A stretch of DNA of 64,000 bases, from positions 27,584 to 91,583 of the forward strand of contig JBEKYR010000018.1 of assembly GCA_049510745.1 (NCBI GenBank). Direction: 5' to 3'. The DNA comes from Verrucomicrobiota bacterium. GTDB taxonomy: Bacteria; Verrucomicrobiota; Verrucomicrobiia; Limisphaerales; Palsa-1400. Within the stretch, counting starts at the first letter, position 1. Each line of letters begins with the position of its first letter. A program made the position numbers and the translations under genes. Below, piece by piece: positions 1-64,000 of this stretch. The notes beneath the pieces were generated by a model. That model was not told the DNA's origin. It did not search any database and worked only from the letters and a program-made list of their open reading frames with translations.

Positions 1-735
1 GCGGTAGTTCTCCAGCGCTTGTCGCGGCTGATTCAGGTATTGCTGCTCCACAATGGCCAGGTTGAGCAACGCGGGCCAAAAGTGCGGATCTCGCTCCAAC
101 GCCAGTTGGAAATCCCGCGCGGCGGTTTTGATCGAATCCGCGTTGGGATACCGCCGTTGCAGTTCGATCACTCCCAAGGCGTTGGGGCCTTGCGCCGACA
201 CGCCCACCCTTTCGGCCATCTCATAATCGTGCCGGGCGGCCTCCATCAGCACGTTGTGCTGCATCCCGCCCCGTTCCAGGGCCAGGTGATAGTGCGCCGC
301 GCCCAATCGCAGGTAGCCGTTGACGTCCCGGGCGCGCAGCGCGACATACGTGGTCAGGTAATCAATCGCCCCAGGAAGATTGCCCTGGTCCATGCGCAGG
401 CAGCCCAGATTGTAATCGGCGGCCACGTTGTTGCGGTCCAGCTTGAGCGCCCGCGCATAAGCCTCCGAAGCGGCGTCGAATTGTTTTGCGCCGTGATGCG
501 CCAGACCGAGAAGGTTCCAAACCTTCGATTGCTGCGGGCCGGGCGCGGCCGTCAGTATTTGCGCCGCCTCTTTCAGCGGGCCAAGCGCGTCGGCAAACTG
601 GCCCGCCTGCACCAATTGCTCCCCTTGCCGCGCTTCCTTCTCGCCGGGCGGGCCGCAACCCGTCAAAAGTGTCCCGGCGGCGGCGATGACGCCGAGGGTG
701 CCGATGGCCCTCAACCTTTTTTTTGTCGTCATCAT
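1..735 (-). CDS. TPR-repeat lipoprotein (3' end runs off the window)
   Basis: Manual translation of the minus strand from ATG at 735: MMTTKKRLRAIGTLGVIAAAGTLLTGC (lipobox LTGC), then TPR-like helices (WNLLGLAHH...YARALKLD...YNLG). The + ORF 19..750 is its shadow. Confidence 0.8.
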   Translation of the reverse strand, partial: MMTTKKRLRAIGTLGVIAAAGTLLTGCGPPGEKEARQGEQLVQAGQFADALGPLKEAAQILTAAPGPQQSKVWNLLGLAHHGAKQFDAASEAYARALKLDRNNVAADYNLGCLRMDQGNLPGAIDYLTTYVALRARDVNGYLRLGAAHYHLALERGGMQHNVLMEAARHDYEMAERVGVSAQGPNALGVIELQRRYPNADSIKTAARDFQLALERDPHFWPALLNLAIVEQQYLNQPRQALENYR

Positions 736-765
736 TGTCGAGGGTGGTAGCATCCGCCGCTGACG

Positions 766-1836
766 GTGTCAAGCGACGGTCATTTTGGTTTTCGGGCCAA
801 CCTCCTTCTTTGTGGCGTCTTCGCCCTCGGGGTGGGCGCCGCCGTTCTTTGCCCCGCGCAGGATGTCCCGCCCGGCGGACCGCCGGCCCGCGCCCGCGTC
901 GTCACGGTGGAAGACTCCCGCGCGACCGACGCCTTCGCGGCCCGGCCCCAGATCGTCCACGAGATGCTCCGGCGCGCGATTTTGAAGTTCACCGGCAAGA
1001 CCAACGTGGCCGCCGCCTGGCAATCGTTGCTTTCCCCCAAGGACGTCGTCGGCCTCAAGGTCTATTCCGAACCGGGGGCAAACAGCGGCACCCGCCCCGC
1101 CGTCGTCGAAGCCGTCTTGCAGGGTCTCCTGCAATCGGGCCTTCCGCCGACCAACATCATCATTTGGGACAAGCGCCTGGTCGATTTGCGCCTGGCCGGC
1201 TTCAACTCCCTGGCCGACCGCTACAACGTCCGCCTCGCCGGCAGCTTCAATTCCGGCTACGACGACAAGGTCTTCTACGACAACCCCGTCGTCGGCTCCC
1301 TGGTCGCGGGCGACCTGGAATTCGACCGCGATGGCGCGAAAACCGGCCGCAAATCCTACGTCAGCCAACTCCTCACCCGCACGCTCACCAAAATCATCAG
1401 CGTTGCGCCCCTGCTCAACCACAACGTTGCGGGCGTCTGCGGCCATCTTTACAGCGTCTCGATGGGGAGCATCGACAACACCATCCGCTTCGAAGCCGCC
1501 GCCGAACCCTTGGCCCGGGCCGTGCCGGAGGTCTATGCCCTGCCCGCCGTGGGCGACCACGTCGTCCTGTGCATCACCGACGCCCTGATTGGCCAATACC
1601 AGGGCGAACAACTGAGCCTCCTCCATTACTCCACCGAATTGAACCAGATATGGTTGAGCAAAGACCCGGTCGCCTCCGATGTCCTTGCCGTGCAGGAATT
1701 GGACCGGGAACGGCAGGCCCGCAACATCCTCTCGTTGGGCGGCAACGCCGCGCTCTTTCAAAACGCCGCCCTGCTCGAACTCGGCGTCGCCGACCCCGCC
1801 AAAATCCGCCTCGACCCCGTCCGCCCCACTCCATAG
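766..1836 (+). CDS. DUF362 domain-containing protein
   Basis: Signal-like N-terminus; 'DVVGLKV...TRPAVVEAV...NIIIWD' pattern typical of DUF362; host-like codon bias. Confidence 0.7.
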   Translation: MSSDGHFGFRANLLLCGVFALGVGAAVLCPAQDVPPGGPPARARVVTVEDSRATDAFAARPQIVHEMLRRAILKFTGKTNVAAAWQSLLSPKDVVGLKVYSEPGANSGTRPAVVEAVLQGLLQSGLPPTNIIIWDKRLVDLRLAGFNSLADRYNVRLAGSFNSGYDDKVFYDNPVVGSLVAGDLEFDRDGAKTGRKSYVSQLLTRTLTKIISVAPLLNHNVAGVCGHLYSVSMGSIDNTIRFEAAAEPLARAVPEVYALPAVGDHVVLCITDALIGQYQGEQLSLLHYSTELNQIWLSKDPVASDVLAVQELDRERQARNILSLGGNAALFQNAALLELGVADPAKIRLDPVRPTP

Positions 1837-1856
1837 CCGGAACCATGCAGTTACGT

Positions 1857-2007
1857 GGGGAGCGCGCGCGCCCTCGCGTGCCGTGGTTGGCGCCTCGCCA
1901 ACCACATCCTGCCTCTGAGATCCTTTTCACTTTCCGGTGAAGCAGGTCATGCCACGCCAACCAGCGAGGGCGCCGGTTGGATGTACGCGATAGCGCGTGC
2001 CCTCCCC
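1857..2007. repeat. REP-like palindromic element
   Basis: Imperfect inverted arms ggggagcgcgcgcgccctcgcgtgc ... gtacgcgatagcgcgtgccctcccc, with an internal hairpin gtggttggcg/cgccaaccac. Confidence 0.55.
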
Positions 2008-2136
2008 AATCCTTCTGCATCGTTCCAGCTTGGGGCTTGGGGACAAATGAATGAGTTTGGACTGGCCACTTGGCCTGTTTTCTGCATTAATCAGCGATGT
2101 CACGCTTTTCGAGCAATTGCGGCAGCAGTCTGCACC

Positions 2137-2343
2137 ATGAAAAAGCGAACCGATTTATCTCTGACGCAAAAGGCGATGCGGGCCCTGGCTGACGCCGTGG
2201 CCAAAGTCGTCGCCGACCATCAGCAGCACGGTCGTCCGCTCGCCGTCTGGCGGAATGGCGAAGCCGTCTGGATGTCTGTGGAAACCCCCGCCGCCCTGCG
2301 TGAAACGCCGGCGCCCTACCGAACCAGGGAGTTAAAGGGCTGA
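2137..2343 (+). CDS. small hypothetical protein (orphan antitoxin-like)
   Basis: 68 aa MKKRTDLSLTQKAMRALADAVAKVVADHQQHGRPLAVWRNGEAVW...LRETPAPY; resembles small proteins usually found downstream of zeta-toxin-like ATPases. Confidence 0.55.
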   Translation: MKKRTDLSLTQKAMRALADAVAKVVADHQQHGRPLAVWRNGEAVWMSVETPAALRETPAPYRTRELKG

Positions 2344-2523
2344 AGGCCAAATGCTAAATGCTAAAAACATAATAATGAAAAGGATGCGTCTGAAAACGAC
2401 TTTAGCCCCGAGCCTTCAGCCTTTAGCCTTTTCTGCTTGCGGCGCAGACCATTATCGCAACGCCGTGAACCAACTGCAATCGTTGCTGTATGCGGCATGA
2501 CGATTGAGCCCGAGAACTGAGAC

Positions 2524-5058
2524 ATGCCAATCCACCCGGACGCAGTTGGCTATTTGAACGACTTGGCCAAGGAGGTCAACGAACCTTGGTTTAAGATGGT
2601 CTGTGACCTTGCGGCTGTGAGCGGCGTGTCAATCTTGGACCGGCTGATGCTCGAAACACTCTTTGCCCTATATATCAGAAGGGCGAGCTACATTGGCATC
2701 AAGCCTGCCGCCGCCGTGCCTGCTGCGGCTGCCGCCGCCGCTCCAGCGGACTTTCTCGAGCAGCTTTCGGGCTTCACGAATTTCAAGCTCCTTGGGGACA
2801 CACTCGAAATTAGTTTCAAGAAACGAATCACCCTAATTTTTGGAGCGAACAGCAGCGGCAAATCCAGCCTTTGCGAATCGCTGAAGGTTCTCGCGACTCC
2901 TGAGCCACCGAACCGGCCACTCCAGAATGTCCGAGCGGCAGGCGCAGCGACGCCGACGTTCTGTTACAAGTTCAAAAGCGATGCAGCGCAGCAGGCGTGG
3001 ACGCCTGCCGTTGGCTACGGTCCGAGGCGAACGACGGTCAAATACTTCGACACCGCGATTGCGACTAGGAACGTGAAGAACGCGGTTGAACCAGGGCGAG
3101 TCATTGTCCTGACCCCATTCAGACTTCACGTCTTCGAGTGGGCAAAGTCACTGACAACGAAATTCCGCGAGGCGCTCCAACGGGCGCAACGGGACAACTC
3201 GGTAAAGCTGACCCAAGCGTTGGATGCAATTCGCACGGACTTCGCTAAGTTCAACGGCCGCCCTTTGTCAGTCATCGACGACATAACGGTCGCTGTGCTT
3301 CCGGCCCAAATCAAACTCGGCGAGGGGTTCACAGACCAAAAGCTGCTGAGTCAAAAGCAGGCTGCTGCAGCCGAGATGGAGAAGGCAGCGTCTGAAGAAG
3401 GCCTGAAGCTGCTCAGAGCAGAGCATCGTGAGTTGGAAACCTTTCTGACTTCCCTCAGCACGCTACTTACTTCAGCGGCCGGGCTGTGGGCGCTTGAACC
3501 CGCGAGCAAAGAGAAACTTCTCGCCAAGAAACAAACAGAGCAGGAACTGCTGGCAAAGGCGCTCATCCCGATAGACGGGACGCTCGACGGCTTGCTAGAT
3601 CTGCTGCGCGCCGCGTCGCCACTGTGCAAAATGGACGAGGCAGCGGGTCGTGCGTGCCCGCTCTGCAAACGCGACTTGGGCGTTCCAGAGGTTGAGTTGT
3701 TCAAGCAGTATCACGACCTGCTCGCCGGCGAGCTGGAGAAGGACATTGCGGCCCTCAAGGGCGACATCGCCAAGGCTCTTGAGATCGCAACCGCTGTCGT
3801 CAACGTGGACCGGGAGGCGTGGGAAAAATTCCCAACCATCCAAGGGGAAGTCCTGACAGCCGCAAAGGCTGGCTCAGACCTCATTGTTGCCAGTTGCGAC
3901 GTATCCAAAGAGCCGACGACTGAGGCAAAAGCCGCGCTTGAATCGCTCAAAATTTCGGCGGCGGCATGGGCAGGACAACTGGAGTCGAAGAAGAATGCCA
4001 TCGAGGCAGCCGCCAAAGGGAGACAGGAGTTGGTCAAGCAGTTGGCGAAGCTGCGCGGTGAAATCGAGCCGCGGGAGTATGCGCAAGCCATCGCCGAGAA
4101 CTTGGAAAAGCTGAGAGAGGCGCACCGGATGGCGGATGAGTCAAAATTTTGGAGCGCCAAGCTTCCCGCGTTTACACAGGTGCTGAAAAGGATAACGGAG
4201 AAAGCAAAGGACGCTCACGAGGAGTTGGTTGTAATGGACTTTGAGGCACGGTTGGACACGGAATACAAAGCTCTTGCAGAAAAAAATATGGCGGCATTTG
4301 GTGTGATGCTCGCCCGGAAGGGGACTGATGCCGCTGTGACGGTATTGCCGCAGATAGGCGGCAAGGACATCGAAGGCGTGTTGAGCGAAGGGGAGCAGCG
4401 CGTTCACGCCCTCGCGCTGTTCTTCGCCGAACTGGAAACGTGCCCGCAATCGGTCTTGGTGTTCGACGACCCCGTCTCCAGCTTCGACTATAACTACATC
4501 GCGAACTACTGCGCCAGATTACGAGACTTCACGCTGAAGCATCCGGTCTGGCAGATTATTGTCCTGACCCACAACTGGGAGTTTTTTGTCCAGCTTCAAA
4601 CGACACTGAACCAAGCCGGTCTTGACCCGCATCTGTCAGTCCAAATCCTTGAGAACTGTGCGGTCGTCGCAGATTACAGCGAGAAGATTGACGACTTGAA
4701 GAAGAACATCGAAGCCGTGCTCGCAGCGGCGGGTGAGCCATCGAAAGCAAAGAAGGAGGAGACTGCCGGAAAGATGCGGCGACTGATTGAGGCGGTGGTG
4801 AACACGCACGTCTTCAATCACCAGCGGCATCAATACAAGCAGAAGAGCCAAGAAATCACGGCGTTTCAAAGCTTCACCAAGATTGTCGCTCTGCTCCCAG
4901 CGGAAGCGACCACACTGCGCGAGCTGTACGCGAAGTTGAGCCCTGTTGAACACGATGATCCCCGAAACTTCTACGTCAATACTGACAAAGCGATGTTCCA
5001 GACTCGTTACGACCAGATTGTTGCGGTCGAAACTGCAATCAAGGCTCGAATCCCTTAG
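2524..5058 (+). CDS. SMC/Rad50-type ABC ATPase with Zn-hook, RloC-like (putative anti-phage)
   Basis: Walker A GANSSGKS; coiled coil with central CPLC; signature LSEGEQR; Walker B/D-loop VFDDPVSSFD; H-loop LTHN; C-terminal helical domain with 'KMRRLIE...H'. Confidence 0.8.
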   Translation: MPIHPDAVGYLNDLAKEVNEPWFKMVCDLAAVSGVSILDRLMLETLFALYIRRASYIGIKPAAAVPAAAAAAAPADFLEQLSGFTNFKLLGDTLEISFKKRITLIFGANSSGKSSLCESLKVLATPEPPNRPLQNVRAAGAATPTFCYKFKSDAAQQAWTPAVGYGPRRTTVKYFDTAIATRNVKNAVEPGRVIVLTPFRLHVFEWAKSLTTKFREALQRAQRDNSVKLTQALDAIRTDFAKFNGRPLSVIDDITVAVLPAQIKLGEGFTDQKLLSQKQAAAAEMEKAASEEGLKLLRAEHRELETFLTSLSTLLTSAAGLWALEPASKEKLLAKKQTEQELLAKALIPIDGTLDGLLDLLRAASPLCKMDEAAGRACPLCKRDLGVPEVELFKQYHDLLAGELEKDIAALKGDIAKALEIATAVVNVDREAWEKFPTIQGEVLTAAKAGSDLIVASCDVSKEPTTEAKAALESLKISAAAWAGQLESKKNAIEAAAKGRQELVKQLAKLRGEIEPREYAQAIAENLEKLREAHRMADESKFWSAKLPAFTQVLKRITEKAKDAHEELVVMDFEARLDTEYKALAEKNMAAFGVMLARKGTDAAVTVLPQIGGKDIEGVLSEGEQRVHALALFFAELETCPQSVLVFDDPVSSFDYNYIANYCARLRDFTLKHPVWQIIVLTHNWEFFVQLQTTLNQAGLDPHLSVQILENCAVVADYSEKIDDLKKNIEAVLAAAGEPSKAKKEETAGKMRRLIEAVVNTHVFNHQRHQYKQKSQEITAFQSFTKIVALLPAEATTLRELYAKLSPVEHDDPRNFYVNTDKAMFQTRYDQIVAVETAIKARIP

Positions 5059-5414
5059 TAATTTCCAAAGTTCTTGCCGATGCCCAAATCCATTACCCAC
5101 CCCACCACCGCTCAATCCTTTGGCACCCTCCTGAAATCCGCGCGAGACACCGAAACAAATGCTGAAGGCGAAATGCCAAAGGCTGAAACACGATGAGCCA
5201 AAAGCCGCAGGATTTGAAGCCGGGAGCCAAAGCTGGGCGCGGGACAAAACTCTTCGTCTTGTGCCGATCAGGAAATGAAGCGGTCCCGCTGCGTGAAAAC
5301 GCTCCGAGTGGGAATACTCGCGCAGAGGCGCAAAGGGCGCAGAGAGGGAGGAAGAAAACAGTTTTTCTCTGCAATGCAATATGCACGAATCATTCATTTT
5401 CGGAAAGATTTCTG

Positions 5415-5487
5415 ACCACGGATTTCACGGATTTCACGGATGGGAAACCCACCGCTTCTTATCCGTGAAATCCGTGAAATCCGTGGT
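5415..5487. repeat. perfect 27-bp inverted repeat built from 9-bp units (REP-like)
   Basis: accacggatttcacggatttcacggat (5415-5441) and its exact reverse complement (5461-5487); nested inside an outer imperfect IR (5317-5344 / 5515-5532). Confidence 0.85.
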
Positions 5488-5623
5488 TGCATTCGTTTGG
5501 TTGCGGCTTGCCGCGCTGCGTCTTTGCGTGAGAAAAGCCTGGTTTCCTCTGTTTGGTACCCTCGCTCAACACTCGGTCCCCAGCACTCCCATCGGACATA
5601 TTATGAGCGGTCTCCCCCGCCAC

Positions 5624-5911
5624 TTACCCGCCTGGTTTGACCAGCCGGAGGGCGTCCCCGACGCGGATGCGGCCCGGACGGAGGACTTCCGCCAGCACAC
5701 CCTGGCGGCCGTTGCCCATGAGCGCCCGCAAGCCGGGGGCGACGCGGTCCATTTTGTCGCACGGCGTCCGGGCCTCGTAGAAGAGCAGCAGGCCGTGGCG
5801 AGGAGCGCCGCCGCCATCAATGATGATTTCTTCGTAATGCTTGTCCTGTTGTTGCGGAAACAAAAGCCGGCTGCCAACACGGCCCGGCCCGTTGTCGCTT
5901 TTGTCTCCCAT
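5624..5911 (-). pseudogene. MOSC-domain protein C-terminal fragment
   Basis: 'EARTPCDKMDRVAPGLRALMGNGRQGVLAEVLRPGRIRVGD' matches the MOSC C-terminus; the N-terminal part of the domain is absent. Confidence 0.55.
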
Positions 5912-6609
5912 TCACCTCAATAGACCACCCCTCTGTTAAGGCATGATTTGCAAAACACGTGAAAATTGTTAAGCCAGTGTTAATTCTGACTCACTGGTTC
6001 CTTTGCTCACTCATTCGCTTCCAACTTTCACAACGAAAACAACTTGCAAATTGCGTCGCTTAAAAAGGGCTTTCTTTGGCGGAAAAAACGCGCTGGCGCG
6101 GACGATATGCTACACCTTTTTTTGCAGTTTGTCGGTTCTTTGGGATTCTGTCCGTTGCCACTCCTGTCTATCCTCTTGTCCGCCATAGCCCTGCGACGGC
6201 GGATGCCTTCTTTCGCGGCCGGAAAATATTTTTGCATTTTTCCTTCCGTAGGTTTTTCGTCTTGATAGACCTGTGCTTAAATCGGGCCAGCGTGAATGAC
6301 ACATGCAAAAGGCAGAGTGCTCAGTGCGGCCCGGTCAACACCGGCCCGTGGATCGGAGACCTCTCCCATCGGATCTGCCATTCGTCCCATTCGTCGCCTT
6401 GCTCCCATTGGCTCCTCGATCAAGCCAGTCAAACCTTGGTCGTTCGCCCCCATCGGCAACATTTGCCGTCATTTGCAGGTGAAAAACTTGACGCAAAAAC
6501 TCAATCCTGCGCCGGTTCAAACGCAGACGCCATGCACCGCCAGCATCGGAAACGACCCCTAGAGGTGGCAAAAAATGCCGGATTCAACCCGGAAAACGAA
6601 TCCAAGAAC

Positions 6610-6669
6610 CCGGACAAATCCGGAAATATCCGGCCAAATCCGGCTAAATCCGGGTAAAACCGGCCAAAA
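6610..6669. repeat. tandem 10-bp repeat x6 (ccggNNaaat)
   Basis: ccggacaaat ccggaaatat ccggccaaat ccggctaaat ccgggtaaaa ccggccaaaa. Confidence 0.8.
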
Positions 6670-6919
6670 AATGAAATTTCAAAAAATACCGGATCAGCCA
6701 ACTGCCAACGGTGACGAAAAACCTCACAAGTGCCACTGCTGTCAGAGGGATCAAGCCCTCTTCAATTACCAATTTTCAATGGCGTTCCAGAGATCCCAGT
6801 CAAGGCCAGTCAAGCCCAGCGGACGCCCGCCATCAGGTCTCCTGTGCGGACTTCCTCCTTCTTCCTTCTTCCTTCTTCCTTTCCTTGCGAAGCCCGGTCG
6901 GCAATGCCGTCAAGCATTG

Positions 6920-7792
6920 TCAAAACAAATCTTCCGGATGATCCCTGAGCCATTCTGTCAGTCCCGGCAGGACGAACGAGAGCAACGGCTGAATTTTGGC
7001 GCAGTTCAAGGACACGTCCGCCGGACGGGCTTCGCCGCTGAATTCCCGCAACGAGCAGCTTTCGATGCGCGCCTCCAATTCGGGATGGCGGGCGGCAACC
7101 AATTGGCCGATTTGCGCGCGCGACAATCGTTCCGCCCCCGCCAGATGATACAGGCCCGGCCGCCGGCGCGCGGCCAACTCCCATACCGCCCGCGCCGTGA
7201 CGGCGGCGGGTATCGGACAGCGAAACTCGTCCAGAAACAGTTTGACGGTTTTTCCCTTCCGCCAACTCTGGCGCATTTGCTCGTTGTAGGCGCTGTTCCC
7301 CTTGGGCGTCGCCCCGCTGTTGAGCGAGGTGCGCACCACCGTGTGGCGGGGGTTCCGCAAGACGATTTCCTCCGCCGCCGCTTTTGTCTCACCATAAACG
7401 CTCAGAGGGTTGACGGCATCGCTCTCGGAGTAGTTTCCCCTCCGTCCGTCGAAAACAAGGTCCGAGGAGAAAAAGATGAAATCGGCCTCCCGCGCCAGGG
7501 CGGCGAGATGGGCCGTCGCCTCGACGTTGATCTTCCTGGCCAGCGCGGGATCGGCCCGGCAATCGGGACTTCTTGACAGGGCGGCGCAATGAAAAATCAG
7601 GCGCGGCGCGTCCGCGCGAAAGCGCCGCTCGACCGCGGAGAAGTCTGTCAAGTCTAAATCGGAACGGGCCGGCGCCGTGATCTCAAACTGCGGCGCGTGT
7701 TCGCCGGCGGCGCGGGCGAGGTAACTCCCGATCAAGCCCCCCGCCCCGGTTATCCAGGCGCGCCCCTCCGCTTCTGTTGGGCCGCGGCTCAA
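6920..7792 (-). CDS. dTDP-4-dehydrorhamnose reductase-like SDR (RmlD family)
   Basis: ITGAGGLIG Rossmann motif, SSDLVFDG, YGETK (YxxxK); probable TTG start overlapping the upstream stop. Confidence 0.8.
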   Translation of the reverse strand: MSRGPTEAEGRAWITGAGGLIGSYLARAAGEHAPQFEITAPARSDLDLTDFSAVERRFRADAPRLIFHCAALSRSPDCRADPALARKINVEATAHLAALAREADFIFFSSDLVFDGRRGNYSESDAVNPLSVYGETKAAAEEIVLRNPRHTVVRTSLNSGATPKGNSAYNEQMRQSWRKGKTVKLFLDEFRCPIPAAVTARAVWELAARRRPGLYHLAGAERLSRAQIGQLVAARHPELEARIESCSLREFSGEARPADVSLNCAKIQPLLSFVLPGLTEWLRDHPEDLF

Positions 7793-8697
7793 TCGATCAG
7801 GCGCCTGCTCAAGTCGCCGTAAGCGTCGATCCGCCGGTCGCGCAGGAACGGCCACTGCGTGCGCGTCAGATCGACCTCCCCCAAATCCACCGGCACCACC
7901 AGCGTTTCCTCCTGGTCAACGCTGGCCCTGGCCAGGACCCGGCCCGATGGCCCCGCGACAAAGCTCTGCCCCCAGAATTCGATGCCGTCGCCTCCCGCCG
8001 GCTTCTCCAGTCCGATGCGATTGACCGCCGCCACGAAGCAGCCGTTGGCCACGGCGTGGCTGCGCTGGATCGTTTCCCAGGCGGCGTGCTGCTCGGCGCC
8101 GTGTTCGGCCTTTTCACTCGGATGCCAGCCGATGGCCGTCGGATAAAACAAAATCTCCGCCCCCTGCAGCGCCGTCAGCCGGGCCGCTTCCGGGTACCAC
8201 TGGTCCCAGCAAATGCAGACCCCGATTTTCCCGTAAGGGGTCGGCCAGGCGCGAAAGCCCAGGTCGCCCGGCGTAAAGTAGAACTTTTCGTGAAACAGCG
8301 GATCGTCCGGAACGTGCATCTTCCGGTAGCGGCCCAGCAACCGGCCGTCGGGGCCGAGGATGGCGGCCGTGTTGTGATAGACGCCGGCGGCCCGCTTCTC
8401 AAAGAGCGAGGCGATGATGACCGCCCGGTGGCGCCGCGCCAGTTTGCCCAGCGCCTCGGTGCCGGGTCCCGGGATGCTTTCGGCCAGTTTGAAACAGTCG
8501 TGGTTTTCGCTTTGGCAAAAGTATTGCGAACGGAACAGTTCCTGCGTGCAGATGAGGCGCGCCCCCCGCCCCGCCGCCTCCGCGATCAGCCCGGCGGTGC
8601 GCGCGAAATTCTCCGCCGGATCCGCCGCACAGCGCGTTTGAATCAATCCAAGGACGACCCGCGCGCTCTGGCTTCTGCTGGTATGCTTCGTCTTCAA
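7789..8697 (-). CDS. aguB: carbon-nitrogen hydrolase, N-carbamoylputrescine amidase-like
   Basis: QELF, YRKMHVPDDP, ICWDQWYPE (E-K-C triad), YPTAIGW. Confidence 0.8.
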   Translation of the reverse strand: MKTKHTSRSQSARVVLGLIQTRCAADPAENFARTAGLIAEAAGRGARLICTQELFRSQYFCQSENHDCFKLAESIPGPGTEALGKLARRHRAVIIASLFEKRAAGVYHNTAAILGPDGRLLGRYRKMHVPDDPLFHEKFYFTPGDLGFRAWPTPYGKIGVCICWDQWYPEAARLTALQGAEILFYPTAIGWHPSEKAEHGAEQHAAWETIQRSHAVANGCFVAAVNRIGLEKPAGGDGIEFWGQSFVAGPSGRVLARASVDQEETLVVPVDLGEVDLTRTQWPFLRDRRIDAYGDLSRRLID

Positions 8698-8734
8698 ATT
8701 CTGGCCGGGCCGCCCGCCAACGCGGGCGGGCTTG

Positions 8735-9742
8735 TCAGGTCGAGCGCAACGCCGGCGCCGTGGGCGGCTCGATCACCGTGGTGTGGCCGCGGTCTTCGGA
8801 GTTGGGGAATTTCTGGCCGAACAACTCTTGGATGAATTTGCCCAGCGTCTCGTTGGTCGGCCCGTAGCCCTTGTGGTAAATGTAATACTCCAGGTCGTAG
8901 AGCAATTCATCGGCGTTGGCGTAGCGCTTCTGCAGATCGCGCGCCAGGGTGCGGTGCAGGATTTCGTTGAGCCGCTCGTCGATGCGCGCATTGAGCTGCG
9001 AGAAGTTGGGCAGGGGCAGCGTCATGATGCGCTCGCGCGATTCCTCCACGCTCGATCCTTTGAAAATATTGTAGCCCAGCAGCAGGTTCCCCAACACCAC
9101 GCCCGTGGAAAAGATATCCGACCGCTTGTCCGTGATTTGAAAATCGGCCTGCTCGGGACTCATGTAATCGGCCTTCCCCGCCACCACTTCCCCTTCATTG
9201 TCCTGCAAAAACCCCCGCGCCTTGGCGATGCCGAAATCGGTCAGTTTCACGTCGCCGGCAAACGCGATCATGATGTTCTTGAAGCTGACATCGCGATGGA
9301 CGATGCCCAGCGTCTTGCCGGCGTCGTCGGTCTTGGCATGGGCGTAGGCCAGGCCGCGCGCCACCCGGCTGGTGATAAAGACGGCCAGTTCGGCGGGCAA
9401 CACCCGCTGCCTCTCGTGCAACTGCTGGGCGAATTGCTCCAGGTTGACCCCGTGGATCAATTCCATGCAGATGAAATAAAGACCGCGCGCCTCCCCCAGG
9501 TGATAGGTCTGCACGATATTGGTGTGGATCAAGTCGGCCACCAGCTTGGCTTCGCCGATGAAATTCTCGATGAACTGCTTCTGGTTGGCGTAGTTCTGGC
9601 GGATGACTTTCATGGCCACCCGCTTGACGAAGTTGCGCGCCCCCTGCTGCTCCGCCTCGTACACGATGCCCATTCCGCCCTCGAAAATCTTGCGCACGAT
9701 TTCGTAGCGGAATTCACTCTGTATGGTAAACAGGCCTGCCAC
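8735..9742 (-). CDS. Hanks-type Ser/Thr protein kinase
   Basis: GGMGIVY, VAMK, HRDVSFKN, DFG, YMSPE; probable GTG start at 9742. Confidence 0.9.
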   Translation of the reverse strand: MAGLFTIQSEFRYEIVRKIFEGGMGIVYEAEQQGARNFVKRVAMKVIRQNYANQKQFIENFIGEAKLVADLIHTNIVQTYHLGEARGLYFICMELIHGVNLEQFAQQLHERQRVLPAELAVFITSRVARGLAYAHAKTDDAGKTLGIVHRDVSFKNIMIAFAGDVKLTDFGIAKARGFLQDNEGEVVAGKADYMSPEQADFQITDKRSDIFSTGVVLGNLLLGYNIFKGSSVEESRERIMTLPLPNFSQLNARIDERLNEILHRTLARDLQKRYANADELLYDLEYYIYHKGYGPTNETLGKFIQELFGQKFPNSEDRGHTTVIEPPTAPALRST

Positions 9743-9931
9743 GCCGACGATGTTGTTCAATTGCGCGCCCAAGTCAAGCCTCCGCTGAGCAATCTTGAAA
9801 AAAACAAGGGAATTTTTTGCCCAAAAACGCCATTTTATCCTTGCAGGGCGTGCCCAAAGCGTTTTAATAGCACGCGAAGTCGAAAGCGTTATCGACTTCA
9901 ACGAGTAAACCCGATATAGACACACACACAT

Positions 9932-10219
9932 ATGGCTAAAGCACTCTCAAAATCACAATTAGCGTCGGAACTGGCGGCCAAGTCTGGATTGACCAAAAAG
10001 GCCGGCGTCGAAATCCTGGACCATCTGGCGGCGCTGGCTTACAAACACGCCAAGAACACCTTCACCCTGCCCGGCATCGGCAAACTGGTTCTGCAAAACC
10101 GCAAGGCCCGTGTCGGCCGCAACCCGGCCACCGGCGCCACCATTCAAATTCCAGCCAAGAAAGTCGTCAAATTCCGCGTGGCCAAGGCCGCCAAAGACGC
10201 CATTCTTGGCGCCCGTTGA
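9932..10219 (+). CDS. hup: HU family DNA-binding protein
   Basis: RKARVGRNPATGATIQIPAKKVVKF signature. Confidence 0.92.
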   Translation: MAKALSKSQLASELAAKSGLTKKAGVEILDHLAALAYKHAKNTFTLPGIGKLVLQNRKARVGRNPATGATIQIPAKKVVKFRVAKAAKDAILGAR

Positions 10220-10236
10220 TTCTTCCCCGTCCCTTC

Positions 10237-10268
10237 AGGCACTCTGATCTTCTCGGAGTGCCTTTTTT
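10237..10268 (+). terminator. rho-independent terminator after HU
   Basis: aggcactctga...tcggagtgcct stem followed by a T tract. Confidence 0.7.
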
Positions 10269-10304
10269 GTTGTCAATGAGACGCCCGGAGAGCTTGCTGG
10301 CGGC

Positions 10305-11273
10305 ATGAAAATCGCGGTCGTCGGATGCGGAGCATTGGGAAGTTACTACGGCGCCAAGCTGTGCCAGCCGGGCCGTCAGGTTCATTTTCTGCTCCGCTCG
10401 GATTTTGAGGCTGTGCGCCGCGACGGCGTCCGCATCGAGAGCGCGGAAGAATCCCTCCACGTCCGGCCCGAGTGCGCGCGGCAGCCGGGGGAGATTGGCC
10501 CGTCCGACTTGGTGTTGATCTGCCTGAAAACGACCGCCAACCACGCTTTGCCCCACCTTCTGCCCCCGCTGGCCGGGCCTGACACCGCTTTTCTGACGTT
10601 GCAAAACGGTTTGGGCAACGAAGCCGCCGTCGCCGCCGCCGTCGGCGCGGAGCGCACCCTGGGCGGACTGTGCTTCGTTTGCTTGAACCGTGTTGCTCCG
10701 GGCAAAATCCGGCATTTGGCCCATGGGGCCGTGGTCATGGGCGAATATGGGCGTCCCCCGCAAGCGCGCACGGAAAGGATTGCCGCCATGTTCGCCGCGG
10801 CGGGCGTCCCCTGCACCGTGGCGGCCAACCTCGAACAAGCCCACTGGGAGAAACTGGTCTGGAATATCCCCTTCAACGGCCTGGGTGTCGCCGGGGCCGC
10901 CGGTTTGCAGGCCGTCACGCAAGGGCGGCTGGAGGCGGGCACGGCCTTGCGAACCTGTTTGACAACGAAGGACCTGCTCTCCGACCCGCGCTGGGAACAA
11001 CTGGTGCGCCAATTGATGCTGGAAATCATCGCCGCCGCGCGGGCCTTGGGCCTGGAGGTGCCCCAATTCACCGCTGACCGGCAGATCGAGCGCACGCGCC
11101 AAATGGGTGCCTACAAGGCCTCGACCTTGATCGACTTCGAATGCGGACGGGAACTGGAATTGGAAAACCTCTTCCTGGAACCGTTGCGCCAGGCCGTTCG
11201 AGCCGGAGTCCCCTGCCCGCGCCTTGCCGCCTTGTGTGCTCTTCTGCGCCAACTGGCCGCCCGCCAAACGTGA
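10305..11273 (+). CDS. panE: 2-dehydropantoate 2-reductase
   Basis: VVGCGALG, LQNGLGNE, WEKLVWNIPFN, ASTLID...ELE. Confidence 0.88.
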   Translation: MKIAVVGCGALGSYYGAKLCQPGRQVHFLLRSDFEAVRRDGVRIESAEESLHVRPECARQPGEIGPSDLVLICLKTTANHALPHLLPPLAGPDTAFLTLQNGLGNEAAVAAAVGAERTLGGLCFVCLNRVAPGKIRHLAHGAVVMGEYGRPPQARTERIAAMFAAAGVPCTVAANLEQAHWEKLVWNIPFNGLGVAGAAGLQAVTQGRLEAGTALRTCLTTKDLLSDPRWEQLVRQLMLEIIAAARALGLEVPQFTADRQIERTRQMGAYKASTLIDFECGRELELENLFLEPLRQAVRAGVPCPRLAALCALLRQLAARQT

Positions 11274-11421
11274 ACCCGGCCGCAACCGGGACCGGGCACG
11301 AACCGAACCGGGCAAGTTTGCGATGGAATACCTTACCGCGAAAACCATAAAACACCTCACAGACACCTTCTCTAATCCGAATTAAAGTCAGGCACGTTGG
11401 CAGCGTTCAACCCCGAACAAT

Positions 11422-11820
11422 ATGTGGATCAGAAAGTCAGCCAATGAAGTCCAAGCGGACCGTGACGCGACGCGGCGGCGAAATCTCTTGGCAGGGCTGG
11501 GCGTGCTACTCTTGTTGTGCGCCATCGTCTCCTCCCGCCCCGGTTGGAGCCATAACCCCGCGATCCGAATCTCCGCAGCCCTCTTTGCGGGCTTTCTCCT
11601 GCTGGCGTGGTATCAGCGCGCGCGCTGGAACCGGGTGCGATCGACCGTCCAAATCTGCGACCAATGCAACAAGGTCAACAGCTCCGATGGCAAAGGCGAG
11701 TGCGCCTGCGGCGGGAAGTTTAGACCCCTTGCTTCCATGAAGTGGATTGATTCGCCAGCGGATCACGCGGACAGGATTCCGACCGATCATCCCAAGGTCC
11801 TGGTGTCCGGCGCCACTTGA
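11422..11820 (+). CDS. hypothetical membrane protein with Cys cluster (CxxC...CxC)
   Basis: Two hydrophobic segments, then CDQC...CACGG. Confidence 0.6.
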   Translation: MWIRKSANEVQADRDATRRRNLLAGLGVLLLLCAIVSSRPGWSHNPAIRISAALFAGFLLLAWYQRARWNRVRSTVQICDQCNKVNSSDGKGECACGGKFRPLASMKWIDSPADHADRIPTDHPKVLVSGAT

Positions 11821-11983
11821 GGCGGATGGATTTCGCCCCAGCTTTTCCCGTTTTCCTCGCTCGATGCGGTACAGGCCGGGTTTGCGCACCCCGCCGCCTT
11901 GACTTTTTTCACAATCCACTGCATTTTCCAGGATGATGACAAGTGGGGTCCCCCTTGTAAGTCCTTTGCACGGAGAGTTTTCA

Positions 11984-13174
11984 ATGGAGAGCCAGACAGT
12001 TGCGACAGTTGTTCGTGAAGAAACCCCCACCGGTTATCTGCCGGCCCGCAGCCCTGCCGCCCCCCCGCCGCCAGTGGTGAAACCGAGGAAGAGTCTCCCA
12101 AGGCTTTTGGGCGAAATCCTGGCTCACGGCGGGCCGGGTTATTTACAGTTTGCCATCACCAATATCTGCAATGCCAAATGCGATTTCTGCGGATTCGCCG
12201 TCGATCGGTTCGATCCCCGCCGGCGCCGCAGCGTCACCCTCCGGCAGGCGCGCGATGTCATCGACATCTGCGTCAAAAACCACATCGGCTACCTCCTTTT
12301 TGTCGGCGGCGAGCCGCTGGTCCACAGGGAGCTCGGCCAAATGACGCGCTACGCGGCCGAACGAGGCATTCATCCCATGATCTGCACCAACGGCTCCCTC
12401 TGGACCCGGCAGAACGTGCGCGCCCTGGTCGCCGACGGCTTGAGCAGCGTCATCATGTCCATCGACGCCCACGACGTGGCGCGGCACGAGAAAAACCGGG
12501 GATTGCCCGATGTTTGCCGGAAGATACAGCGGGCCAACGCGCTTTTTGCGCAGCTTGGCGTGCAAACCACCGCCAGCGTCACGGCCAGCCGCCTGATTGA
12601 CCACTATGGGAAACTGCCCGATTTTCTGCGCGCCCTGGGGTTTGCCAGTTGCACTTTCAGCTATCCGCTGACCAGCCTGGCCTCCAGTTATTTGAGTTTC
12701 AGCGATTCCTCGCTCGTCAGTTACAAGACGGATGAATTGATCGAGGTCTTTGAAAAGATCAAACGGATGAAAGAACGCAGCGGCTACCCCGTGGTCAATC
12801 CGCGCGAATCCCTCACGGAGATGCAACGGCACCTGCGCAAAGAACCGGAGCGCTTTGGCTGCCTGGGCGGCCACAAGTATTTTTACCTCGATTGGAACCT
12901 CAATCTCTACCGCTGCCACGCCTGGGACAAGCCGATGTGCAACATCTACCAGTTCGACAAGACGAAACTGATCCGGGACGGCTGCACCAAGTGCATGATT
13001 GACTGCTACCGGGACCCGAGCGTCCTGCAATTTGTGGCCGTCAGCGCCAGCGACGCCTTTCAGAACCTGAAGAAGGGCAGGCTGACCGCCGCCGCCAAAA
13101 ACATCCTGGACTCCCGCAACCTGGTCTCGCTCCGCGCCGTTTGGGAAAACCGCCACTGGATCGGCAAGGTTTGA
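11984..13174 (+). CDS. radical SAM protein with C-terminal Cys-rich (SPASM/twitch-like) region
   Basis: CNAKCDFC, GGEPL, CTNG; C-terminal C...C...CTKCMIDC; GGAGAG RBS before ATG 11984. Confidence 0.85.
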   Translation: MESQTVATVVREETPTGYLPARSPAAPPPPVVKPRKSLPRLLGEILAHGGPGYLQFAITNICNAKCDFCGFAVDRFDPRRRRSVTLRQARDVIDICVKNHIGYLLFVGGEPLVHRELGQMTRYAAERGIHPMICTNGSLWTRQNVRALVADGLSSVIMSIDAHDVARHEKNRGLPDVCRKIQRANALFAQLGVQTTASVTASRLIDHYGKLPDFLRALGFASCTFSYPLTSLASSYLSFSDSSLVSYKTDELIEVFEKIKRMKERSGYPVVNPRESLTEMQRHLRKEPERFGCLGGHKYFYLDWNLNLYRCHAWDKPMCNIYQFDKTKLIRDGCTKCMIDCYRDPSVLQFVAVSASDAFQNLKKGRLTAAAKNILDSRNLVSLRAVWENRHWIGKV

Positions 13175-13251
13175 GACAAGTCCCAACTTGACATTTATGC
13201 GGCGTTCCCCCAGAACGTCGCCCAGCGCCGGAGAACCGGCCTCATGAGAAA

Positions 13252-13473
13252 ATGAGTTTCAGCATGAATTCACTGCGCCCCGCTTGGAGTTCGTTTGTCA
13301 ACCAGCAGTGGGGATTCATTTTGCTGGAGGTGGTGGCCGGTCTCGCCATCCTCTTCGCGCTCTTCCTGCTGGTGGACACGTGCCTCGCTTGGAGAAATAA
13401 GCGGCGCATGATAAAAGAGTTTCAACGCGAACGGCAACAGATGAACGGCGACGGTCTTCCCCCCCGATCCTGA
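13252..13473 (+). CDS. small single-TM hypothetical protein
   Basis: Hydrophobic segment followed by a basic tail; TTGACA upstream. Confidence 0.5.
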   Translation: MSFSMNSLRPAWSSFVNQQWGFILLEVVAGLAILFALFLLVDTCLAWRNKRRMIKEFQRERQQMNGDGLPPRS

Positions 13474-13623
13474 GCAGCGCTTCCCAGGCAACTGAACGAA
13501 GCAGCGGCCAGCCACCCCTGTTCCCGCTGTTGACAAGGGGCGGCGGCCTGGATCGGCCAGGGCTGAATCGTTCCGTGACAAATTGCTTGGTTGCCGGCTC
13601 GGACAACCTTATAGTCCGTGCCC

Positions 13624-14109
13624 ATGGTTCATGTCGGCATCGGTTATGATGTGCATCCGCTGGTGCAGGGGCGCAAACTGGTCCTGGGCGGTGTGGAAAT
13701 CCCGTACAGCAAAGGTCTGGACGGGCATTCGGATGCCGATGTCTTAATGCATGCTTTGTGCGACGCGGTGTTGGGCGCTCTGGGAGAGCAGGACATCGGG
13801 ACGTTTTTCCCCAATACCGATCCACGCTGGCGGGGGGCGGCAAGCAAGGTCTTTTTGCAGGAGGTCGCCCGGCAGGTTAACTTCCGCAACGGCAGGATCA
13901 TCAACGTCGATGCCACCGTGATCGCGCAACAACCCAGATTGATGCCCCACGCCGCCGCGATGAAATTGAACATCGCCCAGGCCCTGGGCATCCAGCCGAA
14001 GAAGGTCGGCATCAAAGCCACCACGAATGAATTTTTGGGGTTTATTGGCCGCGAGGAAGGCATCGCCGCCATGGCCGTGGCCAGCGTGGATTTGCCGGAT
14101 GAAACCTAA
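13624..14109 (+). CDS. ispF: 2-C-methyl-D-erythritol 2,4-cyclodiphosphate synthase
   Basis: GIGYDVH, GHSDADV, DIGTFFP, KATTNE.LGF.GR.EG. Confidence 0.95.
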   Translation: MVHVGIGYDVHPLVQGRKLVLGGVEIPYSKGLDGHSDADVLMHALCDAVLGALGEQDIGTFFPNTDPRWRGAASKVFLQEVARQVNFRNGRIINVDATVIAQQPRLMPHAAAMKLNIAQALGIQPKKVGIKATTNEFLGFIGREEGIAAMAVASVDLPDET

Positions 14110-14378
14110 TGCCCAAAGCCGAAATCAGTTGGAAACGCACCACGACCGACGGCGCCACGCTGCAATGTTACGCCCAACACGTCGGCCGGCAGTGGGTCTT
14201 TTTCCGCCGCGAAAAACGCTTCGACTGCTGGCAGGAAACGGCCCGTCCCCCGCTGGAGGATTGGCTGGCCTTGCTGGACGCCGTGCGGCGGCGCATCCAC
14301 CGCCGGCTCTTGCGCCCGGAAGAAGAAGGGCGCGTGCGCAAAACCATTCTCGAACGTTTTCCCGGAACAGAAATCTGA
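14109..14378 (+). CDS. hypothetical protein
   Basis: ATG overlaps the ispF stop (TAATG); 89 aa. Confidence 0.7.
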   Translation: MPKAEISWKRTTTDGATLQCYAQHVGRQWVFFRREKRFDCWQETARPPLEDWLALLDAVRRRIHRRLLRPEEEGRVRKTILERFPGTEI

Positions 14379-14397
14379 AGCACCGCCCCGCCCTGCC

Positions 14398-15159
14398 ATG
14401 AAACAACGGCCCGTCATTTTGGTCACGCCCAGCACCGAACACAAAGGCGCCGAGTTCGCCGACGCGTCCATCAGCCTCTCCAATCGCTACACCGACGCGG
14501 TCATTGCCGCCGGGGGTTTGCCGCAGGTGTTTCCCGCCACCACTTCCAAATCCGTCATCGAAGAAGCGGTGCGAAGATGCGATGGCGTGCTGATGACCGG
14601 TGGAGATGACATTGACCCGAAGCTCTATGCCCCGGATTTGCCGGAGGCGCTGGCCAAAACGGTCGGGCCGCTGGAACCGGAGCGCGACGTCTGGGAAAAG
14701 GACCTGATCGCCGAAGTTTTCCGGCAACAAAAGCCGCTCTTTGGCATTTGCCGGGGCCACCAAATGCTTAACGTCGCCCTGGGCGGCACCTTGCTGGTGG
14801 ATATTCGGTCGCAGAGGCCCGACGCCTTGAACCACCACCGCATGGACCGCAAAATGGAGCCGGTGCATGAAGTGACCATCACGCCGGAATCGCTCCTGGG
14901 CAAAATCACCGGCCGCCAAACCCTGGCGGTCAACAGCACCCACCACCAAGCCGTCGGCGCACTCGCCCCGCCGTTGCGCGCCGTGGCCGAGAGCGCCGAC
15001 GGGATCGTCGAGGCGTTGGAATTGAAGGAGCCGGGGCGGCAGCCGTTTCTGCTGACCGTGCAGTTTCATCCGGAGCGATTGATTGACGGCAACGGGGTGT
15101 TCCTGCAATTATTCAGGAGCTTCGTCGAAGCCTGCGTTCGGCGCCAGAAAAGCCTATGA
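14398..15159 (+). CDS. peptidase C26 / gamma-glutamyl-gamma-aminobutyrate hydrolase family
   Basis: TGGDDIDP, GICRGHQ, NSTHHQAV, VQFHPE. Confidence 0.9.
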   Translation: MKQRPVILVTPSTEHKGAEFADASISLSNRYTDAVIAAGGLPQVFPATTSKSVIEEAVRRCDGVLMTGGDDIDPKLYAPDLPEALAKTVGPLEPERDVWEKDLIAEVFRQQKPLFGICRGHQMLNVALGGTLLVDIRSQRPDALNHHRMDRKMEPVHEVTITPESLLGKITGRQTLAVNSTHHQAVGALAPPLRAVAESADGIVEALELKEPGRQPFLLTVQFHPERLIDGNGVFLQLFRSFVEACVRRQKSL

Positions 15160-16493
15160 AAGCAAAGATCATGGTGGTCGATGATACCGAAGGGGTGCGA
15201 GACCTCCTTGTCACCCTTTTGGAGCATAATGACTACGAACCACTTCCGAAAGCCAACGCGGCGCAATTGCTCGCCTCCTTCTCCGAGCCTCAGCCGGATG
15301 TCATCCTGCTGGACCTGAAATTGCCGGATGGCGACGGACTCGAGTTGTTGCCGCAAATCAAGAAGCAATGGCCCGACACCGAAGTCATCATGCTTACGGG
15401 GCACGCCACCTTCGACGTGGCGGTGGAAGCAACCAAACGCGGGGCGTATCATTTCCAAAGTAAACCGTTCGATACGAAAATACTGCTCGTTTCCTTGGAA
15501 CGGGCAATCGAGCACCGGCAGTTGAGTCTCCAAACCAGTTCGCTGCGCAAGGCGCTGGCGACCATGAGCGGCGGCGCCGCGCCGGTCTTTCAAAGCCCGT
15601 CCATGAAGGAGGTGGTGCGCACCATCGAACGGATCGCGCCGAGCGACGTTTCCATTTTGATCACGGGCGAAAGCGGCACGGGCAAGGAAGTCATTGCCGA
15701 CCTGATCCATAACCTCAGCCCGCGCAACAAAGGGCCGTTGATCAAGATCAATTGCGCGGCGTTGCCGCGGGAATTGATCGAGAGCGAGCTGTTCGGCTCG
15801 GTCAAGGGCGCCTTTACGGGCGCGAACGTGGACCGGGAAGGGTTGTTCCGCCAGGCCGAGGGCGGCACGCTCCTGCTGGACGAGATTTCCGAGATGCCCA
15901 TCGACACCCAGAGCAAACTCCTGCGCGTCTTGCAGGAGAAGGAAGTCCGGCCCGTCGGCGGTCGCTCCAGCTACAAAAGCGATTGCCGCATTATCGCCGC
16001 CACCAACCGCCAGACCGAGGATGCGATCAAGGCGGGCAAATTGCGCGAGGACCTTTATTACCGCATCAGCGCCATCTCCGTCCATCTGCCGCCCTTGCGC
16101 GAGCGGCGCGAGGACATCCTGCCGCTGGCGACGGCGTTCCTGAAGCGGTTCGACGCGCAGGCGGGCCGCAACCTCAGCGGCTTCAGCCCGCCGGCGAGCG
16201 AGGCGCTGCGGGCCTTCGATTGGCCGGGCAACGTGCGCCAATTGCAGAACGAAATCCAGCGCGCCGTGTTGATGTCGGAAGGAACTACCATTAACGAGAG
16301 CGACCTCTCCATCGCCGCCCAGGCCAGCGCCAAGGCCAACCCGGACCTGACGCTGATGGAGGCGATGGAGCGCAACGCCATCCTGCAAATGCTCAAGGAC
16401 ACCGGCGGCAACAAACTGGAAACGGCCAAGCGCCTGGGCATCGGCCGCCAGACGCTTTACAATAAGATCAAAATGTACGGCATCGAGGCGTGA
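15156..16493 (+). CDS. sigma54-dependent response regulator (NtrC family)
   Basis: Receiver domain (DD, D, K), GESGTGKE, GAFTGA, WPGNVRQL, C-terminal Fis-type HTH. Confidence 0.93.
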   Translation: MKAKIMVVDDTEGVRDLLVTLLEHNDYEPLPKANAAQLLASFSEPQPDVILLDLKLPDGDGLELLPQIKKQWPDTEVIMLTGHATFDVAVEATKRGAYHFQSKPFDTKILLVSLERAIEHRQLSLQTSSLRKALATMSGGAAPVFQSPSMKEVVRTIERIAPSDVSILITGESGTGKEVIADLIHNLSPRNKGPLIKINCAALPRELIESELFGSVKGAFTGANVDREGLFRQAEGGTLLLDEISEMPIDTQSKLLRVLQEKEVRPVGGRSSYKSDCRIIAATNRQTEDAIKAGKLREDLYYRISAISVHLPPLRERREDILPLATAFLKRFDAQAGRNLSGFSPPASEALRAFDWPGNVRQLQNEIQRAVLMSEGTTINESDLSIAAQASAKANPDLTLMEAMERNAILQMLKDTGGNKLETAKRLGIGRQTLYNKIKMYGIEA

Positions 16494-16559
16494 GAAAACG
16501 CGCTCGTTCCGGCCGCCGGCGGGCGATTTGTTTGCAGCTTCACGTGACCAACATATCAT

Positions 16560-16889
16560 TCAGGCTGTCTGCAATTTCTCTTTCCGTGGCAGGAAGCGGA
16601 TTTCAACGCGCTTATTCACCGCTGCCGCGATTCGTTTGAGCATCGTAAGAGAGTGCCCTTCGTAATCGGAATCTTCGAGGCGGCTAATCACCGAGGCGGT
16701 TGTTCCGATCAACTTGGCAAGCCGCTCTTGCGTCAAGCCCGCTTGCTCTCTTAGCTCGTAAATCTTCCGTGCAAGCTCATCCTCGGCTCTGGCTTGCTCG
16801 AGTTGTGCCGTGCGGTCTGGTTTGCCGTCATAATAGCGGCGATGCAGAATTTGCACCGCGTTCGATGTTGCGTTTCTCTTTTTTGGCAT
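16560..16889 (-). CDS. XRE-family HTH protein (orphan antitoxin-like)
   Basis: LREQAGLTQERLAKLIGTTASVISRLE...YEGHSL. Confidence 0.8.
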   Translation of the reverse strand: MPKKRNATSNAVQILHRRYYDGKPDRTAQLEQARAEDELARKIYELREQAGLTQERLAKLIGTTASVISRLEDSDYEGHSLTMLKRIAAAVNKRVEIRFLPRKEKLQTA

Positions 16890-16923
16890 ATTCACTCCTC
16901 CAGAATGAAGCTTTGAGAAAACT

Positions 16924-17736
16924 CTAATCGTGTCCGGCCCTTCGCGCGGCGCGGGCGATGCGCTCCAGTTTTGCGCGCAACAGGCCGTTGCTGGCCAGCA
17001 TGCGGTACTGGCTGGCCACGGGCAGCGGACGATGCCAGAACTCGCCGCCCGCGCATTCCAGAATCAAACCGGCGGCGGCGATGTCCCATAACGAAACGCC
17101 CGATTCAATGTAGGCGTCAAACCGGCCGCTGGCCACGTAGGCGAGCGAAAGGGCGGCCGCGCCCATCATGCGGATTTTGCGCACGCGCCGGACCAGGAGG
17201 TTGAAGACGGGCAGATTGTCGTTGACGCTTTTCTCGCTCTTGGAAAAGCCGATGGCGACAATCGCTTCGGCCAATTTCGTCCGGCGGCTGGCGTGGATGA
17301 TCCGGCCGTTCAAGCGGGCCGGCCCGCCGCGGAGGCCGGTCCAGAGTTCGTCGCAAAACGGATCATAGACCACCCCGGCCACGGTCGAGAATTCGGCGTC
17401 CGGGCCGGGCCGGGTCTGCAAGGCAATGGAGACGCAGGCGTGAGGCACGCCGTAAGTGAAGTTGACGGTGCCGTCAATCGGATCGACGACCCAGCGCGCA
17501 TTGGCGTTTTCATTTCCAGCCGCGCCTTCCTCGCCCAGCACGGCCGAGTCTGGAAAAGCTGACAACAAGATTTTCTCGATCACCTTCTGGCAGCGCACGT
17601 CCAATTCCAGCTTGATGTCGTGCTGGGATTGCTGGTTGATCTTTTTGGGCGAGGCCCGGTTGCGCCGCATCAGGCGGCCGGCGGCGCGGGCGGCGCGGGT
17701 GGCGCACTTGAGCGCCTTGGATGGGTTGGGGTTCAT
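16924..17736 (-). CDS. inositol monophosphatase family protein
   Basis: GEE, WVVDPIDGTVNF, WDIAAA. Confidence 0.92.
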   Translation of the reverse strand: MNPNPSKALKCATRAARAAGRLMRRNRASPKKINQQSQHDIKLELDVRCQKVIEKILLSAFPDSAVLGEEGAAGNENANARWVVDPIDGTVNFTYGVPHACVSIALQTRPGPDAEFSTVAGVVYDPFCDELWTGLRGGPARLNGRIIHASRRTKLAEAIVAIGFSKSEKSVNDNLPVFNLLVRRVRKIRMMGAAALSLAYVASGRFDAYIESGVSLWDIAAAGLILECAGGEFWHRPLPVASQYRMLASNGLLRAKLERIARAARRAGHD

Positions 17737-19190
17737 TTGGCTTCCTCCACGCTCAAGCTGTAGGAGAAATGGTCAAAATAGATGTTGCCGCCCGTCCACT
17801 CCAATTCACCGCGCTGAAAATCGACATCGTCCGAGCGCATCGTTTTCTTGGGCGGGTCCAGCTCCTGGCAATGGTCGCTGTTGGCGGCCATGCGGAAGTA
17901 ATCGAGGCCGCCGAAATAGAAATCGCGCAGTTCCACCCGCTCCGGCGCTGTCAATGCGGCGCAGTATTGCGCGGCGTAGATACCCGCCCACGGGTCCACC
18001 GGCACCCAGCCGTAGGGATCGAGCCAGATTTCCGTCCAATCATGAATGTCCTTGGCGCCGGGGAAAATGTTCCAGCCGCTCTGCCACCGGGCCGGGATGC
18101 CTTGGGCGCGGCAAAGCGTGATAAAAAGCAAGGCCTCCTGGCCGCAATCCCCGTAACGGTGCTCCAGGCAATAATCGCCGAGGTTGGTCAACGTCGAATA
18201 CTCGCGGGCAAAGCTGTATTGAATGTTCCCGCTGATCCAGTCGTAAAAGGCCTTCGCCTGCAACATCGGGTTGGTTTCCGTTCCAACGATCTCGCCCGCC
18301 AGTTTTTTAATTTTGTCGGTGAACACGACATGCGGCGCTTCCCGCGTGTATTTCGCCAGGACCGGGTCGCTCAAATCCGCCCGGCGCACCTTTTCCGGCT
18401 TGAGGTCAAAAAACACGCCGCGAGCCGTGTAGCTGTAAATGATCTGGAACTGCGTCGGCCCGTCCGGCGAGGCCGGCTGCTCCAGGAAAACCGACCGGAT
18501 GGGGCTGGTTTCGGCCGCCAACGCCAGGACCGGCGCGGAATTGCTCAAGAGCCTGAATTCATCCTGAAATGGATACTGGCGCGGGATCGGCAGCCAGGCG
18601 CGGACCGTCTCCCCGGCCGGCGCCGCTTCGTGCGCCGCCGTGACGGTCATCGTGCAAACAAAACGATGCGGCAGCACATAGGGAGTCCCCTGCGCGCGCG
18701 CGGCCTGTTTGATCGCCCGGCTGATTTCCAGCCGTCCTTTCGGCTCGGGCGAATCATCCCTGCCATCCAGCAGGCGGGCCTTCAACTCCGGATGACGGAA
18801 ATATAAATTTTTGACACTCGTGTCAACAAAAAACGTCTGGCCGTCGATGACCCTGCCGTCGAACCAGCCGGCGGCCAGCCATTGCTTGAACTCCCGCCGG
18901 CGCAAGTTTTTGACGGAAGCACCCAGTTTTTTGAACAGTCCATCCCGGGTGAGCGAGTAATCGTGCTTGATGCGCCGGAGAACGTCGCGCTGGAAGGCGA
19001 GTTGTTTCTGGTCGGCCGCCGCCAAATCCGGCGCGGCGAGCGCGCGGTCCAGGACGGCCGCCGCGCGTTTGAAATCGCCGCGCTCGCGCAGGTCGGCGGC
19101 TTGCTGGAGGGCCGGCCCGGCGCTGGACGCCGCGCGGGCCATTCCGCAACCCATCAAAAAAACCGCCAGTGTGACTTTTGCGCGCCGCAT
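17733..19190 (-). CDS. secreted transglutaminase-like domain protein
   Basis: Signal peptide; GDCG...CRAQGIPAR...HDWTE...GWVPVDP (C-H-D triad). Confidence 0.85.
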   Translation of the reverse strand: MRRAKVTLAVFLMGCGMARAASSAGPALQQAADLRERGDFKRAAAVLDRALAAPDLAAADQKQLAFQRDVLRRIKHDYSLTRDGLFKKLGASVKNLRRREFKQWLAAGWFDGRVIDGQTFFVDTSVKNLYFRHPELKARLLDGRDDSPEPKGRLEISRAIKQAARAQGTPYVLPHRFVCTMTVTAAHEAAPAGETVRAWLPIPRQYPFQDEFRLLSNSAPVLALAAETSPIRSVFLEQPASPDGPTQFQIIYSYTARGVFFDLKPEKVRRADLSDPVLAKYTREAPHVVFTDKIKKLAGEIVGTETNPMLQAKAFYDWISGNIQYSFAREYSTLTNLGDYCLEHRYGDCGQEALLFITLCRAQGIPARWQSGWNIFPGAKDIHDWTEIWLDPYGWVPVDPWAGIYAAQYCAALTAPERVELRDFYFGGLDYFRMAANSDHCQELDPPKKTMRSDDVDFQRGELEWTGGNIYFDHFSYSLSVEEAK

Positions 19191-19238
19191 GACAGGTGTC
19201 AGGCTAATGCGCCCGGGGGACGATTTCGAGGTATTTCG

Positions 19239-19361
19239 GTAATGCGTCAGTGACGGCGGGCCTGGGAATGGTAGGGTCGCCTCGCCGAGGCGACCACCCG
19301 GCAAGAACCACCCTCGGACGGCTCGGCGAGCCGTCCCTACCATCCATCACTGACGCATTAC
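19239..19361. mobile_element. 123-bp MITE with IS66-like ends
   Basis: 18-bp TIRs gtaatgcgtcagtgacgg / ccatcactgacgcattac (17/18 match), flanked by 8-bp direct repeats gtatttcg (19231-19238, 19362-19369). Confidence 0.8.
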
Positions 19362-19420
19362 GTATTTCGTAGTTGGCCATCTGCGGGCAGTGGATACCCC
19401 CCCTCCCCCTGTTGTTGTGG

Positions 19421-19480
19421 GGTTTGATTTAGTCTGATTTAGTCTGATTTAGTTTGATTTTTGGCTTGATTCGGCTTGAT
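19421..19480. repeat. 10-bp period tandem repeats
   Basis: ggtttgattt agtctgattt agtctgattt agtttgattt, then ttggcttgat tcggcttgat. Confidence 0.7.
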
Positions 19481-20129
19481 GGAAACCTGCTGGAAGGGGC
19501 CGGACCGGCAAATTTTGCCGGTGGAACGCCGGGCCGGATGGCGGGCGACGGGTTGCCGGCGGATCGGCTGGAGCCGAAGCCCGTCCTCCCCCATGTGATG
19601 ATTACCAGTTTCATCAAATGAGGAATTATCACGTTTTTTTGGAATATGCAAGAGCAATCTATCGAAAAGTTGTGAAGTCAGAATCAGTGAATCAGTGAGT
19701 GGGGCGATGGAGGCTGGGAATTGCCACGATAGGGCACAAAAAGAGCGGGCGGGGAGTTGGCCGAAGGGATTGACCGGGAGTTTCTGAATTTCCCGCCGGC
19801 CGCTCGATGGTTTTCCGCCGGTGCTGTCGGAAGGATTGAAAAAACGATTGTTTGAGCCGCCGCCGCGTTCGCTGAAATCAACGAGAAAAGTTAAAAACCG
19901 GGCGAGCCTATGGGTGCCTCCTGCGACAAAAGCGAACCAAACTATGGGTTGATAAACATTTCATTTTGCCTTTATTTCCCTGGTGATTAGGGCGGCGAAT
20001 TCGATGTCGCGATAAAATATGCGATTATGCGGGACTGACCTGTTTTCCGGCAGGTGATGTTTTGTTCGATGAATAACCAGCGATCAAATTTGCAGTCCAC
20101 ACCAACCATTTACATGGAAAAGACAATGG

Positions 20130-21287
20130 TCAATCGCGGAATGGAGCGATATGGGCGCTGTAGCGGAGTTTGGCCGAGCTAAAAAACCCGCCACATTGAC
20201 TCCGGCGCGTGCAGCCCTCGCATTCTGGCATATATTCATTTTTCCAGTCCGAAATGCTCTTGCGGCTGAACTGTGTGAGCGCCGGGTCCAGGACGCACAG
20301 TTGATGATTGTATACTGAAACGGCCATTCTCGCCCGATGGAGCAGTTCGACGGCTTCTCGCAATTGAGGCTGATAATCCTTGGGGTCAATCCAGAGATCA
20401 TTCAGGTTGATTTTTGTAAATCCTGTAATCTCAAGCCCCATAAGAGCGACATGGTCGCAAAACGTCAGGTTTCGGCGGATAAAGAGGGCCAAGTCGGGCA
20501 GACGTTCGTATGTGGCCTTGTGAATGACGACGCGGATTTCCACTCGCACGCCCGCGCTTTTCAAGTTGATTATGCCGCGGATAGTGTCATCGAACGCCCC
20601 GTCAGCCTGAACAACGTAGTCGTGAATCGAAGAAATGTCAGAATAAACGGGTGTTCCTATCATGAGGTCCGGGTGCGCAACGGCAGCAAGAGACTTGGCG
20701 TAGTTCAAGTCCTTGAATTGCCTGCCGTTTGAGAGAATATGGAGCGCCGTCGAAGGGAGATAACTCTTGAAGTGTCGAACAATGTCGATGAGTTTCTGCC
20801 CTAGGAGCGTTGGCTCACCACCGGTGAGGCCAATTGCTTTGGTCTCAGGAGAAACGAGAGGAATCATCGTCAGAATCTCGTCCGCGAGATAGGAGTCTTC
20901 GTTGTCCTTTGGCGGTTGCGAACACATCAAACAGAAGTTGTTGCATCGCTCGGTTGTAAGGAAGAAGTTATGTGGGGAATTCCTGCGATACAGCGTGCGA
21001 AGGCTGTTCCGCTTTTGATTGAGTCTTACAATGTCCCCCTCATCCAAGTACGACAACTCCTGCTCCAACAAAAATGAGTTTCTAGGCACGGCTCCGGAAG
21101 GCTTTTCAAAGAAGAGGTAACCCGCAAAACCTGGCGGGATGTTTTCTGGTGCCTTCCGGAAAAGTAGAAATTCATTCGAACGAAGGGGGCGCACAAAATT
21201 CGGGTTCACCGTGACCCTGCGAACGGTCACTTCCGGCTCAGTGACCTGGCTCAGCGGAGAAACGCATGTAGATGACAATTTCAACAT
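20130..21287 (-). CDS. hxsC: His-Xaa-Ser system radical SAM maturase HxsC
   Basis: TERCNNFCLMCSQPP, TGGEPTL, LSNGR, HDYVVQA.GAF, YNHQLC, SISDWKN, CEGC...CGG; operon context. Confidence 0.88.
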   Translation of the reverse strand: MLKLSSTCVSPLSQVTEPEVTVRRVTVNPNFVRPLRSNEFLLFRKAPENIPPGFAGYLFFEKPSGAVPRNSFLLEQELSYLDEGDIVRLNQKRNSLRTLYRRNSPHNFFLTTERCNNFCLMCSQPPKDNEDSYLADEILTMIPLVSPETKAIGLTGGEPTLLGQKLIDIVRHFKSYLPSTALHILSNGRQFKDLNYAKSLAAVAHPDLMIGTPVYSDISSIHDYVVQADGAFDDTIRGIINLKSAGVRVEIRVVIHKATYERLPDLALFIRRNLTFCDHVALMGLEITGFTKINLNDLWIDPKDYQPQLREAVELLHRARMAVSVYNHQLCVLDPALTQFSRKSISDWKNEYMPECEGCTRRSQCGGFFSSAKLRYSAHIAPFRD

Positions 21288-21291
21288 GACA

Positions 21292-22752
21292 TCACCATCG
21301 TACCCAGCCTTCCAGCACCCTTCTCGCTTCGGGATCATCCTCCATCTTCTGGATTATGTACCGGAAGACACCCATGTTCTTCGTGCAAAATCCACTGAGG
21401 GCTTTGTGCCCGACAAAATCGTGTTGCGTGGCATAATGATAGTCGGGGTCGCAACCACAGTATGGTAAGAAGGCGCACTCCTCGCACATAGGAACCGATT
21501 CCGCGACAGATTCCTCTAACGGCGTAAGTAACGCAGGAGAAGTCATCATCTGCTCATAGCTATCTTTAAGCAAGTTCCCCATGCAGAAGATTTTGTCTCC
21601 CATCTCCGCCTTCATGCGAGCCTCGTCAGAAGGATACACTTCACCGTTGTAGTTAAAAATGACCCCTGCTATGCCGATGCCCGCTGGCGATTGGAGGTTC
21701 ACAAACCCCGTTCCATAAGGCGTGAGCATTTTCTGAAGAGCCAAAACCGTGTAGTATTCGACAAAGAAAAGCCCCTGCTTGTTGAGTTCAATGATGTAAT
21801 CGAGGCCGGTGCGATAGAATGTTTGCCACTCGCGGGCATCGTACTCATCAAAGCACTTAGTCTTTATGGCAAACCCAAAAGGACTCAGACTGCGAAGAAA
21901 TATGCCCCGGAAATCTTGCCTCACATACTCATCGACAATGTCGGTTACTCTGGTCAGACTCGCTTTGGTTGTTGTCATCAAAGCATTGACCCGGTACTTC
22001 CCCAATGCCTCCCGTGCCCGCCTTATGCCTTCTATGGTGATCTCGTAACTTTTGTTACCAGCGTTGGGCCTGTTGGTATTGTGGAGATCCTTTGGACCGT
22101 CCAAGGAAGTAGAAATCAACACGTTTTCATCACGACAGAAGTTCAAAATATCATTGTCAAGTACCGAAAGGTTGGTCGCAATCACAAACGCAAGGTTCCG
22201 CCGCTCGGTGATGTTGCGCTTATTTGCAGCAAGGACGATGTGCTTAATTAGCCCAAAATTGAGAAGGGGCTCTCCGCCTTGGAACTCGATCTTGATCGCC
22301 GGTGCCGGGCTCTTGAAAGTGAAGTCGATTGCCTTGTCTGCCATAAGGACAGTCATGTCGAAAGCGGTTCGATCCTCGCTCTGTCTGGAGACTTGGCAGT
22401 ACTTGCAAGAATGATTGCACCTCAGGGTGACCACGAACATGTGCAAACCAGTGAAATCCGCAATGCGCTTTCGCTTCGTGCGCGCTTTAAGCGTGACCAA
22501 ATCCATCGCGACATTGGAATCGGCGTCCTGAATGAAGTGCTTCGATTTAAGTGAATAGTAGAGCGGAGTATTTTGCGCGAGAGTCTTGTTAACGGTCGCC
22601 TCCAACTCAGGCCGCTTCAATACCTGCCATTCTCCCACCTCATTGACAGCCACATAACGCGTTCCGTCGAGACGAATGAAGCGGAAAGGAAGCAAACGAT
22701 AGCCTTTTTCTGCTGGCAAGTAATGCGCTTGCTCTTTGAAAACGGCAGGCAT
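21292..22752 (-). CDS. hxsB: His-Xaa-Ser system radical SAM maturase HxsB
   Basis: YRLLPFRF N-terminus, TLRCNHSCKYCQVS, EFQGGEPLLN, SLDGP, SDEARM, C-terminal CEEC...YCGCDP...FC; alternative TTG start at 22761. Confidence 0.88.
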   Translation of the reverse strand: MPAVFKEQAHYLPAEKGYRLLPFRFIRLDGTRYVAVNEVGEWQVLKRPELEATVNKTLAQNTPLYYSLKSKHFIQDADSNVAMDLVTLKARTKRKRIADFTGLHMFVVTLRCNHSCKYCQVSRQSEDRTAFDMTVLMADKAIDFTFKSPAPAIKIEFQGGEPLLNFGLIKHIVLAANKRNITERRNLAFVIATNLSVLDNDILNFCRDENVLISTSLDGPKDLHNTNRPNAGNKSYEITIEGIRRAREALGKYRVNALMTTTKASLTRVTDIVDEYVRQDFRGIFLRSLSPFGFAIKTKCFDEYDAREWQTFYRTGLDYIIELNKQGLFFVEYYTVLALQKMLTPYGTGFVNLQSPAGIGIAGVIFNYNGEVYPSDEARMKAEMGDKIFCMGNLLKDSYEQMMTSPALLTPLEESVAESVPMCEECAFLPYCGCDPDYHYATQHDFVGHKALSGFCTKNMGVFRYIIQKMEDDPEARRVLEGWVRW

Positions 22753-22757
22753 CCCAA

Positions 22758-23084
22758 TCAATCTTCCTCTGCAAGCGATGTGCCGGAGAATGCGTGCGCA
22801 AGGATCAAGTTCCTGAGCGGTCCTGCTTCGCGTCGAATGATCTCACGGAGGTCTTGATCCAAAAGCTCGTTGCAGAAGTCAGAGATGACCTGCTCCGGAT
22901 TGTTCTTATCGTGTTTGCCGACGAAATTAAAAATAACCGAGAGAGTCGAGTCCCGGCCCGGATTGATGATGACGGATGTTCTGTCAGCGAACCTGTACGC
23001 AGCCTTCTTTATGGCTTCCATCGAATAGATCGACGTATCCAACGAAAGAACGTATCCCGATGGATCCCGAGAAATCCCATTCAT
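22758..23084 (-). CDS. hxsD: His-Xaa-Ser system protein HxsD
   Basis: 108 aa with 'YSMEAIKKAAY' and 'FCNELLDQDLRE...RNLILAHAFS'; lies between the precursor and the radical SAM genes. Confidence 0.82.
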   Translation of the reverse strand: MNGISRDPSGYVLSLDTSIYSMEAIKKAAYRFADRTSVIINPGRDSTLSVIFNFVGKHDKNNPEQVISDFCNELLDQDLREIIRREAGPLRNLILAHAFSGTSLAEED

Positions 23085-23097
23085 GACCACAACAGGG

Positions 23098-23358
23098 TCA
23101 AAGTCCCGAAGAGTGCGAATCGTGCGAGGAGTGCGAATCGTGCGAAGAGTGTGAATCGTGATCGCGCATACCTGCACTTGCCGCTACAGGAACCGATGGC
23201 ACAATGACGAATTTTTGCGGCAGAGTCAATTGTTGGGCAACTGCCGGAGAGGCGTCTGAGCCTTGTGTTGTGAGCGCATTGACTGGAACCGTGTTGAGCA
23301 GCGCGGCGCTGGCCACGGAGAGTGACATCAGAAAGCCGAATTTTGTTTCTCGTTTCAT
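23098..23358 (-). CDS. hxsA: His-Xaa-Ser repeat precursor peptide HxsA
   Basis: 86 aa; signal-like N-terminus; C-terminal HDSHSSHDSHSSHDSHSS encoded by three 18-bp repeats (23107-23160). Confidence 0.88.
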   Translation of the reverse strand: MKRETKFGFLMSLSVASAALLNTVPVNALTTQGSDASPAVAQQLTLPQKFVIVPSVPVAASAGMRDHDSHSSHDSHSSHDSHSSGL

Positions 23359-23600
23359 ATATTTTTCTTAAACCACATCACACAGGCAATTTGCCCATAC
23401 AATTGCCAATAAAACACTTCTTTCAGTGTATAAATCGTAACCAATAAGACAGCGAAGTCAAGGGAAAAATTCAATTATATTTCTCTGGTCTTATGAAGCG
23501 AAGCGGGATGATCCCCACCCCCGCCACTGATTTGTTTCAGCCGCGGAGGGTTCGGCGTGGCACAGGGAGTGCAGCGGGACGTGCCTGCTGTTTGCGAAAT

Positions 23601-23882
23601 TTATCCCACTCGGACGAGTTCATTCTCCGTGCGGAGGTGGCGGGTGAACGGCGTGTCGATGTCCAGATCAATCAAATCCACCGAACGGCCGGTCAAATCG
23701 CTGACGCGCGCGCCCATGCGATAGAAAACCGACGGGGGCAGGCCGGAAACCGCCAAGTCGAGATCGGAAGCGGCATCACCCGACCCTTTGGCAGCGGAGC
23801 CAAAGACGTAAATCTCCCGTGCGCCGGCAGACTTGAGTTCGGCCGCGGCGCGCTTGATTAAAATGTCCGTCTCGGCGCTCAC
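23601..23882 (-). CDS. minimal nucleotidyltransferase (MNT antitoxin), orphan
   Basis: YVFGSAAKG...SDLDLAV...VDLIDL. Confidence 0.85.
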   Translation of the reverse strand: MSAETDILIKRAAAELKSAGAREIYVFGSAAKGSGDAASDLDLAVSGLPPSVFYRMGARVSDLTGRSVDLIDLDIDTPFTRHLRTENELVRVG

Positions 23883-23972
23883 GATTACAATTGATTGTGC
23901 GTCTTTTGAGTCTGAAAGTCAAAATATTCCCGTACCCTGAATGTTTCGGATTAGGAGTAGGACTCAATGCTC

Positions 23973-24038
23973 TCAATCTTCCGTAAAAAGATACTCCAGG
24001 TCGGACTTTGACAAGTTGCGGGCGAAGCCCTGTTCGCC
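23973..24038 (-). pseudogene. diverged duplicate of the last 21 codons plus stop of the SNF2 gene
   Basis: Encodes GEQGFARNLSKSDLEYLFTED* versus ...LFAED* at 24097-24162. Confidence 0.85.
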
Positions 24039-24096
24039 GGACGTATTCCGCCGGCGGGACGCCGGCGGAGGCGGTCGAGACGACCGCGCTCCCAAT

Positions 24097-27000
24097 TCAA
24101 TCTTCGGCGAAGAGATACTCCAGGTCGGACTTTGAGAGATTGCGGGCGAAGCCCTGTTCGCCGAGAACGTCGGCGATGGTCTGGGCTTTGCGCTGCTGCA
24201 ATTCCCAGATTTTTTCCTCGACCGTCCCCGGAGCGATCAAGCGGTAGGCGTTGACGGTCACGGTCTGGCCAATCCGATGCGAGCGGTCGATGGCTTGCGC
24301 CTCGACGGCGGGGTTCCACCAGGGATCGTACAAAATCACAGTGCTGGCCGTGGTGAGGTTGAGGCCCGTGCCGGCGGCGCGCAAGCTGAGCAGAAAAACC
24401 GCCGGGTCGGGATCGTTTTGGAACGCTTGCATGACCTGCTGGCGGTCTTTGGTGTCGCCCGTCAGGATATGGGTGCGAATCTGGCGGGCGGCGCATTCCT
24501 TCTCCAAGAGCCTGAGCATCCGCACAAACTGGCTGAAGAGCAGCACCTTCCGGTTCCCGGCCAGCAACGGCTCGAGCAGTTCAAACAACGTCTCCGTTTT
24601 GCCGGAAGCGGCGTCGTTGCCCACCAGGTCGGGATGACAGCAAATCTGGCGCAGGCGGGTCAAAGCGGCCAGGACGTGGATGGTGCTGGCGCGGACGCCG
24701 CGCTCGGCGACGGTGTTCATGACCTGTTCGCGGCTGCGGCGCAATTCGGCCAGGTAGAGCTTGCGTTGGGCCTCGCCCAGTTCGCAATCGCGCCGCAGCT
24801 CGATGCGGTCGGGCAGGTCCTGGGCCACTTCGCTTTTGAGGCGGCGCAACATGAGGGGGCGGAGTTTGGCGGCCAGACGGCGGCAGGCGATGCGTTGCTC
24901 GTCGCCCGCGTTTTCGCCGCGCGGTTCGTATTTTTCGCGGAACTTGGCCTGGGTGCCCAGGTAGCCGGGCTGGACGAAATCGACGATGCTCCAGAGGTCG
25001 AGCAGGCGATTCTCCAGCGGGGTGCCCGTCAGCGCCAAACGCTGGCCGGCCTGGAGTTGTTTGACCGAGACGCTGATCTGGGCGTCGGGATTTTTGATGA
25101 ACTGCGCCTCGTCGAGGATGACGACGCGAAAGTGAAATCGTTGCAGGGCCTCGAGGTCGCGCCGCAACAAGGCGTAATTGGTGACGATCAAGTCGTGTTC
25201 GGGGATTTGTCTGCGCAAATTGTGCCGCGCGGCCCCGCTCTCCAGCACCAGCACTTTGAGCATGGGCGTGAACCGGCTGGCTTCCCGCCGCCAATTGTGC
25301 AGCACCGAGGCCGGGCAGATGACCAGAACCGGCTTGCTGTGGCGATTGGCCGCCTTCATCCACGCCACCCAGAGCAACGCTTGCAGCGTCTTGCCCAGCC
25401 CCATGTCATCGGCCAGAATTCCGCCCAATTTGTGCCGGGTCAGGTGGCACAGGAAATTGAAACCGGCCCGCTGATACGGCCGCAGCTCGGCGTTAATGCC
25501 TTCGGGCAGAGGCGTCACCGGAATGCCGCTGAATTCGGCCAGATGGCGGCGCAGGGCCTGCCCTTCAGGCGAGTCGCCGAACCGCTTGAGTCCTTCTTCG
25601 TCAAGATGGGCCGCTTGTTCCAGGCCCAAGCGTTGCGGCACCGGGATCAGGCCATCGACGCCCAGATCGGCGAAGGTTTCGTGCGCCTCTTGCACGGCGG
25701 CGGCGTCCAATTGCAGCCAGCCGGCATCGGGCAATTTGACAAACCGCCCCGTGGCCGTCGCCAGCCGCTGCAAATCCGCCGCGGTCAACTTGACGCCCTC
25801 GGCTTCCCATTGGGCGGAAACCGAAAACCAGTCGATGCCGCTGCCCTGCAGGACCAGGCGCGGACGCAACGGGCGCGGCGCAAGGAACAAGCGATGAAAG
25901 GCCGGGTTGCCCAGGAACTCGGCCTCCTCGGGGCGGTCGGGCCAGACGGCCGCCAATTGGGCCGGAAAATTGTCATTGGCGTCACCGACCCACACGCCGG
26001 GTTCAGGCGTAAACCAGTCCAGGCGGTGCAACCATTGCACCGCGCGCTCCAGCCGCGGATCATCCAGAATTCTCGGCCTGCCCTTCATATCGACCTGCGG
26101 ATCGTCGCATTCCCACTCCTGCCCGGTCCAATGCCAGGCGCCGCCGTCGCCGTCCGCCCGCGCCTGCAGGCGCAAGCGCACCACGTCATCGACCAACTCG
26201 AAAACGAAGCGCGGCTGGGCGGTGTGGACGACACATAATTGGTCCCAATCCACCGCCGGCGCGACCTGGGTCTTGCGCAATTGGGTCAAGAGACGATGGC
26301 TCAATCTGCTGACCGGCAGCGTCTGTCTTTTCACCCACGAGTTGAGCAACTCGTCCGGGGGCGCGCTGCGCAACAAATAAAAAGTGCTCCCCACCAGCGC
26401 GATCGCCGGACGCCCGGCGAAGAATTTGACCGCGCTGAGCGGATGCCCTTCCCCGCCGGGCAAGGTCAACTGGTGCGTAAAAAACAACTCGGTGTTGATC
26501 GTTTGCAGGTGCGGCTTCAACTCCGTCAAGTGGCCGTCAAAGACAATCGGCTCGCCGCCCTGGGCCATGCGCAGGCGGCCTTTGCCGCCCCAGCGCACCA
26601 GCCACTGGAACAACTCCGTTCCGGTCAAAACAAGCGATTCCCACAACCCCTCCGGATCGGCGTGGTTCTGGGCCAGCCATTGGATGAATTCCCAGTCCTC
26701 GGCGGAGAAGAGTTCCTCCTCGTGCGTGGCGCGCGCGGCCAGATCGGCCACTTCATGGACCGTTCTGAGCTTTTCGCCCGTGCGCTGCCGCGAGACAAAA
26801 AAGGCGACCGAAAGCCCGTGCAAAGCCGAGTCTTCGCTGACCGGCCTGGGTTCGCAGGCCACGCGGATGGCGGCGCGGGGCGCGTCCAGGCGCGCCGGCG
26901 AGGAGGGGAAGTGCCACTGTTCGAGTTGGCGGACGAACTGCTGGTCTTTCTCCGCCTGCTCGATTTCCGCAAACCGCTTCAAATTGGCGTGGGGCTGCAA

Positions 27001-27357
27001 TTCCGTCGGCAGCGGCCGGTTGAAGCGCAGGAAAAGGATGGCCGTCTCCTCCAGGCGTTTTTTGCCCTGGGTGGAAACGAGGCGGGACCACCATTCGTGC
27101 GAGCCGAAGTCCTTGCGCGACAAGGACAACTTCTCGAAATAATCCTCCAGCAGCAGCCAGGCGCGCTGGGGGTCGCCGCAATTGGCGAAGATGTTGAGCA
27201 ACTCGGTGCGCTCGGCCACGGTCGCCTTGGAGTCGGAGAGTTCGCGGCGCAACTCGGCCTGCGGCCCGTAGGCCTTGGCCAGCACGGTATGGTGGGCGTC
27301 ATACTTGGTCGTATTGCCCGAGGCCGTGGCATTGGTTTTGCGCGAAGTTTTAGTCAT
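24097..27357 (-). CDS. SNF2/SWI2-family helicase
   Basis: LRPYQ, LADDMGLGKT, DEAQFIKN, LTGTPLEN, GTGLNLT, DPWWNPAVEAQAIDRSHRIGQ. Confidence 0.95.
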   Translation of the reverse strand: MTKTSRKTNATASGNTTKYDAHHTVLAKAYGPQAELRRELSDSKATVAERTELLNIFANCGDPQRAWLLLEDYFEKLSLSRKDFGSHEWWSRLVSTQGKKRLEETAILFLRFNRPLPTELQPHANLKRFAEIEQAEKDQQFVRQLEQWHFPSSPARLDAPRAAIRVACEPRPVSEDSALHGLSVAFFVSRQRTGEKLRTVHEVADLAARATHEEELFSAEDWEFIQWLAQNHADPEGLWESLVLTGTELFQWLVRWGGKGRLRMAQGGEPIVFDGHLTELKPHLQTINTELFFTHQLTLPGGEGHPLSAVKFFAGRPAIALVGSTFYLLRSAPPDELLNSWVKRQTLPVSRLSHRLLTQLRKTQVAPAVDWDQLCVVHTAQPRFVFELVDDVVRLRLQARADGDGGAWHWTGQEWECDDPQVDMKGRPRILDDPRLERAVQWLHRLDWFTPEPGVWVGDANDNFPAQLAAVWPDRPEEAEFLGNPAFHRLFLAPRPLRPRLVLQGSGIDWFSVSAQWEAEGVKLTAADLQRLATATGRFVKLPDAGWLQLDAAAVQEAHETFADLGVDGLIPVPQRLGLEQAAHLDEEGLKRFGDSPEGQALRRHLAEFSGIPVTPLPEGINAELRPYQRAGFNFLCHLTRHKLGGILADDMGLGKTLQALLWVAWMKAANRHSKPVLVICPASVLHNWRREASRFTPMLKVLVLESGAARHNLRRQIPEHDLIVTNYALLRRDLEALQRFHFRVVILDEAQFIKNPDAQISVSVKQLQAGQRLALTGTPLENRLLDLWSIVDFVQPGYLGTQAKFREKYEPRGENAGDEQRIACRRLAAKLRPLMLRRLKSEVAQDLPDRIELRRDCELGEAQRKLYLAELRRSREQVMNTVAERGVRASTIHVLAALTRLRQICCHPDLVGNDAASGKTETLFELLEPLLAGNRKVLLFSQFVRMLRLLEKECAARQIRTHILTGDTKDRQQVMQAFQNDPDPAVFLLSLRAAGTGLNLTTASTVILYDPWWNPAVEAQAIDRSHRIGQTVTVNAYRLIAPGTVEEKIWELQQRKAQTIADVLGEQGFARNLSKSDLEYLFAED

Positions 27358-27483
27358 GCAACAATTGAAACTGGACTAAACCGGTACACCTTAATCTCGA
27401 CACAATCCCCCACCCGGCGTCAACAGAAAAGCGCGTATTTTTCGACCCCCGGGAACAGGAAACATAGGGGAATGGATGAGGTT

Positions 27484-27620
27484 TGAATCAGTGAATCAGT
27501 GAATTAATGAATGGAAAAATGCTTTGCCTTGGTTCCAAAAGGTGGGGGCCACTCATCAATTCACTCATTCACCCATTCACTGATTCACTGATTCGCTCAT
27601 TCATTTATTCGTTTATTCAC
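27484..27620. repeat. inverted arrays of 8-bp repeats (tgaatcag / ctgattca)
   Basis: tgaatcagtgaatcagtgaattaatgaat ... attcactgattcactgattc; related copy at about 19681. Confidence 0.7.
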
Positions 27621-27722
27621 TTTGTCCGGCTTGAATCTTTCCGGCGAAAGGGTAGAATCAGGGTGGAGTTCGAATCAGGCACCGCTGCCTTGCGTTGTCT
27701 GGCGGCGGGACGATTCTTTACC

Positions 27723-30635
27723 ATGAAATGCCATGTTCCGATTCGGTGTGAAGCGCCCTCACGGCGCAGGGGAAAATTGCGCGGATTTCTGGCCGCGGTC
27801 GGCGCGGTCTTGATTTTCAGCAACTCCGCCGCGCTGGCCCAAAGACAGGTGGTCCACGGGCACGTCCCGGCTGCCGCGGCCGGCCTTCGGGCCATCGGTG
27901 GGCTGGCGGACTCAAATCGGATGGAGTTGGTCATCGGCCTGCCGTTGCGCAACAGGGAGGCGCTCACCAATTTGCTCAATCAGCTTTACGATCCCGCCAG
28001 CCCCAATTTCCACCGATACCTGGCGCCGGAACAGTTCGCGGAACGGTTCGGGCCAAGCGCGGAGGATTATCAGGCCGTGATGGACTTCGCCGCGTCCAAC
28101 GGCTTGCGCGTCACCGGCACGCATCCCAATCGCACGCTGCTCGATGTCAGCGGGACGGTGGCCGACATCCAGAAGGCGCTCCATCTGCATCTGCGGACGT
28201 ACCGGCATCCGGTGGAGGCGCGCTCGTTTTTCGCGCCGGATGTCGAACCGTCATTGGACCTGGCCGTCCCGGTGCTGGCGATCAGCGGATTGGACAGTTA
28301 TATCATTCCGCATCCGCGACTCGCCAGGGCCGGCGCGCGCGATCCGCTCGCGCCGCGCCTGGGGTCGGGCTCGGGCGGGACGTATATGGGGAACGATTTC
28401 CGGGCGGCGTACGTCCCCGGCACCTCGCTGACCGGCGCGGGGCAATCGGTCGGCCTGTGGGAAGGGGACGGCTACGTCACCTCGGACATTACTTCGTATG
28501 AAAGCCAGGCCGGCCTGCCGAACGTCCCGCTGACCACGGTGTTGATCGACAGCGCCACTGGCAGCGCCGGCTCCGGCGCTTCCGAAGTGTCGCTGGACAT
28601 CGAGATGGCCATTTCCATGGCGCCGGGCCTGTCGCGCGTCATTGTCTATGAAGGGCCGAACGTCAATAATATAACAATCCCCAACGACATCTTAAACCGC
28701 ATGGCGACGGATAACCTGGCCGAACAATTGAGTTGTTCGTGGGGGTTCGACATCGATTCGAACACCGAACAGATTTTCCAGCAATACGCCACGCAGGGGC
28801 AATCGTTTTTCCTGGCGTCGGGCGACAGCGGGGCGTTCACGGCGTCGGGCAACCCGGTCAGCCTCAGCCCGCCGTCGGACGATCCGTACATCACGGTGGT
28901 AGGGGCGACGACCTTGAGCACGAGCGGGCCGGGTGGAACCTGGGACTCGGAAACGGTGTGGAATTGGTTTACGACCAGACAAGGAAGCGGCGGGGCCAGC
29001 AGCGGCGGCATCAGCACGAGCTATTTGATTCCGAGCTGGCAGGCGCCCGTCAGCATGGCGTCCAATCAAGGCTCCACCACTTACCGCAATCTCCCCGATG
29101 TGGCGATGGTTGGGGACAACATCCGGGTGATTTATGGCGGCGGGCAGACGGGCGACTTTGGCGGGACCAGTTGCGCGGCCCCGCTCTGGGCGGCGTTCAC
29201 CGCGCTGGTCAACCAAGACCGTACCAACAATTTGCGGGCGCCCGTCGGATTCTTGAATCCGGCCCTTTACGCAATCGGCTTGGGCGCCAATTACGGATCG
29301 GCCTTCCATGACATCACCACGGGCAACAACACCAATACGGCCACCCATACCCAATTTTTTGCCGTGCCTGGTTACGACCTCTGCACCGGCTGGGGAACGC
29401 CCACGGGCACCAACCTGATCAACCTGCTGGCGCCTCCGGGCACCACGCCGAATCTGATCGGCGCGGCAACACTGCTGGCGGAAAGCTGCCTGCCCACCAA
29501 TGGGGCGGTCGATCCCGGCGAAACGGTCACGGTCAACCTGGCGCTGACGGACCTGGCGGCGGCCAGCACCACCAACCTGGTCGCCACGTTGCTGGCCAGC
29601 GCCGGAGTGCTCGACCCCAGCGGCCCGCAGTCTTACGGCTTCGTCCCAGGCGGCGGGGCGGCGGTGAGCCGGCCGTTCACTTTCACCGCCAGCGGAGTCT
29701 GCGGCCAAACCATCCCGGCGGTGTGGCAGCTTCAGGACGGGACAGCCAGTCTGCGAACCGTCACGGTCAACTTCGCGCTTGGCGCGCTGGTTCCCGCCAC
29801 CATTTTTTCACAGAATTTTGACGGCCTCACTGCACCCGCGCTGCCAGCCGGTTGGAGCACTACCGCGTCCGGCGCGCAGGTCAATTGGGTCACGACCACC
29901 GCCAGCGCCGATAGCGCGCCCAACTCGGCTTTTGCGACCGATGTCGGGGCCTCCGGGCTGGCTTACCTGACCGCGCCGGCCATTTCGATCCTTTCTTCAA
30001 ATGCCCAAGTGACGTTCCGGCAGAATTACAACTTGGAGGTTGTGACGACGACTTCGCGCCATCATGGGATCGTGACGACTTTCTACGACGGCGGCGTTCT
30101 GGAGATGGCCATCGGAGCGGGCGGTTTCGCCGATATTCTGTCCGCCGGCGGCAGCTTTGTGACGGGCGGATACAATTGCACGCTCTACAGCGGGTCGGGC
30201 AACCCATTGGGAGGGCGCTCGGCCTGGGGTGGCGATTCCGGCGGATGGATCACCACCACGGTCAACCTCCCGGCGGCGGCCGCGGGCCAGAGCATCCAAC
30301 TGCGCTGGGGATGCGGCACGGACGAACTCAACGCGACATCGGTGACCGGCTGGTATGTGGACACGATTTCCCTCCGGGACGCTTCTTACGCCTGTTGCAG
30401 CGAACTGATCCCGCCCTCCCTTGACCCGGCCGGCATTGTCGTCACCGGCGCCGGGTTTTCCATTTCGTTCCAAAGCGTGGCGGGCCTGAATTACACCCTC
30501 CAATACAAGAACTTCCTCACCGACGCCCATTGGACAACGCTGCCCGCCTCGACGGTGACGGGCACGGGCGGGGCCATCCTGCTGCAAGACAACACCCATC
30601 AGTCGGCGCGTTTTTACCAGGTTTTGTGCAATTGA
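27723..30635 (+). CDS. S53 (sedolisin/kumamolisin-like) secreted peptidase with pro-domain and C-terminal beta-rich domains
   Basis: Pro-kumamolisin region (YLAPEQFAERFGP), SEVSLDIE, ASGDSG, PDVA, GGTSCAAP, GYDLCTGWGTP. Confidence 0.9.
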   Translation: MKCHVPIRCEAPSRRRGKLRGFLAAVGAVLIFSNSAALAQRQVVHGHVPAAAAGLRAIGGLADSNRMELVIGLPLRNREALTNLLNQLYDPASPNFHRYLAPEQFAERFGPSAEDYQAVMDFAASNGLRVTGTHPNRTLLDVSGTVADIQKALHLHLRTYRHPVEARSFFAPDVEPSLDLAVPVLAISGLDSYIIPHPRLARAGARDPLAPRLGSGSGGTYMGNDFRAAYVPGTSLTGAGQSVGLWEGDGYVTSDITSYESQAGLPNVPLTTVLIDSATGSAGSGASEVSLDIEMAISMAPGLSRVIVYEGPNVNNITIPNDILNRMATDNLAEQLSCSWGFDIDSNTEQIFQQYATQGQSFFLASGDSGAFTASGNPVSLSPPSDDPYITVVGATTLSTSGPGGTWDSETVWNWFTTRQGSGGASSGGISTSYLIPSWQAPVSMASNQGSTTYRNLPDVAMVGDNIRVIYGGGQTGDFGGTSCAAPLWAAFTALVNQDRTNNLRAPVGFLNPALYAIGLGANYGSAFHDITTGNNTNTATHTQFFAVPGYDLCTGWGTPTGTNLINLLAPPGTTPNLIGAATLLAESCLPTNGAVDPGETVTVNLALTDLAAASTTNLVATLLASAGVLDPSGPQSYGFVPGGGAAVSRPFTFTASGVCGQTIPAVWQLQDGTASLRTVTVNFALGALVPATIFSQNFDGLTAPALPAGWSTTASGAQVNWVTTTASADSAPNSAFATDVGASGLAYLTAPAISILSSNAQVTFRQNYNLEVVTTTSRHHGIVTTFYDGGVLEMAIGAGGFADILSAGGSFVTGGYNCTLYSGSGNPLGGRSAWGGDSGGWITTTVNLPAAAAGQSIQLRWGCGTDELNATSVTGWYVDTISLRDASYACCSELIPPSLDPAGIVVTGAGFSISFQSVAGLNYTLQYKNFLTDAHWTTLPASTVTGTGGAILLQDNTHQSARFYQVLCN

Positions 30636-30699
30636 ACGGGTAACGGCCGCGCGCGAACGGCCGGGCGGCGGCGCGCCAACTGCGGTTGGGGCGGCTGGC

Positions 30700-31644
30700 T
30701 CACGGCGCGAAATTCGCCAGCTTGCGCGCGATCCCGGAAAGCTGCGCCTCACGGCGGTTGGCCAGGATGATGACGCTCAGCCTCTTGTCGGGAAAACGTT
30801 CGATCCGCGTGGTAAACCCACACGTCTCGCCATGATGCCAAAGACGTCCCGCCTCAACAAACCAACCGAAACCGTAACCGTGGCCCCAGTCAGTGAAGGC
30901 CTGCCGCAACCACGACTGGCCGATCAGTTTTTCCGTGTAGAGGGCCTGGTCCCATTTGAAAAGATCGGCGACCGACGAATAAATGCCGCCGTCGCCCAGC
31001 ACCGCGCTGGTCAGGCTTTGGTCTGTCAACTCGAAAACATCGCCGCGCCTGGTGTAACCCATCGCGCGGCGGGGCACGTCGGAAACGCCCGCTTCGTAAG
31101 CCACCGTGTTGTTCATTTGCAGCGGCGCAAAAACATGCCGCCGCAGGAATTCGGCGAAGGTCATTCCCGAGACGGCTTCGACCACCAGCGCCAGCAGGGC
31201 GTAGCCGCTGTTGCTGTAGCGGAACCGGGCGCCGGGCGGAAAATACGTCCTCTCCCGCCCGCGCAAAAGTTCCAGGACATCCCGGTCCTTCACCGGCGCG
31301 GTCGTGTCCGCGGGAATCAGCTCCTCGTAGTCCGGCAAACCGGAGGTATGCGTCAACAATTGGCGGATCGTCACCCGGTGGAAGCCGGGAAAAAACCGCG
31401 GCAATTCGTCGTCCAGCGAGAGTTTTCCGCGAGCGGCCAGGAGCAAAACGCAGAGGGCGGTGAATTGTTTGGTGACAGAGGCCAGGCGGAAGTTCGTTTC
31501 GGGCGCGCAGGGCGCCCTGGTTTCCAGATTGGCCAGGCCGTAGCCCCTGGCCAGGCGGACCTCTCCGTCCCGCGCCACCAGGACGGCGGCGCCGGGGACA
31601 TCGGGCCGGTTGAAATCGTCAAACAAAATGTCAATCAAGCTCAC
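30700..31644 (-). CDS. serine hydrolase (beta-lactamase class C-like)
   Basis: ASVTK (SxxK), LLTHTSG, YSN, HHG; probable GTG start. Confidence 0.88.
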   Translation of the reverse strand: MSLIDILFDDFNRPDVPGAAVLVARDGEVRLARGYGLANLETRAPCAPETNFRLASVTKQFTALCVLLLAARGKLSLDDELPRFFPGFHRVTIRQLLTHTSGLPDYEELIPADTTAPVKDRDVLELLRGRERTYFPPGARFRYSNSGYALLALVVEAVSGMTFAEFLRRHVFAPLQMNNTVAYEAGVSDVPRRAMGYTRRGDVFELTDQSLTSAVLGDGGIYSSVADLFKWDQALYTEKLIGQSWLRQAFTDWGHGYGFGWFVEAGRLWHHGETCGFTTRIERFPDKRLSVIILANRREAQLSGIARKLANFAP

Positions 31645-31761
31645 GCGCGCGGGCGATCCTATCTGAAATCGAACGGTCGGCGCCATTGCGAAAAGCACCG
31701 AATTTCCCAGTTTGCGATTGACTCCGGCCCGGCGGGACTAAACATGGTGTAATCAATTGAT

Positions 31762-32217
31762 ATGAATTTGAATGAAACTCAACGGCAGAGGGTGGCCGCC
31801 TGGATCAATGAGGGCCTCAAGCTGGCCGAGATTCAAAAGCGGCTGGAAACCGAGTTCGGGTTGCGCGTGACTTACCTGGACGTGCGGTTGCTGGTGGATG
31901 ATTTGAAGCTCAAACCCAAGGACCCCCCGCCCCCGCCCAAGCCGCCCCCGCCGCCGCCAGACGAATCGGAGGACCTTTCTCCGCTCGCCTCCCCCACAGC
32001 GGGCAAAGTCAGCGTCACGGTGGACCAACTGACGCAACCCGGCGCGCTGGTCAGCGGCAAGGTCAAGTTCAGCGACGGAAAAACGGCGGATTGGTTTCTG
32101 GATCAAACGGGCCGCCTTGGCCTGGCTCCCGCCCAGAAGGGTTACAAGCCGGCCCCGGCCGATTTGCAGGAGTTCCAGCGCGCGCTGCAAAACGAGTTGC
32201 AGAAATTGGGGCTGTGA
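31762..32217 (+). CDS. hypothetical protein with Pro-rich linker
   Basis: Clean ORF with host codon bias, directly upstream of pgl. Confidence 0.75.
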   Translation: MNLNETQRQRVAAWINEGLKLAEIQKRLETEFGLRVTYLDVRLLVDDLKLKPKDPPPPPKPPPPPPDESEDLSPLASPTAGKVSVTVDQLTQPGALVSGKVKFSDGKTADWFLDQTGRLGLAPAQKGYKPAPADLQEFQRALQNELQKLGL

Positions 32218-32223
32218 ACGCCG

Positions 32224-32943
32224 ATGCCGCGCCTTTTCTCCTTTCCCGACGGACAGGCGCTGGCCAGGGCGGCCGCCGGGGATTGGCTGGGCTTGTTGGA
32301 GAGATCTTCCGGCCCGTGTCTGGCCGCCCTTTCCGGCGGCGGCATCGCCCGAGATTTTTTCGCCGCGGTGACCGCGCTGGCCGGGAAATCGGGCGCGCCG
32401 CTCCAGGACGTTCACTTTTTCTGGGCCGACGAACGTTGCGTCCCGCCCAGCCATCCCGACAGCAATTTTCTGCTGGCGAACGAAAACCTGTTGCGGCCGC
32501 TGGGCATCGCGGCGGATAAAATTCACCGGCTCAAGGGAGAATTGCCGCCCGCCGAAGCGGTCGCGGAAGGCAACGCCGGCCTGCGGCGGCTGGCGCCCAG
32601 GAGCGCGGAAGGCATTCCCATTCTGGACATCGTGTTTCTCGGTCTGGGCGAGGACGGCCACACGGCATCGCTCATGGCCAACGCGCCGGCGGCAGTGCGG
32701 GAATGCCGCGAGCCATACGTCCACGTGGCCAACTCGCCCAAGCCGCCGCCCCATCGCATCAGCCTGACCTACCCGATGCTGGCCGCCGCGCGGGAGGTTT
32801 GGACGCTGGTTTCGGGCGCGGGCAAGGAGACGGCCTTGCGCGAGTCGATGCGGCCCGGCGGGAAAACGCCCTTCGCGCGCGTGCTGCGGGAGCGGGCGGA
32901 GACGCGAGTTTATACGGACCTGCAAGACCTGGCGGCGGCGTAA
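32224..32943 (+). CDS. pgl: 6-phosphogluconolactonase
   Basis: ALSGG, FWADERCVP...SN, LGLGEDGHTASL, PKPPPHRISLT. Confidence 0.92.
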   Translation: MPRLFSFPDGQALARAAAGDWLGLLERSSGPCLAALSGGGIARDFFAAVTALAGKSGAPLQDVHFFWADERCVPPSHPDSNFLLANENLLRPLGIAADKIHRLKGELPPAEAVAEGNAGLRRLAPRSAEGIPILDIVFLGLGEDGHTASLMANAPAAVRECREPYVHVANSPKPPPHRISLTYPMLAAAREVWTLVSGAGKETALRESMRPGGKTPFARVLRERAETRVYTDLQDLAAA

Positions 32944-32995
32944 CTCACCCTGCTTCGGCATCCGCTCGTAAATCGTAAATCCGCCCAATATTAGT

Positions 32996-33832
32996 TCACG
33001 CAAGCTGCAATTTTGACCCTGCTCGCGTGGTGTCGTCGTGAAGCTTTAGAATGGATTGAACTTGCGGATGGACGGTGGCATTCCCGATTTGGCTGCGGAA
33101 TTCGCAGGTCGCCCAGTTGAAGGAGAAAGACTGATATTGCGCCTCCCATTTTTGAAATCTCTGTTCCGCTTTGGGATCCAGCCACGGCCAGCGATCGGGT
33201 TTGCTGCGGACGCCGCAGCGCCACGGTTTTGGGGTGAGCCGGGCGCGGAAACATTTCTGGGTCTTGCAAAGTTTCCGGTAAAGCGGGTCAGCCCCCAGCG
33301 CCTCAAACACCCCGTCGGCGACATCCGAGGCCGCCTCCACCAAGCCTTGCGTCGCCAACAAACGCAATCCGGCGCGGGTTCGGTAAATCCGCCATCCCCA
33401 TTGGGGATTGTTGCGCGTCCAGCTCTCGATTTGTGTCATCGCCACGTTTTGCGCGTCAACTGGCGGCTTAAAGTCTGGTTTCCCAAAAAATCTTTTGAAA
33501 AACCCGCCGAAGCCTTTTGGTTCAGGCAAATCAATATCGACAAACATCACGCGGGCGGTGTTGAGCACCGAGCAGCCGTAGGAATTGCGCGTCACCACCC
33601 CGGCGATTTCACCCGCCTCGTTCTTGATCTCCTGCAACACCTGCTCGCGAAACGGGCGGTCCGGATAATAACCCCCGTGTTTGGGTGGATAGTCCCCGGC
33701 TCGAAAACGATCCGCAAGCTGTTGGGCGGCTTGATTCGCGAGCGATTGCGCGTCGGCGATGCTTGCGGAAGACCAGCGCCAGCAAGAAAAACTTCCACTC
33801 TTTCCCCTGGCCCAAAATTCCGGGAAATTCAT
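32996..33832 (-). CDS. hypothetical protein
   Basis: ATG 33832 MNFPEFW...; motifs RNSYG.VLNT..VMFVDID, YRTRAGLR, QKCFRARLTPKPWR. Confidence 0.7.
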   Translation of the reverse strand: MNFPEFWARGKSGSFSCWRWSSASIADAQSLANQAAQQLADRFRAGDYPPKHGGYYPDRPFREQVLQEIKNEAGEIAGVVTRNSYGCSVLNTARVMFVDIDLPEPKGFGGFFKRFFGKPDFKPPVDAQNVAMTQIESWTRNNPQWGWRIYRTRAGLRLLATQGLVEAASDVADGVFEALGADPLYRKLCKTQKCFRARLTPKPWRCGVRSKPDRWPWLDPKAEQRFQKWEAQYQSFSFNWATCEFRSQIGNATVHPQVQSILKLHDDTTRAGSKLQLA

Positions 33833-34065
33833 GCCGTAAAAAATAAGATTACGACCAAGTGGCGGCAAGCCTTTTTCGCCGGGCTCGAATCGCCTTTTTT
33901 GGCTGGACCACGCATTCCGACAAAAGCGTCGATGATAATGTTCGTGTGGGCCTGGAACGTCGTGCAACCGCGCGGCACCGGAATCCTGTTTTGTCCACTG
34001 CATTGTTCCTGCACCGCTTGCCACCTCCGATTGTCCCCTTGCATCGTTTCATAGCTGACGGCAGT

Positions 34066-34962
34066 TTATGCATTTAACCGCGCAATCCACGCAGCGATTT
34101 CGTCGTGCCGCTCTTGTGTCCGAAGCTCCGAAGAACCAACTGGATACTTGTCTAGGATTCCGCTCAGAATCCGAGCCTGCACATCTGGTCTGCTCTGCGA
34201 GAGAATCTGGATGAAGCGCGCGCGTGTTGTTCCAGTGTAGCTGTCTGGATCGATGTCCAGATCGAGATCAAGGTAGAAGTCGCGGTGCTTCTGGTAGCTG
34301 AAGTCACAAAGGTAGCCAGCACTCACGCCGATGTAACGATTTACGACCTTGTTGATTTCCAACTTCGTCAATCCCCGATTGGAATCGGTGCTCGGCTCAA
34401 TCGTACACCTTGCGGGTTCGCTCTGGGTGCGTGGAATCATTGGGATTGATTGAACAGAAGGCTCGCTTATTTCGACCGAGGTATCTTGCGCTGAGTTGGC
34501 TCCGAGTGGAGAGAGTGTTTCGGGTAACAGATTTGCAGCCACCGCCTCTGTGGCGACCGGTCGGCAAGCCTCGATGAGTCTCCCGTACTCTTGCTTGCTC
34601 TCTTCTTGGAGCCAGTTGATGTGAAGGAATTGCGCCAGAGAGCCTTTGACGGGGGTGCCGTCGAGTCGCAGGGGAATGAACCGACGCTCCTTGTTCAACG
34701 GGTCGCGGAAACGAAACGTGTGGCTCTCCAATTGCGCCCACTCAGATCCGAATGCACTCGCCGACATGCAGAGCACAAGAACACGGGAGTGCTCCAACCC
34801 TTCCTCGATTTTTGCCGGAATGCTGTCGCCAGGGCGGATTTCCCAGTCATCGAACCACACGCGCAGGCCGTCCGAACGCAACCGCTCCGCGATAGTGCGA
34901 ACGATTACCTTGTCCTTCGAACTGTGGCTCAGGAAAACATCGTACTGGAATTCCGCGGACAC
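34066..34962 (-). CDS. TIR domain protein fused to an abortive-infection-type domain
   Basis: YDVFLSHSSKD, VWFD, SEWAQLE (catalytic Glu); C-terminal 'VVNRYIGVSAGYLCDFSY..H..FY...DIDP..Y.GTTR.RF'. Confidence 0.8.
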   Translation of the reverse strand: MSAEFQYDVFLSHSSKDKVIVRTIAERLRSDGLRVWFDDWEIRPGDSIPAKIEEGLEHSRVLVLCMSASAFGSEWAQLESHTFRFRDPLNKERRFIPLRLDGTPVKGSLAQFLHINWLQEESKQEYGRLIEACRPVATEAVAANLLPETLSPLGANSAQDTSVEISEPSVQSIPMIPRTQSEPARCTIEPSTDSNRGLTKLEINKVVNRYIGVSAGYLCDFSYQKHRDFYLDLDLDIDPDSYTGTTRARFIQILSQSRPDVQARILSGILDKYPVGSSELRTQERHDEIAAWIARLNA

Positions 34963-35043
34963 GATTTGATATTAAGGCCAGGAACCCACTTGGCAAGCAA
35001 TTCGCGGCCCCGTCTGAACCGGCGCAGCCTCTGGTTTGGAATG

Positions 35044-35139
35044 AACCGCAAAGTTCGCAGAGATCGCAGAGCAAGAAAGATTTGCCGGCCAAAAAAACCA
35101 TAACTCCTTGTCTCTGCGTTCTTTGCGCTCTCTGCGGTT
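35044..35139. repeat. REP-like inverted repeat of 9-bp units
   Basis: aaccgcaaagttcgcagagatcgcagag ... ctctgcgttctttgcgctctctgcggtt. Confidence 0.7.
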
Positions 35140-35155
35140 AAATTCATCTTTTCGG

Positions 35156-35713
35156 TCAGGGCACTCCGGGGCACGTGCCGAGCGCTCGAGCCGCATTGAC
35201 GGGTGAGTCCCAGATGAATGATTCGGGATGGTGAGATGAGGCGTCCATCTTGCTCTCTAAATCACGGTTATATCTTGACTTCCGGATTGATTGCCGGGTT
35301 TGCAAAAGGCCCTCCCGTTCAATCCGTTGAAACAGGGTGTTTTTTGCCGCATCCCCCTCCAAACTCATTTGACTGGAAACATCCGCCTGTGGCGCGCCAT
35401 CGCCGGCGCGCTCCAGCGGGCGGGAGGCTTCCACCGGATAAGCATTCGCGGCATCCTCCCACCAGCCGCTAGCGCGCCCCGGCGGGCGGGAGGCCTCTGC
35501 CCGGTTGCCGGAATGCGCCACAAAAGACTCCCCAATCGACGAATGGGCGTTTGCCTGCACGGAAATGGCCGGGGAGTTTTGCTCCGGCTTCGCGGGCGAC
35601 TTCAGCGCCGGGCGGGGAAGCGATTGGGCGGGGGCGGCCGATGAATTCGTCTGTCCGAAACAAACCGGGGAAGGCACAACCAACGCCCACGCGACAAGGA
35701 GAGTCCCTTTCAT
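35156..35713 (-). CDS. hypothetical secreted protein
   Basis: MKGTLLVAWALVVPSPVCFGQTN signal-like start; low-complexity body. Confidence 0.45.
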   Translation of the reverse strand: MKGTLLVAWALVVPSPVCFGQTNSSAAPAQSLPRPALKSPAKPEQNSPAISVQANAHSSIGESFVAHSGNRAEASRPPGRASGWWEDAANAYPVEASRPLERAGDGAPQADVSSQMSLEGDAAKNTLFQRIEREGLLQTRQSIRKSRYNRDLESKMDASSHHPESFIWDSPVNAARALGTCPGVP

Positions 35714-35938
35714 AACGCGCCCCTGACGCCGGAGGCCATGTCCAAACGGACTGTCATAAGGCCCAATATACCTTTCAGCGAAATGCACTGTCAAACCCAC
35801 GGCGAGCGACAGGGGCGCTGAGGGCGCATCCCGGTTTCTGGCAATCCTATGGTCGATGAGAGATCATGACTGGCCGCCGTCAGGCGGCGGCAAAGAAACC
35901 GTTGCGCCGCAACGCCAAACCGCGATAGATTACGCCCC

Positions 35939-36991
35939 ATGCTGCAAACTGTGGAGAACCCGCGGGCCTCGGAAACGCCCCCGTCTTTTCCCGCGCAATT
36001 TTTGAAGGCTTTTCGCTTCATGCTCCTGGCCCGCGTGCTGGACGATAAAATCGCCAGTTTGGGCCGGGCGGGCAAGATTCACGGCGGCGTTTTTCTCGGA
36101 CGCGGGCAGGAGGCCTTGAGCGCGTCGGTCGGAATGGCCCTGCGCCGCGGCGATATTTTCGCGCCGCTCATCCGCGATGGCGCCGGACGCCTGGCTTTCG
36201 GCGAGCCGCTGCTCGACTCCGTCCGCACTTATCTCGGCTCCGCTCTGGGCCCGATGCGCGGACGGGACGGCAACGTGCATCACGGCCGCCCCAGGGAAGG
36301 ATTGTTGCCGATGATCAGCCATTTGGGGGCGATGATTTCGGTGGTAAACGGCGCGTTGATGGTGCGGCGGTTCAAAAAGATCGAGGGCGTGGTGGGAGCG
36401 GCCTGCCTGGGCGACGGCGGCACGTCCACCGGCGCGTTTCACGAGGCCTTGAATCAGGCGGCTGTGGAACATCTGCCCCTGGTGCTGGTGGTGGCCAACA
36501 ATCAATACGCCTATTCCACCCCCAACAGCCGCCAGTTTGCCTGCCGGGACCTCTCCGATAGAGCCATCGGTTACGGCGTCACGCCGCACACGGTGGACGG
36601 GACGGAGTTGGAGGATTGTTTGCGCGTGCTGACCACGGCGGTGGCCCAGGCGCGCGACGGGGGCGGCCCTCAACTGGTCGTCGCGCAGTTGCTTCGCCTC
36701 TGCGGACACGGCGAGCACGACGACGCCCATTACGTCGATCCAAAGCTCAAGCAATCGGCCCTGGGACGGGATTGTTTGAAAGTGGCCGAGGAGCGGTTGT
36801 TGCGCGAAGGATGGGCCGATGCCAAAGCGCTCCGCGCGCTGCGCCAACAGGCGATGCAAGAGGTCGAGGACGCCGTGGTCCAGGTTCAACGGGAGCCGGC
36901 GCCGGACCCGTTCAAGGAAAACTGGTGCGCGCTGGCCTCGCGCCACCTGAGCGAGAGGTTCGAAACTCCGCCACCCCCCGGCCCGCCATGA
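35939..36991 (+). CDS. 2-oxoacid dehydrogenase E1 alpha subunit
   Basis: GQEA, ThDP motif GDGGTSTG.FHE.LN...NNQYAYS, RLCGHGEHD. Confidence 0.9.
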   Translation: MLQTVENPRASETPPSFPAQFLKAFRFMLLARVLDDKIASLGRAGKIHGGVFLGRGQEALSASVGMALRRGDIFAPLIRDGAGRLAFGEPLLDSVRTYLGSALGPMRGRDGNVHHGRPREGLLPMISHLGAMISVVNGALMVRRFKKIEGVVGAACLGDGGTSTGAFHEALNQAAVEHLPLVLVVANNQYAYSTPNSRQFACRDLSDRAIGYGVTPHTVDGTELEDCLRVLTTAVAQARDGGGPQLVVAQLLRLCGHGEHDDAHYVDPKLKQSALGRDCLKVAEERLLREGWADAKALRALRQQAMQEVEDAVVQVQREPAPDPFKENWCALASRHLSERFETPPPPGPP

Positions 36992-37953
36992 GCATCACCT
37001 ACCTGGAGGCGATTCGCGAGGCGCAAGCCAAGGCGCTGGCCGACGATCCGCGTGTCTTTATTTACGGACAGGACGTGGGCGCTTTCGGCGGCGCGTTCAA
37101 AGCGACCAAGAAGCTGGCGCAGGAATTTCCCGGCCGGGTGCTCGACGCGCCGATCAGCGAGGACGCCATCGTCGGCGCGGCCATTGGCGCGGCCATCGAA
37201 GGAATGCGCCCGATCATCGAGATGCAGTACGCCGATTTTTCCACGCCGGGTTTCAATCAAATCATCAACCATGCGGCCACGCTCTATTGGCGCACGCGGG
37301 TGCCCTGCCCGATCACGATTCGGATGCCATCGGGCGGCCTTTCCGGCGGCGGGCCCTTTCACAGCCAATGCCTGGAGGCGCTTTACGCGCATTATCCGGG
37401 CTTGATCGTGATGACGCCCGCCACGGTCGAGGATGCTTACAGCATGTTGCTGGAAGCCGTGGCCATCGACGACCCGGTCATTTTTTGCGAACACAAACAT
37501 CTTTACTATCACCTCAAGGCGCCCGCCCTGCCGACCGACGCGATGCCGGTGGGCAAGGCCAGGGTCGCGCGCGAGGGCCGGGACCTGACGATTGTGGCTT
37601 ACAGCGCCATGCTGCACGAAGCGCTGGCCGCCGCCGAGGAGATTGCCGGCGAGGGCGCGGAAATCGAAGTGGTGGACTTGCGCTCGATCAAGCCGCTGGA
37701 TACCGACACGGTGGTCGCCTCGGTGGCGCGCACCGGGCGGCTGCTGTGCGTCGGGGAAGCCTTCCCCTGGGGCGGGGTGACCGCGGAAGTCATCGCGCGC
37801 GTCGCCGCCGAGGGATTTGACCTGTTGGACGCCCCGCCGCAGCGCCTCAACGCCAAAGACACGCCCATTCCCTACCATCCCAATCTTTGGTCCGTTCACC
37901 GGCCCACCGCGCGCAGCATCAGCGCCGCCGCGCGCAACCTGTTGCGAATGTGA
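36988..37953 (+). CDS. 2-oxoacid dehydrogenase E1 beta subunit
   Basis: GQDVG.FGG.F, DAPISE, GGPFHSQ, VVDLRS; ATG at 36988 overlaps the alpha stop. Confidence 0.92.
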   Translation: MSITYLEAIREAQAKALADDPRVFIYGQDVGAFGGAFKATKKLAQEFPGRVLDAPISEDAIVGAAIGAAIEGMRPIIEMQYADFSTPGFNQIINHAATLYWRTRVPCPITIRMPSGGLSGGGPFHSQCLEALYAHYPGLIVMTPATVEDAYSMLLEAVAIDDPVIFCEHKHLYYHLKAPALPTDAMPVGKARVAREGRDLTIVAYSAMLHEALAAAEEIAGEGAEIEVVDLRSIKPLDTDTVVASVARTGRLLCVGEAFPWGGVTAEVIARVAAEGFDLLDAPPQRLNAKDTPIPYHPNLWSVHRPTARSISAAARNLLRM

Positions 37954-37954
37954 A

Positions 37955-39157
37955 ATGAAACAACTCTCCATCGTCATGCCCCAATTGGGCGAGTCCATCG
38001 CCGAGGCGACCATCGTCAATTACCTGGTCAAGCCCGGCGATGAAGTCGTGGCGGGCCAGGACATCATCGAAGTGGAAACGAACAAGGCGACGATGATTGT
38101 TTCGTCGCCGGGCAGCGGGAAAATTGTCAAGCTTACAGCCAAGCTCGGCGAAAGCTACCCGATCGGCGCCGTCCTGGGGAGCGTCGAGCTGTCGGCCGAA
38201 GAAGCCAAGCGCCTGGGATTGGACGGGACGGAACCGGAAGAAGCCCGCCCGCCCGCCAACGGCGCCGACGCCCTTTCCAAGGCCGAACCTGAAACCAGGC
38301 GCGGGGTTGAGCCGACGGTGCGCGGGTTGCCCGTTCCCGCCCACGCGGCCGGCGCCAGCTACATGTCTCCCCGCATGAAAGCGCGCATGAACGAGTTGGG
38401 CCTGCACGCGGCGGACCTGGCCGGCGTGCCCGGCAGCGGCGCGGCCGGGCGCGTCACCATCCAGGACTTCGAAAAATTCCTCGCCAACCTGGAAAAACAC
38501 AAATTAACCACCGCCTCCAGCATGCGCGTCGCCGTGGCCGACGCCATGCGGCGAAGCTGGACGCGGCCGCTGGCCACCGTCTCGCTCCCCTGTTCGTTGG
38601 AAGCGATGCTGGCGCATCGCAAGGTGAGCCGGCCAAAGATCGGCCCGGCGCTCTACGCCTTGCGCGCGCTGGCCGTCGCGCTGGTCGAAAACAGCGCCCC
38701 CGCCGGGCGCCTGATCGGAAATAAAATTGTGCATCCGCCGTCCATCGACGTCGGTTTTGCCGTCGAAGCGGAGGAGGGCGTGCTGGTGCCCGTCCTGCGC
38801 AACGCCGACGTCCGCCCCTTGAGCGACCTGGTCGTCCGCTACAACGAATTGGTGGAATTGGCGCGGCAGCGCCGCCTGCCGCCGGAGGCCACGGGCGGCT
38901 CGATTGCCACCGTGACGAATTTCGGGACTTTTGGTTTGACATGGGCGACTCCCATTCCCCTGCCCGAACAGACCCTCGTGCTCGGCTTGGGGGCGGGCCG
39001 CAAAGTGCCCTCCTGGGACGAGCGGAAGAATCAGTTTGTGCCCGTCATGGAAGCCAATCTGACCCTGAGCTTCGATCATCGCGTGCTGGACGGCGGCGCG
39101 GCCGGCCGTTTGCTGGCCCGCGTGGCGTCGCTCTTGCAAACGCCGGAAAAACTTTAG
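37955..39157 (+). CDS. 2-oxoacid dehydrogenase E2 (dihydrolipoamide acyltransferase)
   Basis: MPQLGESI lipoyl domain (ETNKA), GSG..GRV subunit-binding domain, DHRVLDG. Confidence 0.9.
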   Translation: MKQLSIVMPQLGESIAEATIVNYLVKPGDEVVAGQDIIEVETNKATMIVSSPGSGKIVKLTAKLGESYPIGAVLGSVELSAEEAKRLGLDGTEPEEARPPANGADALSKAEPETRRGVEPTVRGLPVPAHAAGASYMSPRMKARMNELGLHAADLAGVPGSGAAGRVTIQDFEKFLANLEKHKLTTASSMRVAVADAMRRSWTRPLATVSLPCSLEAMLAHRKVSRPKIGPALYALRALAVALVENSAPAGRLIGNKIVHPPSIDVGFAVEAEEGVLVPVLRNADVRPLSDLVVRYNELVELARQRRLPPEATGGSIATVTNFGTFGLTWATPIPLPEQTLVLGLGAGRKVPSWDERKNQFVPVMEANLTLSFDHRVLDGGAAGRLLARVASLLQTPEKL

Positions 39158-39179
39158 GCTTTTCAATCAGCATTTCGGC

Positions 39180-40028
39180 ATGATTTTTGGCGCTCATTGT
39201 TCCACGGCTGGCGGGGTCTTCATGGCTTTAAAGCGGGCGGAGAAGATCATGGCGGACTGTGTCCAAATCTTCGTTAAGAATAATATGCAGTGGTTTGGGC
39301 GGCCCCCTTCACCCGCCGATATTGCCCGGTTTAACGAGGAAAAGACCCGGCTCAAAATCGCCGCCGTTTTCGGGCACGCGGGCTACCTCATCAACCTCGG
39401 CGCTCCGCCCTCGCCTAATCGCGCCAAATCCGTGCAGTCGCTCGTTCAGGAAATCACCTTCGCCGGCGCGCTTGGCCTGCCGTTCCTGGTCCTGCATCCC
39501 GGCGCCCATCTGGGCGCGGGGGAAGCGGTGGGGCTGCGCCGGATCATCGCCGGGCTGGATGAAGTTTTTCGCGCGACCAAAGACTCGGCCGTGCGCATCG
39601 CGCTGGAAAACACCGCCGGACAAGGCACTTGCCTGGGGAATCAGTTCGAGCACCTGGCCGCGATTTATGAAGGCGCGCAAAAACCGGAGCGCCTGGCCGT
39701 TTGCCTTGACACCGCCCATCTTTTCGCCGCCGGCTACGACATCCGCCAGCCCAAAGGGTGGGATAAAACCATCCGCCGCTTCCATTCCTTGATTGGGCGC
39801 GAGCAAATCGCCGCCTTTCATCTGAACGATTCCAAAACCGAATTGAATTCGCGCGTGGACCGGCACGAGCACATCGGCAAGGGAAAAATCGGTTTGAAGG
39901 CCTTTCGCCACATCGTCAACGACGCGCGTTTCCGCAACTCTCCCGGCTGCCTGGAAACCTACAAATCCGACGACCTGCACGAGGACGCCGAAAACCTCGC
40001 CACGCTGCGGTCATTGGTTGCGAAATGA
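39180..40028 (+). CDS. nfo: endonuclease IV
   Basis: GAHCS, HAGYLINL, LHPG, LENTAGQG, DTAH, HLNDSK, DRHEHIG. Confidence 0.93.
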   Translation: MIFGAHCSTAGGVFMALKRAEKIMADCVQIFVKNNMQWFGRPPSPADIARFNEEKTRLKIAAVFGHAGYLINLGAPPSPNRAKSVQSLVQEITFAGALGLPFLVLHPGAHLGAGEAVGLRRIIAGLDEVFRATKDSAVRIALENTAGQGTCLGNQFEHLAAIYEGAQKPERLAVCLDTAHLFAAGYDIRQPKGWDKTIRRFHSLIGREQIAAFHLNDSKTELNSRVDRHEHIGKGKIGLKAFRHIVNDARFRNSPGCLETYKSDDLHEDAENLATLRSLVAK

Positions 40029-40029
40029 T

Positions 40030-40647
40030 TTACCCGCTTAACGCGGCAAAGTTTTTCAGCAATCGCAGGCCCACCGCCTGGCTTTTTTCCGGGTGAAATT
40101 GCGTGGCATAGACATTGTCGCGCCAGACGGACGACGCGAAAGTCTCGCCGTAAGTGGTCTCAGTGGCGGGCAGCGTCGCGTCGTCGGGCTTGGGAAAAAA
40201 GCTGTGGACAAAATAGACGTAGCTGCCGGAGGGAATCCCCTGAAAAATCGGGCATTCGGGCCGGACGATGTTCAATTGGTTCCAGCCAATTTGCGGCACT
40301 TTGAGGCCGCTCTTGTCCGAGAAGCGGACGACCTTGCCGCGGAAAACGCCCAGGCCCGCCGCGCAACTGTTGAACTCCTCGCTCCGCTCGAAGAGCGCCT
40401 GGTAGCCGACGCATATTCCCAGGAAGGGCCTCCCGCTCTGGATGAAATCCTTAATGGCACCGAGCAAATCCTGATTGCGCATGGCGTTGACGCAATCATC
40501 AAACGCGCCGACGCCCGGCAGGACGACCGCGCGTGCGTCCGCCATCTCCGCGGGCCGTTTGACGACGCGCACCTCCGCGCCGACCTTGAGCAGCGCCTTC
40601 TGCACGCTGCGCAAATTCCCCGAATCATAGTCAATCAAGGCAATCAC
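40030..40647 (-). CDS. hisH: imidazole glycerol phosphate synthase glutaminase subunit
   Basis: IDYDSGNLRSV, LPGVG, GICVG, YFVHS, QFHPEKS; probable GTG start 40647. Confidence 0.93.
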   Translation of the reverse strand: MIALIDYDSGNLRSVQKALLKVGAEVRVVKRPAEMADARAVVLPGVGAFDDCVNAMRNQDLLGAIKDFIQSGRPFLGICVGYQALFERSEEFNSCAAGLGVFRGKVVRFSDKSGLKVPQIGWNQLNIVRPECPIFQGIPSGSYVYFVHSFFPKPDDATLPATETTYGETFASSVWRDNVYATQFHPEKSQAVGLRLLKNFAALSG

Positions 40648-40751
40648 CGCGTGGGAAGGTAGCATCAAATGGCGGGCGGTCAACGCCGGCGGTGAGGCAG
40701 AAGGCGTTGATTTGAGCTTGTCTTTGAGATGGGTTGAGTTAAAGTTTGGAC

Positions 40752-41021
40752 ATGGCGAACCGGAACGATTTGAGCAGTTTGGAGCGGCTCCTGCGCCCTC
40801 TGCGCCGGGAGTTGAGAGCCGAACTGGCGGCGGCCCTGCTTCGCCTGAAAGCAGATGCGAAGGTGCAGGCTCGTTACGACGAACTGGCGAGCAAGAACAC
40901 CGAAGGCACGCTGACGCCGGGACAACGGGCGGAGTTGGAATCGCTGGTTCGCGCCAATTCCTTCCTGACCGTTCTGAAGGCGGAGGCGCGCGCCTTGCTG
41001 CTGCAGCCAAAGGCTGCCTGA
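40752..41021 (+). CDS. small helical protein, partner of the HNH gene (antitoxin-like)
   Basis: 'QARYDELASKNTEGTLTP..RAELE...LKAEAR'; stop overlaps the HNH start (TGATG). Confidence 0.7.
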   Translation: MANRNDLSSLERLLRPLRRELRAELAAALLRLKADAKVQARYDELASKNTEGTLTPGQRAELESLVRANSFLTVLKAEARALLLQPKAA

Positions 41022-41350
41022 TGGACGCCGCGCTCCGCGAATTCGTTCGCCAACGCGCCGGGGACCGCTGTGAGTATTGCCATCTTCCCCAGGAATTCTC
41101 CGAACTCCACTTTCATGTCGAACACATTATTCCACGCCAGCACGGCGGCACAGAGGATTCCAGGAACCTCGCCTTGGCCTGTCCCGAGTGCAACCTGGCA
41201 AAGGGCCCCAACCTCACAGGGATCGAACCGGATCGAGGAAAAGTGGTGCGCCTTTTCGATCCGCGACGGGACAAATGGACGCAACATTTCGCTTACGACG
41301 GCGCTCGCATCGCCGGCAAGACGTCGGTAGAGGCGTATCGCTGGGAGTGA
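41021..41350 (+). pseudogene. HNH endonuclease, probably C-terminally truncated
   Basis: CEYC...VEHIIP...NLALACPECN..KG; ends at GKTSV followed by unrelated residues at the low-GC junction. Confidence 0.65.
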
Positions 41351-41419
41351 AGCATGAAGCGTTATCGCACAGACGGGGCGGTAGATTATCGGCTTGCGAA
41401 TATGGAACATTACACCATA

Positions 41420-42256
41420 ATGCCGAAAGAAGACGTTAATATGCGCGTGCCAGACCACATAAAAAAATGCGTTGCATTCATTGGTGTAAAAATATACGAA
41501 CCAAATGGTAATTTTTCCTATGATTTTTCAGGAACGGGGTTTTTTGCCAGCGTCCCGTCAGACCTCCCTGGTGCTTGCAGCGTTTACTTTGTAACCGCTA
41601 AACACAATGTTGTTGAAATGCAGCAGGACTGCAAGGAGTGGGCTATAAGGTTGAATACGAAGGACGGCAATTCCAAAACATTCGATGGCATTGATGCAAA
41701 ATGGCACTACCATGAAGACAAGTCTGTGGATTTGGCCGTGATAAATTGGCTGCCTCCAAACCCGGAAAAATTCGACCACCTTCATATCCCTACAAGTTCG
41801 TTCCTAAATTCAAATAGCTTTACAGAACAGGGAATAGGTATTGGTGATGAAGTTTGCATGGTCGGACTATTTAGACTTTACAGCGGTGATTTCAAAAACG
41901 AGCCGGTATTAAGAATTGGAAACATTGCAATGTTGCCAAGCAGACGCATTGAAATCAAAGACATTGGCCCAATGGAGGCGTATCTAATCGAAGCCAGGTC
42001 GATGGGCGGGTTAAGCGGCTCTCCTGTGTTTTTAGCAGAACAAGGGATAGACCCAGTAACTAAAATGATTGCTTTTCGTTGGCATTTTTTGGGAATAATC
42101 CACGGACACTATAAACTGAAATCTGGCGAGCAAATCGAGCGCATTGCCCTTAACTCTGCAACAAACGTTGGAGTTTCAATTGTAACGCCAGCTCAAAAAC
42201 TGCTAGATATTTTAAACAATGAGGAACTGAGTGCTGCTAGGGAGAAAGGAATCTGA
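41420..42256 (+). CDS. trypsin-like serine protease (low GC)
   Basis: GTGFF, VTAKH, DLAV, GGLSGSPVF (H-D-S triad); start uncertain (41354/41402/41420/41441). Confidence 0.8.
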   Translation: MPKEDVNMRVPDHIKKCVAFIGVKIYEPNGNFSYDFSGTGFFASVPSDLPGACSVYFVTAKHNVVEMQQDCKEWAIRLNTKDGNSKTFDGIDAKWHYHEDKSVDLAVINWLPPNPEKFDHLHIPTSSFLNSNSFTEQGIGIGDEVCMVGLFRLYSGDFKNEPVLRIGNIAMLPSRRIEIKDIGPMEAYLIEARSMGGLSGSPVFLAEQGIDPVTKMIAFRWHFLGIIHGHYKLKSGEQIERIALNSATNVGVSIVTPAQKLLDILNNEELSAAREKGI

Positions 42257-42341
42257 AATAAAGATGAGAAAAGAAGAGGAAACAACACTAGATTAGTCCA
42301 TGAAAAAGCAACACATAACCATCACGCACGGCACGGTGTTT

Positions 42342-43226
42342 CTATTCCTTCTTCCGAAGGTTGTAAGCCTTGTTGAGCAGGTTGCTCAAGAGTTCACGCT
42401 GGGCGGTGATGTCTGATTCTTTCAGTTTTATGCGGTATTGTTTCCATTGCTTGTCATACTCCAACACATCCAACCCAATGGCGTTAAGCTGCGCGTCTAA
42501 TTCTGGCGTCTTTGGCAGGCAAATCGAGAGCAGCATCGCGTTCTTTCGAGGTCTAAAGCTTGCAAAATTGCACGCCCTGCCGTCGATCCATATTCCTATG
42601 TAATACTTGTTGTAACTTAGAACCGCGTCGGTTTTAAAGGTATGAATAATCTCAAGCACTTTGTCCACAAGTTGCACTGTCTTGGGTGTGCCTTGCTCGG
42701 TTTCCCAATAGCTCCGATCTGTGGGTGGTTCGTCACCATCGTCTATTACACCCGAAGCCATCGTATCAAGAACGCGAGTGAAGATTATGCCAATCCCATC
42801 CGCCTGCCGGATTACAGTCATCTGAATTGCCATGAGCGGAATAACACCGTTGAACAAGCCAATCACGTTGAAAAATCGCGATGTAATGTCCTCGGCAATA
42901 ATGACGGCGGTATGGCGAAGTTGCGGATACCGTTTCCGTTCAGTATCCCAGTACTCAATTGTGCGGATTATGTGTGACTCATCTGTGGAGCCAAGTTGCA
43001 ATTCAACTTCGTATCGTCCTGTGCCATCGTCGTCTTGCAGAAGCAAGTCGAGCCGTCCACCGCCGGGTTGGATTCGTTCGCGGCCAATGATAATCACGTC
43101 GCCAAGGCCAAGCACCGTCGGGTCGTTTTCAATCACCTGTTGCACCCACCGCTCGTTGACCTCCTGCGAGGATTTTAACGACAGCGTTTCCAGTTTGACG
43201 AATTTTGGCGTGAGCGGAGCATTCAT
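42342..43226 (-). CDS. PD-(D/E)xK-like nuclease domain plus C-terminal DUF5655-like domain
   Basis: 'E..VQ..I..DP..LG', GRLDLL, YEVELQ, HIIRTIEYWD; C-terminal 'YNKYYIG'. Confidence 0.7.
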   Translation of the reverse strand: MNAPLTPKFVKLETLSLKSSQEVNERWVQQVIENDPTVLGLGDVIIIGRERIQPGGGRLDLLLQDDDGTGRYEVELQLGSTDESHIIRTIEYWDTERKRYPQLRHTAVIIAEDITSRFFNVIGLFNGVIPLMAIQMTVIRQADGIGIIFTRVLDTMASGVIDDGDEPPTDRSYWETEQGTPKTVQLVDKVLEIIHTFKTDAVLSYNKYYIGIWIDGRACNFASFRPRKNAMLLSICLPKTPELDAQLNAIGLDVLEYDKQWKQYRIKLKESDITAQRELLSNLLNKAYNLRKKE

Positions 43227-43282
43227 AATTCCAGTCGATTGTCGGGCATTGAATCACGCCCAAGGCGCCCCGTCAACGGCGG

Positions 43283-43756
43283 AAACCGACTATAAAAATG
43301 GCTCAAAGCACCCTTGAAATGAAAAATCCGCTCCACCAACTCAAGAGTTTGCGGCGCGGATTTTTGCCAATTGCTGCCAACCTACCAGCGTGGCTTGAAC
43401 GGCGGGCGGGGGGAGACGAACCGTGGCATCCGCAGCCAAGGCTTTGGCTGTGGTATGTAGATCGTCGAGTTCTCGTCAAACGCGCCGTCGGCTTTTTTAG
43501 GTGTATGCGCATCCTTTTGCTGTGCAATTGGTTGCGTTTCGTCTGCCGCTTGTTGCGGCTCTGCCTTTTGGGCAGGATTGTTTGTCTTCATGTTTGTCTT
43601 CAAACTTTCTTGTCCAGAACCGGCCCCCATGCACATTACACGGGGTGGCCATTCTTTCATATCAACCTATCGTTTTCGGATGCTGGCGCAAGTGGAATTA
43701 TCAGGCCGAAACAGCCGCGTATTAATAGCCAAAACCGACTATAAAAACGGCTCAAA
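43283..43756. repeat. 25-bp direct repeat pair
   Basis: aaaccgactataaaaatggctcaaa (43283-43307) and aaaccgactataaaaacggctcaaa (43732-43756), 24/25 identical. Confidence 0.8.
43382..43591 (-). CDS. small hypothetical protein
   Basis: MKTNNPAQKAEP..., 69 aa; competes with an overlapping + ORF. Confidence 0.3.
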   Translation of the reverse strand: MKTNNPAQKAEPQQAADETQPIAQQKDAHTPKKADGAFDENSTIYIPQPKPWLRMPRFVSPRPPFKPRW

Positions 43757-43760
43757 ATAA

Positions 43761-44102
43761 ATGAAAACTATTGAAGTAGAAGTTTATGGTCGTCAACTCG
43801 TCGTTGTCCCGCTTCCTGGCCAAAGCCAAGAGCCGCCGTCCGGCGCGTCGCGCATTGAACTGCTTGACATGGCAAAGGACGGTAAACTTTTCGGCGCGTT
43901 CAGGAGGCAGATAATCGACTTAAAGAACCTACCAGCAGTTTCAGAGCTTGCTGAAAATCTCCCTGTGCCAGTTGAAGTTGTGTGTTGGCTTTCAGCCGTC
44001 TTTGGCCAAGCTGTTTACATACAGTCGCTTCTACCTCGGCCCGTTCCGGCTTCGTCAACAGGCGGTAATATGTCACAACAAGTTCAAACTCAGCTTGTTT
44101 AA
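43761..44102 (+). CDS. hypothetical protein
   Basis: ATG directly after the repeat; overlaps antisense ORF 43900..44163. Confidence 0.35.
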   Translation: MKTIEVEVYGRQLVVVPLPGQSQEPPSGASRIELLDMAKDGKLFGAFRRQIIDLKNLPAVSELAENLPVPVEVVCWLSAVFGQAVYIQSLLPRPVPASSTGGNMSQQVQTQLV

Positions 44103-44163
44103 ACTTCATTTCGTCCTCTTTTTGAATCGTGAGAAGCGTTATTTTTGGTGGATTTGGTTGCAT
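43900..44163 (-). CDS. hypothetical protein (alternative to the + ORF)
   Basis: MQPNPPKITLL..., helical composition; TTGACG upstream on the minus strand. Confidence 0.35.
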   Translation of the reverse strand: MQPNPPKITLLTIQKEDEMKFKQAEFELVVTYYRLLTKPERAEVEATVCKQLGQRRLKANTQLQLAQGDFQQALKLLVGSLSRLSAS

Positions 44164-44292
44164 ATATGTGCGGCGATTCTTGCGGTATAAAGCGCCGCCG
44201 TCAAGCGCGGTCAATTCCGCAGCGGGCGAAAACAACGGATGGAAGCGTGTCACCCCTAAACCATGCGCACTTGCGTTATCTTTATACTTCCG

Positions 44293-44589
44293 TTGAATAA
44301 CACTCCGCCGCCCGATGTCCTGGCGGTGCAGATCACTGACGACCGTCTGGCGTTTGACCTCGAAGACGGACGCAGCGTGAGCGTACCGCTGGCGTTTTAC
44401 CCGACGCTGCTGCTGGCGACGCCCGAGGAGCGGGCTGAATTCGAGATCTGCCATTCTTCCGTCCATTGGCCGAAGCTGGACTGCGACATTGGTTCGGACG
44501 GTTTGCTGCGGGGCGCGAAAGAAGCCCGGAAATTCGCCGGAGCAGCAACGGCGCGAAAAACCAAGGCTGCTGCGGGCATCAAGTCGTGA
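44293..44589 (+). CDS. DUF2442 family protein (orphan antitoxin-like)
   Basis: 'LEDGRSVSVPLAFYPTL..ATPEER...VHWP.LD.DI...GLL'. Confidence 0.8.
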   Translation: MNNTPPPDVLAVQITDDRLAFDLEDGRSVSVPLAFYPTLLLATPEERAEFEICHSSVHWPKLDCDIGSDGLLRGAKEARKFAGAATARKTKAAAGIKS

Positions 44590-44645
44590 TTGATTTGACA
44601 GAGTATTCAGCGCGGGAACTCAGCGCGGCTCGATGACCTTCAGTC

Positions 44646-44897
44646 CTATGGTTGGCCCTTGCGTCCCTTGATGAGGTCCCGCCGCCACGCGCGTGCTTCG
44701 TCGTCTGGCAGTTCCGTTTTTGCCAGCGCCTCGGCCAAATCCCTGCCTTTGCAGACCTTCCCGTTGGCCGGCACGATCCGGGCTACAGGCTTGCCGTTCT
44801 TCAACAACACGAACGTCCGGTCTTGATAGCGGGTCTGATTGACGCACTCCGCGAACTTCCGGGCCGCCTCAGTCACGCTGATCGTCGTTTCCTTCAC
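44646..44897 (-). CDS. Phd/YefM-type antitoxin, orphan
   Basis: 'ISVTEAARKFAECVN...LLKNGKPVARIVP'. Confidence 0.75.
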   Translation of the reverse strand: MKETTISVTEAARKFAECVNQTRYQDRTFVLLKNGKPVARIVPANGKVCKGRDLAEALAKTELPDDEARAWRRDLIKGRKGQP

Positions 44898-44963
44898 AAG
44901 AATCAGATTATCAGATTTTAAGCACAAATCAACAACCACTTTCCGGGTTCGGCCGCCGGCATT

Positions 44964-46052
44964 CTATGTGACTCCGGCCCCGGCCGCCACGTCCCGCTCG
45001 GTTTTCAGCCGAAGCTGGCCGCAGGCGGCGTCGATGTCCTGGCCTTTTTCCCGGCGCAACGTGGCCGATACCCCCTCCCGCTCCAACGCGGCGAGGAAGG
45101 CTTCCTGGACCGCTTCGCCGGGCCGGCTCCACGGCAGACCCTCGACTTTGTTGTAGGGGATTAAATTCACCTTGGCGCGCAAATGACGGGCCAGCCGGGC
45201 CAGGGGCGGCGCCTGGTCCAAGGCGTCGTTCACCCCGGCGATCAAAATGTATTCCAGCGTGATCATCCGGCCTTTTTTCTCCAAGTAATACTCGCAGGCG
45301 GCGGTCAATTCGCGCAACGGATACTTCTTGTTGATCGGCATCAGTTTGGCGCGGATCGCGTCGGTCGCGCCGTGCAGCGAAACGGCCAGGCGGAATTGCG
45401 GCGGTTCGGCGGCCAGTTGGCGGATTTGCGGCGCCAAACCGCTGGTCGAGACGGTGATTTTGCGCGCGCCGATCTGGCCGCCCCAGGGCGCGTTGAGCAG
45501 GCGCAGCGCCCGCAGCAGGTTCTCGTAATTGGCCAGCGGCTCGCCCATCCCCATCACCACAATGTTGTTAATCAACCGCTCCCCGCCCTTCCCCGCAGCC
45601 CGTTCCACCGCCAAAACCTGGTTGACGATTTCCTCGGGGCGCAAATGGCGTTTCCAGCCGTCCAGGCCGCTGGCGCAAAACTTGCAGCCGTAGGCGCAGC
45701 CGACTTGCGTGGAAACGCATAACGTATGGCGGTCGCTCGCCTCGCCGTAAAGGCCGGGGCTGGCGGGGATCAGGACGCTCTCAATCAAGGCGCCGTCCGC
45801 CAGGCGCCAGAGGAATTTTTGCGTCGTCTCGCGCGCGCCCTGTTTGCGCGCCAATTCCGGCCAGTCGAGGGCGTAGGTCTCCCGCAAGCGTCCGCGCAGG
45901 GCCTTGGGCAGGTTGGTCATTTCGTCCCACGCGACGGCGCGCCGGGCGTAAAGCCATGTCAACAATTGCGCGACGCGATAGGACGGCTCCCGCCAGAGCG
46001 CGAACTGGCGCAGCAGTTCCTCCTGGGTTTGGGAGCGGATGTCGGCTTTCAC
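44964..46052 (-). CDS. rlmN: 23S rRNA m2A2503 methyltransferase
   Basis: CVSTQVGCAYGCKFC, MGMGEP, STSG, VNLIPYN, DIDAACGQL. Confidence 0.95.
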   Translation of the reverse strand: MKADIRSQTQEELLRQFALWREPSYRVAQLLTWLYARRAVAWDEMTNLPKALRGRLRETYALDWPELARKQGARETTQKFLWRLADGALIESVLIPASPGLYGEASDRHTLCVSTQVGCAYGCKFCASGLDGWKRHLRPEEIVNQVLAVERAAGKGGERLINNIVVMGMGEPLANYENLLRALRLLNAPWGGQIGARKITVSTSGLAPQIRQLAAEPPQFRLAVSLHGATDAIRAKLMPINKKYPLRELTAACEYYLEKKGRMITLEYILIAGVNDALDQAPPLARLARHLRAKVNLIPYNKVEGLPWSRPGEAVQEAFLAALEREGVSATLRREKGQDIDAACGQLRLKTERDVAAGAGVT

Positions 46053-46084
46053 GCGGGCTGGCCCTTTGCCTCCGGCGGCGGGGC

Positions 46085-47572
46085 TTATCGGCCGGTGTCC
46101 TTCAAGACCACGAACCGGCTGGCGCCGTTGCTGATCAAGTTGAACATGATGCCACTCTTGCTGTCCGCCAGCTTGAGCGCCTCGCGGAATTGGCGCGGGT
46201 TGGAGATGCGCTTGCGGTTGATTTCGGTGATCACGTCCCCTGGCTTGATGCCGTGCTCATCCGCCGGCGAATCCTGCTCGACCGCCGTGACGATGACGCC
46301 GGAAGCGGCTTCGACCCCGTATTGTTCGGCCAGCTCCTTGGTCAGCGCCTGCACGCCCAGCCCCAATGTTGTCTCCTCCGCTTCGCCGTTGCCGGAACGG
46401 GCTTTGGCGGCCAGTTCCTGCCCCGCCGGCAGCGCCTCGGGGGTGACTTTGACGGAAAGGTGTTCCTTCCCGCGCACCACATCCAGCACCGTCGCGTGGC
46501 CGGGAATCTTGGCGGCGATTTCATCCTTGAGCTGGCGGGCCGACTTGACACTCTTGCCGTCCACGGCCGTAATCACGTCGCCGGCGCGCAAATCGGATTT
46601 GGCGGCCGGGCCGTCCGGCATGATTTGATCGACCACCACGCCCTCCTGCGTGTCCGGGGCGAGCTTGCGGTCCAGCCCCAAATAATCCCGATCCTCCTTC
46701 AACGGGATAATCTCGATGCCGATCCACGCGCGGGTGTATTTGCCTTCGTCAATCAAATGACGCATGACCCGCTTGGCCAGATTGATGGGAATGGCAAAGC
46801 CGATGCCGGTGCGCATCCCCTCGATCATGGCGTTGACGGCGATGACTTCGCCGTAGAGGTTGACCAGCGGGCCGCCGCTGTTGCCGGGGTTGATGCTGGC
46901 GTCGGTCTGAATGAAATCCTGGTCGGCGTACGCGCCGCCCATTTCCCCTTCAAAGGAGCGTCCCTTGGCGCTGACGTGCCCGACCGTCACGCTGTAACTG
47001 AGCGTGAAAGGCGCGCCAATGGCCAAGACAAACTCCCCCACCCGCGTGGCGTCGGAGTCCCCCAGTTTGGCGGCGGTCAAGCCGGTCGCGTTGATCTTGA
47101 CCACCGCGAGGTCCGATTCCGGGTCCGTTCCCTTCACTTCGCCCTCGTACACCGTGCCGTCCTTGAGCCGGACGGTGATTTTGTCGGCGTTTTCCACGAC
47201 GTGATTGTTGGTCAGAATGTAGCCGTCGGCCGAGACGACGATGCCCGACCCCTCGCCCTGGACTTTGCGGGGGTGATAGCGTTTGCGACTGCGCGGAGTG
47301 TCCTCCCGGTCTCCAAAGCGCCGCCGAATCTCTGGCGGCAGCAGGTCCCAAAACGACTCGTCGTCCCCGTCGCTTCGGTCGCCGGCTTTTTCGGTGACTT
47401 CGATCACGACCACGGCGGCGGAAGCGGTGTCCGCCACTTCGATGAAAGCTTCATTAAGCTGGCGGGCCAGGTCCAGCGGCGAGGCGTCCCTGGCCGCGGC
47501 GGGCGGGCCGCTGAAAAGCAGGGCGGCAACGAGCGGCAAACAAACGGCGAAAAATCTCATCGGCATCATCAT
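46085..47572 (-). CDS. HtrA/DegP-family serine protease with two PDZ domains
   Basis: Signal peptide, TNNHVV, DLAV, INPGNSGG, two PDZ-like repeats. Confidence 0.92.
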   Translation of the reverse strand: MMMPMRFFAVCLPLVAALLFSGPPAAARDASPLDLARQLNEAFIEVADTASAAVVVIEVTEKAGDRSDGDDESFWDLLPPEIRRRFGDREDTPRSRKRYHPRKVQGEGSGIVVSADGYILTNNHVVENADKITVRLKDGTVYEGEVKGTDPESDLAVVKINATGLTAAKLGDSDATRVGEFVLAIGAPFTLSYSVTVGHVSAKGRSFEGEMGGAYADQDFIQTDASINPGNSGGPLVNLYGEVIAVNAMIEGMRTGIGFAIPINLAKRVMRHLIDEGKYTRAWIGIEIIPLKEDRDYLGLDRKLAPDTQEGVVVDQIMPDGPAAKSDLRAGDVITAVDGKSVKSARQLKDEIAAKIPGHATVLDVVRGKEHLSVKVTPEALPAGQELAAKARSGNGEAEETTLGLGVQALTKELAEQYGVEAASGVIVTAVEQDSPADEHGIKPGDVITEINRKRISNPRQFREALKLADSKSGIMFNLISNGASRFVVLKDTGR

Positions 47573-47703
47573 GGCAACCGGAACGTCCGGCAAATTGGAG
47601 TTAATATACATCAAAATGTTCAAACCGCGCCCCAGCATCCCCATTGACTTGGGCCACAGGGGCCGCTAACTTCTACGGCCAACGACGGAATGAAAGTGGC
47701 CCA

Positions 47704-48432
47704 ATGCAAGAAGTAATCGAAAAACTGCTCATTTTGCAAGACAGGGATCAGCGGATTTTGCGCACCAAAGACCAATTGGCGCGCATCGAGCCGGAACGCC
47801 AGGCGCTCCAGGCCAGAGTCGCCGCCACCCAGGCAGGCATGGACGCCGCCAAAACCAAGCTCAAACAAGTCGAAACCGACCGCAAAAAGCTGGAACTGGA
47901 AGCCGAGTCCAAAAAGCAGCAAATCGAGCGTTACTCCCTTCAGCAATTCGAGACCAAGAAAAACGAGGAATACCGCGCCCTCGCCCACGAAATCGACACT
48001 TGCAAGGGCAAGATCACCGAGTTGGAAGACCAGCAATTGACGTTGATGGAACAGGCCGAGAGCCTGCAAAAGCAAGCCGCCGGCGCCAGCCGCGAGGCCG
48101 ACGAAGCCAGGAAACTGGCCCAAGACCAGTTGAAAGAACTGGCCGACCGTGAACAGAGCCTGCGCGGCGAGTTGGCCGAACTGGAAAGCAACCGCGATCA
48201 ACTCACCGACGCCATCGAAGAGCGGGCCTTGCGGCATTACGAACGGATTCTGCGCAACAAGGGGGACAACGTCGTCGTCGGCATCCAGCACGGAGTCTGC
48301 GGGGGTTGCCACATGAAATTTCCCGTTCAACTCATGGTGACGTGCCAGGCGGCCAAGGATTTGGTCACCTGCCCCAACTGCGGACGGATCCTTTACTACA
48401 CGCCGGACATGGATTTGGCCGTGGCGGAGTAG
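47704..48432 (+). CDS. coiled-coil protein with C4 zinc ribbon (DUF164 / CT398-like)
   Basis: Long coiled coil, then CGGCHM...CPNCGRILY. Confidence 0.88.
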   Translation: MQEVIEKLLILQDRDQRILRTKDQLARIEPERQALQARVAATQAGMDAAKTKLKQVETDRKKLELEAESKKQQIERYSLQQFETKKNEEYRALAHEIDTCKGKITELEDQQLTLMEQAESLQKQAAGASREADEARKLAQDQLKELADREQSLRGELAELESNRDQLTDAIEERALRHYERILRNKGDNVVVGIQHGVCGGCHMKFPVQLMVTCQAAKDLVTCPNCGRILYYTPDMDLAVAE

Positions 48433-48519
48433 CGGGCTTTGATTTCAAGTTGAACTGAACGTGCCGTTTCTCGAAGCGGGGGCACTTAACGTCGAAGGCA
48501 GCAGGCAAAAAGATGCGCT

Positions 48520-48756
48520 TTACGCCAGCACGGCTTCCCGCATCGGCCGCGTGCCGGGAACGGGTAATTCTTTTCCCTCCTTCAGCAATTGCTCGACCTC
48601 TTCACGAACGAGCACGCACAATTGGTGGTAGGTTGTCTCCTCGCTGTCTCCGTGACAGACACCGCCCCACGGAAAGAGGTCCGGACAATAGCCCACATAG
48701 AGGCTGTCCTCGTCATTCCACCGGACGAACTTTAAATACTGATCTTCAGTTTTCAT
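48520..48756 (-). CDS. HicB-like antitoxin
   Basis: 'W..ED..YVG.CPDL...CHGD...G.ELP.P'; overlaps the HicA stop. Confidence 0.75.
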   Translation of the reverse strand: MKTEDQYLKFVRWNDEDSLYVGYCPDLFPWGGVCHGDSEETTYHQLCVLVREEVEQLLKEGKELPVPGTRPMREAVLA

Positions 48757-48953
48757 TTGGCTGCCTCACGAATTGCATGGCGCACCTGCTGTTCCTGGTA
48801 GTGGCGAGCGTCATCCCCATCGCCGCCGCTCAATATCACCGCGCCTGGAATCCGGGGATGGCGAAACTTCCGATGCGAACCTTTGCCGCCAGGCACCAGG
48901 ACAAACCCCGATTTCGTCAAATCCGAAACCAATTGGCGAATTTTTCGCGGCAT
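48753..48953 (-). CDS. hicA: HicA-family toxin
   Basis: 'GF...GGKGSHRKFRHP'. Confidence 0.85.
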   Translation of the reverse strand: MPRKIRQLVSDLTKSGFVLVPGGKGSHRKFRHPRIPGAVILSGGDGDDARHYQEQQVRHAIREAAK

Positions 48954-49046
48954 TTACTCTGCTCTTAATATCACCCTTGCCGGGGTCCGTCAACCGACCC
49001 GGCAAATCGCCGTTGCGGATTGGCCGCGAAGGGCTACATTTACCTT

Positions 49047-49457
49047 GATTCCGGAAGAGCGGAGGATCGCTTCCGGCCCTCGCGGGCCGGGGGAGGAAAG
49101 TCCGAACACCAGAGGGCGCGATGCCGCGTAACCTCGCAGGGGCGCCCGGCGCCGCTGCGGCGATAGACGCGGGGACAATGCGCAAGCGTTGCCACGGACA
49201 GTGCCACAGAAAATAAACCGCCCCGCTCGCAAGAGCGAGGCAAGGGTGAAAAGGCGAGGTAAAAGCTCACCGCTTGCCGAGTAATCGGCAAGGCACGGAA
49301 AACCCCGTCGGGTGCAAGGCCAAATAGGAAACCCCGGAGCGGCCCGCTCCAGGTCCCGCCCCGCGGGACGGGTTTCGGGTACGGCTGCTGAGACAAATGA
49401 TTCTCTCCCCCGATCTTTCGGGGCAGACAAAATTCGGCTTACAGCTCGGCCGGAATC
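49047..49457 (+). ncRNA. rnpB: RNase P RNA (class A)
   Basis: GAGGAAAGTCCG, GTGCCACAGAAAA, GGGTGAAA..GGTAA, GCAAGGCCAAATAGG, AGACAAATGA, ACAAAATTCGGCTTA; terminal P1 pairing gattccgg/ccggaatc. Confidence 0.95.
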
Positions 49458-49503
49458 ACTGACAGACTCTGACGGAGCGGTCCGGCGTTGCCCATCCAGC
49501 GCT

Positions 49504-50175
49504 TCACCGCTCCGTTTTCAGTTTCTGCTGAAACCATTCTCCCGCCAGGCGCGACACTTCGTCCAACGCTCCCGGCTCTTCAAACAAATGCGTCGCCCCC
49601 GGCACGATTTCCAACCTCTTCTCGAAGCGCAATCGCCCCAGCGCCTGCTGGTTTAATTCCAGCGTCGGGCTGTCGTCCCCGCCGACGATCAGCAACGTCG
49701 GCGCCCGCACCTCCGCCAGCGCCTGCCCCGCCAGGTCCGGCCGGCCGCCGCGGGAAACCACGGCGCGCACCAATTCGGGCCGCCGCGCCGCCGCCAGCAG
49801 CGCCGCGGCCGCGCCCGTGCTGGCGCCAAACAAGCCCATCGGCAGTTTGCCCGCCTCCCCCCGCTTCGCCATCCAGTCCACCGCATAAACGAGCCGTTCC
49901 GCCAGCAGCGCGATGTCAAATCGAAAATGCGTCGTCCGCAGGTCAATCGACTCCTCCTCGGCCGAGAGCAGATCGAAGAGCAAGGTGCCCAGGCCGGCCC
50001 GGCGCAGGGCCTGGGCGACGACGCGGTTGCGCGGGCTGTGGCGGCTGCTCCCGCTGCCGTGGGCGAAGAGCACCATTCCCACGGCGCCCTCGGGCATCAC
50101 CAGGTTGCCTTCCAGCAGCACGTTTCCAGCCGCCAATTGGACGACTGCCTCCGGAACAGGATGTGGTTCTCTCAT
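49504..50175 (-). CDS. dienelactone hydrolase-like alpha/beta hydrolase
   Basis: FAHGSGSSRHSPRN, GASTG, SRGGRPDL, HLFEE. Confidence 0.88.
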   Translation of the reverse strand: MREPHPVPEAVVQLAAGNVLLEGNLVMPEGAVGMVLFAHGSGSSRHSPRNRVVAQALRRAGLGTLLFDLLSAEEESIDLRTTHFRFDIALLAERLVYAVDWMAKRGEAGKLPMGLFGASTGAAAALLAAARRPELVRAVVSRGGRPDLAGQALAEVRAPTLLIVGGDDSPTLELNQQALGRLRFEKRLEIVPGATHLFEEPGALDEVSRLAGEWFQQKLKTER

Positions 50176-50828
50176 AAAGCCTCCCGCGGTTTTTCCGCCT
50201 GGACCAGCAATTGGCGCACTTCCTCGTCGCTGGTTTGCTCGAAATCTTCGTACCATTGCCCCACCCCTTGGAAGTCGTCCGGCGTTTGCACGCAGACGAT
50301 TTCGTCCACGTCGCGCTGAAACTCCTCGAACGTCTCGCGGTCCGCAACCGGCGCGGCCACCACCACCCGGGCCGGGCGGCGCTGCCGCACGGCCATGACC
50401 GCGGCCCTCATGGACGCTCCCGTGGCCAGGCCGTCATCGACCAGGATCACCACCCGGTCCCGCAGCTCGGCCGGCGGCCCGGTCCGGTAAGCCTGTTCGC
50501 GCCGCGCCAATTCGCTCCGCTCGCGGGCGATGGCCTTGTCGATGACCTGCCGCGAAATGCACAGCGAGTCCACCACCCTGTCATTAAGAAAACAAATGCC
50601 GCCGCTGGCGATCGCGCCCATCGCCAATTCCTCCTGCCCCGGCGTTCCCAATTTGCGCACCAAAAAAACGTCCAGCGGCGCGTGCAGCCGGTTCGCCACT
50701 TCCCACGCCACCGGGACGCCGCCTCGCGGCAGGCCGAGAACAACAACGTCCGCGCGCCCGGCATAACCTTCCAGTTTGGCGGCCAGGAGGCGGCCCGCTT
50801 CCGCCCGGTTATGGAATCGAAAGCTCAC
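50172..50828 (-). CDS. phosphoribosyltransferase family protein
   Basis: LPRGGVPVA, VILVDDGLATGAS. Confidence 0.9.
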   Translation of the reverse strand: MSFRFHNRAEAGRLLAAKLEGYAGRADVVVLGLPRGGVPVAWEVANRLHAPLDVFLVRKLGTPGQEELAMGAIASGGICFLNDRVVDSLCISRQVIDKAIARERSELARREQAYRTGPPAELRDRVVILVDDGLATGASMRAAVMAVRQRRPARVVVAAPVADRETFEEFQRDVDEIVCVQTPDDFQGVGQWYEDFEQTSDEEVRQLLVQAEKPREAL

Positions 50829-50932
50829 ATTTCAAGGCGCGGAGGTCTGCCCCGCGCTCCACTCTGTCTTCACCCCTGACTCTACTGTTAAGATTCACCG
50901 CGCCCGCAAACGCGCAAGTGCAAATTGAAGCT

Positions 50933-51463
50933 TCAATTTGCAATTCCCGATTCCGTTCCGCCCCCCATGGGCGGTTCCGGTCCAAAGGCCGCGATCACCT
51001 TCGGCAGGGACATGAAAATCAGCAGCAAAACCGGATAGGCCAGGCTGAAAACGATGCCGAGGGCAAAGCCCAACAGGGTCACCACCGCCATGAGACCGGG
51101 GGGCACGCCCCGCATTTGCCCGCTGAACGCCAGGATGACATGGTAATTGACGACGGCCCCGACCAGGATATAGATGATCTGAATTACAGAATAAATGATG
51201 GAAAGGAGGCGCGCCCAGTTTTGCATCAGCAACAGCCCGATTCCGGCCGTCAGCAGCGCCAGCCCGCCGGCCAGCCCAACGTACGTGGAGAAGTTGGCCC
51301 AGGCCACGTAAGACGGGTCCGATTGCATGGTCTCGACGAGGGAATTCCCCGGCAGCTTGGCGTGGCGCAAAATATGGGTGAGCAGCAGGCTGCCAAATCC
51401 GAACACGGCGAAGCCGATGTTCAAAATCCCGAAGATCGTCACCGACATGGGGCGTGGCCGCAT
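50933..51463 (-). CDS. hypothetical membrane protein
   Basis: About four hydrophobic segments. Confidence 0.7.
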   Translation of the reverse strand: MRPRPMSVTIFGILNIGFAVFGFGSLLLTHILRHAKLPGNSLVETMQSDPSYVAWANFSTYVGLAGGLALLTAGIGLLLMQNWARLLSIIYSVIQIIYILVGAVVNYHVILAFSGQMRGVPPGLMAVVTLLGFALGIVFSLAYPVLLLIFMSLPKVIAAFGPEPPMGGGTESGIAN

Positions 51464-51614
51464 AGCTTTCCCTTTCTTGGACTGCTGTTCTTAGGTTGCG
51501 TTCGAGCCAAAGTTTAGGTCGAACCGGCCTCCATTCAAGCGGAAACTCCGCGCTGGGATGGAAATGGCGCTGGTCTGGCGGGGTGGCGCCGTGGTATTAT
51601 GAAAAGCCATAGTT

Positions 51615-52979
51615 ATGCAGGAAAATCCAAAGAAGCGATCTAATCCGATTCAGGCCCTCTTCATGGAAACCTTCGGCCTAGGCCCTGGGGTGTCGTTGCT
51701 GGCCAGTCTGGTGACCGGACTGGTGGTGGTTTTTGCCGTCTTCTGGTTCTTCCATTCCGCGCCGCCGCATGTCATCACCATCACCAGCGGACCGCCGGGC
51801 AGCGGCTTCAATCTGATCGCCCTCAAATACCAGGCCATCTTAAAACAAAAGGGCGTCACCTTGAGAATCCTCCCATCCGCCGGCTCGCAGGAGAACCTCC
51901 AGCGCCTGGAAACTCCCGCCAGCGGGGTTGACATCGGCTTCGTCCAGGGCGGGGCCACCAATGGCCCCAATTCAAATCAGATCGTCTCCCTCGGCAGCCT
52001 GGCCTTCCAGCCGATCATGATCTTCTATCGCGGCGCGGCCCCGCTTCAACTGCTCTCCCAACTCAAGGGCAAGCGCCTGGTCATTGGCCCGCCGGGTAGC
52101 GGCGACAGGGCGCTGGCCCTGACCCTGCTGGCACTCAACGGCATTTCCAACAACGCCGCCGCCACCTTCGTCGATTTGGATGCCGCCGCCGCCGCCAAGG
52201 CCCTGGCCGAAGGCTCGGTCGATGCCATTTTCCTCATGGGCGATTCGGCCTCGTCCGAAGTCATGCGCGAGCTTCTGCACAGCCCAAGCATTCACCTTTT
52301 CGATGTGACCCAGGCCGACGGCTACGTCCGGCGGATCACCTATTTGAGCAAGCTCGAACTGCCCAAAGGGTCGATGGACTTCGGCAATGACATTCCCGAC
52401 CACGACGTCTCGCTCATCGGCCCGACGGTGGAATTGCTGGCGCGCTCCGATCTGCACCCCGCCTTGTCTGATCTGCTGCTGGAAACGGCCCAACAAGTCC
52501 ACGGCGCGGCCGGACTGCTCCGGCGCCAGGGCCAGTTCCCCGCCCCGCTGGAACATGACTTTCCTCTCAGCGCCGATGCCCTTCGCTATTACAAATCCGG
52601 CAAAGGGTTTTTCTACCGTTACCTTCCCTTCTGGCTGGCCAGCCTGATCAACCGCACCCTGGTGGCTTTTGTGCCGATGGTCTTGGTTTTGGTGCCGGGC
52701 TTGCGCCTCATACCCGCCCTCTACCGCTGGCGCATCCAAATGCTCATCTTCCACCGCTACCGTTCCCTGCTGGCGCTCGAACGCGAACTGGAAACGCCGG
52801 ACGCTCAAACCCATCCTGAAAAACTCCTCGCCCGCCTCGATCAAATCGAGAGCGCCGTCAACAAGATGAAGGTGCCCGCCTACTTCGCCGATCAGTTTTA
52901 CGGACTGCGCGGGCACATCAGCTTCGTGCGCGACCGCATCCTCCAAGGCGCCGTGAAAAAAGCGGCTGTTGGGGCTTGA
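51615..52979 (+). CDS. TAXI-family solute-binding protein with TM segments
   Basis: SGPPGS, SAGSQENL, DIGFVQGG, GPPGSG; C-terminal TM region. Confidence 0.75.
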   Translation: MQENPKKRSNPIQALFMETFGLGPGVSLLASLVTGLVVVFAVFWFFHSAPPHVITITSGPPGSGFNLIALKYQAILKQKGVTLRILPSAGSQENLQRLETPASGVDIGFVQGGATNGPNSNQIVSLGSLAFQPIMIFYRGAAPLQLLSQLKGKRLVIGPPGSGDRALALTLLALNGISNNAAATFVDLDAAAAAKALAEGSVDAIFLMGDSASSEVMRELLHSPSIHLFDVTQADGYVRRITYLSKLELPKGSMDFGNDIPDHDVSLIGPTVELLARSDLHPALSDLLLETAQQVHGAAGLLRRQGQFPAPLEHDFPLSADALRYYKSGKGFFYRYLPFWLASLINRTLVAFVPMVLVLVPGLRLIPALYRWRIQMLIFHRYRSLLALERELETPDAQTHPEKLLARLDQIESAVNKMKVPAYFADQFYGLRGHISFVRDRILQGAVKKAAVGA

Positions 52980-53055
52980 CTTTGGCAAATTCTTCGCTAC
53001 CTTCCCACCCTCTGCCGTTCCAATGACAGGACGGCGGGCCGAAAAACATACATTT

Positions 53056-53613
53056 ATGGGATCAGCAAACGATTTACGCAAGGGCATGGCCATCAATTAC
53101 AACGGCGATATTACCGTGGTCCTGGATACCCAGCATCGCACGCCCGGCAACCTGCGCGCTTTTGTGCAGGCCACCCTCCGCAGCATTAAATCGGGCAAAA
53201 CCTCCGATGTCCGCTTCAGTTCCACCGAGAAGATTGACGTCGTGCCGATGATGACGCGGAAGATGGATTTCAGTTACAAAGATGGGGACGATTTCGTGTT
53301 TTCGGACCCGGAAACCTTCGAGACCACCACTCTGGCCGCCGAACTGGTGGGCGACGCCAAGAATTACCTGGTGGAAAACGGCTCGGTCACCGTGACGTTT
53401 GTCCAGGACAAAGCCGTGACGATTGAACTGCCCTCCAGTGTCGCGTTGACGGTCAAGGACGCCCCGGAAGGCATCCGCGGAGATTCCTCGAACAACGTGC
53501 AAAAGCCCATTATTTTGGAAACAGGCATCACGGTGCAGGCCCCGTTGTTCATTAAGACCGGCGAGAAGATCAAAGTGGATACGCGCACCGGCAAGTATAT
53601 GGAGCGGGCTTGA
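53056..53613 (+). CDS. efp: translation elongation factor P
   Basis: ANDLRKG, HRTPGNLRA, LETG...PLFI..GE.I.VDTRTG.Y. Confidence 0.93.
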   Translation: MGSANDLRKGMAINYNGDITVVLDTQHRTPGNLRAFVQATLRSIKSGKTSDVRFSSTEKIDVVPMMTRKMDFSYKDGDDFVFSDPETFETTTLAAELVGDAKNYLVENGSVTVTFVQDKAVTIELPSSVALTVKDAPEGIRGDSSNNVQKPIILETGITVQAPLFIKTGEKIKVDTRTGKYMERA

Positions 53614-53625
53614 CGCGCCGGGCCG

Positions 53626-54672
53626 TCACGACGGGGCGAGCGCGGCGCGATGGCCGTACTTGCGGGCCAGCTTGAGAGCGGCCGGCAGCGATTTGACTCC
53701 GCCGGTGCAGGTCGGATGCGACAACGAGGCCGCCGCGACGCACACTCCGGTCAGCAGGCAGCGCGGCAATTCCCATTCTTCGTGCAAGCCCAGCAGCACG
53801 CCCGCCGCAAAAGCATCCCCCGCCCCCGCCGTGCCGGTGATATATTTGGCCGGCAGGCTCAACGACGACTGCCAGTAGTCCTCCCCCTTGCGGGTGCGGG
53901 CAAACGCCCCTTCGGGAAAGTGGATGACCACCAGTTCGCGCACGCCGCTTTGCAGCAGCACGCCGGCCGCGTGACGCAGCGACACGGCGTTCAGCGCGCC
54001 GCCGGCCTCGCGGATTTCGAACCCGGTCGTCTTGCCGGCTTCGATTTCGTTCAGGAAGCAGTAGTCGGCAAACTTGAGGGCGGGCAGCACGGTGCGCGCG
54101 AAACGGTCGCTGTCCTCGCTGACGACATCAACACTGGTCTTGAGGCCGGCTTGCTGGGCCTGGCGCAACAAGGCGGCGGCTTTGGTGCCGGCTTGGGCGT
54201 CGGGCGCGTCCAAGGAATCGAGCAATAGCAGGTAGCCAAGATGGAAGATGCGGGCCTTGATCTTATTGAAATTGAGGCCCGCGCCGTCCCAGAGGGCGTT
54301 GGCGCCGCGATGATGGAAAAAAGTGCGGTGGCCGTTGCCCTCCTCGGTCATGACATCGGTGTAGGAAGTGGGCGCCAGCGGGGTGGAGCGGAGGCCGCGG
54401 GTGTCGATGCCATGGCGCTGGCAATCGGCCAGGATGACGCGGCCCAGGTCGTCATCGCCCACCAAGCCGGCGGCCATGAGAGGAAACGGGGCCTGCAAAC
54501 GGGCCAGGTTGATGAGGACGTTGTAGGGGGAACCGCCCGTGCCCTGGGATTGGGCGCGGATGTTGGCCAACTGATCGCGCTGGGGGTAAACGTCGATCAT
54601 TTTGACCTGATCAATGATCCAATTGCCCGCCGCCAGCAGCCCGCGACGAGAGGATGAATCGCCTTTTTTCAT
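53626..54672 (-). CDS. PfkB-family carbohydrate kinase
   Basis: GGSPYN, LNEIEA, GTAGAGDAF. Confidence 0.9.
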   Translation of the reverse strand: MKKGDSSSRRGLLAAGNWIIDQVKMIDVYPQRDQLANIRAQSQGTGGSPYNVLINLARLQAPFPLMAAGLVGDDDLGRVILADCQRHGIDTRGLRSTPLAPTSYTDVMTEEGNGHRTFFHHRGANALWDGAGLNFNKIKARIFHLGYLLLLDSLDAPDAQAGTKAAALLRQAQQAGLKTSVDVVSEDSDRFARTVLPALKFADYCFLNEIEAGKTTGFEIREAGGALNAVSLRHAAGVLLQSGVRELVVIHFPEGAFARTRKGEDYWQSSLSLPAKYITGTAGAGDAFAAGVLLGLHEEWELPRCLLTGVCVAAASLSHPTCTGGVKSLPAALKLARKYGHRAALAPS

Positions 54673-54998
54673 GTTTGGTTGAAAGCGGCCGCCAGTCTAA
54701 CGGGCGGGCGCGCGGAAATCAACGGATGAAATGCGCTCCAATGGCGCGCCCCAATCCTTAGCGATTTCCTGGGAGCCGGCGTCTCGACCGCCGCCGGCAT
54801 CGGTCACAGCCGGGAATGGACCCCGCCTGCCCGCGCCCGCAAGCCTGCGGCAAGCCATTCGATTCTTGGATAAGTGCCTTGCGCTAACCCGCCGTCCGGG
54901 CGTCCAATCGCGTGCGGCAGAGCCAGCGGCGCGTAAAGGCAGGCGAATCCGTTGGCTTGAGCCTTGCCAAAAGCCTCCGGAAGGTGTTTCTTTATGGC

Positions 54999-55529
54999 AT
55001 GAACGCGGCAATCGCCGAACGCAGAGACTCTGAAATTCACGTTTCCGGAGCTCCTAACATTCAACTTTTACGAGCAGGTGTGGAAATGGTTCACGGGCTG
55101 GCGGTTATCTCCGAGAACAGAGTTCCTCACATTCAAACCCAAGTCCGCGACTCGATCAAACCGCAAATGGAACAATGGCTTGACCTGATTCCTGAAATTG
55201 AAGCCCAAGCCCGTGACTTGACCAAACGGCAATTGGAGCAATGGTTTGACTGGATGGACGGAATCCTGGCGGTTCACCGGAGCAGTTGCGTGTTCCGTGA
55301 ACCGACGCCGGCGCAACTCGCAGAACACAAGAAAGGCCTGGAGTTGGCCATCGAATACTGCCGTTTTATAAACAACCTAATCGACGATCCTGGGTTCAAT
55401 GAACCGGATCTGGTTTCCCGGCTAAAGGTGCGCATTCGGCAACTACAGGACGCTTACGACACCTTCCACGACACCACTCTTTCAGACGCGCAAGCGGAAG
55501 AGGTGTTGAAGCAAGTCTTTCCGGAATGA
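54999..55529 (+). CDS. hypothetical protein
   Basis: 176 aa helical ORF, lower GC; stop overlaps the next ATG (ATGA). Confidence 0.6.
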   Translation: MNAAIAERRDSEIHVSGAPNIQLLRAGVEMVHGLAVISENRVPHIQTQVRDSIKPQMEQWLDLIPEIEAQARDLTKRQLEQWFDWMDGILAVHRSSCVFREPTPAQLAEHKKGLELAIEYCRFINNLIDDPGFNEPDLVSRLKVRIRQLQDAYDTFHDTTLSDAQAEEVLKQVFPE

Positions 55530-55767
55530 ACAGGGAACTCGAAGCGCTCATCCTCGCTTACGAAAAGGTCTCCGCATCGAAGGACAAAGAGGCGGAGCAT
55601 TACCGGCTGAGCATTACCGGCTTGCCTTCGAGTCCCTGGTTGACAAAGTAATGGAGCGGCAGCCGAACCTGTCACGCAATATCCTGCGCAAGAGCGTCAT
55701 CAAAGCGCATCGGAAATGGGCGTTTCAACAGGACACCAAACCGCCAGCGATTCCCCCAAAAGCGTGA
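55526..55767 (+). pseudogene. small protein gene frameshifted by a 14-bp tandem duplication
   Basis: gagcattaccggct repeated at 55595-55608 and 55609-55622; removing one copy restores a 75-aa ORF ending PPAIPPKA*. Confidence 0.75.
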
Positions 55768-56106
55768 CGGCCTCGTTCTGTTCAGGCATCGAATTGCTCG
55801 ATTACGGTCCGCCGGCACGCCGACCGTCAGGAAATCGGCTCAACCTATAGTTTGGTTCGATTTCGTCGCAGGAGTCACCCTTGGTGTCGCCCGGTTTTTG
55901 AGTTTTCTCGTGGATTTCAGCAAACGCGGCGCTGGCTCAATCAATCGGTTTTTCGAGCCTCGCCAGAGCAAGGGAGGAAATCCAACTTATGATGCCCTCC
56001 CGCGCCGAGCCTGCCCCAAATTGGAAGGCGCGGGAAAAAACAGTTGAATTCCGGGCGGGGGGCGGACTAACTTTTCAATCATGCTCGATGGCAGTATCTA
56101 TTTTTT

Positions 56107-57888
56107 ATGACAGACCAAGCGCAAACGGGGGAGCGCGTCTATAAGGGAATTCCTGTTTCCGCCGGCATCTGCCAGGGCAAAGTCTTTGTGCTCCACAGGG
56201 CGCAGAGCCAGATTCCCAAGTACGATGTCGCCGAGGCGGACCTGCCGCGCGAAATCCAGCGCTTCCAGCAGGCCCTCCTTCTGACCCGCCAGCAAATCCT
56301 GGAGGTGCAGCGCAAAGTCAGCCAGGCCCTCAACGCCCAGGAAGCCCGCATCTTCGACGCCCATTTGCTCGTCCTGGAAGACCCCACCCTCATTGACTCG
56401 GTCACCGAGATGATCCAATCCCGCAAGATCAATGTCGAGGCCGCCTTCCACGAATTCACCGAGAAATACACCGCCACCTTGAGCGCGATTGACGACGCCT
56501 ATTTGCGCGAGCGGGCGGCCGACCTGCGCGACGTCAGTTCGCGCCTGATGAATAACCTGCTGGGCTGCCACGAACATTCCGAGCTGCAAAACTTGCGCGA
56601 ACCGTGCATTGTCATCAGCGAGGATTTGTCCCCCTCCGAAGCGTCCCTCCTGGATCGGAAAGTGGTGCTGGGCTTTGCCACCGAGGCCGGCAGCAAGACC
56701 TCCCACACCGCCATCATGGCCCGCTCCCTCCAGATTCCGGCCATCGTCGGACTCAAGGACGCCAGCACCAAAATCAAGAGCGGCACCCACGTGCTGCTGG
56801 ACGGCTATAACGGCTCCCTCATTGTCAATCCCACCGACCAATCCCTCTTCGAATACGGCCAGTTGATTCGCCGGCACGCCTCCATCGAAGAAAAGCTCCA
56901 GGCCATCCAGAGTCTGTCCGCCATCACCCTCTGTGGGAAATCCATCACTCTTTCCGCCAACATCGAACAGACCGGCGACATCGCGGCGGTCAAGGCTTTC
57001 GGCGCCCAAGGCGTGGGCCTCTTTCGCACCGAATACCTTTTCATCAACCGCGAATCCCTGCCCACCGAGGAGGAACAATACCAGGCTTACCACCGCGTCG
57101 CCGCCGAGTTGAAACCCAGCCCGGTTATTATCCGCACCCTGGACCTGGGCGGCGACAAATTCATGTCGCACCTCCAGCTTCCGCAGGAAATGAATCCGTT
57201 TTTGGGCTGGCGCGCCATCCGCTTTTGCCTCGAGCAGCGCGAGGTCTTCCGGGCGCAGTTGCGCGCCATCCTGCGGGCCAGCGCGGAGGGCAACGTCAAA
57301 ATCATGTACCCCATGATTTCCTCCTACTCCGAGGTGGAAAAGGCCAACGCCTTTCTCGAAGAATACAAGAACGAACTGCGCGCCGAGAAGATACCCTTTG
57401 ATGAAAACATCGAAGTCGGCGTCATGATTGAAATCCCCTCCGCCGCCGTGGCGGCGGACACCCTGGCCAAACGCGTCAAGTTTTTCAGCATCGGGACCAA
57501 CGACCTCATCCAGTACTCGCTGGCCGTCGATCGCCTCAACGAGCGCATCGCCCAACTCTATGAACCGACCCATCCGGCCGTCTTGCGCTTGATCAAATCG
57601 ACCACCGCGGCCGCCGAGCGGCACGGCATCTGGTGCGGCCTATGCGGCGAAATGGCGGGCGATCCCCTTCTCACCCCCCTCTTGCTCGGTTTGGGCGTCA
57701 CCGAGTTGAGCCTCGCCGCCCCGCTCGTGCCCGCGGTCAAATACCTCATCCGCCGCCTCAAGTTGGACGATGCCCGCGAACTAGCCGCCTTTGCCTTGCA
57801 ATGCGAATCGGGCAAGGAAATCCTGGAACGTTCCCAGGCGCTGGCCCGCCGGATTGCCCCAAGCCTCTTTGAGAATCAAACGCCTTGA
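56107..57888 (+). CDS. ptsI: PTS enzyme I (phosphoenolpyruvate-protein phosphotransferase)
   Basis: TSHTAIMARS (phospho-His), GLFRTE, EMNPFLGWRAIR, SIGTNDL.QY, CGEMAG. Confidence 0.95.
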   Translation: MTDQAQTGERVYKGIPVSAGICQGKVFVLHRAQSQIPKYDVAEADLPREIQRFQQALLLTRQQILEVQRKVSQALNAQEARIFDAHLLVLEDPTLIDSVTEMIQSRKINVEAAFHEFTEKYTATLSAIDDAYLRERAADLRDVSSRLMNNLLGCHEHSELQNLREPCIVISEDLSPSEASLLDRKVVLGFATEAGSKTSHTAIMARSLQIPAIVGLKDASTKIKSGTHVLLDGYNGSLIVNPTDQSLFEYGQLIRRHASIEEKLQAIQSLSAITLCGKSITLSANIEQTGDIAAVKAFGAQGVGLFRTEYLFINRESLPTEEEQYQAYHRVAAELKPSPVIIRTLDLGGDKFMSHLQLPQEMNPFLGWRAIRFCLEQREVFRAQLRAILRASAEGNVKIMYPMISSYSEVEKANAFLEEYKNELRAEKIPFDENIEVGVMIEIPSAAVAADTLAKRVKFFSIGTNDLIQYSLAVDRLNERIAQLYEPTHPAVLRLIKSTTAAAERHGIWCGLCGEMAGDPLLTPLLLGLGVTELSLAAPLVPAVKYLIRRLKLDDARELAAFALQCESGKEILERSQALARRIAPSLFENQTP

Positions 57889-57891
57889 ACT

Positions 57892-58656
57892 ATGAAAGTG
57901 CTTATCCTGGCCGCTGGCTACGCCACCCGCCTCTACCCTCTGACCCTGACCCAACCCAAGCCCCTGCTCCCCGTGGCCGGGAAACCGATGATTGACTACG
58001 TGCTGGACAACATCGCCCCCATCGGCGGCATCGACCGCGTCTATGTGGTGACCAACGCGAAATTCGCCGGCCATTTCCAGAAATGGGCCGACCACTATCG
58101 CGCCACCAAATCGAAACTCGATTTCACCATCGTCAACGACGGCTCGACCGACGACAGCAACAAGCTCGGCGCCATCGGAGACATGAACCTGGTGATCACC
58201 AGGGAGAAGATCGACGATGACCTGATTGTGGTGGCGGGCGACAACCTTTTCGGCCAAAGCGTGGAAGGTTTTGGCGCCGTTTGCCGCGAAAAGAAAGCGC
58301 CCGTCCTGGCCGTCTTTGATGTCGGCAGCCTGGAGGAGATCAAGAAATACAATTCCATCACGCTGGACGCCCAGGGCAAAATCACCTTCTTCGAGGAAAA
58401 GCCCAAAAAGCCCGCCAGCACGCTCACCGGCATCGCGCTTTACTACTATCCCAAATCGGCCCTGCCCTTCATCCGCCAATACATCGCCGAAAAAAACAAT
58501 CCCGACCAGCCGGGCCGGCTGGTGCAATGGCTTTACAAGCGCACGCCGGTCTATACCTGGCGCGTCCCCGGAATTTGGTTTGACATCGGCTCGAAGGAAA
58601 GCCTGGAAGAGGCCAACCGCATTTTCGCCTCATCGAAAGGCGTTCAGCGGAGTTGA
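57892..58656 (+). CDS. sugar-phosphate nucleotidyltransferase family protein
   Basis: ILAAGYATRLYPLT...PKPLL, GDN, EKP, WFDIG. Confidence 0.9.
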   Translation: MKVLILAAGYATRLYPLTLTQPKPLLPVAGKPMIDYVLDNIAPIGGIDRVYVVTNAKFAGHFQKWADHYRATKSKLDFTIVNDGSTDDSNKLGAIGDMNLVITREKIDDDLIVVAGDNLFGQSVEGFGAVCREKKAPVLAVFDVGSLEEIKKYNSITLDAQGKITFFEEKPKKPASTLTGIALYYYPKSALPFIRQYIAEKNNPDQPGRLVQWLYKRTPVYTWRVPGIWFDIGSKESLEEANRIFASSKGVQRS

Positions 58657-58687
58657 TTTGGCCGCCTCCAGGATGTAGAGTGGCCCC

Positions 58688-58918
58688 ATGCGACCTGAAG
58701 ACATACGGGAATTACGCGATGCCCAGCCATTTGTGCCGTTCCGCATTTGTTTGACAGACGGCAAGAGCTACGATGTGCCGCACCGGGACTTTCTGATGAT
58801 CGCGCGCGCAGTCATAGACATCGGCGTCTCCAGCCATCCGGACCACGGCGTTTATGATCAGATTGTGCGGGTTTCTCCGCTGCATATCGTGCGAGTCGAA
58901 AACCTGCAGGCGGCGTAA
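58688..58918 (+). CDS. small hypothetical protein
   Basis: 'QPFVPFRICLTDGKSYDVPHRD' type, 76 aa. Confidence 0.65.
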   Translation: MRPEDIRELRDAQPFVPFRICLTDGKSYDVPHRDFLMIARAVIDIGVSSHPDHGVYDQIVRVSPLHIVRVENLQAA

Positions 58919-59220
58919 ATGACCGGGCTCTACTCGAGGGCAAAACCGATCTGAAGTCAGAGGCCCCCAATTGTGCTAATGCCGAAGATTAGGCTCTCCC
59001 AATTCGTGAAAAATTTCATAAAGTCCCTTGCCAGTTGCGGCGGAACGGCTTAAAGAAAACCGGCGGCGAAAAAGCTGGGTTGTCGTGTGGCCCGGTTCGT
59101 TGATGCTGCCGTTCGTTGCGACAGCGATGGGAAATGGGGTTGACGGGATTCGGCCCGGCAAGAAGAATCGAGGGCGTTTTTATTTTCAGAACGGTTTGAG
59201 ACGCAGAAAAACAGGCTGAG

Positions 59221-59874
59221 ATGTCGGACATTTTTCCAAAGTGGACCAACCATCTGCCGCGCCAGATCATTATTGGCGCGCTGCTGGCGGGCACCGCTGT
59301 GACGGGCGCGGTCACCTATTATTTCACGCCCAAATACACGCGGGTCGGTTACCAACCGATTCAGCCGGTGGCCTTTCCGCACAGCGTCCACGTGGAGCAA
59401 CTGGGGCTGGACTGCCGCTATTGCCATAACGGGGTCGAGAAATCGTGGTATTCCAACATCCCGGCGACGTCCACTTGCATGAATTGCCATAACCAGGTGT
59501 TGAAGGATGATCCGCGCCTGGCGGTGGTGCGGGAGAGCGCCGCCGACGGCCGCCCCATCCCGTGGGTGCAAATCCACAAAATGCCCGATTACGTCTATTT
59601 CAACCATTCGGTCCACGTCAACCGGGGGGTCAGTTGTGTGGAGTGCCACGGGCAGATCAACCAGATGGACGAGGTTTACCACGCCAAGCCGTTGAGCATG
59701 TCGTATTGCCTGGATTGCCACCGCAACCCCGCGGCGCGGCTGCGGCCCCTGGAGAAGATCACCGACCTGGATTGGAAGGCGGCGAGCGCCGACCAGCAGT
59801 TGGCCCTGGGCAAGAGATTTGTTCACGACTGGGGGGTGCAGTCGTTGCAGAATTGTTCGACGTGTCATCGATGA
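59221..59874 (+). CDS. actA: alternative complex III pentaheme cytochrome c subunit
   Basis: N-terminal TM plus five CxxCH motifs (CRYCH, CMNCH, CVECH, CLDCH, CSTCH). Confidence 0.9.
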   Translation: MSDIFPKWTNHLPRQIIIGALLAGTAVTGAVTYYFTPKYTRVGYQPIQPVAFPHSVHVEQLGLDCRYCHNGVEKSWYSNIPATSTCMNCHNQVLKDDPRLAVVRESAADGRPIPWVQIHKMPDYVYFNHSVHVNRGVSCVECHGQINQMDEVYHAKPLSMSYCLDCHRNPAARLRPLEKITDLDWKAASADQQLALGKRFVHDWGVQSLQNCSTCHR

Positions 59875-62800
59875 AAACAATTCCCCCATCTTGTCCCGAA
59901 CCGGAGACAGGCCCCAAGTATTGGCGGAGCCTGGAGCAAGTGGCCGAGACCGCGGAATTCCGCCAGTGGGTGGAGCGCGAATTTCCCGCCGGGGCCAGCG
60001 AGTGGACCGACCCGGTGTCCCGCCGCAATTTCGTCAAGATCATGTCAGCCTCGTTCCTTTTGGCCGGCTTGGGCGCGACGGGCTGCCGACGGCCCGTGGA
60101 GAAGATTTATCCGTTTGCGAAGATGCCGGAGAATTATGTGCATGGCGTGCCGCAATACTTTGCCACCGCCATGCCGACGCGGCGTAGCGCGGTGCCGTTA
60201 ATCGTCAAGTCGAACGATGGGCGCCCGACCAAGATCGAGGGCAACCCGGACCTGCCCGGCGGCAACGGCGGCACGGATGCGCTGGCCCAGGCCGCGGTGC
60301 TGGGCCTTTACGACCCGGACCGCGCCATGCGCTTCGCCCGCAACGGCTCGGACGCCAGCCGCCAGGCGGCGCTGGACGCCCTGACGGCGTTGAGCAAGAC
60401 GGCGGGTGACGGCAGCGGGCTGGCGTTTTTGCTCGAACAAAGCAGTTCGCCGTCGCGCGACCGTCTGCAAGAGGCCATTGCCGGAAAATTTCCCAAGGCG
60501 CGCTGGGCTGTTTACGAGCCGGTCGATCTGGATTTGGGCCGTCAGGCCGCGTCGCTGGCCTACAACGCGCCGGTCGAGCCGTTTTACAAGCTGGACCAGG
60601 CCCGTGTGATTGTGTCGCTGGATTGCGATTTCATCGGCAGCGAGGAAAACGCGCACGACAACATCCGCCGCTTCGCGCAGGGGCGGGCGTTGAACGGCAA
60701 GGAAGATGCGATGAGCCGGCTTTACGCGGTCGAGAGCCTGTTCACCCTGACGGGCCTGAACGCGGACCATCGGCTGCGCGTGCCGCCGAGCCAGATCGTT
60801 GCGGTGCTGGCCCGGCTGGCCCGGAGAGTTCTCGGCTCCTCGGACATCAGCGCCAAATTGGACGAGCTTGGCGCGCCGGCCCAGGCGCACGACAATTGGA
60901 TTGGTCCATGCGCCGATGATCTCATCGCAAATAAGGGCAAGAGCCTGGTGCTGGCCGGGTATCGTTTGCCGCTGGCCGCGCATCTGCTGGTCATCGCCAT
61001 CAACGAAGCGCTGGGCGCGGTCAATCACACAATCGAATATCATGCCGCGCCGGCTTCCAAGGAAGGCACGCTGGCCGATCTGGCGGCCGCGCTCAACGGC
61101 GGCCAAGTGCGGACACTGGTGATTCTGGGCGGCAACCCCGCCTACAACGCGCCCGCCGACCTGAATTGGCCGCAGGCGCAGGCGAAGGCAAAGACGGTCG
61201 TCCGCCTGGGCTACTATGAGGACGAAACAGCCTGGAACCCGGCGTTGCACGCCGACACGCAATGGGACCTGCCGCAGGCGCATTTTCTCGAATCCTGGGG
61301 CGACGCGCGCACGGCGGATGGGACCTTGGCGCCGATTCAGCCGCTGATCGACCCGATCTTCGGCGGGATGACGGAGCTGGAAGTTCTCGCCTTGATTGGC
61401 GGGTTGACGCCCAACACTTCGTACGAAATTGCGCGGGAAACGTTTCGCGCCATCGGCGGCGACAGCGAAAATAATTGGAGAAAATTTTTGCACGACGGCT
61501 ATTTGGCCGGCAGCGCCGCCCCGGCGGCCACCGTGCAGCACGACGGGGCGATGTTGGCCACGGCGCTGAAGGAATTGGAACACGCGCCGACGCCAGGCGC
61601 GCTGGAGGTCGTTTTCTATCGGGACGCGAAAGTGGATGACGGCCGTTACAACAACAACGGCTGGCTGCAGGAGCTGCCCGATCCGATCACGAAATTGACG
61701 TGGGACAATGCGGTTTTGCTCAGCCCGGCGACGGCCAGGCGTTTGGGCGTCGATACCAGGAAGCGCAACGGACAGAATCAGAAGTTTTTCGAGCACACCG
61801 TCCAGGTCAAACTGGGCAATCGCACCATCAAGGGGCCGGTGTGGGTCCAGCCGGGAATGGCCGACGACACCATTGGCCTGGCTCTCGGCTACGGGCGCGA
61901 CAGGACGGGGCGCGTCGGGCGCGGCACCGGTTTCAATGCCTACAAACTACGAACCAGCGAAATTGGGTATTACGCCTCGGGCGCGGAGATCACTGACACC
62001 GGCGACACGAGCTACGAGCTGGCCACGACGCAAAGCCATTGGAGCATGGAAGGCCGGCCCGTCGTGCGGGAGGCGAACCTGGAGCAGTACCGCAAGAATC
62101 CGGCTTTCGCGAAAAAGATGAAACCGGAAGAGCCGCCGGTGGTCTCGCCGCTTTACCCAAATCCGCTGGACACGACCAAGGCCAACGGCCTGCATCAGTG
62201 GGGCATGTCGATCGACTTGAACCGGTGCGTGGGCTGTTCGGCCTGCATGGTGGCCTGTCAAAGCGAAAACAACATCCCGATCGTGGGCAAGGAGATGGTG
62301 GGCAAGAGCCGCGAAATGCACTGGATTCGCATCGACCGCTATTACGCCGGCCCGGTCGAGGACCCGCAGGCGGTGGCGCAGCCGATGCTTTGCCAGCATT
62401 GCGAGGCGGCGCCGTGCGAAAGCGTTTGCCCGGTCAACGCCACGTCGCACGATGACGAAGGGTTGAACGTGATGACTTACAACCGGTGCGTGGGCACCCG
62501 TTATTGCTCGAACAACTGCCCTTACAAGGTGCGCCGCTTCAACTTTTTCGATTACAACCGCCGTCCGCTCAATCATCTTTACCAAAGCCCGCTGGTGACG
62601 GAAACGGAAGGCGAATGGGAATTGTTGCGCTGGCTCAAAAACCCGGACAAAGGGAATTTGCCCGAGGACCAATGGCAACTGGCGCGCCTGGTCAAGAACC
62701 CGGACGTGTCGGTGCGCATGAGGGGCGTCATGGAAAAATGCAGCTTCTGCCTCCAGCGCATCGAGCAGGCCAAGATCGCGGCCAAGGTCAAGGCGCGGGA

Positions 62801-63131
62801 CAGCGGCCATATCCGGCTCTCGGAGAAGGAGAACACGGCGCCCAAGACCGCCTGCCAGCAGGCCTGCCCGGCGGAAGCGATTGTTTTCGGCGACATTTCC
62901 GACAAGGAAAGCCGCGTGAGCCAGGCGAAAGAGCAGGAGCGCGCCTACGCGGTGTTGGAGTTCCTCTTGACAAAACCGCGCTGCACCTACCTGGCGCGGG
63001 TGCGCAATCCCAGCCCGCTCATGCCGGACTACAAGGAACATCCGATGCCTTACACGACGGAGGAGTTCAACAAGGGGGCTTTTTCCCCGCCTGAAAGCGA
63101 AGGAGAACCTTCCGAGAAAGGAGCGCTTTAA
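59871..63131 (+). CDS. actB: alternative complex III molybdopterin-oxidoreductase-like / 4Fe-4S subunit
   Basis: YWRSLE, Tat motif [17 protein letters not shown], ferredoxin Cys motifs; ATG 59871 overlaps the actA stop. Confidence 0.9.
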
Positions 63132-64000
63132 TGGCTGCCCAGCCGGTTCTCGACGAGCATTCGATGATCAAGGTGCAGGCGCCGCCCGCCGCCCTGGAGC
63201 GCGAGCCGCTGGTGGGCCAGCAACACGGTCCGGGCTGGCTTTCCGACCGGATCGCGGGCGTGATCGAAGGCGAAACGCCCGCCTGGTGGAAGATTTCCTT
63301 CGCCATCAGCGTGACGATGCTAACGGTTTGCTTTTCGATGATCCTTTACCTCATGTCAACCGGGGTGGGCATCTGGGGCCTGCAACATCCGGTCATGTGG
63401 GGATGGGCGATCATCAATTTCGTCTGGTGGATCGGCATCGGCCACGCCGGCACGCTCATCTCGGCAATTCTGTTCCTCCTGCGCCAGCGATGGCGGACGG
63501 CAGTCAACCGCGCCGCCGAGGCCATGACCATCTTCGCCGTCCTATGCGCCGGCATCTATCCGGCCCTCCACGTCGGACGCGCCTGGTACGACTGGTGGCT
63601 GTTGCCAATCCCCAACTCGAACTCGATCTGGCCCCAGTTCCGCTCGCCCTTGATGTGGGACGTCTTCGCCGTCTCCACCTACTTTACCGTTTCGGTGTTG
63701 TTCTGGTACATGGGGTTGATTCCGGACCTGGCCGTCCTCCGGGACCGAGCCAAGACCCGCCTGCGCCAGTTCCTCTACGGTTTGTTCGCCCTGGGCTGGA
63801 CCGGCTCCAACCGCCACTGGAGCAATTACGAGAAGGCCTACTTGATCCTGGCCGGCCTGTCCACCCCGCTGGTCCTCTCGGTCCATTCGATTGTGTCCCT
63901 GGACTTCTCGGTCTCCCAACTGCCGGGCTGGCACACGACCATCTTTCCGCCTTATTTCGTCGCCGGCGCCGTCTTCTCCGGCTTCGGGATGGTATTGACG
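63131..64000 (+). CDS. actC: alternative complex III NrfD/PsrC-type membrane subunit (partial)
   Basis: [50 protein letters not shown]; runs off the window. Confidence 0.9.

Follow-up and report, generated by a model that had tools for sequence, protein, structure and literature searches.

A short, acidic and unanchored form of the known His-Xaa-Ser (HXS) system on a low-GC islet of a Verrucomicrobiota genome

Introduction

The question raised by this locus is whether a four-gene operon for a His-Xaa-Ser peptide and two radical SAM enzymes represents a new biological system, and what its product might do. An earlier note on the same DNA had regarded the chemistry and role of such operons as uncharacterised and the locus as an undescribed biological system. 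Both statements are superseded by a report on the HXS system of E. coli (Li et al., Nat Commun 2026, PMC13128918), which describes an anti-phage defence that blocks entry of phage DNA, a mapped +8 Da modification and a complex of HxsC with HxsD. According to that report, E. coli HXS is active against 110 of 113 phages, N-terminal processing of HxsA requires HxsB, HxsC and HxsD, and export carries HxsA into the periplasm. Coliphage T7 is sensitive, and T4 and P1 are known to escape. The modification is a single +8 Da change (+C/-4H) in the last repeat, within the five-residue motif SHRSS, the last Ser of which is essential; no series of -2 Da losses is reported in the available parts of the article. 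Defence was lost on mutation of the peptidoglycan-binding domain of HxsA, and electrostatic binding of DNA by the basic repeats was proposed as the mechanism. The reaction was not reconstituted, partly since overexpressed 214-aa HxsA was insoluble. The RiPP-like modification of the array proposed in the earlier note agrees with these published results. What is new here is a short, acidic, unanchored form of the known HXS system, not a new system; the short form as such is common, and similar peptides are already named HxsA2 in NCBIfam.

Results

Operon, islet and insertion site

Features of the window, i.e., the whole stretch of 64,000 nucleotides that was analysed, were as follows.

About 19966..23490, no strand: low-GC islet (GC 0.499), bordered at both ends by host repeat elements
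20130..21287, minus strand: hxsC, radical SAM maturase of 385 aa (TIGR03977, 392.7 bits, cut-off 267.9)
21292..22752, minus strand: hxsB, radical SAM maturase of 486 aa (TIGR03978, 597.2 bits, cut-off 370)
22758..23084, minus strand: hxsD, 108 aa, with LLDQDLRE (TIGR03976, 73.9 bits, cut-off 50)
23098..23358, minus strand: hxsA, short precursor of 86 aa, an intact ORF that aligns with 52 other short precursors
23107..23160, minus strand: HxsA core array, six His-X-Ser triads in register (X being D, S, D, S, D and S in turn)
23275..23358, minus strand: predicted HxsA leader, residues 1-28, with a putative signal-peptide role
23434..23461, minus strand: candidate sigma-70 promoter 5' of hxsA, 9/12 matches
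23583..23608, minus strand: stub of a HEPN-type partner gene with about nine codons left; the gene is whole in 4 of 5 relatives examined
23601..23882, minus strand: MntA-like nucleotidyltransferase of the mobile MNT-HEPN pair, of host-like GC and outside the operon
23973..24039, minus strand: 67-nt copy (90%) of the SNF2 helicase gene's 3' end

As claimed earlier, hxsA, hxsD, hxsB and hxsC formed a tight minus-strand operon at 20130..23358, with all four ORFs intact and separated by gaps of 13, 5 and 4 nt, and the GC content of the operon (0.509) was below that of its flanks (0.614 and 0.630) and of the whole genome (0.603). A GC as low as that of the operon was found in 0.47% of 10,747 equal-length genome windows. 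Judged by homology, the most likely start of hxsC is the ATG at 21287. The islet contained the four hxs genes only and therefore, in line with the earlier note, encodes no peptidase or exporter. It is inserted DNA: an empty site without the insert was present in two relatives (G004 and G012), and snf2 directly adjoined the transglutaminase gene in 2 of 12 relatives. The 67-nt duplicate is possibly a scar of integration. The stub is presumably of HEPN type, a label taken from an R-x-H-like motif; the partner gene had no match in NCBIfam. The SNF2 gene was not counted as defence, despite PADLOC helicase matches, because it is a core gene found in 23 of 25 genomes. Sigma-70-like sites were no commoner than in shuffled sequence (4 found, 3.7 expected), terminator counts were likewise at chance level and no tRNA was present in the window.

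The HxsA precursor

The translation of hxsA confirmed the 86-residue precursor with six terminal triads described earlier. From the N-terminus, HxsA comprised a signal-like leader, a spacer with the hydrophobic sequence FVIVP, the HxS array and a two-residue tail, the C-terminal sequence being (HDS-HSS)x3-GL; the chain stopped two residues past the array, with no C-terminal domain and no Pfam match. With six His, three Asp and zero basic residues, the core carried a charge of approximately -2.7 at pH 7 and was about neutral at pH 6, as opposed to +3.2 for the Klebsiella core. In a six-frame translation of the 5.6-Mb genome, the in-register run of six triads was unique to HxsA, while runs of two and three triads numbered 52 and six, respectively. 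The six three-triad runs, judged by eye, resembled frames over non-coding repeats, and the idea that the genome holds another HxsA was rejected.

The leader had a basic N-terminus, a conserved F9-L10, a hydrophobic stretch and V-N-A at residues 26-28, with a peak 11-residue hydropathy of 1.86 compared with 2.20 in Klebsiella HxsA, and its motif was F-L-x-S, a variant of the usual F-L-x-P. Tat signals carry the motif R-R-x-F-L, and prepilin-type (class III) leaders have Gly at -1 followed by F-x-x-x-E, with Glu at +5. A Tat leader was rejected for HxsA, in which KF instead of twin arginine precedes F-L (RR was seen in 1 and KR in 25 of 53 short precursors), as was a prepilin-type leader (Glu at +5 in 0/53; Gly at -1 in 4/53, HxsA included). 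TatC is encoded in the genome, an observation that is uninformative on HxsA.

The family identity given in the earlier note held for HxsB, HxsC and HxsD, each above its cut-off. HxsA goes part of the way towards the outcome that the note had named as refuting, for it scored below the cut-offs of all four NCBIfam precursor models, i.e., HxsA (TIGR03979; 31.2 against 121.65 bits), HxsA2 (NF038296; 20.2 against 48), HxsA3 (NF038309; 22 against 65) and HxsA4 (NF038313; 25.4 against 55). The final motif, SHSSG, is the counterpart of SHRSS, with Gly in place of the last Ser. On sequence grounds, HxsA is a divergent acidic member of the HxsA2-type short precursors of NCBIfam.

HxsD and the radical SAM enzymes

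The 108-aa protein singled out earlier proved to be HxsD. Its predicted model (pLDDT 88) was a small alpha/beta protein of the order beta-beta-alpha-beta-beta-alpha with a long helix at the C-terminus, and D76 and R80 were invariant among 72 homologues. The best fold match was an unrelated alpha/beta domain (Z 7.4, rmsd 2.6, 71 residues aligned), Foldseek gave weak Rpb11-like rows, none at E <= 0.001, and no PqqD/RRE-like fold was among the fold matches listed. HxsD may nonetheless be the peptide-presenting factor put forward in the earlier note; PMC13128918 describes it as a partner of HxsC.

Both radical SAM enzymes carried the motifs reported earlier. In HxsB these were C112, C116 and C119 (CNHSCKYC) and the auxiliary-cluster residues C423, C426, C432 and C456; the Cys-rich C-terminus was also present, yet C434, one of its five Cys, was not conserved. 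The Pfam SPASM score of HxsB was below the cut-off, and its nearest solved structures included ChlB and other SPASM maturases. The Cys residues of HxsC were C115, C119 and C122 (CNNFCLMC) and C331, C356, C359 and C365 (CEGC...C). The fold of HxsC was a generic radical SAM barrel, for which viperin (Z 19.6, rmsd 2.9, 224 aligned) tied with SkfB (Z 19.1, rmsd 3.5, 234 aligned), the first 70 residues being barely covered. A viperin-like role was rejected, given a weak PADLOC match of HxsB to pVip and an NCBIfam viperin score for HxsC of 27.3 against a cut-off of 180.

Identity to the Klebsiella plasmid system, used as reference since its Cys numbering agrees with the residues mutated in PMC13128918, was 33% for HxsB, 34% for HxsC and 24% for HxsD. 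Residues needed for E. coli defence were kept at this locus, namely C116, C119, C423 and C426 of HxsB, C119, C122, C356 and C359 of HxsC, and Y20, D76 and R80 of HxsD.

Comparison with E. coli HXS and with triceptides

This locus and E. coli HXS have the four gene families in common, together with the Fe-S Cys motifs and the HxsD residues; both also show a signal-like leader and His-X-Ser triads in tandem, and neither has a dedicated peptidase or exporter. Differences were noted in gene order, which is A-D-B-C here as opposed to D-B-C-A in 99.6% of the systems counted in PMC13128918, and in HxsA, which has 86 instead of 214 residues, a C-terminal array, no peptidoglycan-binding domain and Asp/Ser instead of Arg/Ser at position X, with SHSSG in place of SHRSS. 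In addition, HxsB and HxsC share only some 33% identity with enzymes of the Klebsiella type. The order hxsA2-D-B-C is shared with NCBIfam HxsA2 systems, from which the locus differs in its acidic, low-scoring precursor. The m/z of 714.5 given in PMC13128918 was recomputed on Klebsiella HxsA, which is not the sequence of that paper's strain; the +8 Da was not reproduced, and the result is uninformative. In composition, +C/-4H (+7.969 Da) is the same as +CH2/-6H, and the added carbon might come from SAM.

Radical SAM enzymes that cross-link His1-X2-X3 motifs are established, and the triceptide synthases HtkB, HaaB and YhhB form three-residue cyclophanes on His motifs (as described in PMC11499958). 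The present locus resembles these systems in having His1-X2-X3 precursor motifs beside a radical SAM enzyme whose domains include one of the auxiliary-cluster type; the Aromatic1-X2-X3 pattern of triceptide precursors occurs in HxsA as His-X-Ser, six times. In contrast with triceptides, HXS has two enzymes plus HxsD, and the only measured HXS change is +8 Da, not -2 Da. HxsB scored far below the triceptide models, i.e., 68.8 against a cut-off of 445 for YhhB, 54.1 against 310 for GrrM/OscB, 52 against 425 for AmcB and 43.4 against 450 for XyeB.

Distribution and precursor types

The distribution of the system is mobile and patchy. Of 41 related genomes, the source genome alone had an HxsB above cut-off; across the phylum, HxsB occurred in seven of the 401 genomes, the source again among them. 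Homologues appeared in 345 plasmid records and two phage records. A conjugative plasmid was predicted for 274 of the 345 records; these are not independent because 316 are from Klebsiella. Defence-like neighbours were seen at eight loci (72 ORFs hand-picked, with no baseline, from 220 neighbour ORFs), and type IV secretion genes adjoined two loci (L045 and L078). A locus labelled Bryobacteraceae (L013) had an HxsB 75% identical to that studied here; cross-phylum transfer is not claimed because this 8-kb MAG contig could be mis-binned. A search of the Atlas returned only clusters without names.

Among 89 nearby loci, 64 had short precursors only, 13 long only and one both, with none found at 11; of those with at least 2.5 kb of flank on each side, 16 of 21 were short only. 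The array ended 2-6 residues from the C-terminus in 149 of the best 150 profile matches. Because of these three counts, the short form is considered a stable design and not a truncation. The short class comprised 540 clusters at 50% identity (E <= 1e-10), and 49 of the 53 aligned short precursors matched the HxsA2 model at E <= 0.001. Array charge varied among short forms, being negative in 31, neutral in 36 and positive in 82 of 149, and negative in 25, neutral in 14 and positive in 27 of a nearer sample of 66; short precursors were frequently tandem paralogues that differed in charge. C-terminal carriers of long HxsA were Sel1 (L021, L023 and L059) or peptidoglycan-binding domains (L105, L107 and L108). 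The HxsB tree required at least six changes for the long form, and one clade (SH-aLRT 100) served both long and short precursors. The closest relative by precursor, L023, had a short HxsA together with a long HxsA-Sel1, while L021 and L059 had the long form only; no homologue of the Sel1-bearing HxsA or of a separate peptidoglycan-binding partner was found in the source genome (94% complete). A separate peptidoglycan-binding protein was encoded 3' of hxsC at 4 of 73 loci, di-haem CCP_MauG genes were neighbours at 5 of 73 and one small methyltransferase family at 7 of 73.

The copy studied is one among many, with similar ones in cultured bacteria: hxsA2-D-B-C is annotated on Nostoc and Paraburkholderia plasmids and hxsA2-B-C in Acidiphilium, complete plasmids from cultured bacteria carried hxsA2-D-B-C and, over the stretch examined, lacked a long HxsA, and Sphingobium is another cultured genus with an hxsA2 cassette. 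No experimental test of the short form was found in the literature covered, from which subscription journals were mostly absent. The short class seems under-counted in the census of PMC13128918, which took HxsA proteins as its starting point. The terms HxsA2 and cyclophane do not occur in two supplementary files of that article. The His-Xaa-Ser system is also mentioned in passing in the available text of PMC9062424.

Discussion

The locus is read here, with moderate confidence, as an envelope-acting anti-phage HXS cassette whose modified array must work by something other than simple positive charge. The cassette is likely a stripped-down variant of HXS defence because its peptide is only 86 residues long, acidic and devoid of a cell-wall anchor. 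HxsB, HxsC and HxsD, perhaps recruited by the leader and the spacer motif, likely cut and covalently modify HxsA, and the mature His-X-Ser peptide is predicted at the cell envelope, where it would hinder phage DNA entry without wall anchor or basic charge. Activity would then come from the modified His/Ser scaffold, possibly metal-bridged, rather than from Arg charge; the conserved unit would be leader plus HxS array, with C-terminal domains (peptidoglycan-binding, Sel1 or none) as exchangeable carriers. The triads might be made rigid by side-chain cross-links, most likely between the His ring and Ser as in three-residue cyclophanes, through the SPASM-like HxsB. This chemistry is a tentative suggestion that we lean against; the single +8 Da change in E. 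coli and the scores of HxsB far below cyclophane-synthase cut-offs both speak against it. The favoured reading itself must contend with a peptide that lacks both the anchor required in E. coli and the basic repeats on which the mechanism proposed there depends, and with acidic arrays being a minority of short forms. Also against it, Gly replaces the essential last Ser of SHRSS and the relative L023 has a long HxsA as well.

Three other explanations were weighed. The product may be a small, secreted RiPP that binds metals or has some other role outside defence, a modified peptide rich in His and Asp that chelates transition metals, with the anti-phage role confined to the long, basic, anchored subfamily. 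A core of six His and three Asp with no basic residue would suit such a peptide, as would the tandem short paralogues of differing charge, which recall RiPP clusters, and the CCP_MauG and methyltransferase neighbours. However, precursors of both lengths share the same three enzymes in one well-supported clade, the islet holds no metal-uptake genes, and mobile-element and defence-like neighbours are frequent, so that this alternative is considered unlikely. It is improbable to a somewhat greater degree that the cassette is incomplete and thereby inactive or merely auxiliary, its short peptide needing a partner now lost from the islet, whether an anchored long HxsA or an anchor protein encoded separately. 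Consistent with loss are the long forms beside or instead of the short one at L023, L021 and L059, the separate peptidoglycan-binding protein at other loci, the lack of a homologue of either partner in the source genome and the truncation of the adjacent HEPN gene; against it stand the short-only state of most well-flanked loci, the plasmids from cultured bacteria and the four intact ORFs with all examined catalytic residues in place. Lastly, a block on DNA entry with conjugative or other mobile DNA, and not phages, as its main target (entry exclusion) would accord with the predicted conjugative plasmids, subject to the Klebsiella bias noted above, with the type IV secretion genes near two loci and with plasmid transfer having been outside the tests described in PMC13128918. 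This explanation is judged very unlikely, in view of the 110 of 113 phages inhibited by E. coli HXS (PMC13128918) and of a chromosomal copy on an islet without conjugation genes.

An extension of the favoured anti-phage reading, bolder and on present evidence rather unlikely, is that the HXS warhead is a poly-His-Ser peptide of about 20 residues, stapled by radical SAM enzymes and freed into the envelope, where it would act as a charge-independent, perhaps metal-bridged stop to phage DNA entry, long HxsA being the same peptide on swappable carriers. If this were true, HXS would be a widespread RiPP-based anti-phage defence and the electrostatic model would be overturned. In its available parts, PMC13128918 leaves both the +8 Da chemistry and the mode by which HxsA stops DNA unsettled. 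The present variant has neither wall anchor nor basic charge and therefore offers a ready natural control for the published model: protection against phage by this variant would refute the electrostatic model, and a lack of protection would mean that the Hxs family is split into different jobs. As a substrate, the 86-aa precursor may also be better suited to mass spectrometry and NMR.

Identity and setting of the hxs operon

Four closely packed genes were found on the minus strand, in agreement with the earlier note.

23358-23098, minus strand, hxsA, His-Xaa-Ser (HxS) precursor, 86 aa
23084-22758, minus strand, hxsD, small partner protein, 108 aa
22752-21292, minus strand, hxsB, radical SAM enzyme, 486 aa
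21287-20130, minus strand, hxsC, radical SAM enzyme, 385 aa

Intergenic gaps were 13, 5 and 4 nt. HxsA ended in (HDS-HSS)x3 followed by GL, and this run of six in-register HxS triads was the only one in a six-frame translation of the genome. Recognition of an Hxs feature in the earlier note was correct, as HxsB, HxsC and HxsD passed TIGR03978, TIGR03977 and TIGR03976, respectively; the Hxs-model search proposed there failed only for HxsA, which matched TIGR03979 and the HxsA2, A3 and A4 models below all four cut-offs. No solved structure closely related to HxsB or HxsC was found, the nearest being SPASM-type maturases for the former and, weakly, BlsE for the latter. In the predicted structure of HxsC (pLDDT 94), a radical SAM barrel was joined by an additional beta region at the N-terminus, and viperin and SkfB ranked equal as top structure matches. 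The predicted HxsD structure (pLDDT 88) was a small alpha/beta fold that included a long helix; the fold comparison gave it no clear match.

The GC content of the operon (0.509 versus 0.603 for the genome) was among the lowest 0.47% of 10,747 windows, and GC3 was 0.53-0.61 as opposed to 0.77 and 0.82 in the core genes on either side. Of 41 related genomes, only this one had an HxsB above the cut-off; across the phylum, HxsB was found in 7 of 401 genomes. An SNF2 gene directly precedes a transglutaminase gene in two relatives (G004 and G012) as compared with a separation of about 4.9 kb here; the remaining 10 fetched relative stretches had other neighbours at the site. The insert contained a duplicated snf2 3' end, an MntA-like gene with its partner gene broken off after about nine codons, the Hxs islet and multi-copy host repeats.

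Other features of the region were also noted. The mobile MNT-HEPN-type pair (23583-23882), whose antitoxin belongs to a 139-member cluster at 90% identity, had a truncated partner gene both here and in another genome (G016). The host repeat stack (19239-19965) included a palindromic element (19239-19361) and 10-nt tandem repeats (19422-19463), with 54 genome matches, and host repeats of this kind can yield spurious His-Ser-Ser frames. The core SNF2 helicase gene (24097-27357) is bordered at its 3' end by different genes in most relatives (L109-L120), which may mark a spot prone to rearrangement or insertion. An HTH_3 antitoxin-like gene (16560-16895), between a sigma-54 regulator and an inositol-monophosphatase-like gene, fell outside the stretches matching relatives.

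Short and long precursors

Loci were collected from genomes, plasmids, phages and metagenomes, the metagenome loci being the best 80 of 581 confirmed matches and biased toward the neighbourhood of this HxsB; one (L020) is the present locus in a different assembly. Precursors with a tail of no more than 15 residues after the array were classed as short, and both strands were searched in 89 loci, a count that leaves out four near-duplicates and two distant loci. Short precursors only were found in 64 loci, long only in 13, both in 1 and none in 11, the last mostly short or cut contigs; the 21 loci flanked on both sides by at least 2.5 kb comprised 16 short-only, 4 long-only and 1 none. Less biased genome samples tilted the opposite way: other hits in the host phylum were long in 5 of 6 cases, and seven additional hits from the G440 phylum were long-only (5), short-only (1) or both (1). 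A profile of 53 short precursors matched 540 clusters at E <= 1e-10, and in 149 of the best 150 matches an array of 5-12 triads ended 2-6 residues before the C-terminus. Judged from these sequences, the short precursor is a common design; a literature search found no experimental test of it. Tandem short paralogues, two or three per operon and often one with Arg or Lys and the other neutral or acidic, were seen at L025, L036, L048, L050, L056, L061, L062, L064 and L080. Short-precursor cassettes on a Leptospira phage record (L019, KF114877.1) and a viral contig (L100) suggest phage-borne superinfection defence.

Leaders of short precursors carried K-[K/R]-x-F-L-x-P (F-L in 49 of 53). A hydrophobic motif lay 14-15 residues ahead of the first His in 39 of the 48 precursors where it was found. 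Twin-arginine and prepilin leaders were rejected, as the motif fits neither. His and Ser of every triad were constant while X was free. Among short precursors near this HxsB (n=66), the array had a negative charge in 25, no net charge in 14 and a positive charge in 27; the respective counts were 31, 36 and 82 in a wider short set (n=149), and 0, 1 and 10 among 11 long precursors. Thus, long forms typically carry a basic charge, whereas in short forms it is optional and at this locus it is reversed. Tails of long HxsA varied between peptidoglycan-binding and Sel1. An HxsB tree of 95 sequences, built in a quick IQ-TREE run with midpoint rooting and showing several long branches, implied 9 changes for the long form, at least 6 of them forced by well-supported branches. 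This locus lay in a clade of 10 (SH-aLRT 100), of which six were short-only, two long-Sel1-only, one (L023) both and one without a precursor found. The simplest reading of these sequences is that leader plus array would be the conserved unit and tails exchangeable. Long HxsA with Sel1 repeats replacing the peptidoglycan-binding domain (L021:10685-11488, L023:10643-11395, L059:4084-4713) were on the opposite strand downstream of hxsC, close to DUF4236 or S1/P1 nuclease genes.

Comparison with the E. coli system and predicted function

According to Li et al. (2026, PMC13128918), HXS of E. coli inhibits 110 of 113 phages through delayed DNA entry and requires all four hxs genes, and the earlier note's premise of an uncharacterised system is therefore obsolete. 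The same study describes E. coli HxsA as a 214-aa protein with a signal peptide, five basic HxS repeats and a peptidoglycan-binding domain, mutation of which abolished defence. N-terminal processing needs HxsB, C and D, the SHRSS motif is the site of a +8 Da (+C/-4H) change, and HxsD was pulled down by HxsC. Electrostatic DNA capture is the authors' proposal, with chemistry and mechanism termed unresolved by them. The outline of the short form is likewise already catalogued, since hxsA2 cassettes are annotated in RefSeq in Nostoc, Paraburkholderia and Acidiphilium.

Residues mutated in the study by Li et al. are kept here, judged via a Klebsiella plasmid system with identical Cys numbering. 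In contrast, HxsA here lacks the C-terminal domain, X is Asp or Ser rather than Arg or Ser, the final motif is SHSSG instead of SHRSS, and gene order is A-D-B-C. Li et al. report D-B-C-A for 99.6% of systems and assign 99.7% of systems to Pseudomonadota. Core charge was about -2.7 at pH 7 and 0 at pH 6, compared with +3.2 and +5.4 for the Klebsiella core.

With moderate confidence, the locus is predicted from sequence to be an HXS-type anti-phage cassette. Orthology assigns the processing and modification of HxsA, predicted to be cytoplasmic, to HxsB and to the HxsC-HxsD pair; the product would then reach the envelope. An acidic array without an anchor would have to owe its activity to the modified His/Ser scaffold. 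Three alternatives are rated unlikely, in falling order: a metal-binding RiPP, loss of an anchored partner from the cassette, and exclusion of incoming mobile DNA. The strict three-residue register fits His1-X2-X3, the pattern cross-linked by cyclophane synthases (PMC11499958), and +7.969 Da was computed to equal one added carbon unit plus oxidative cross-links. Cyclophane-type cross-linking of the triads, argued by analogy, is nevertheless doubtful, because PMC13128918 places the change on a single motif and HxsB falls short of the cyclophane-synthase models. As an HXS-type cassette, this short, acidic, unanchored variant offers a useful natural test of the published model.

Neighbouring genes

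The neighbour survey covered 220 ORFs at 73 related loci, some spurious under the longest-ORF rule. Integrases, a resolvase, ParB/RepB, conjugation and primase genes recurred. S1/P1 nucleases (5 loci), a small methyltransferase family (7), CCP_MauG (5) and a stand-alone peptidoglycan-binding protein (4 of 73) also recurred. PADLOC matches occurred in 8 loci among 72 hand-picked neighbour ORFs, a raw count without baseline and hence no measure of enrichment. When this genome was searched for the accessory genes, the sole find was a distant S1/P1 nuclease (26% identity, other contig), with no homologue of the small methyltransferase family.

Members of that family, class I SAM methyltransferases of about 170-210 aa with 25-47% pairwise identity, adjoined short-precursor operons and may be accessory tailoring enzymes; the two tested against NCBIfam passed no cut-off. 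The stand-alone peptidoglycan-binding protein, which looked membrane-anchored, lay downstream of hxsC, with di-haem CCP_MauG genes after it, and may represent the anchor of the long HxsA in split form.

Positions of the two neighbour families
Small methyltransferase: L036:3541-4065
Small methyltransferase: L045:4014-4559
Small methyltransferase: L050:4956-5579
Small methyltransferase: L057:10813-11313
Small methyltransferase: L061:508-1062
Small methyltransferase: L094:5581-6099
Small methyltransferase: L098:6573-7103
Stand-alone peptidoglycan-binding protein: L064:3940-4374
Stand-alone peptidoglycan-binding protein: L080:5678-6121
Stand-alone peptidoglycan-binding protein: L087:3442-3846
Stand-alone peptidoglycan-binding protein: L092:3307-3774
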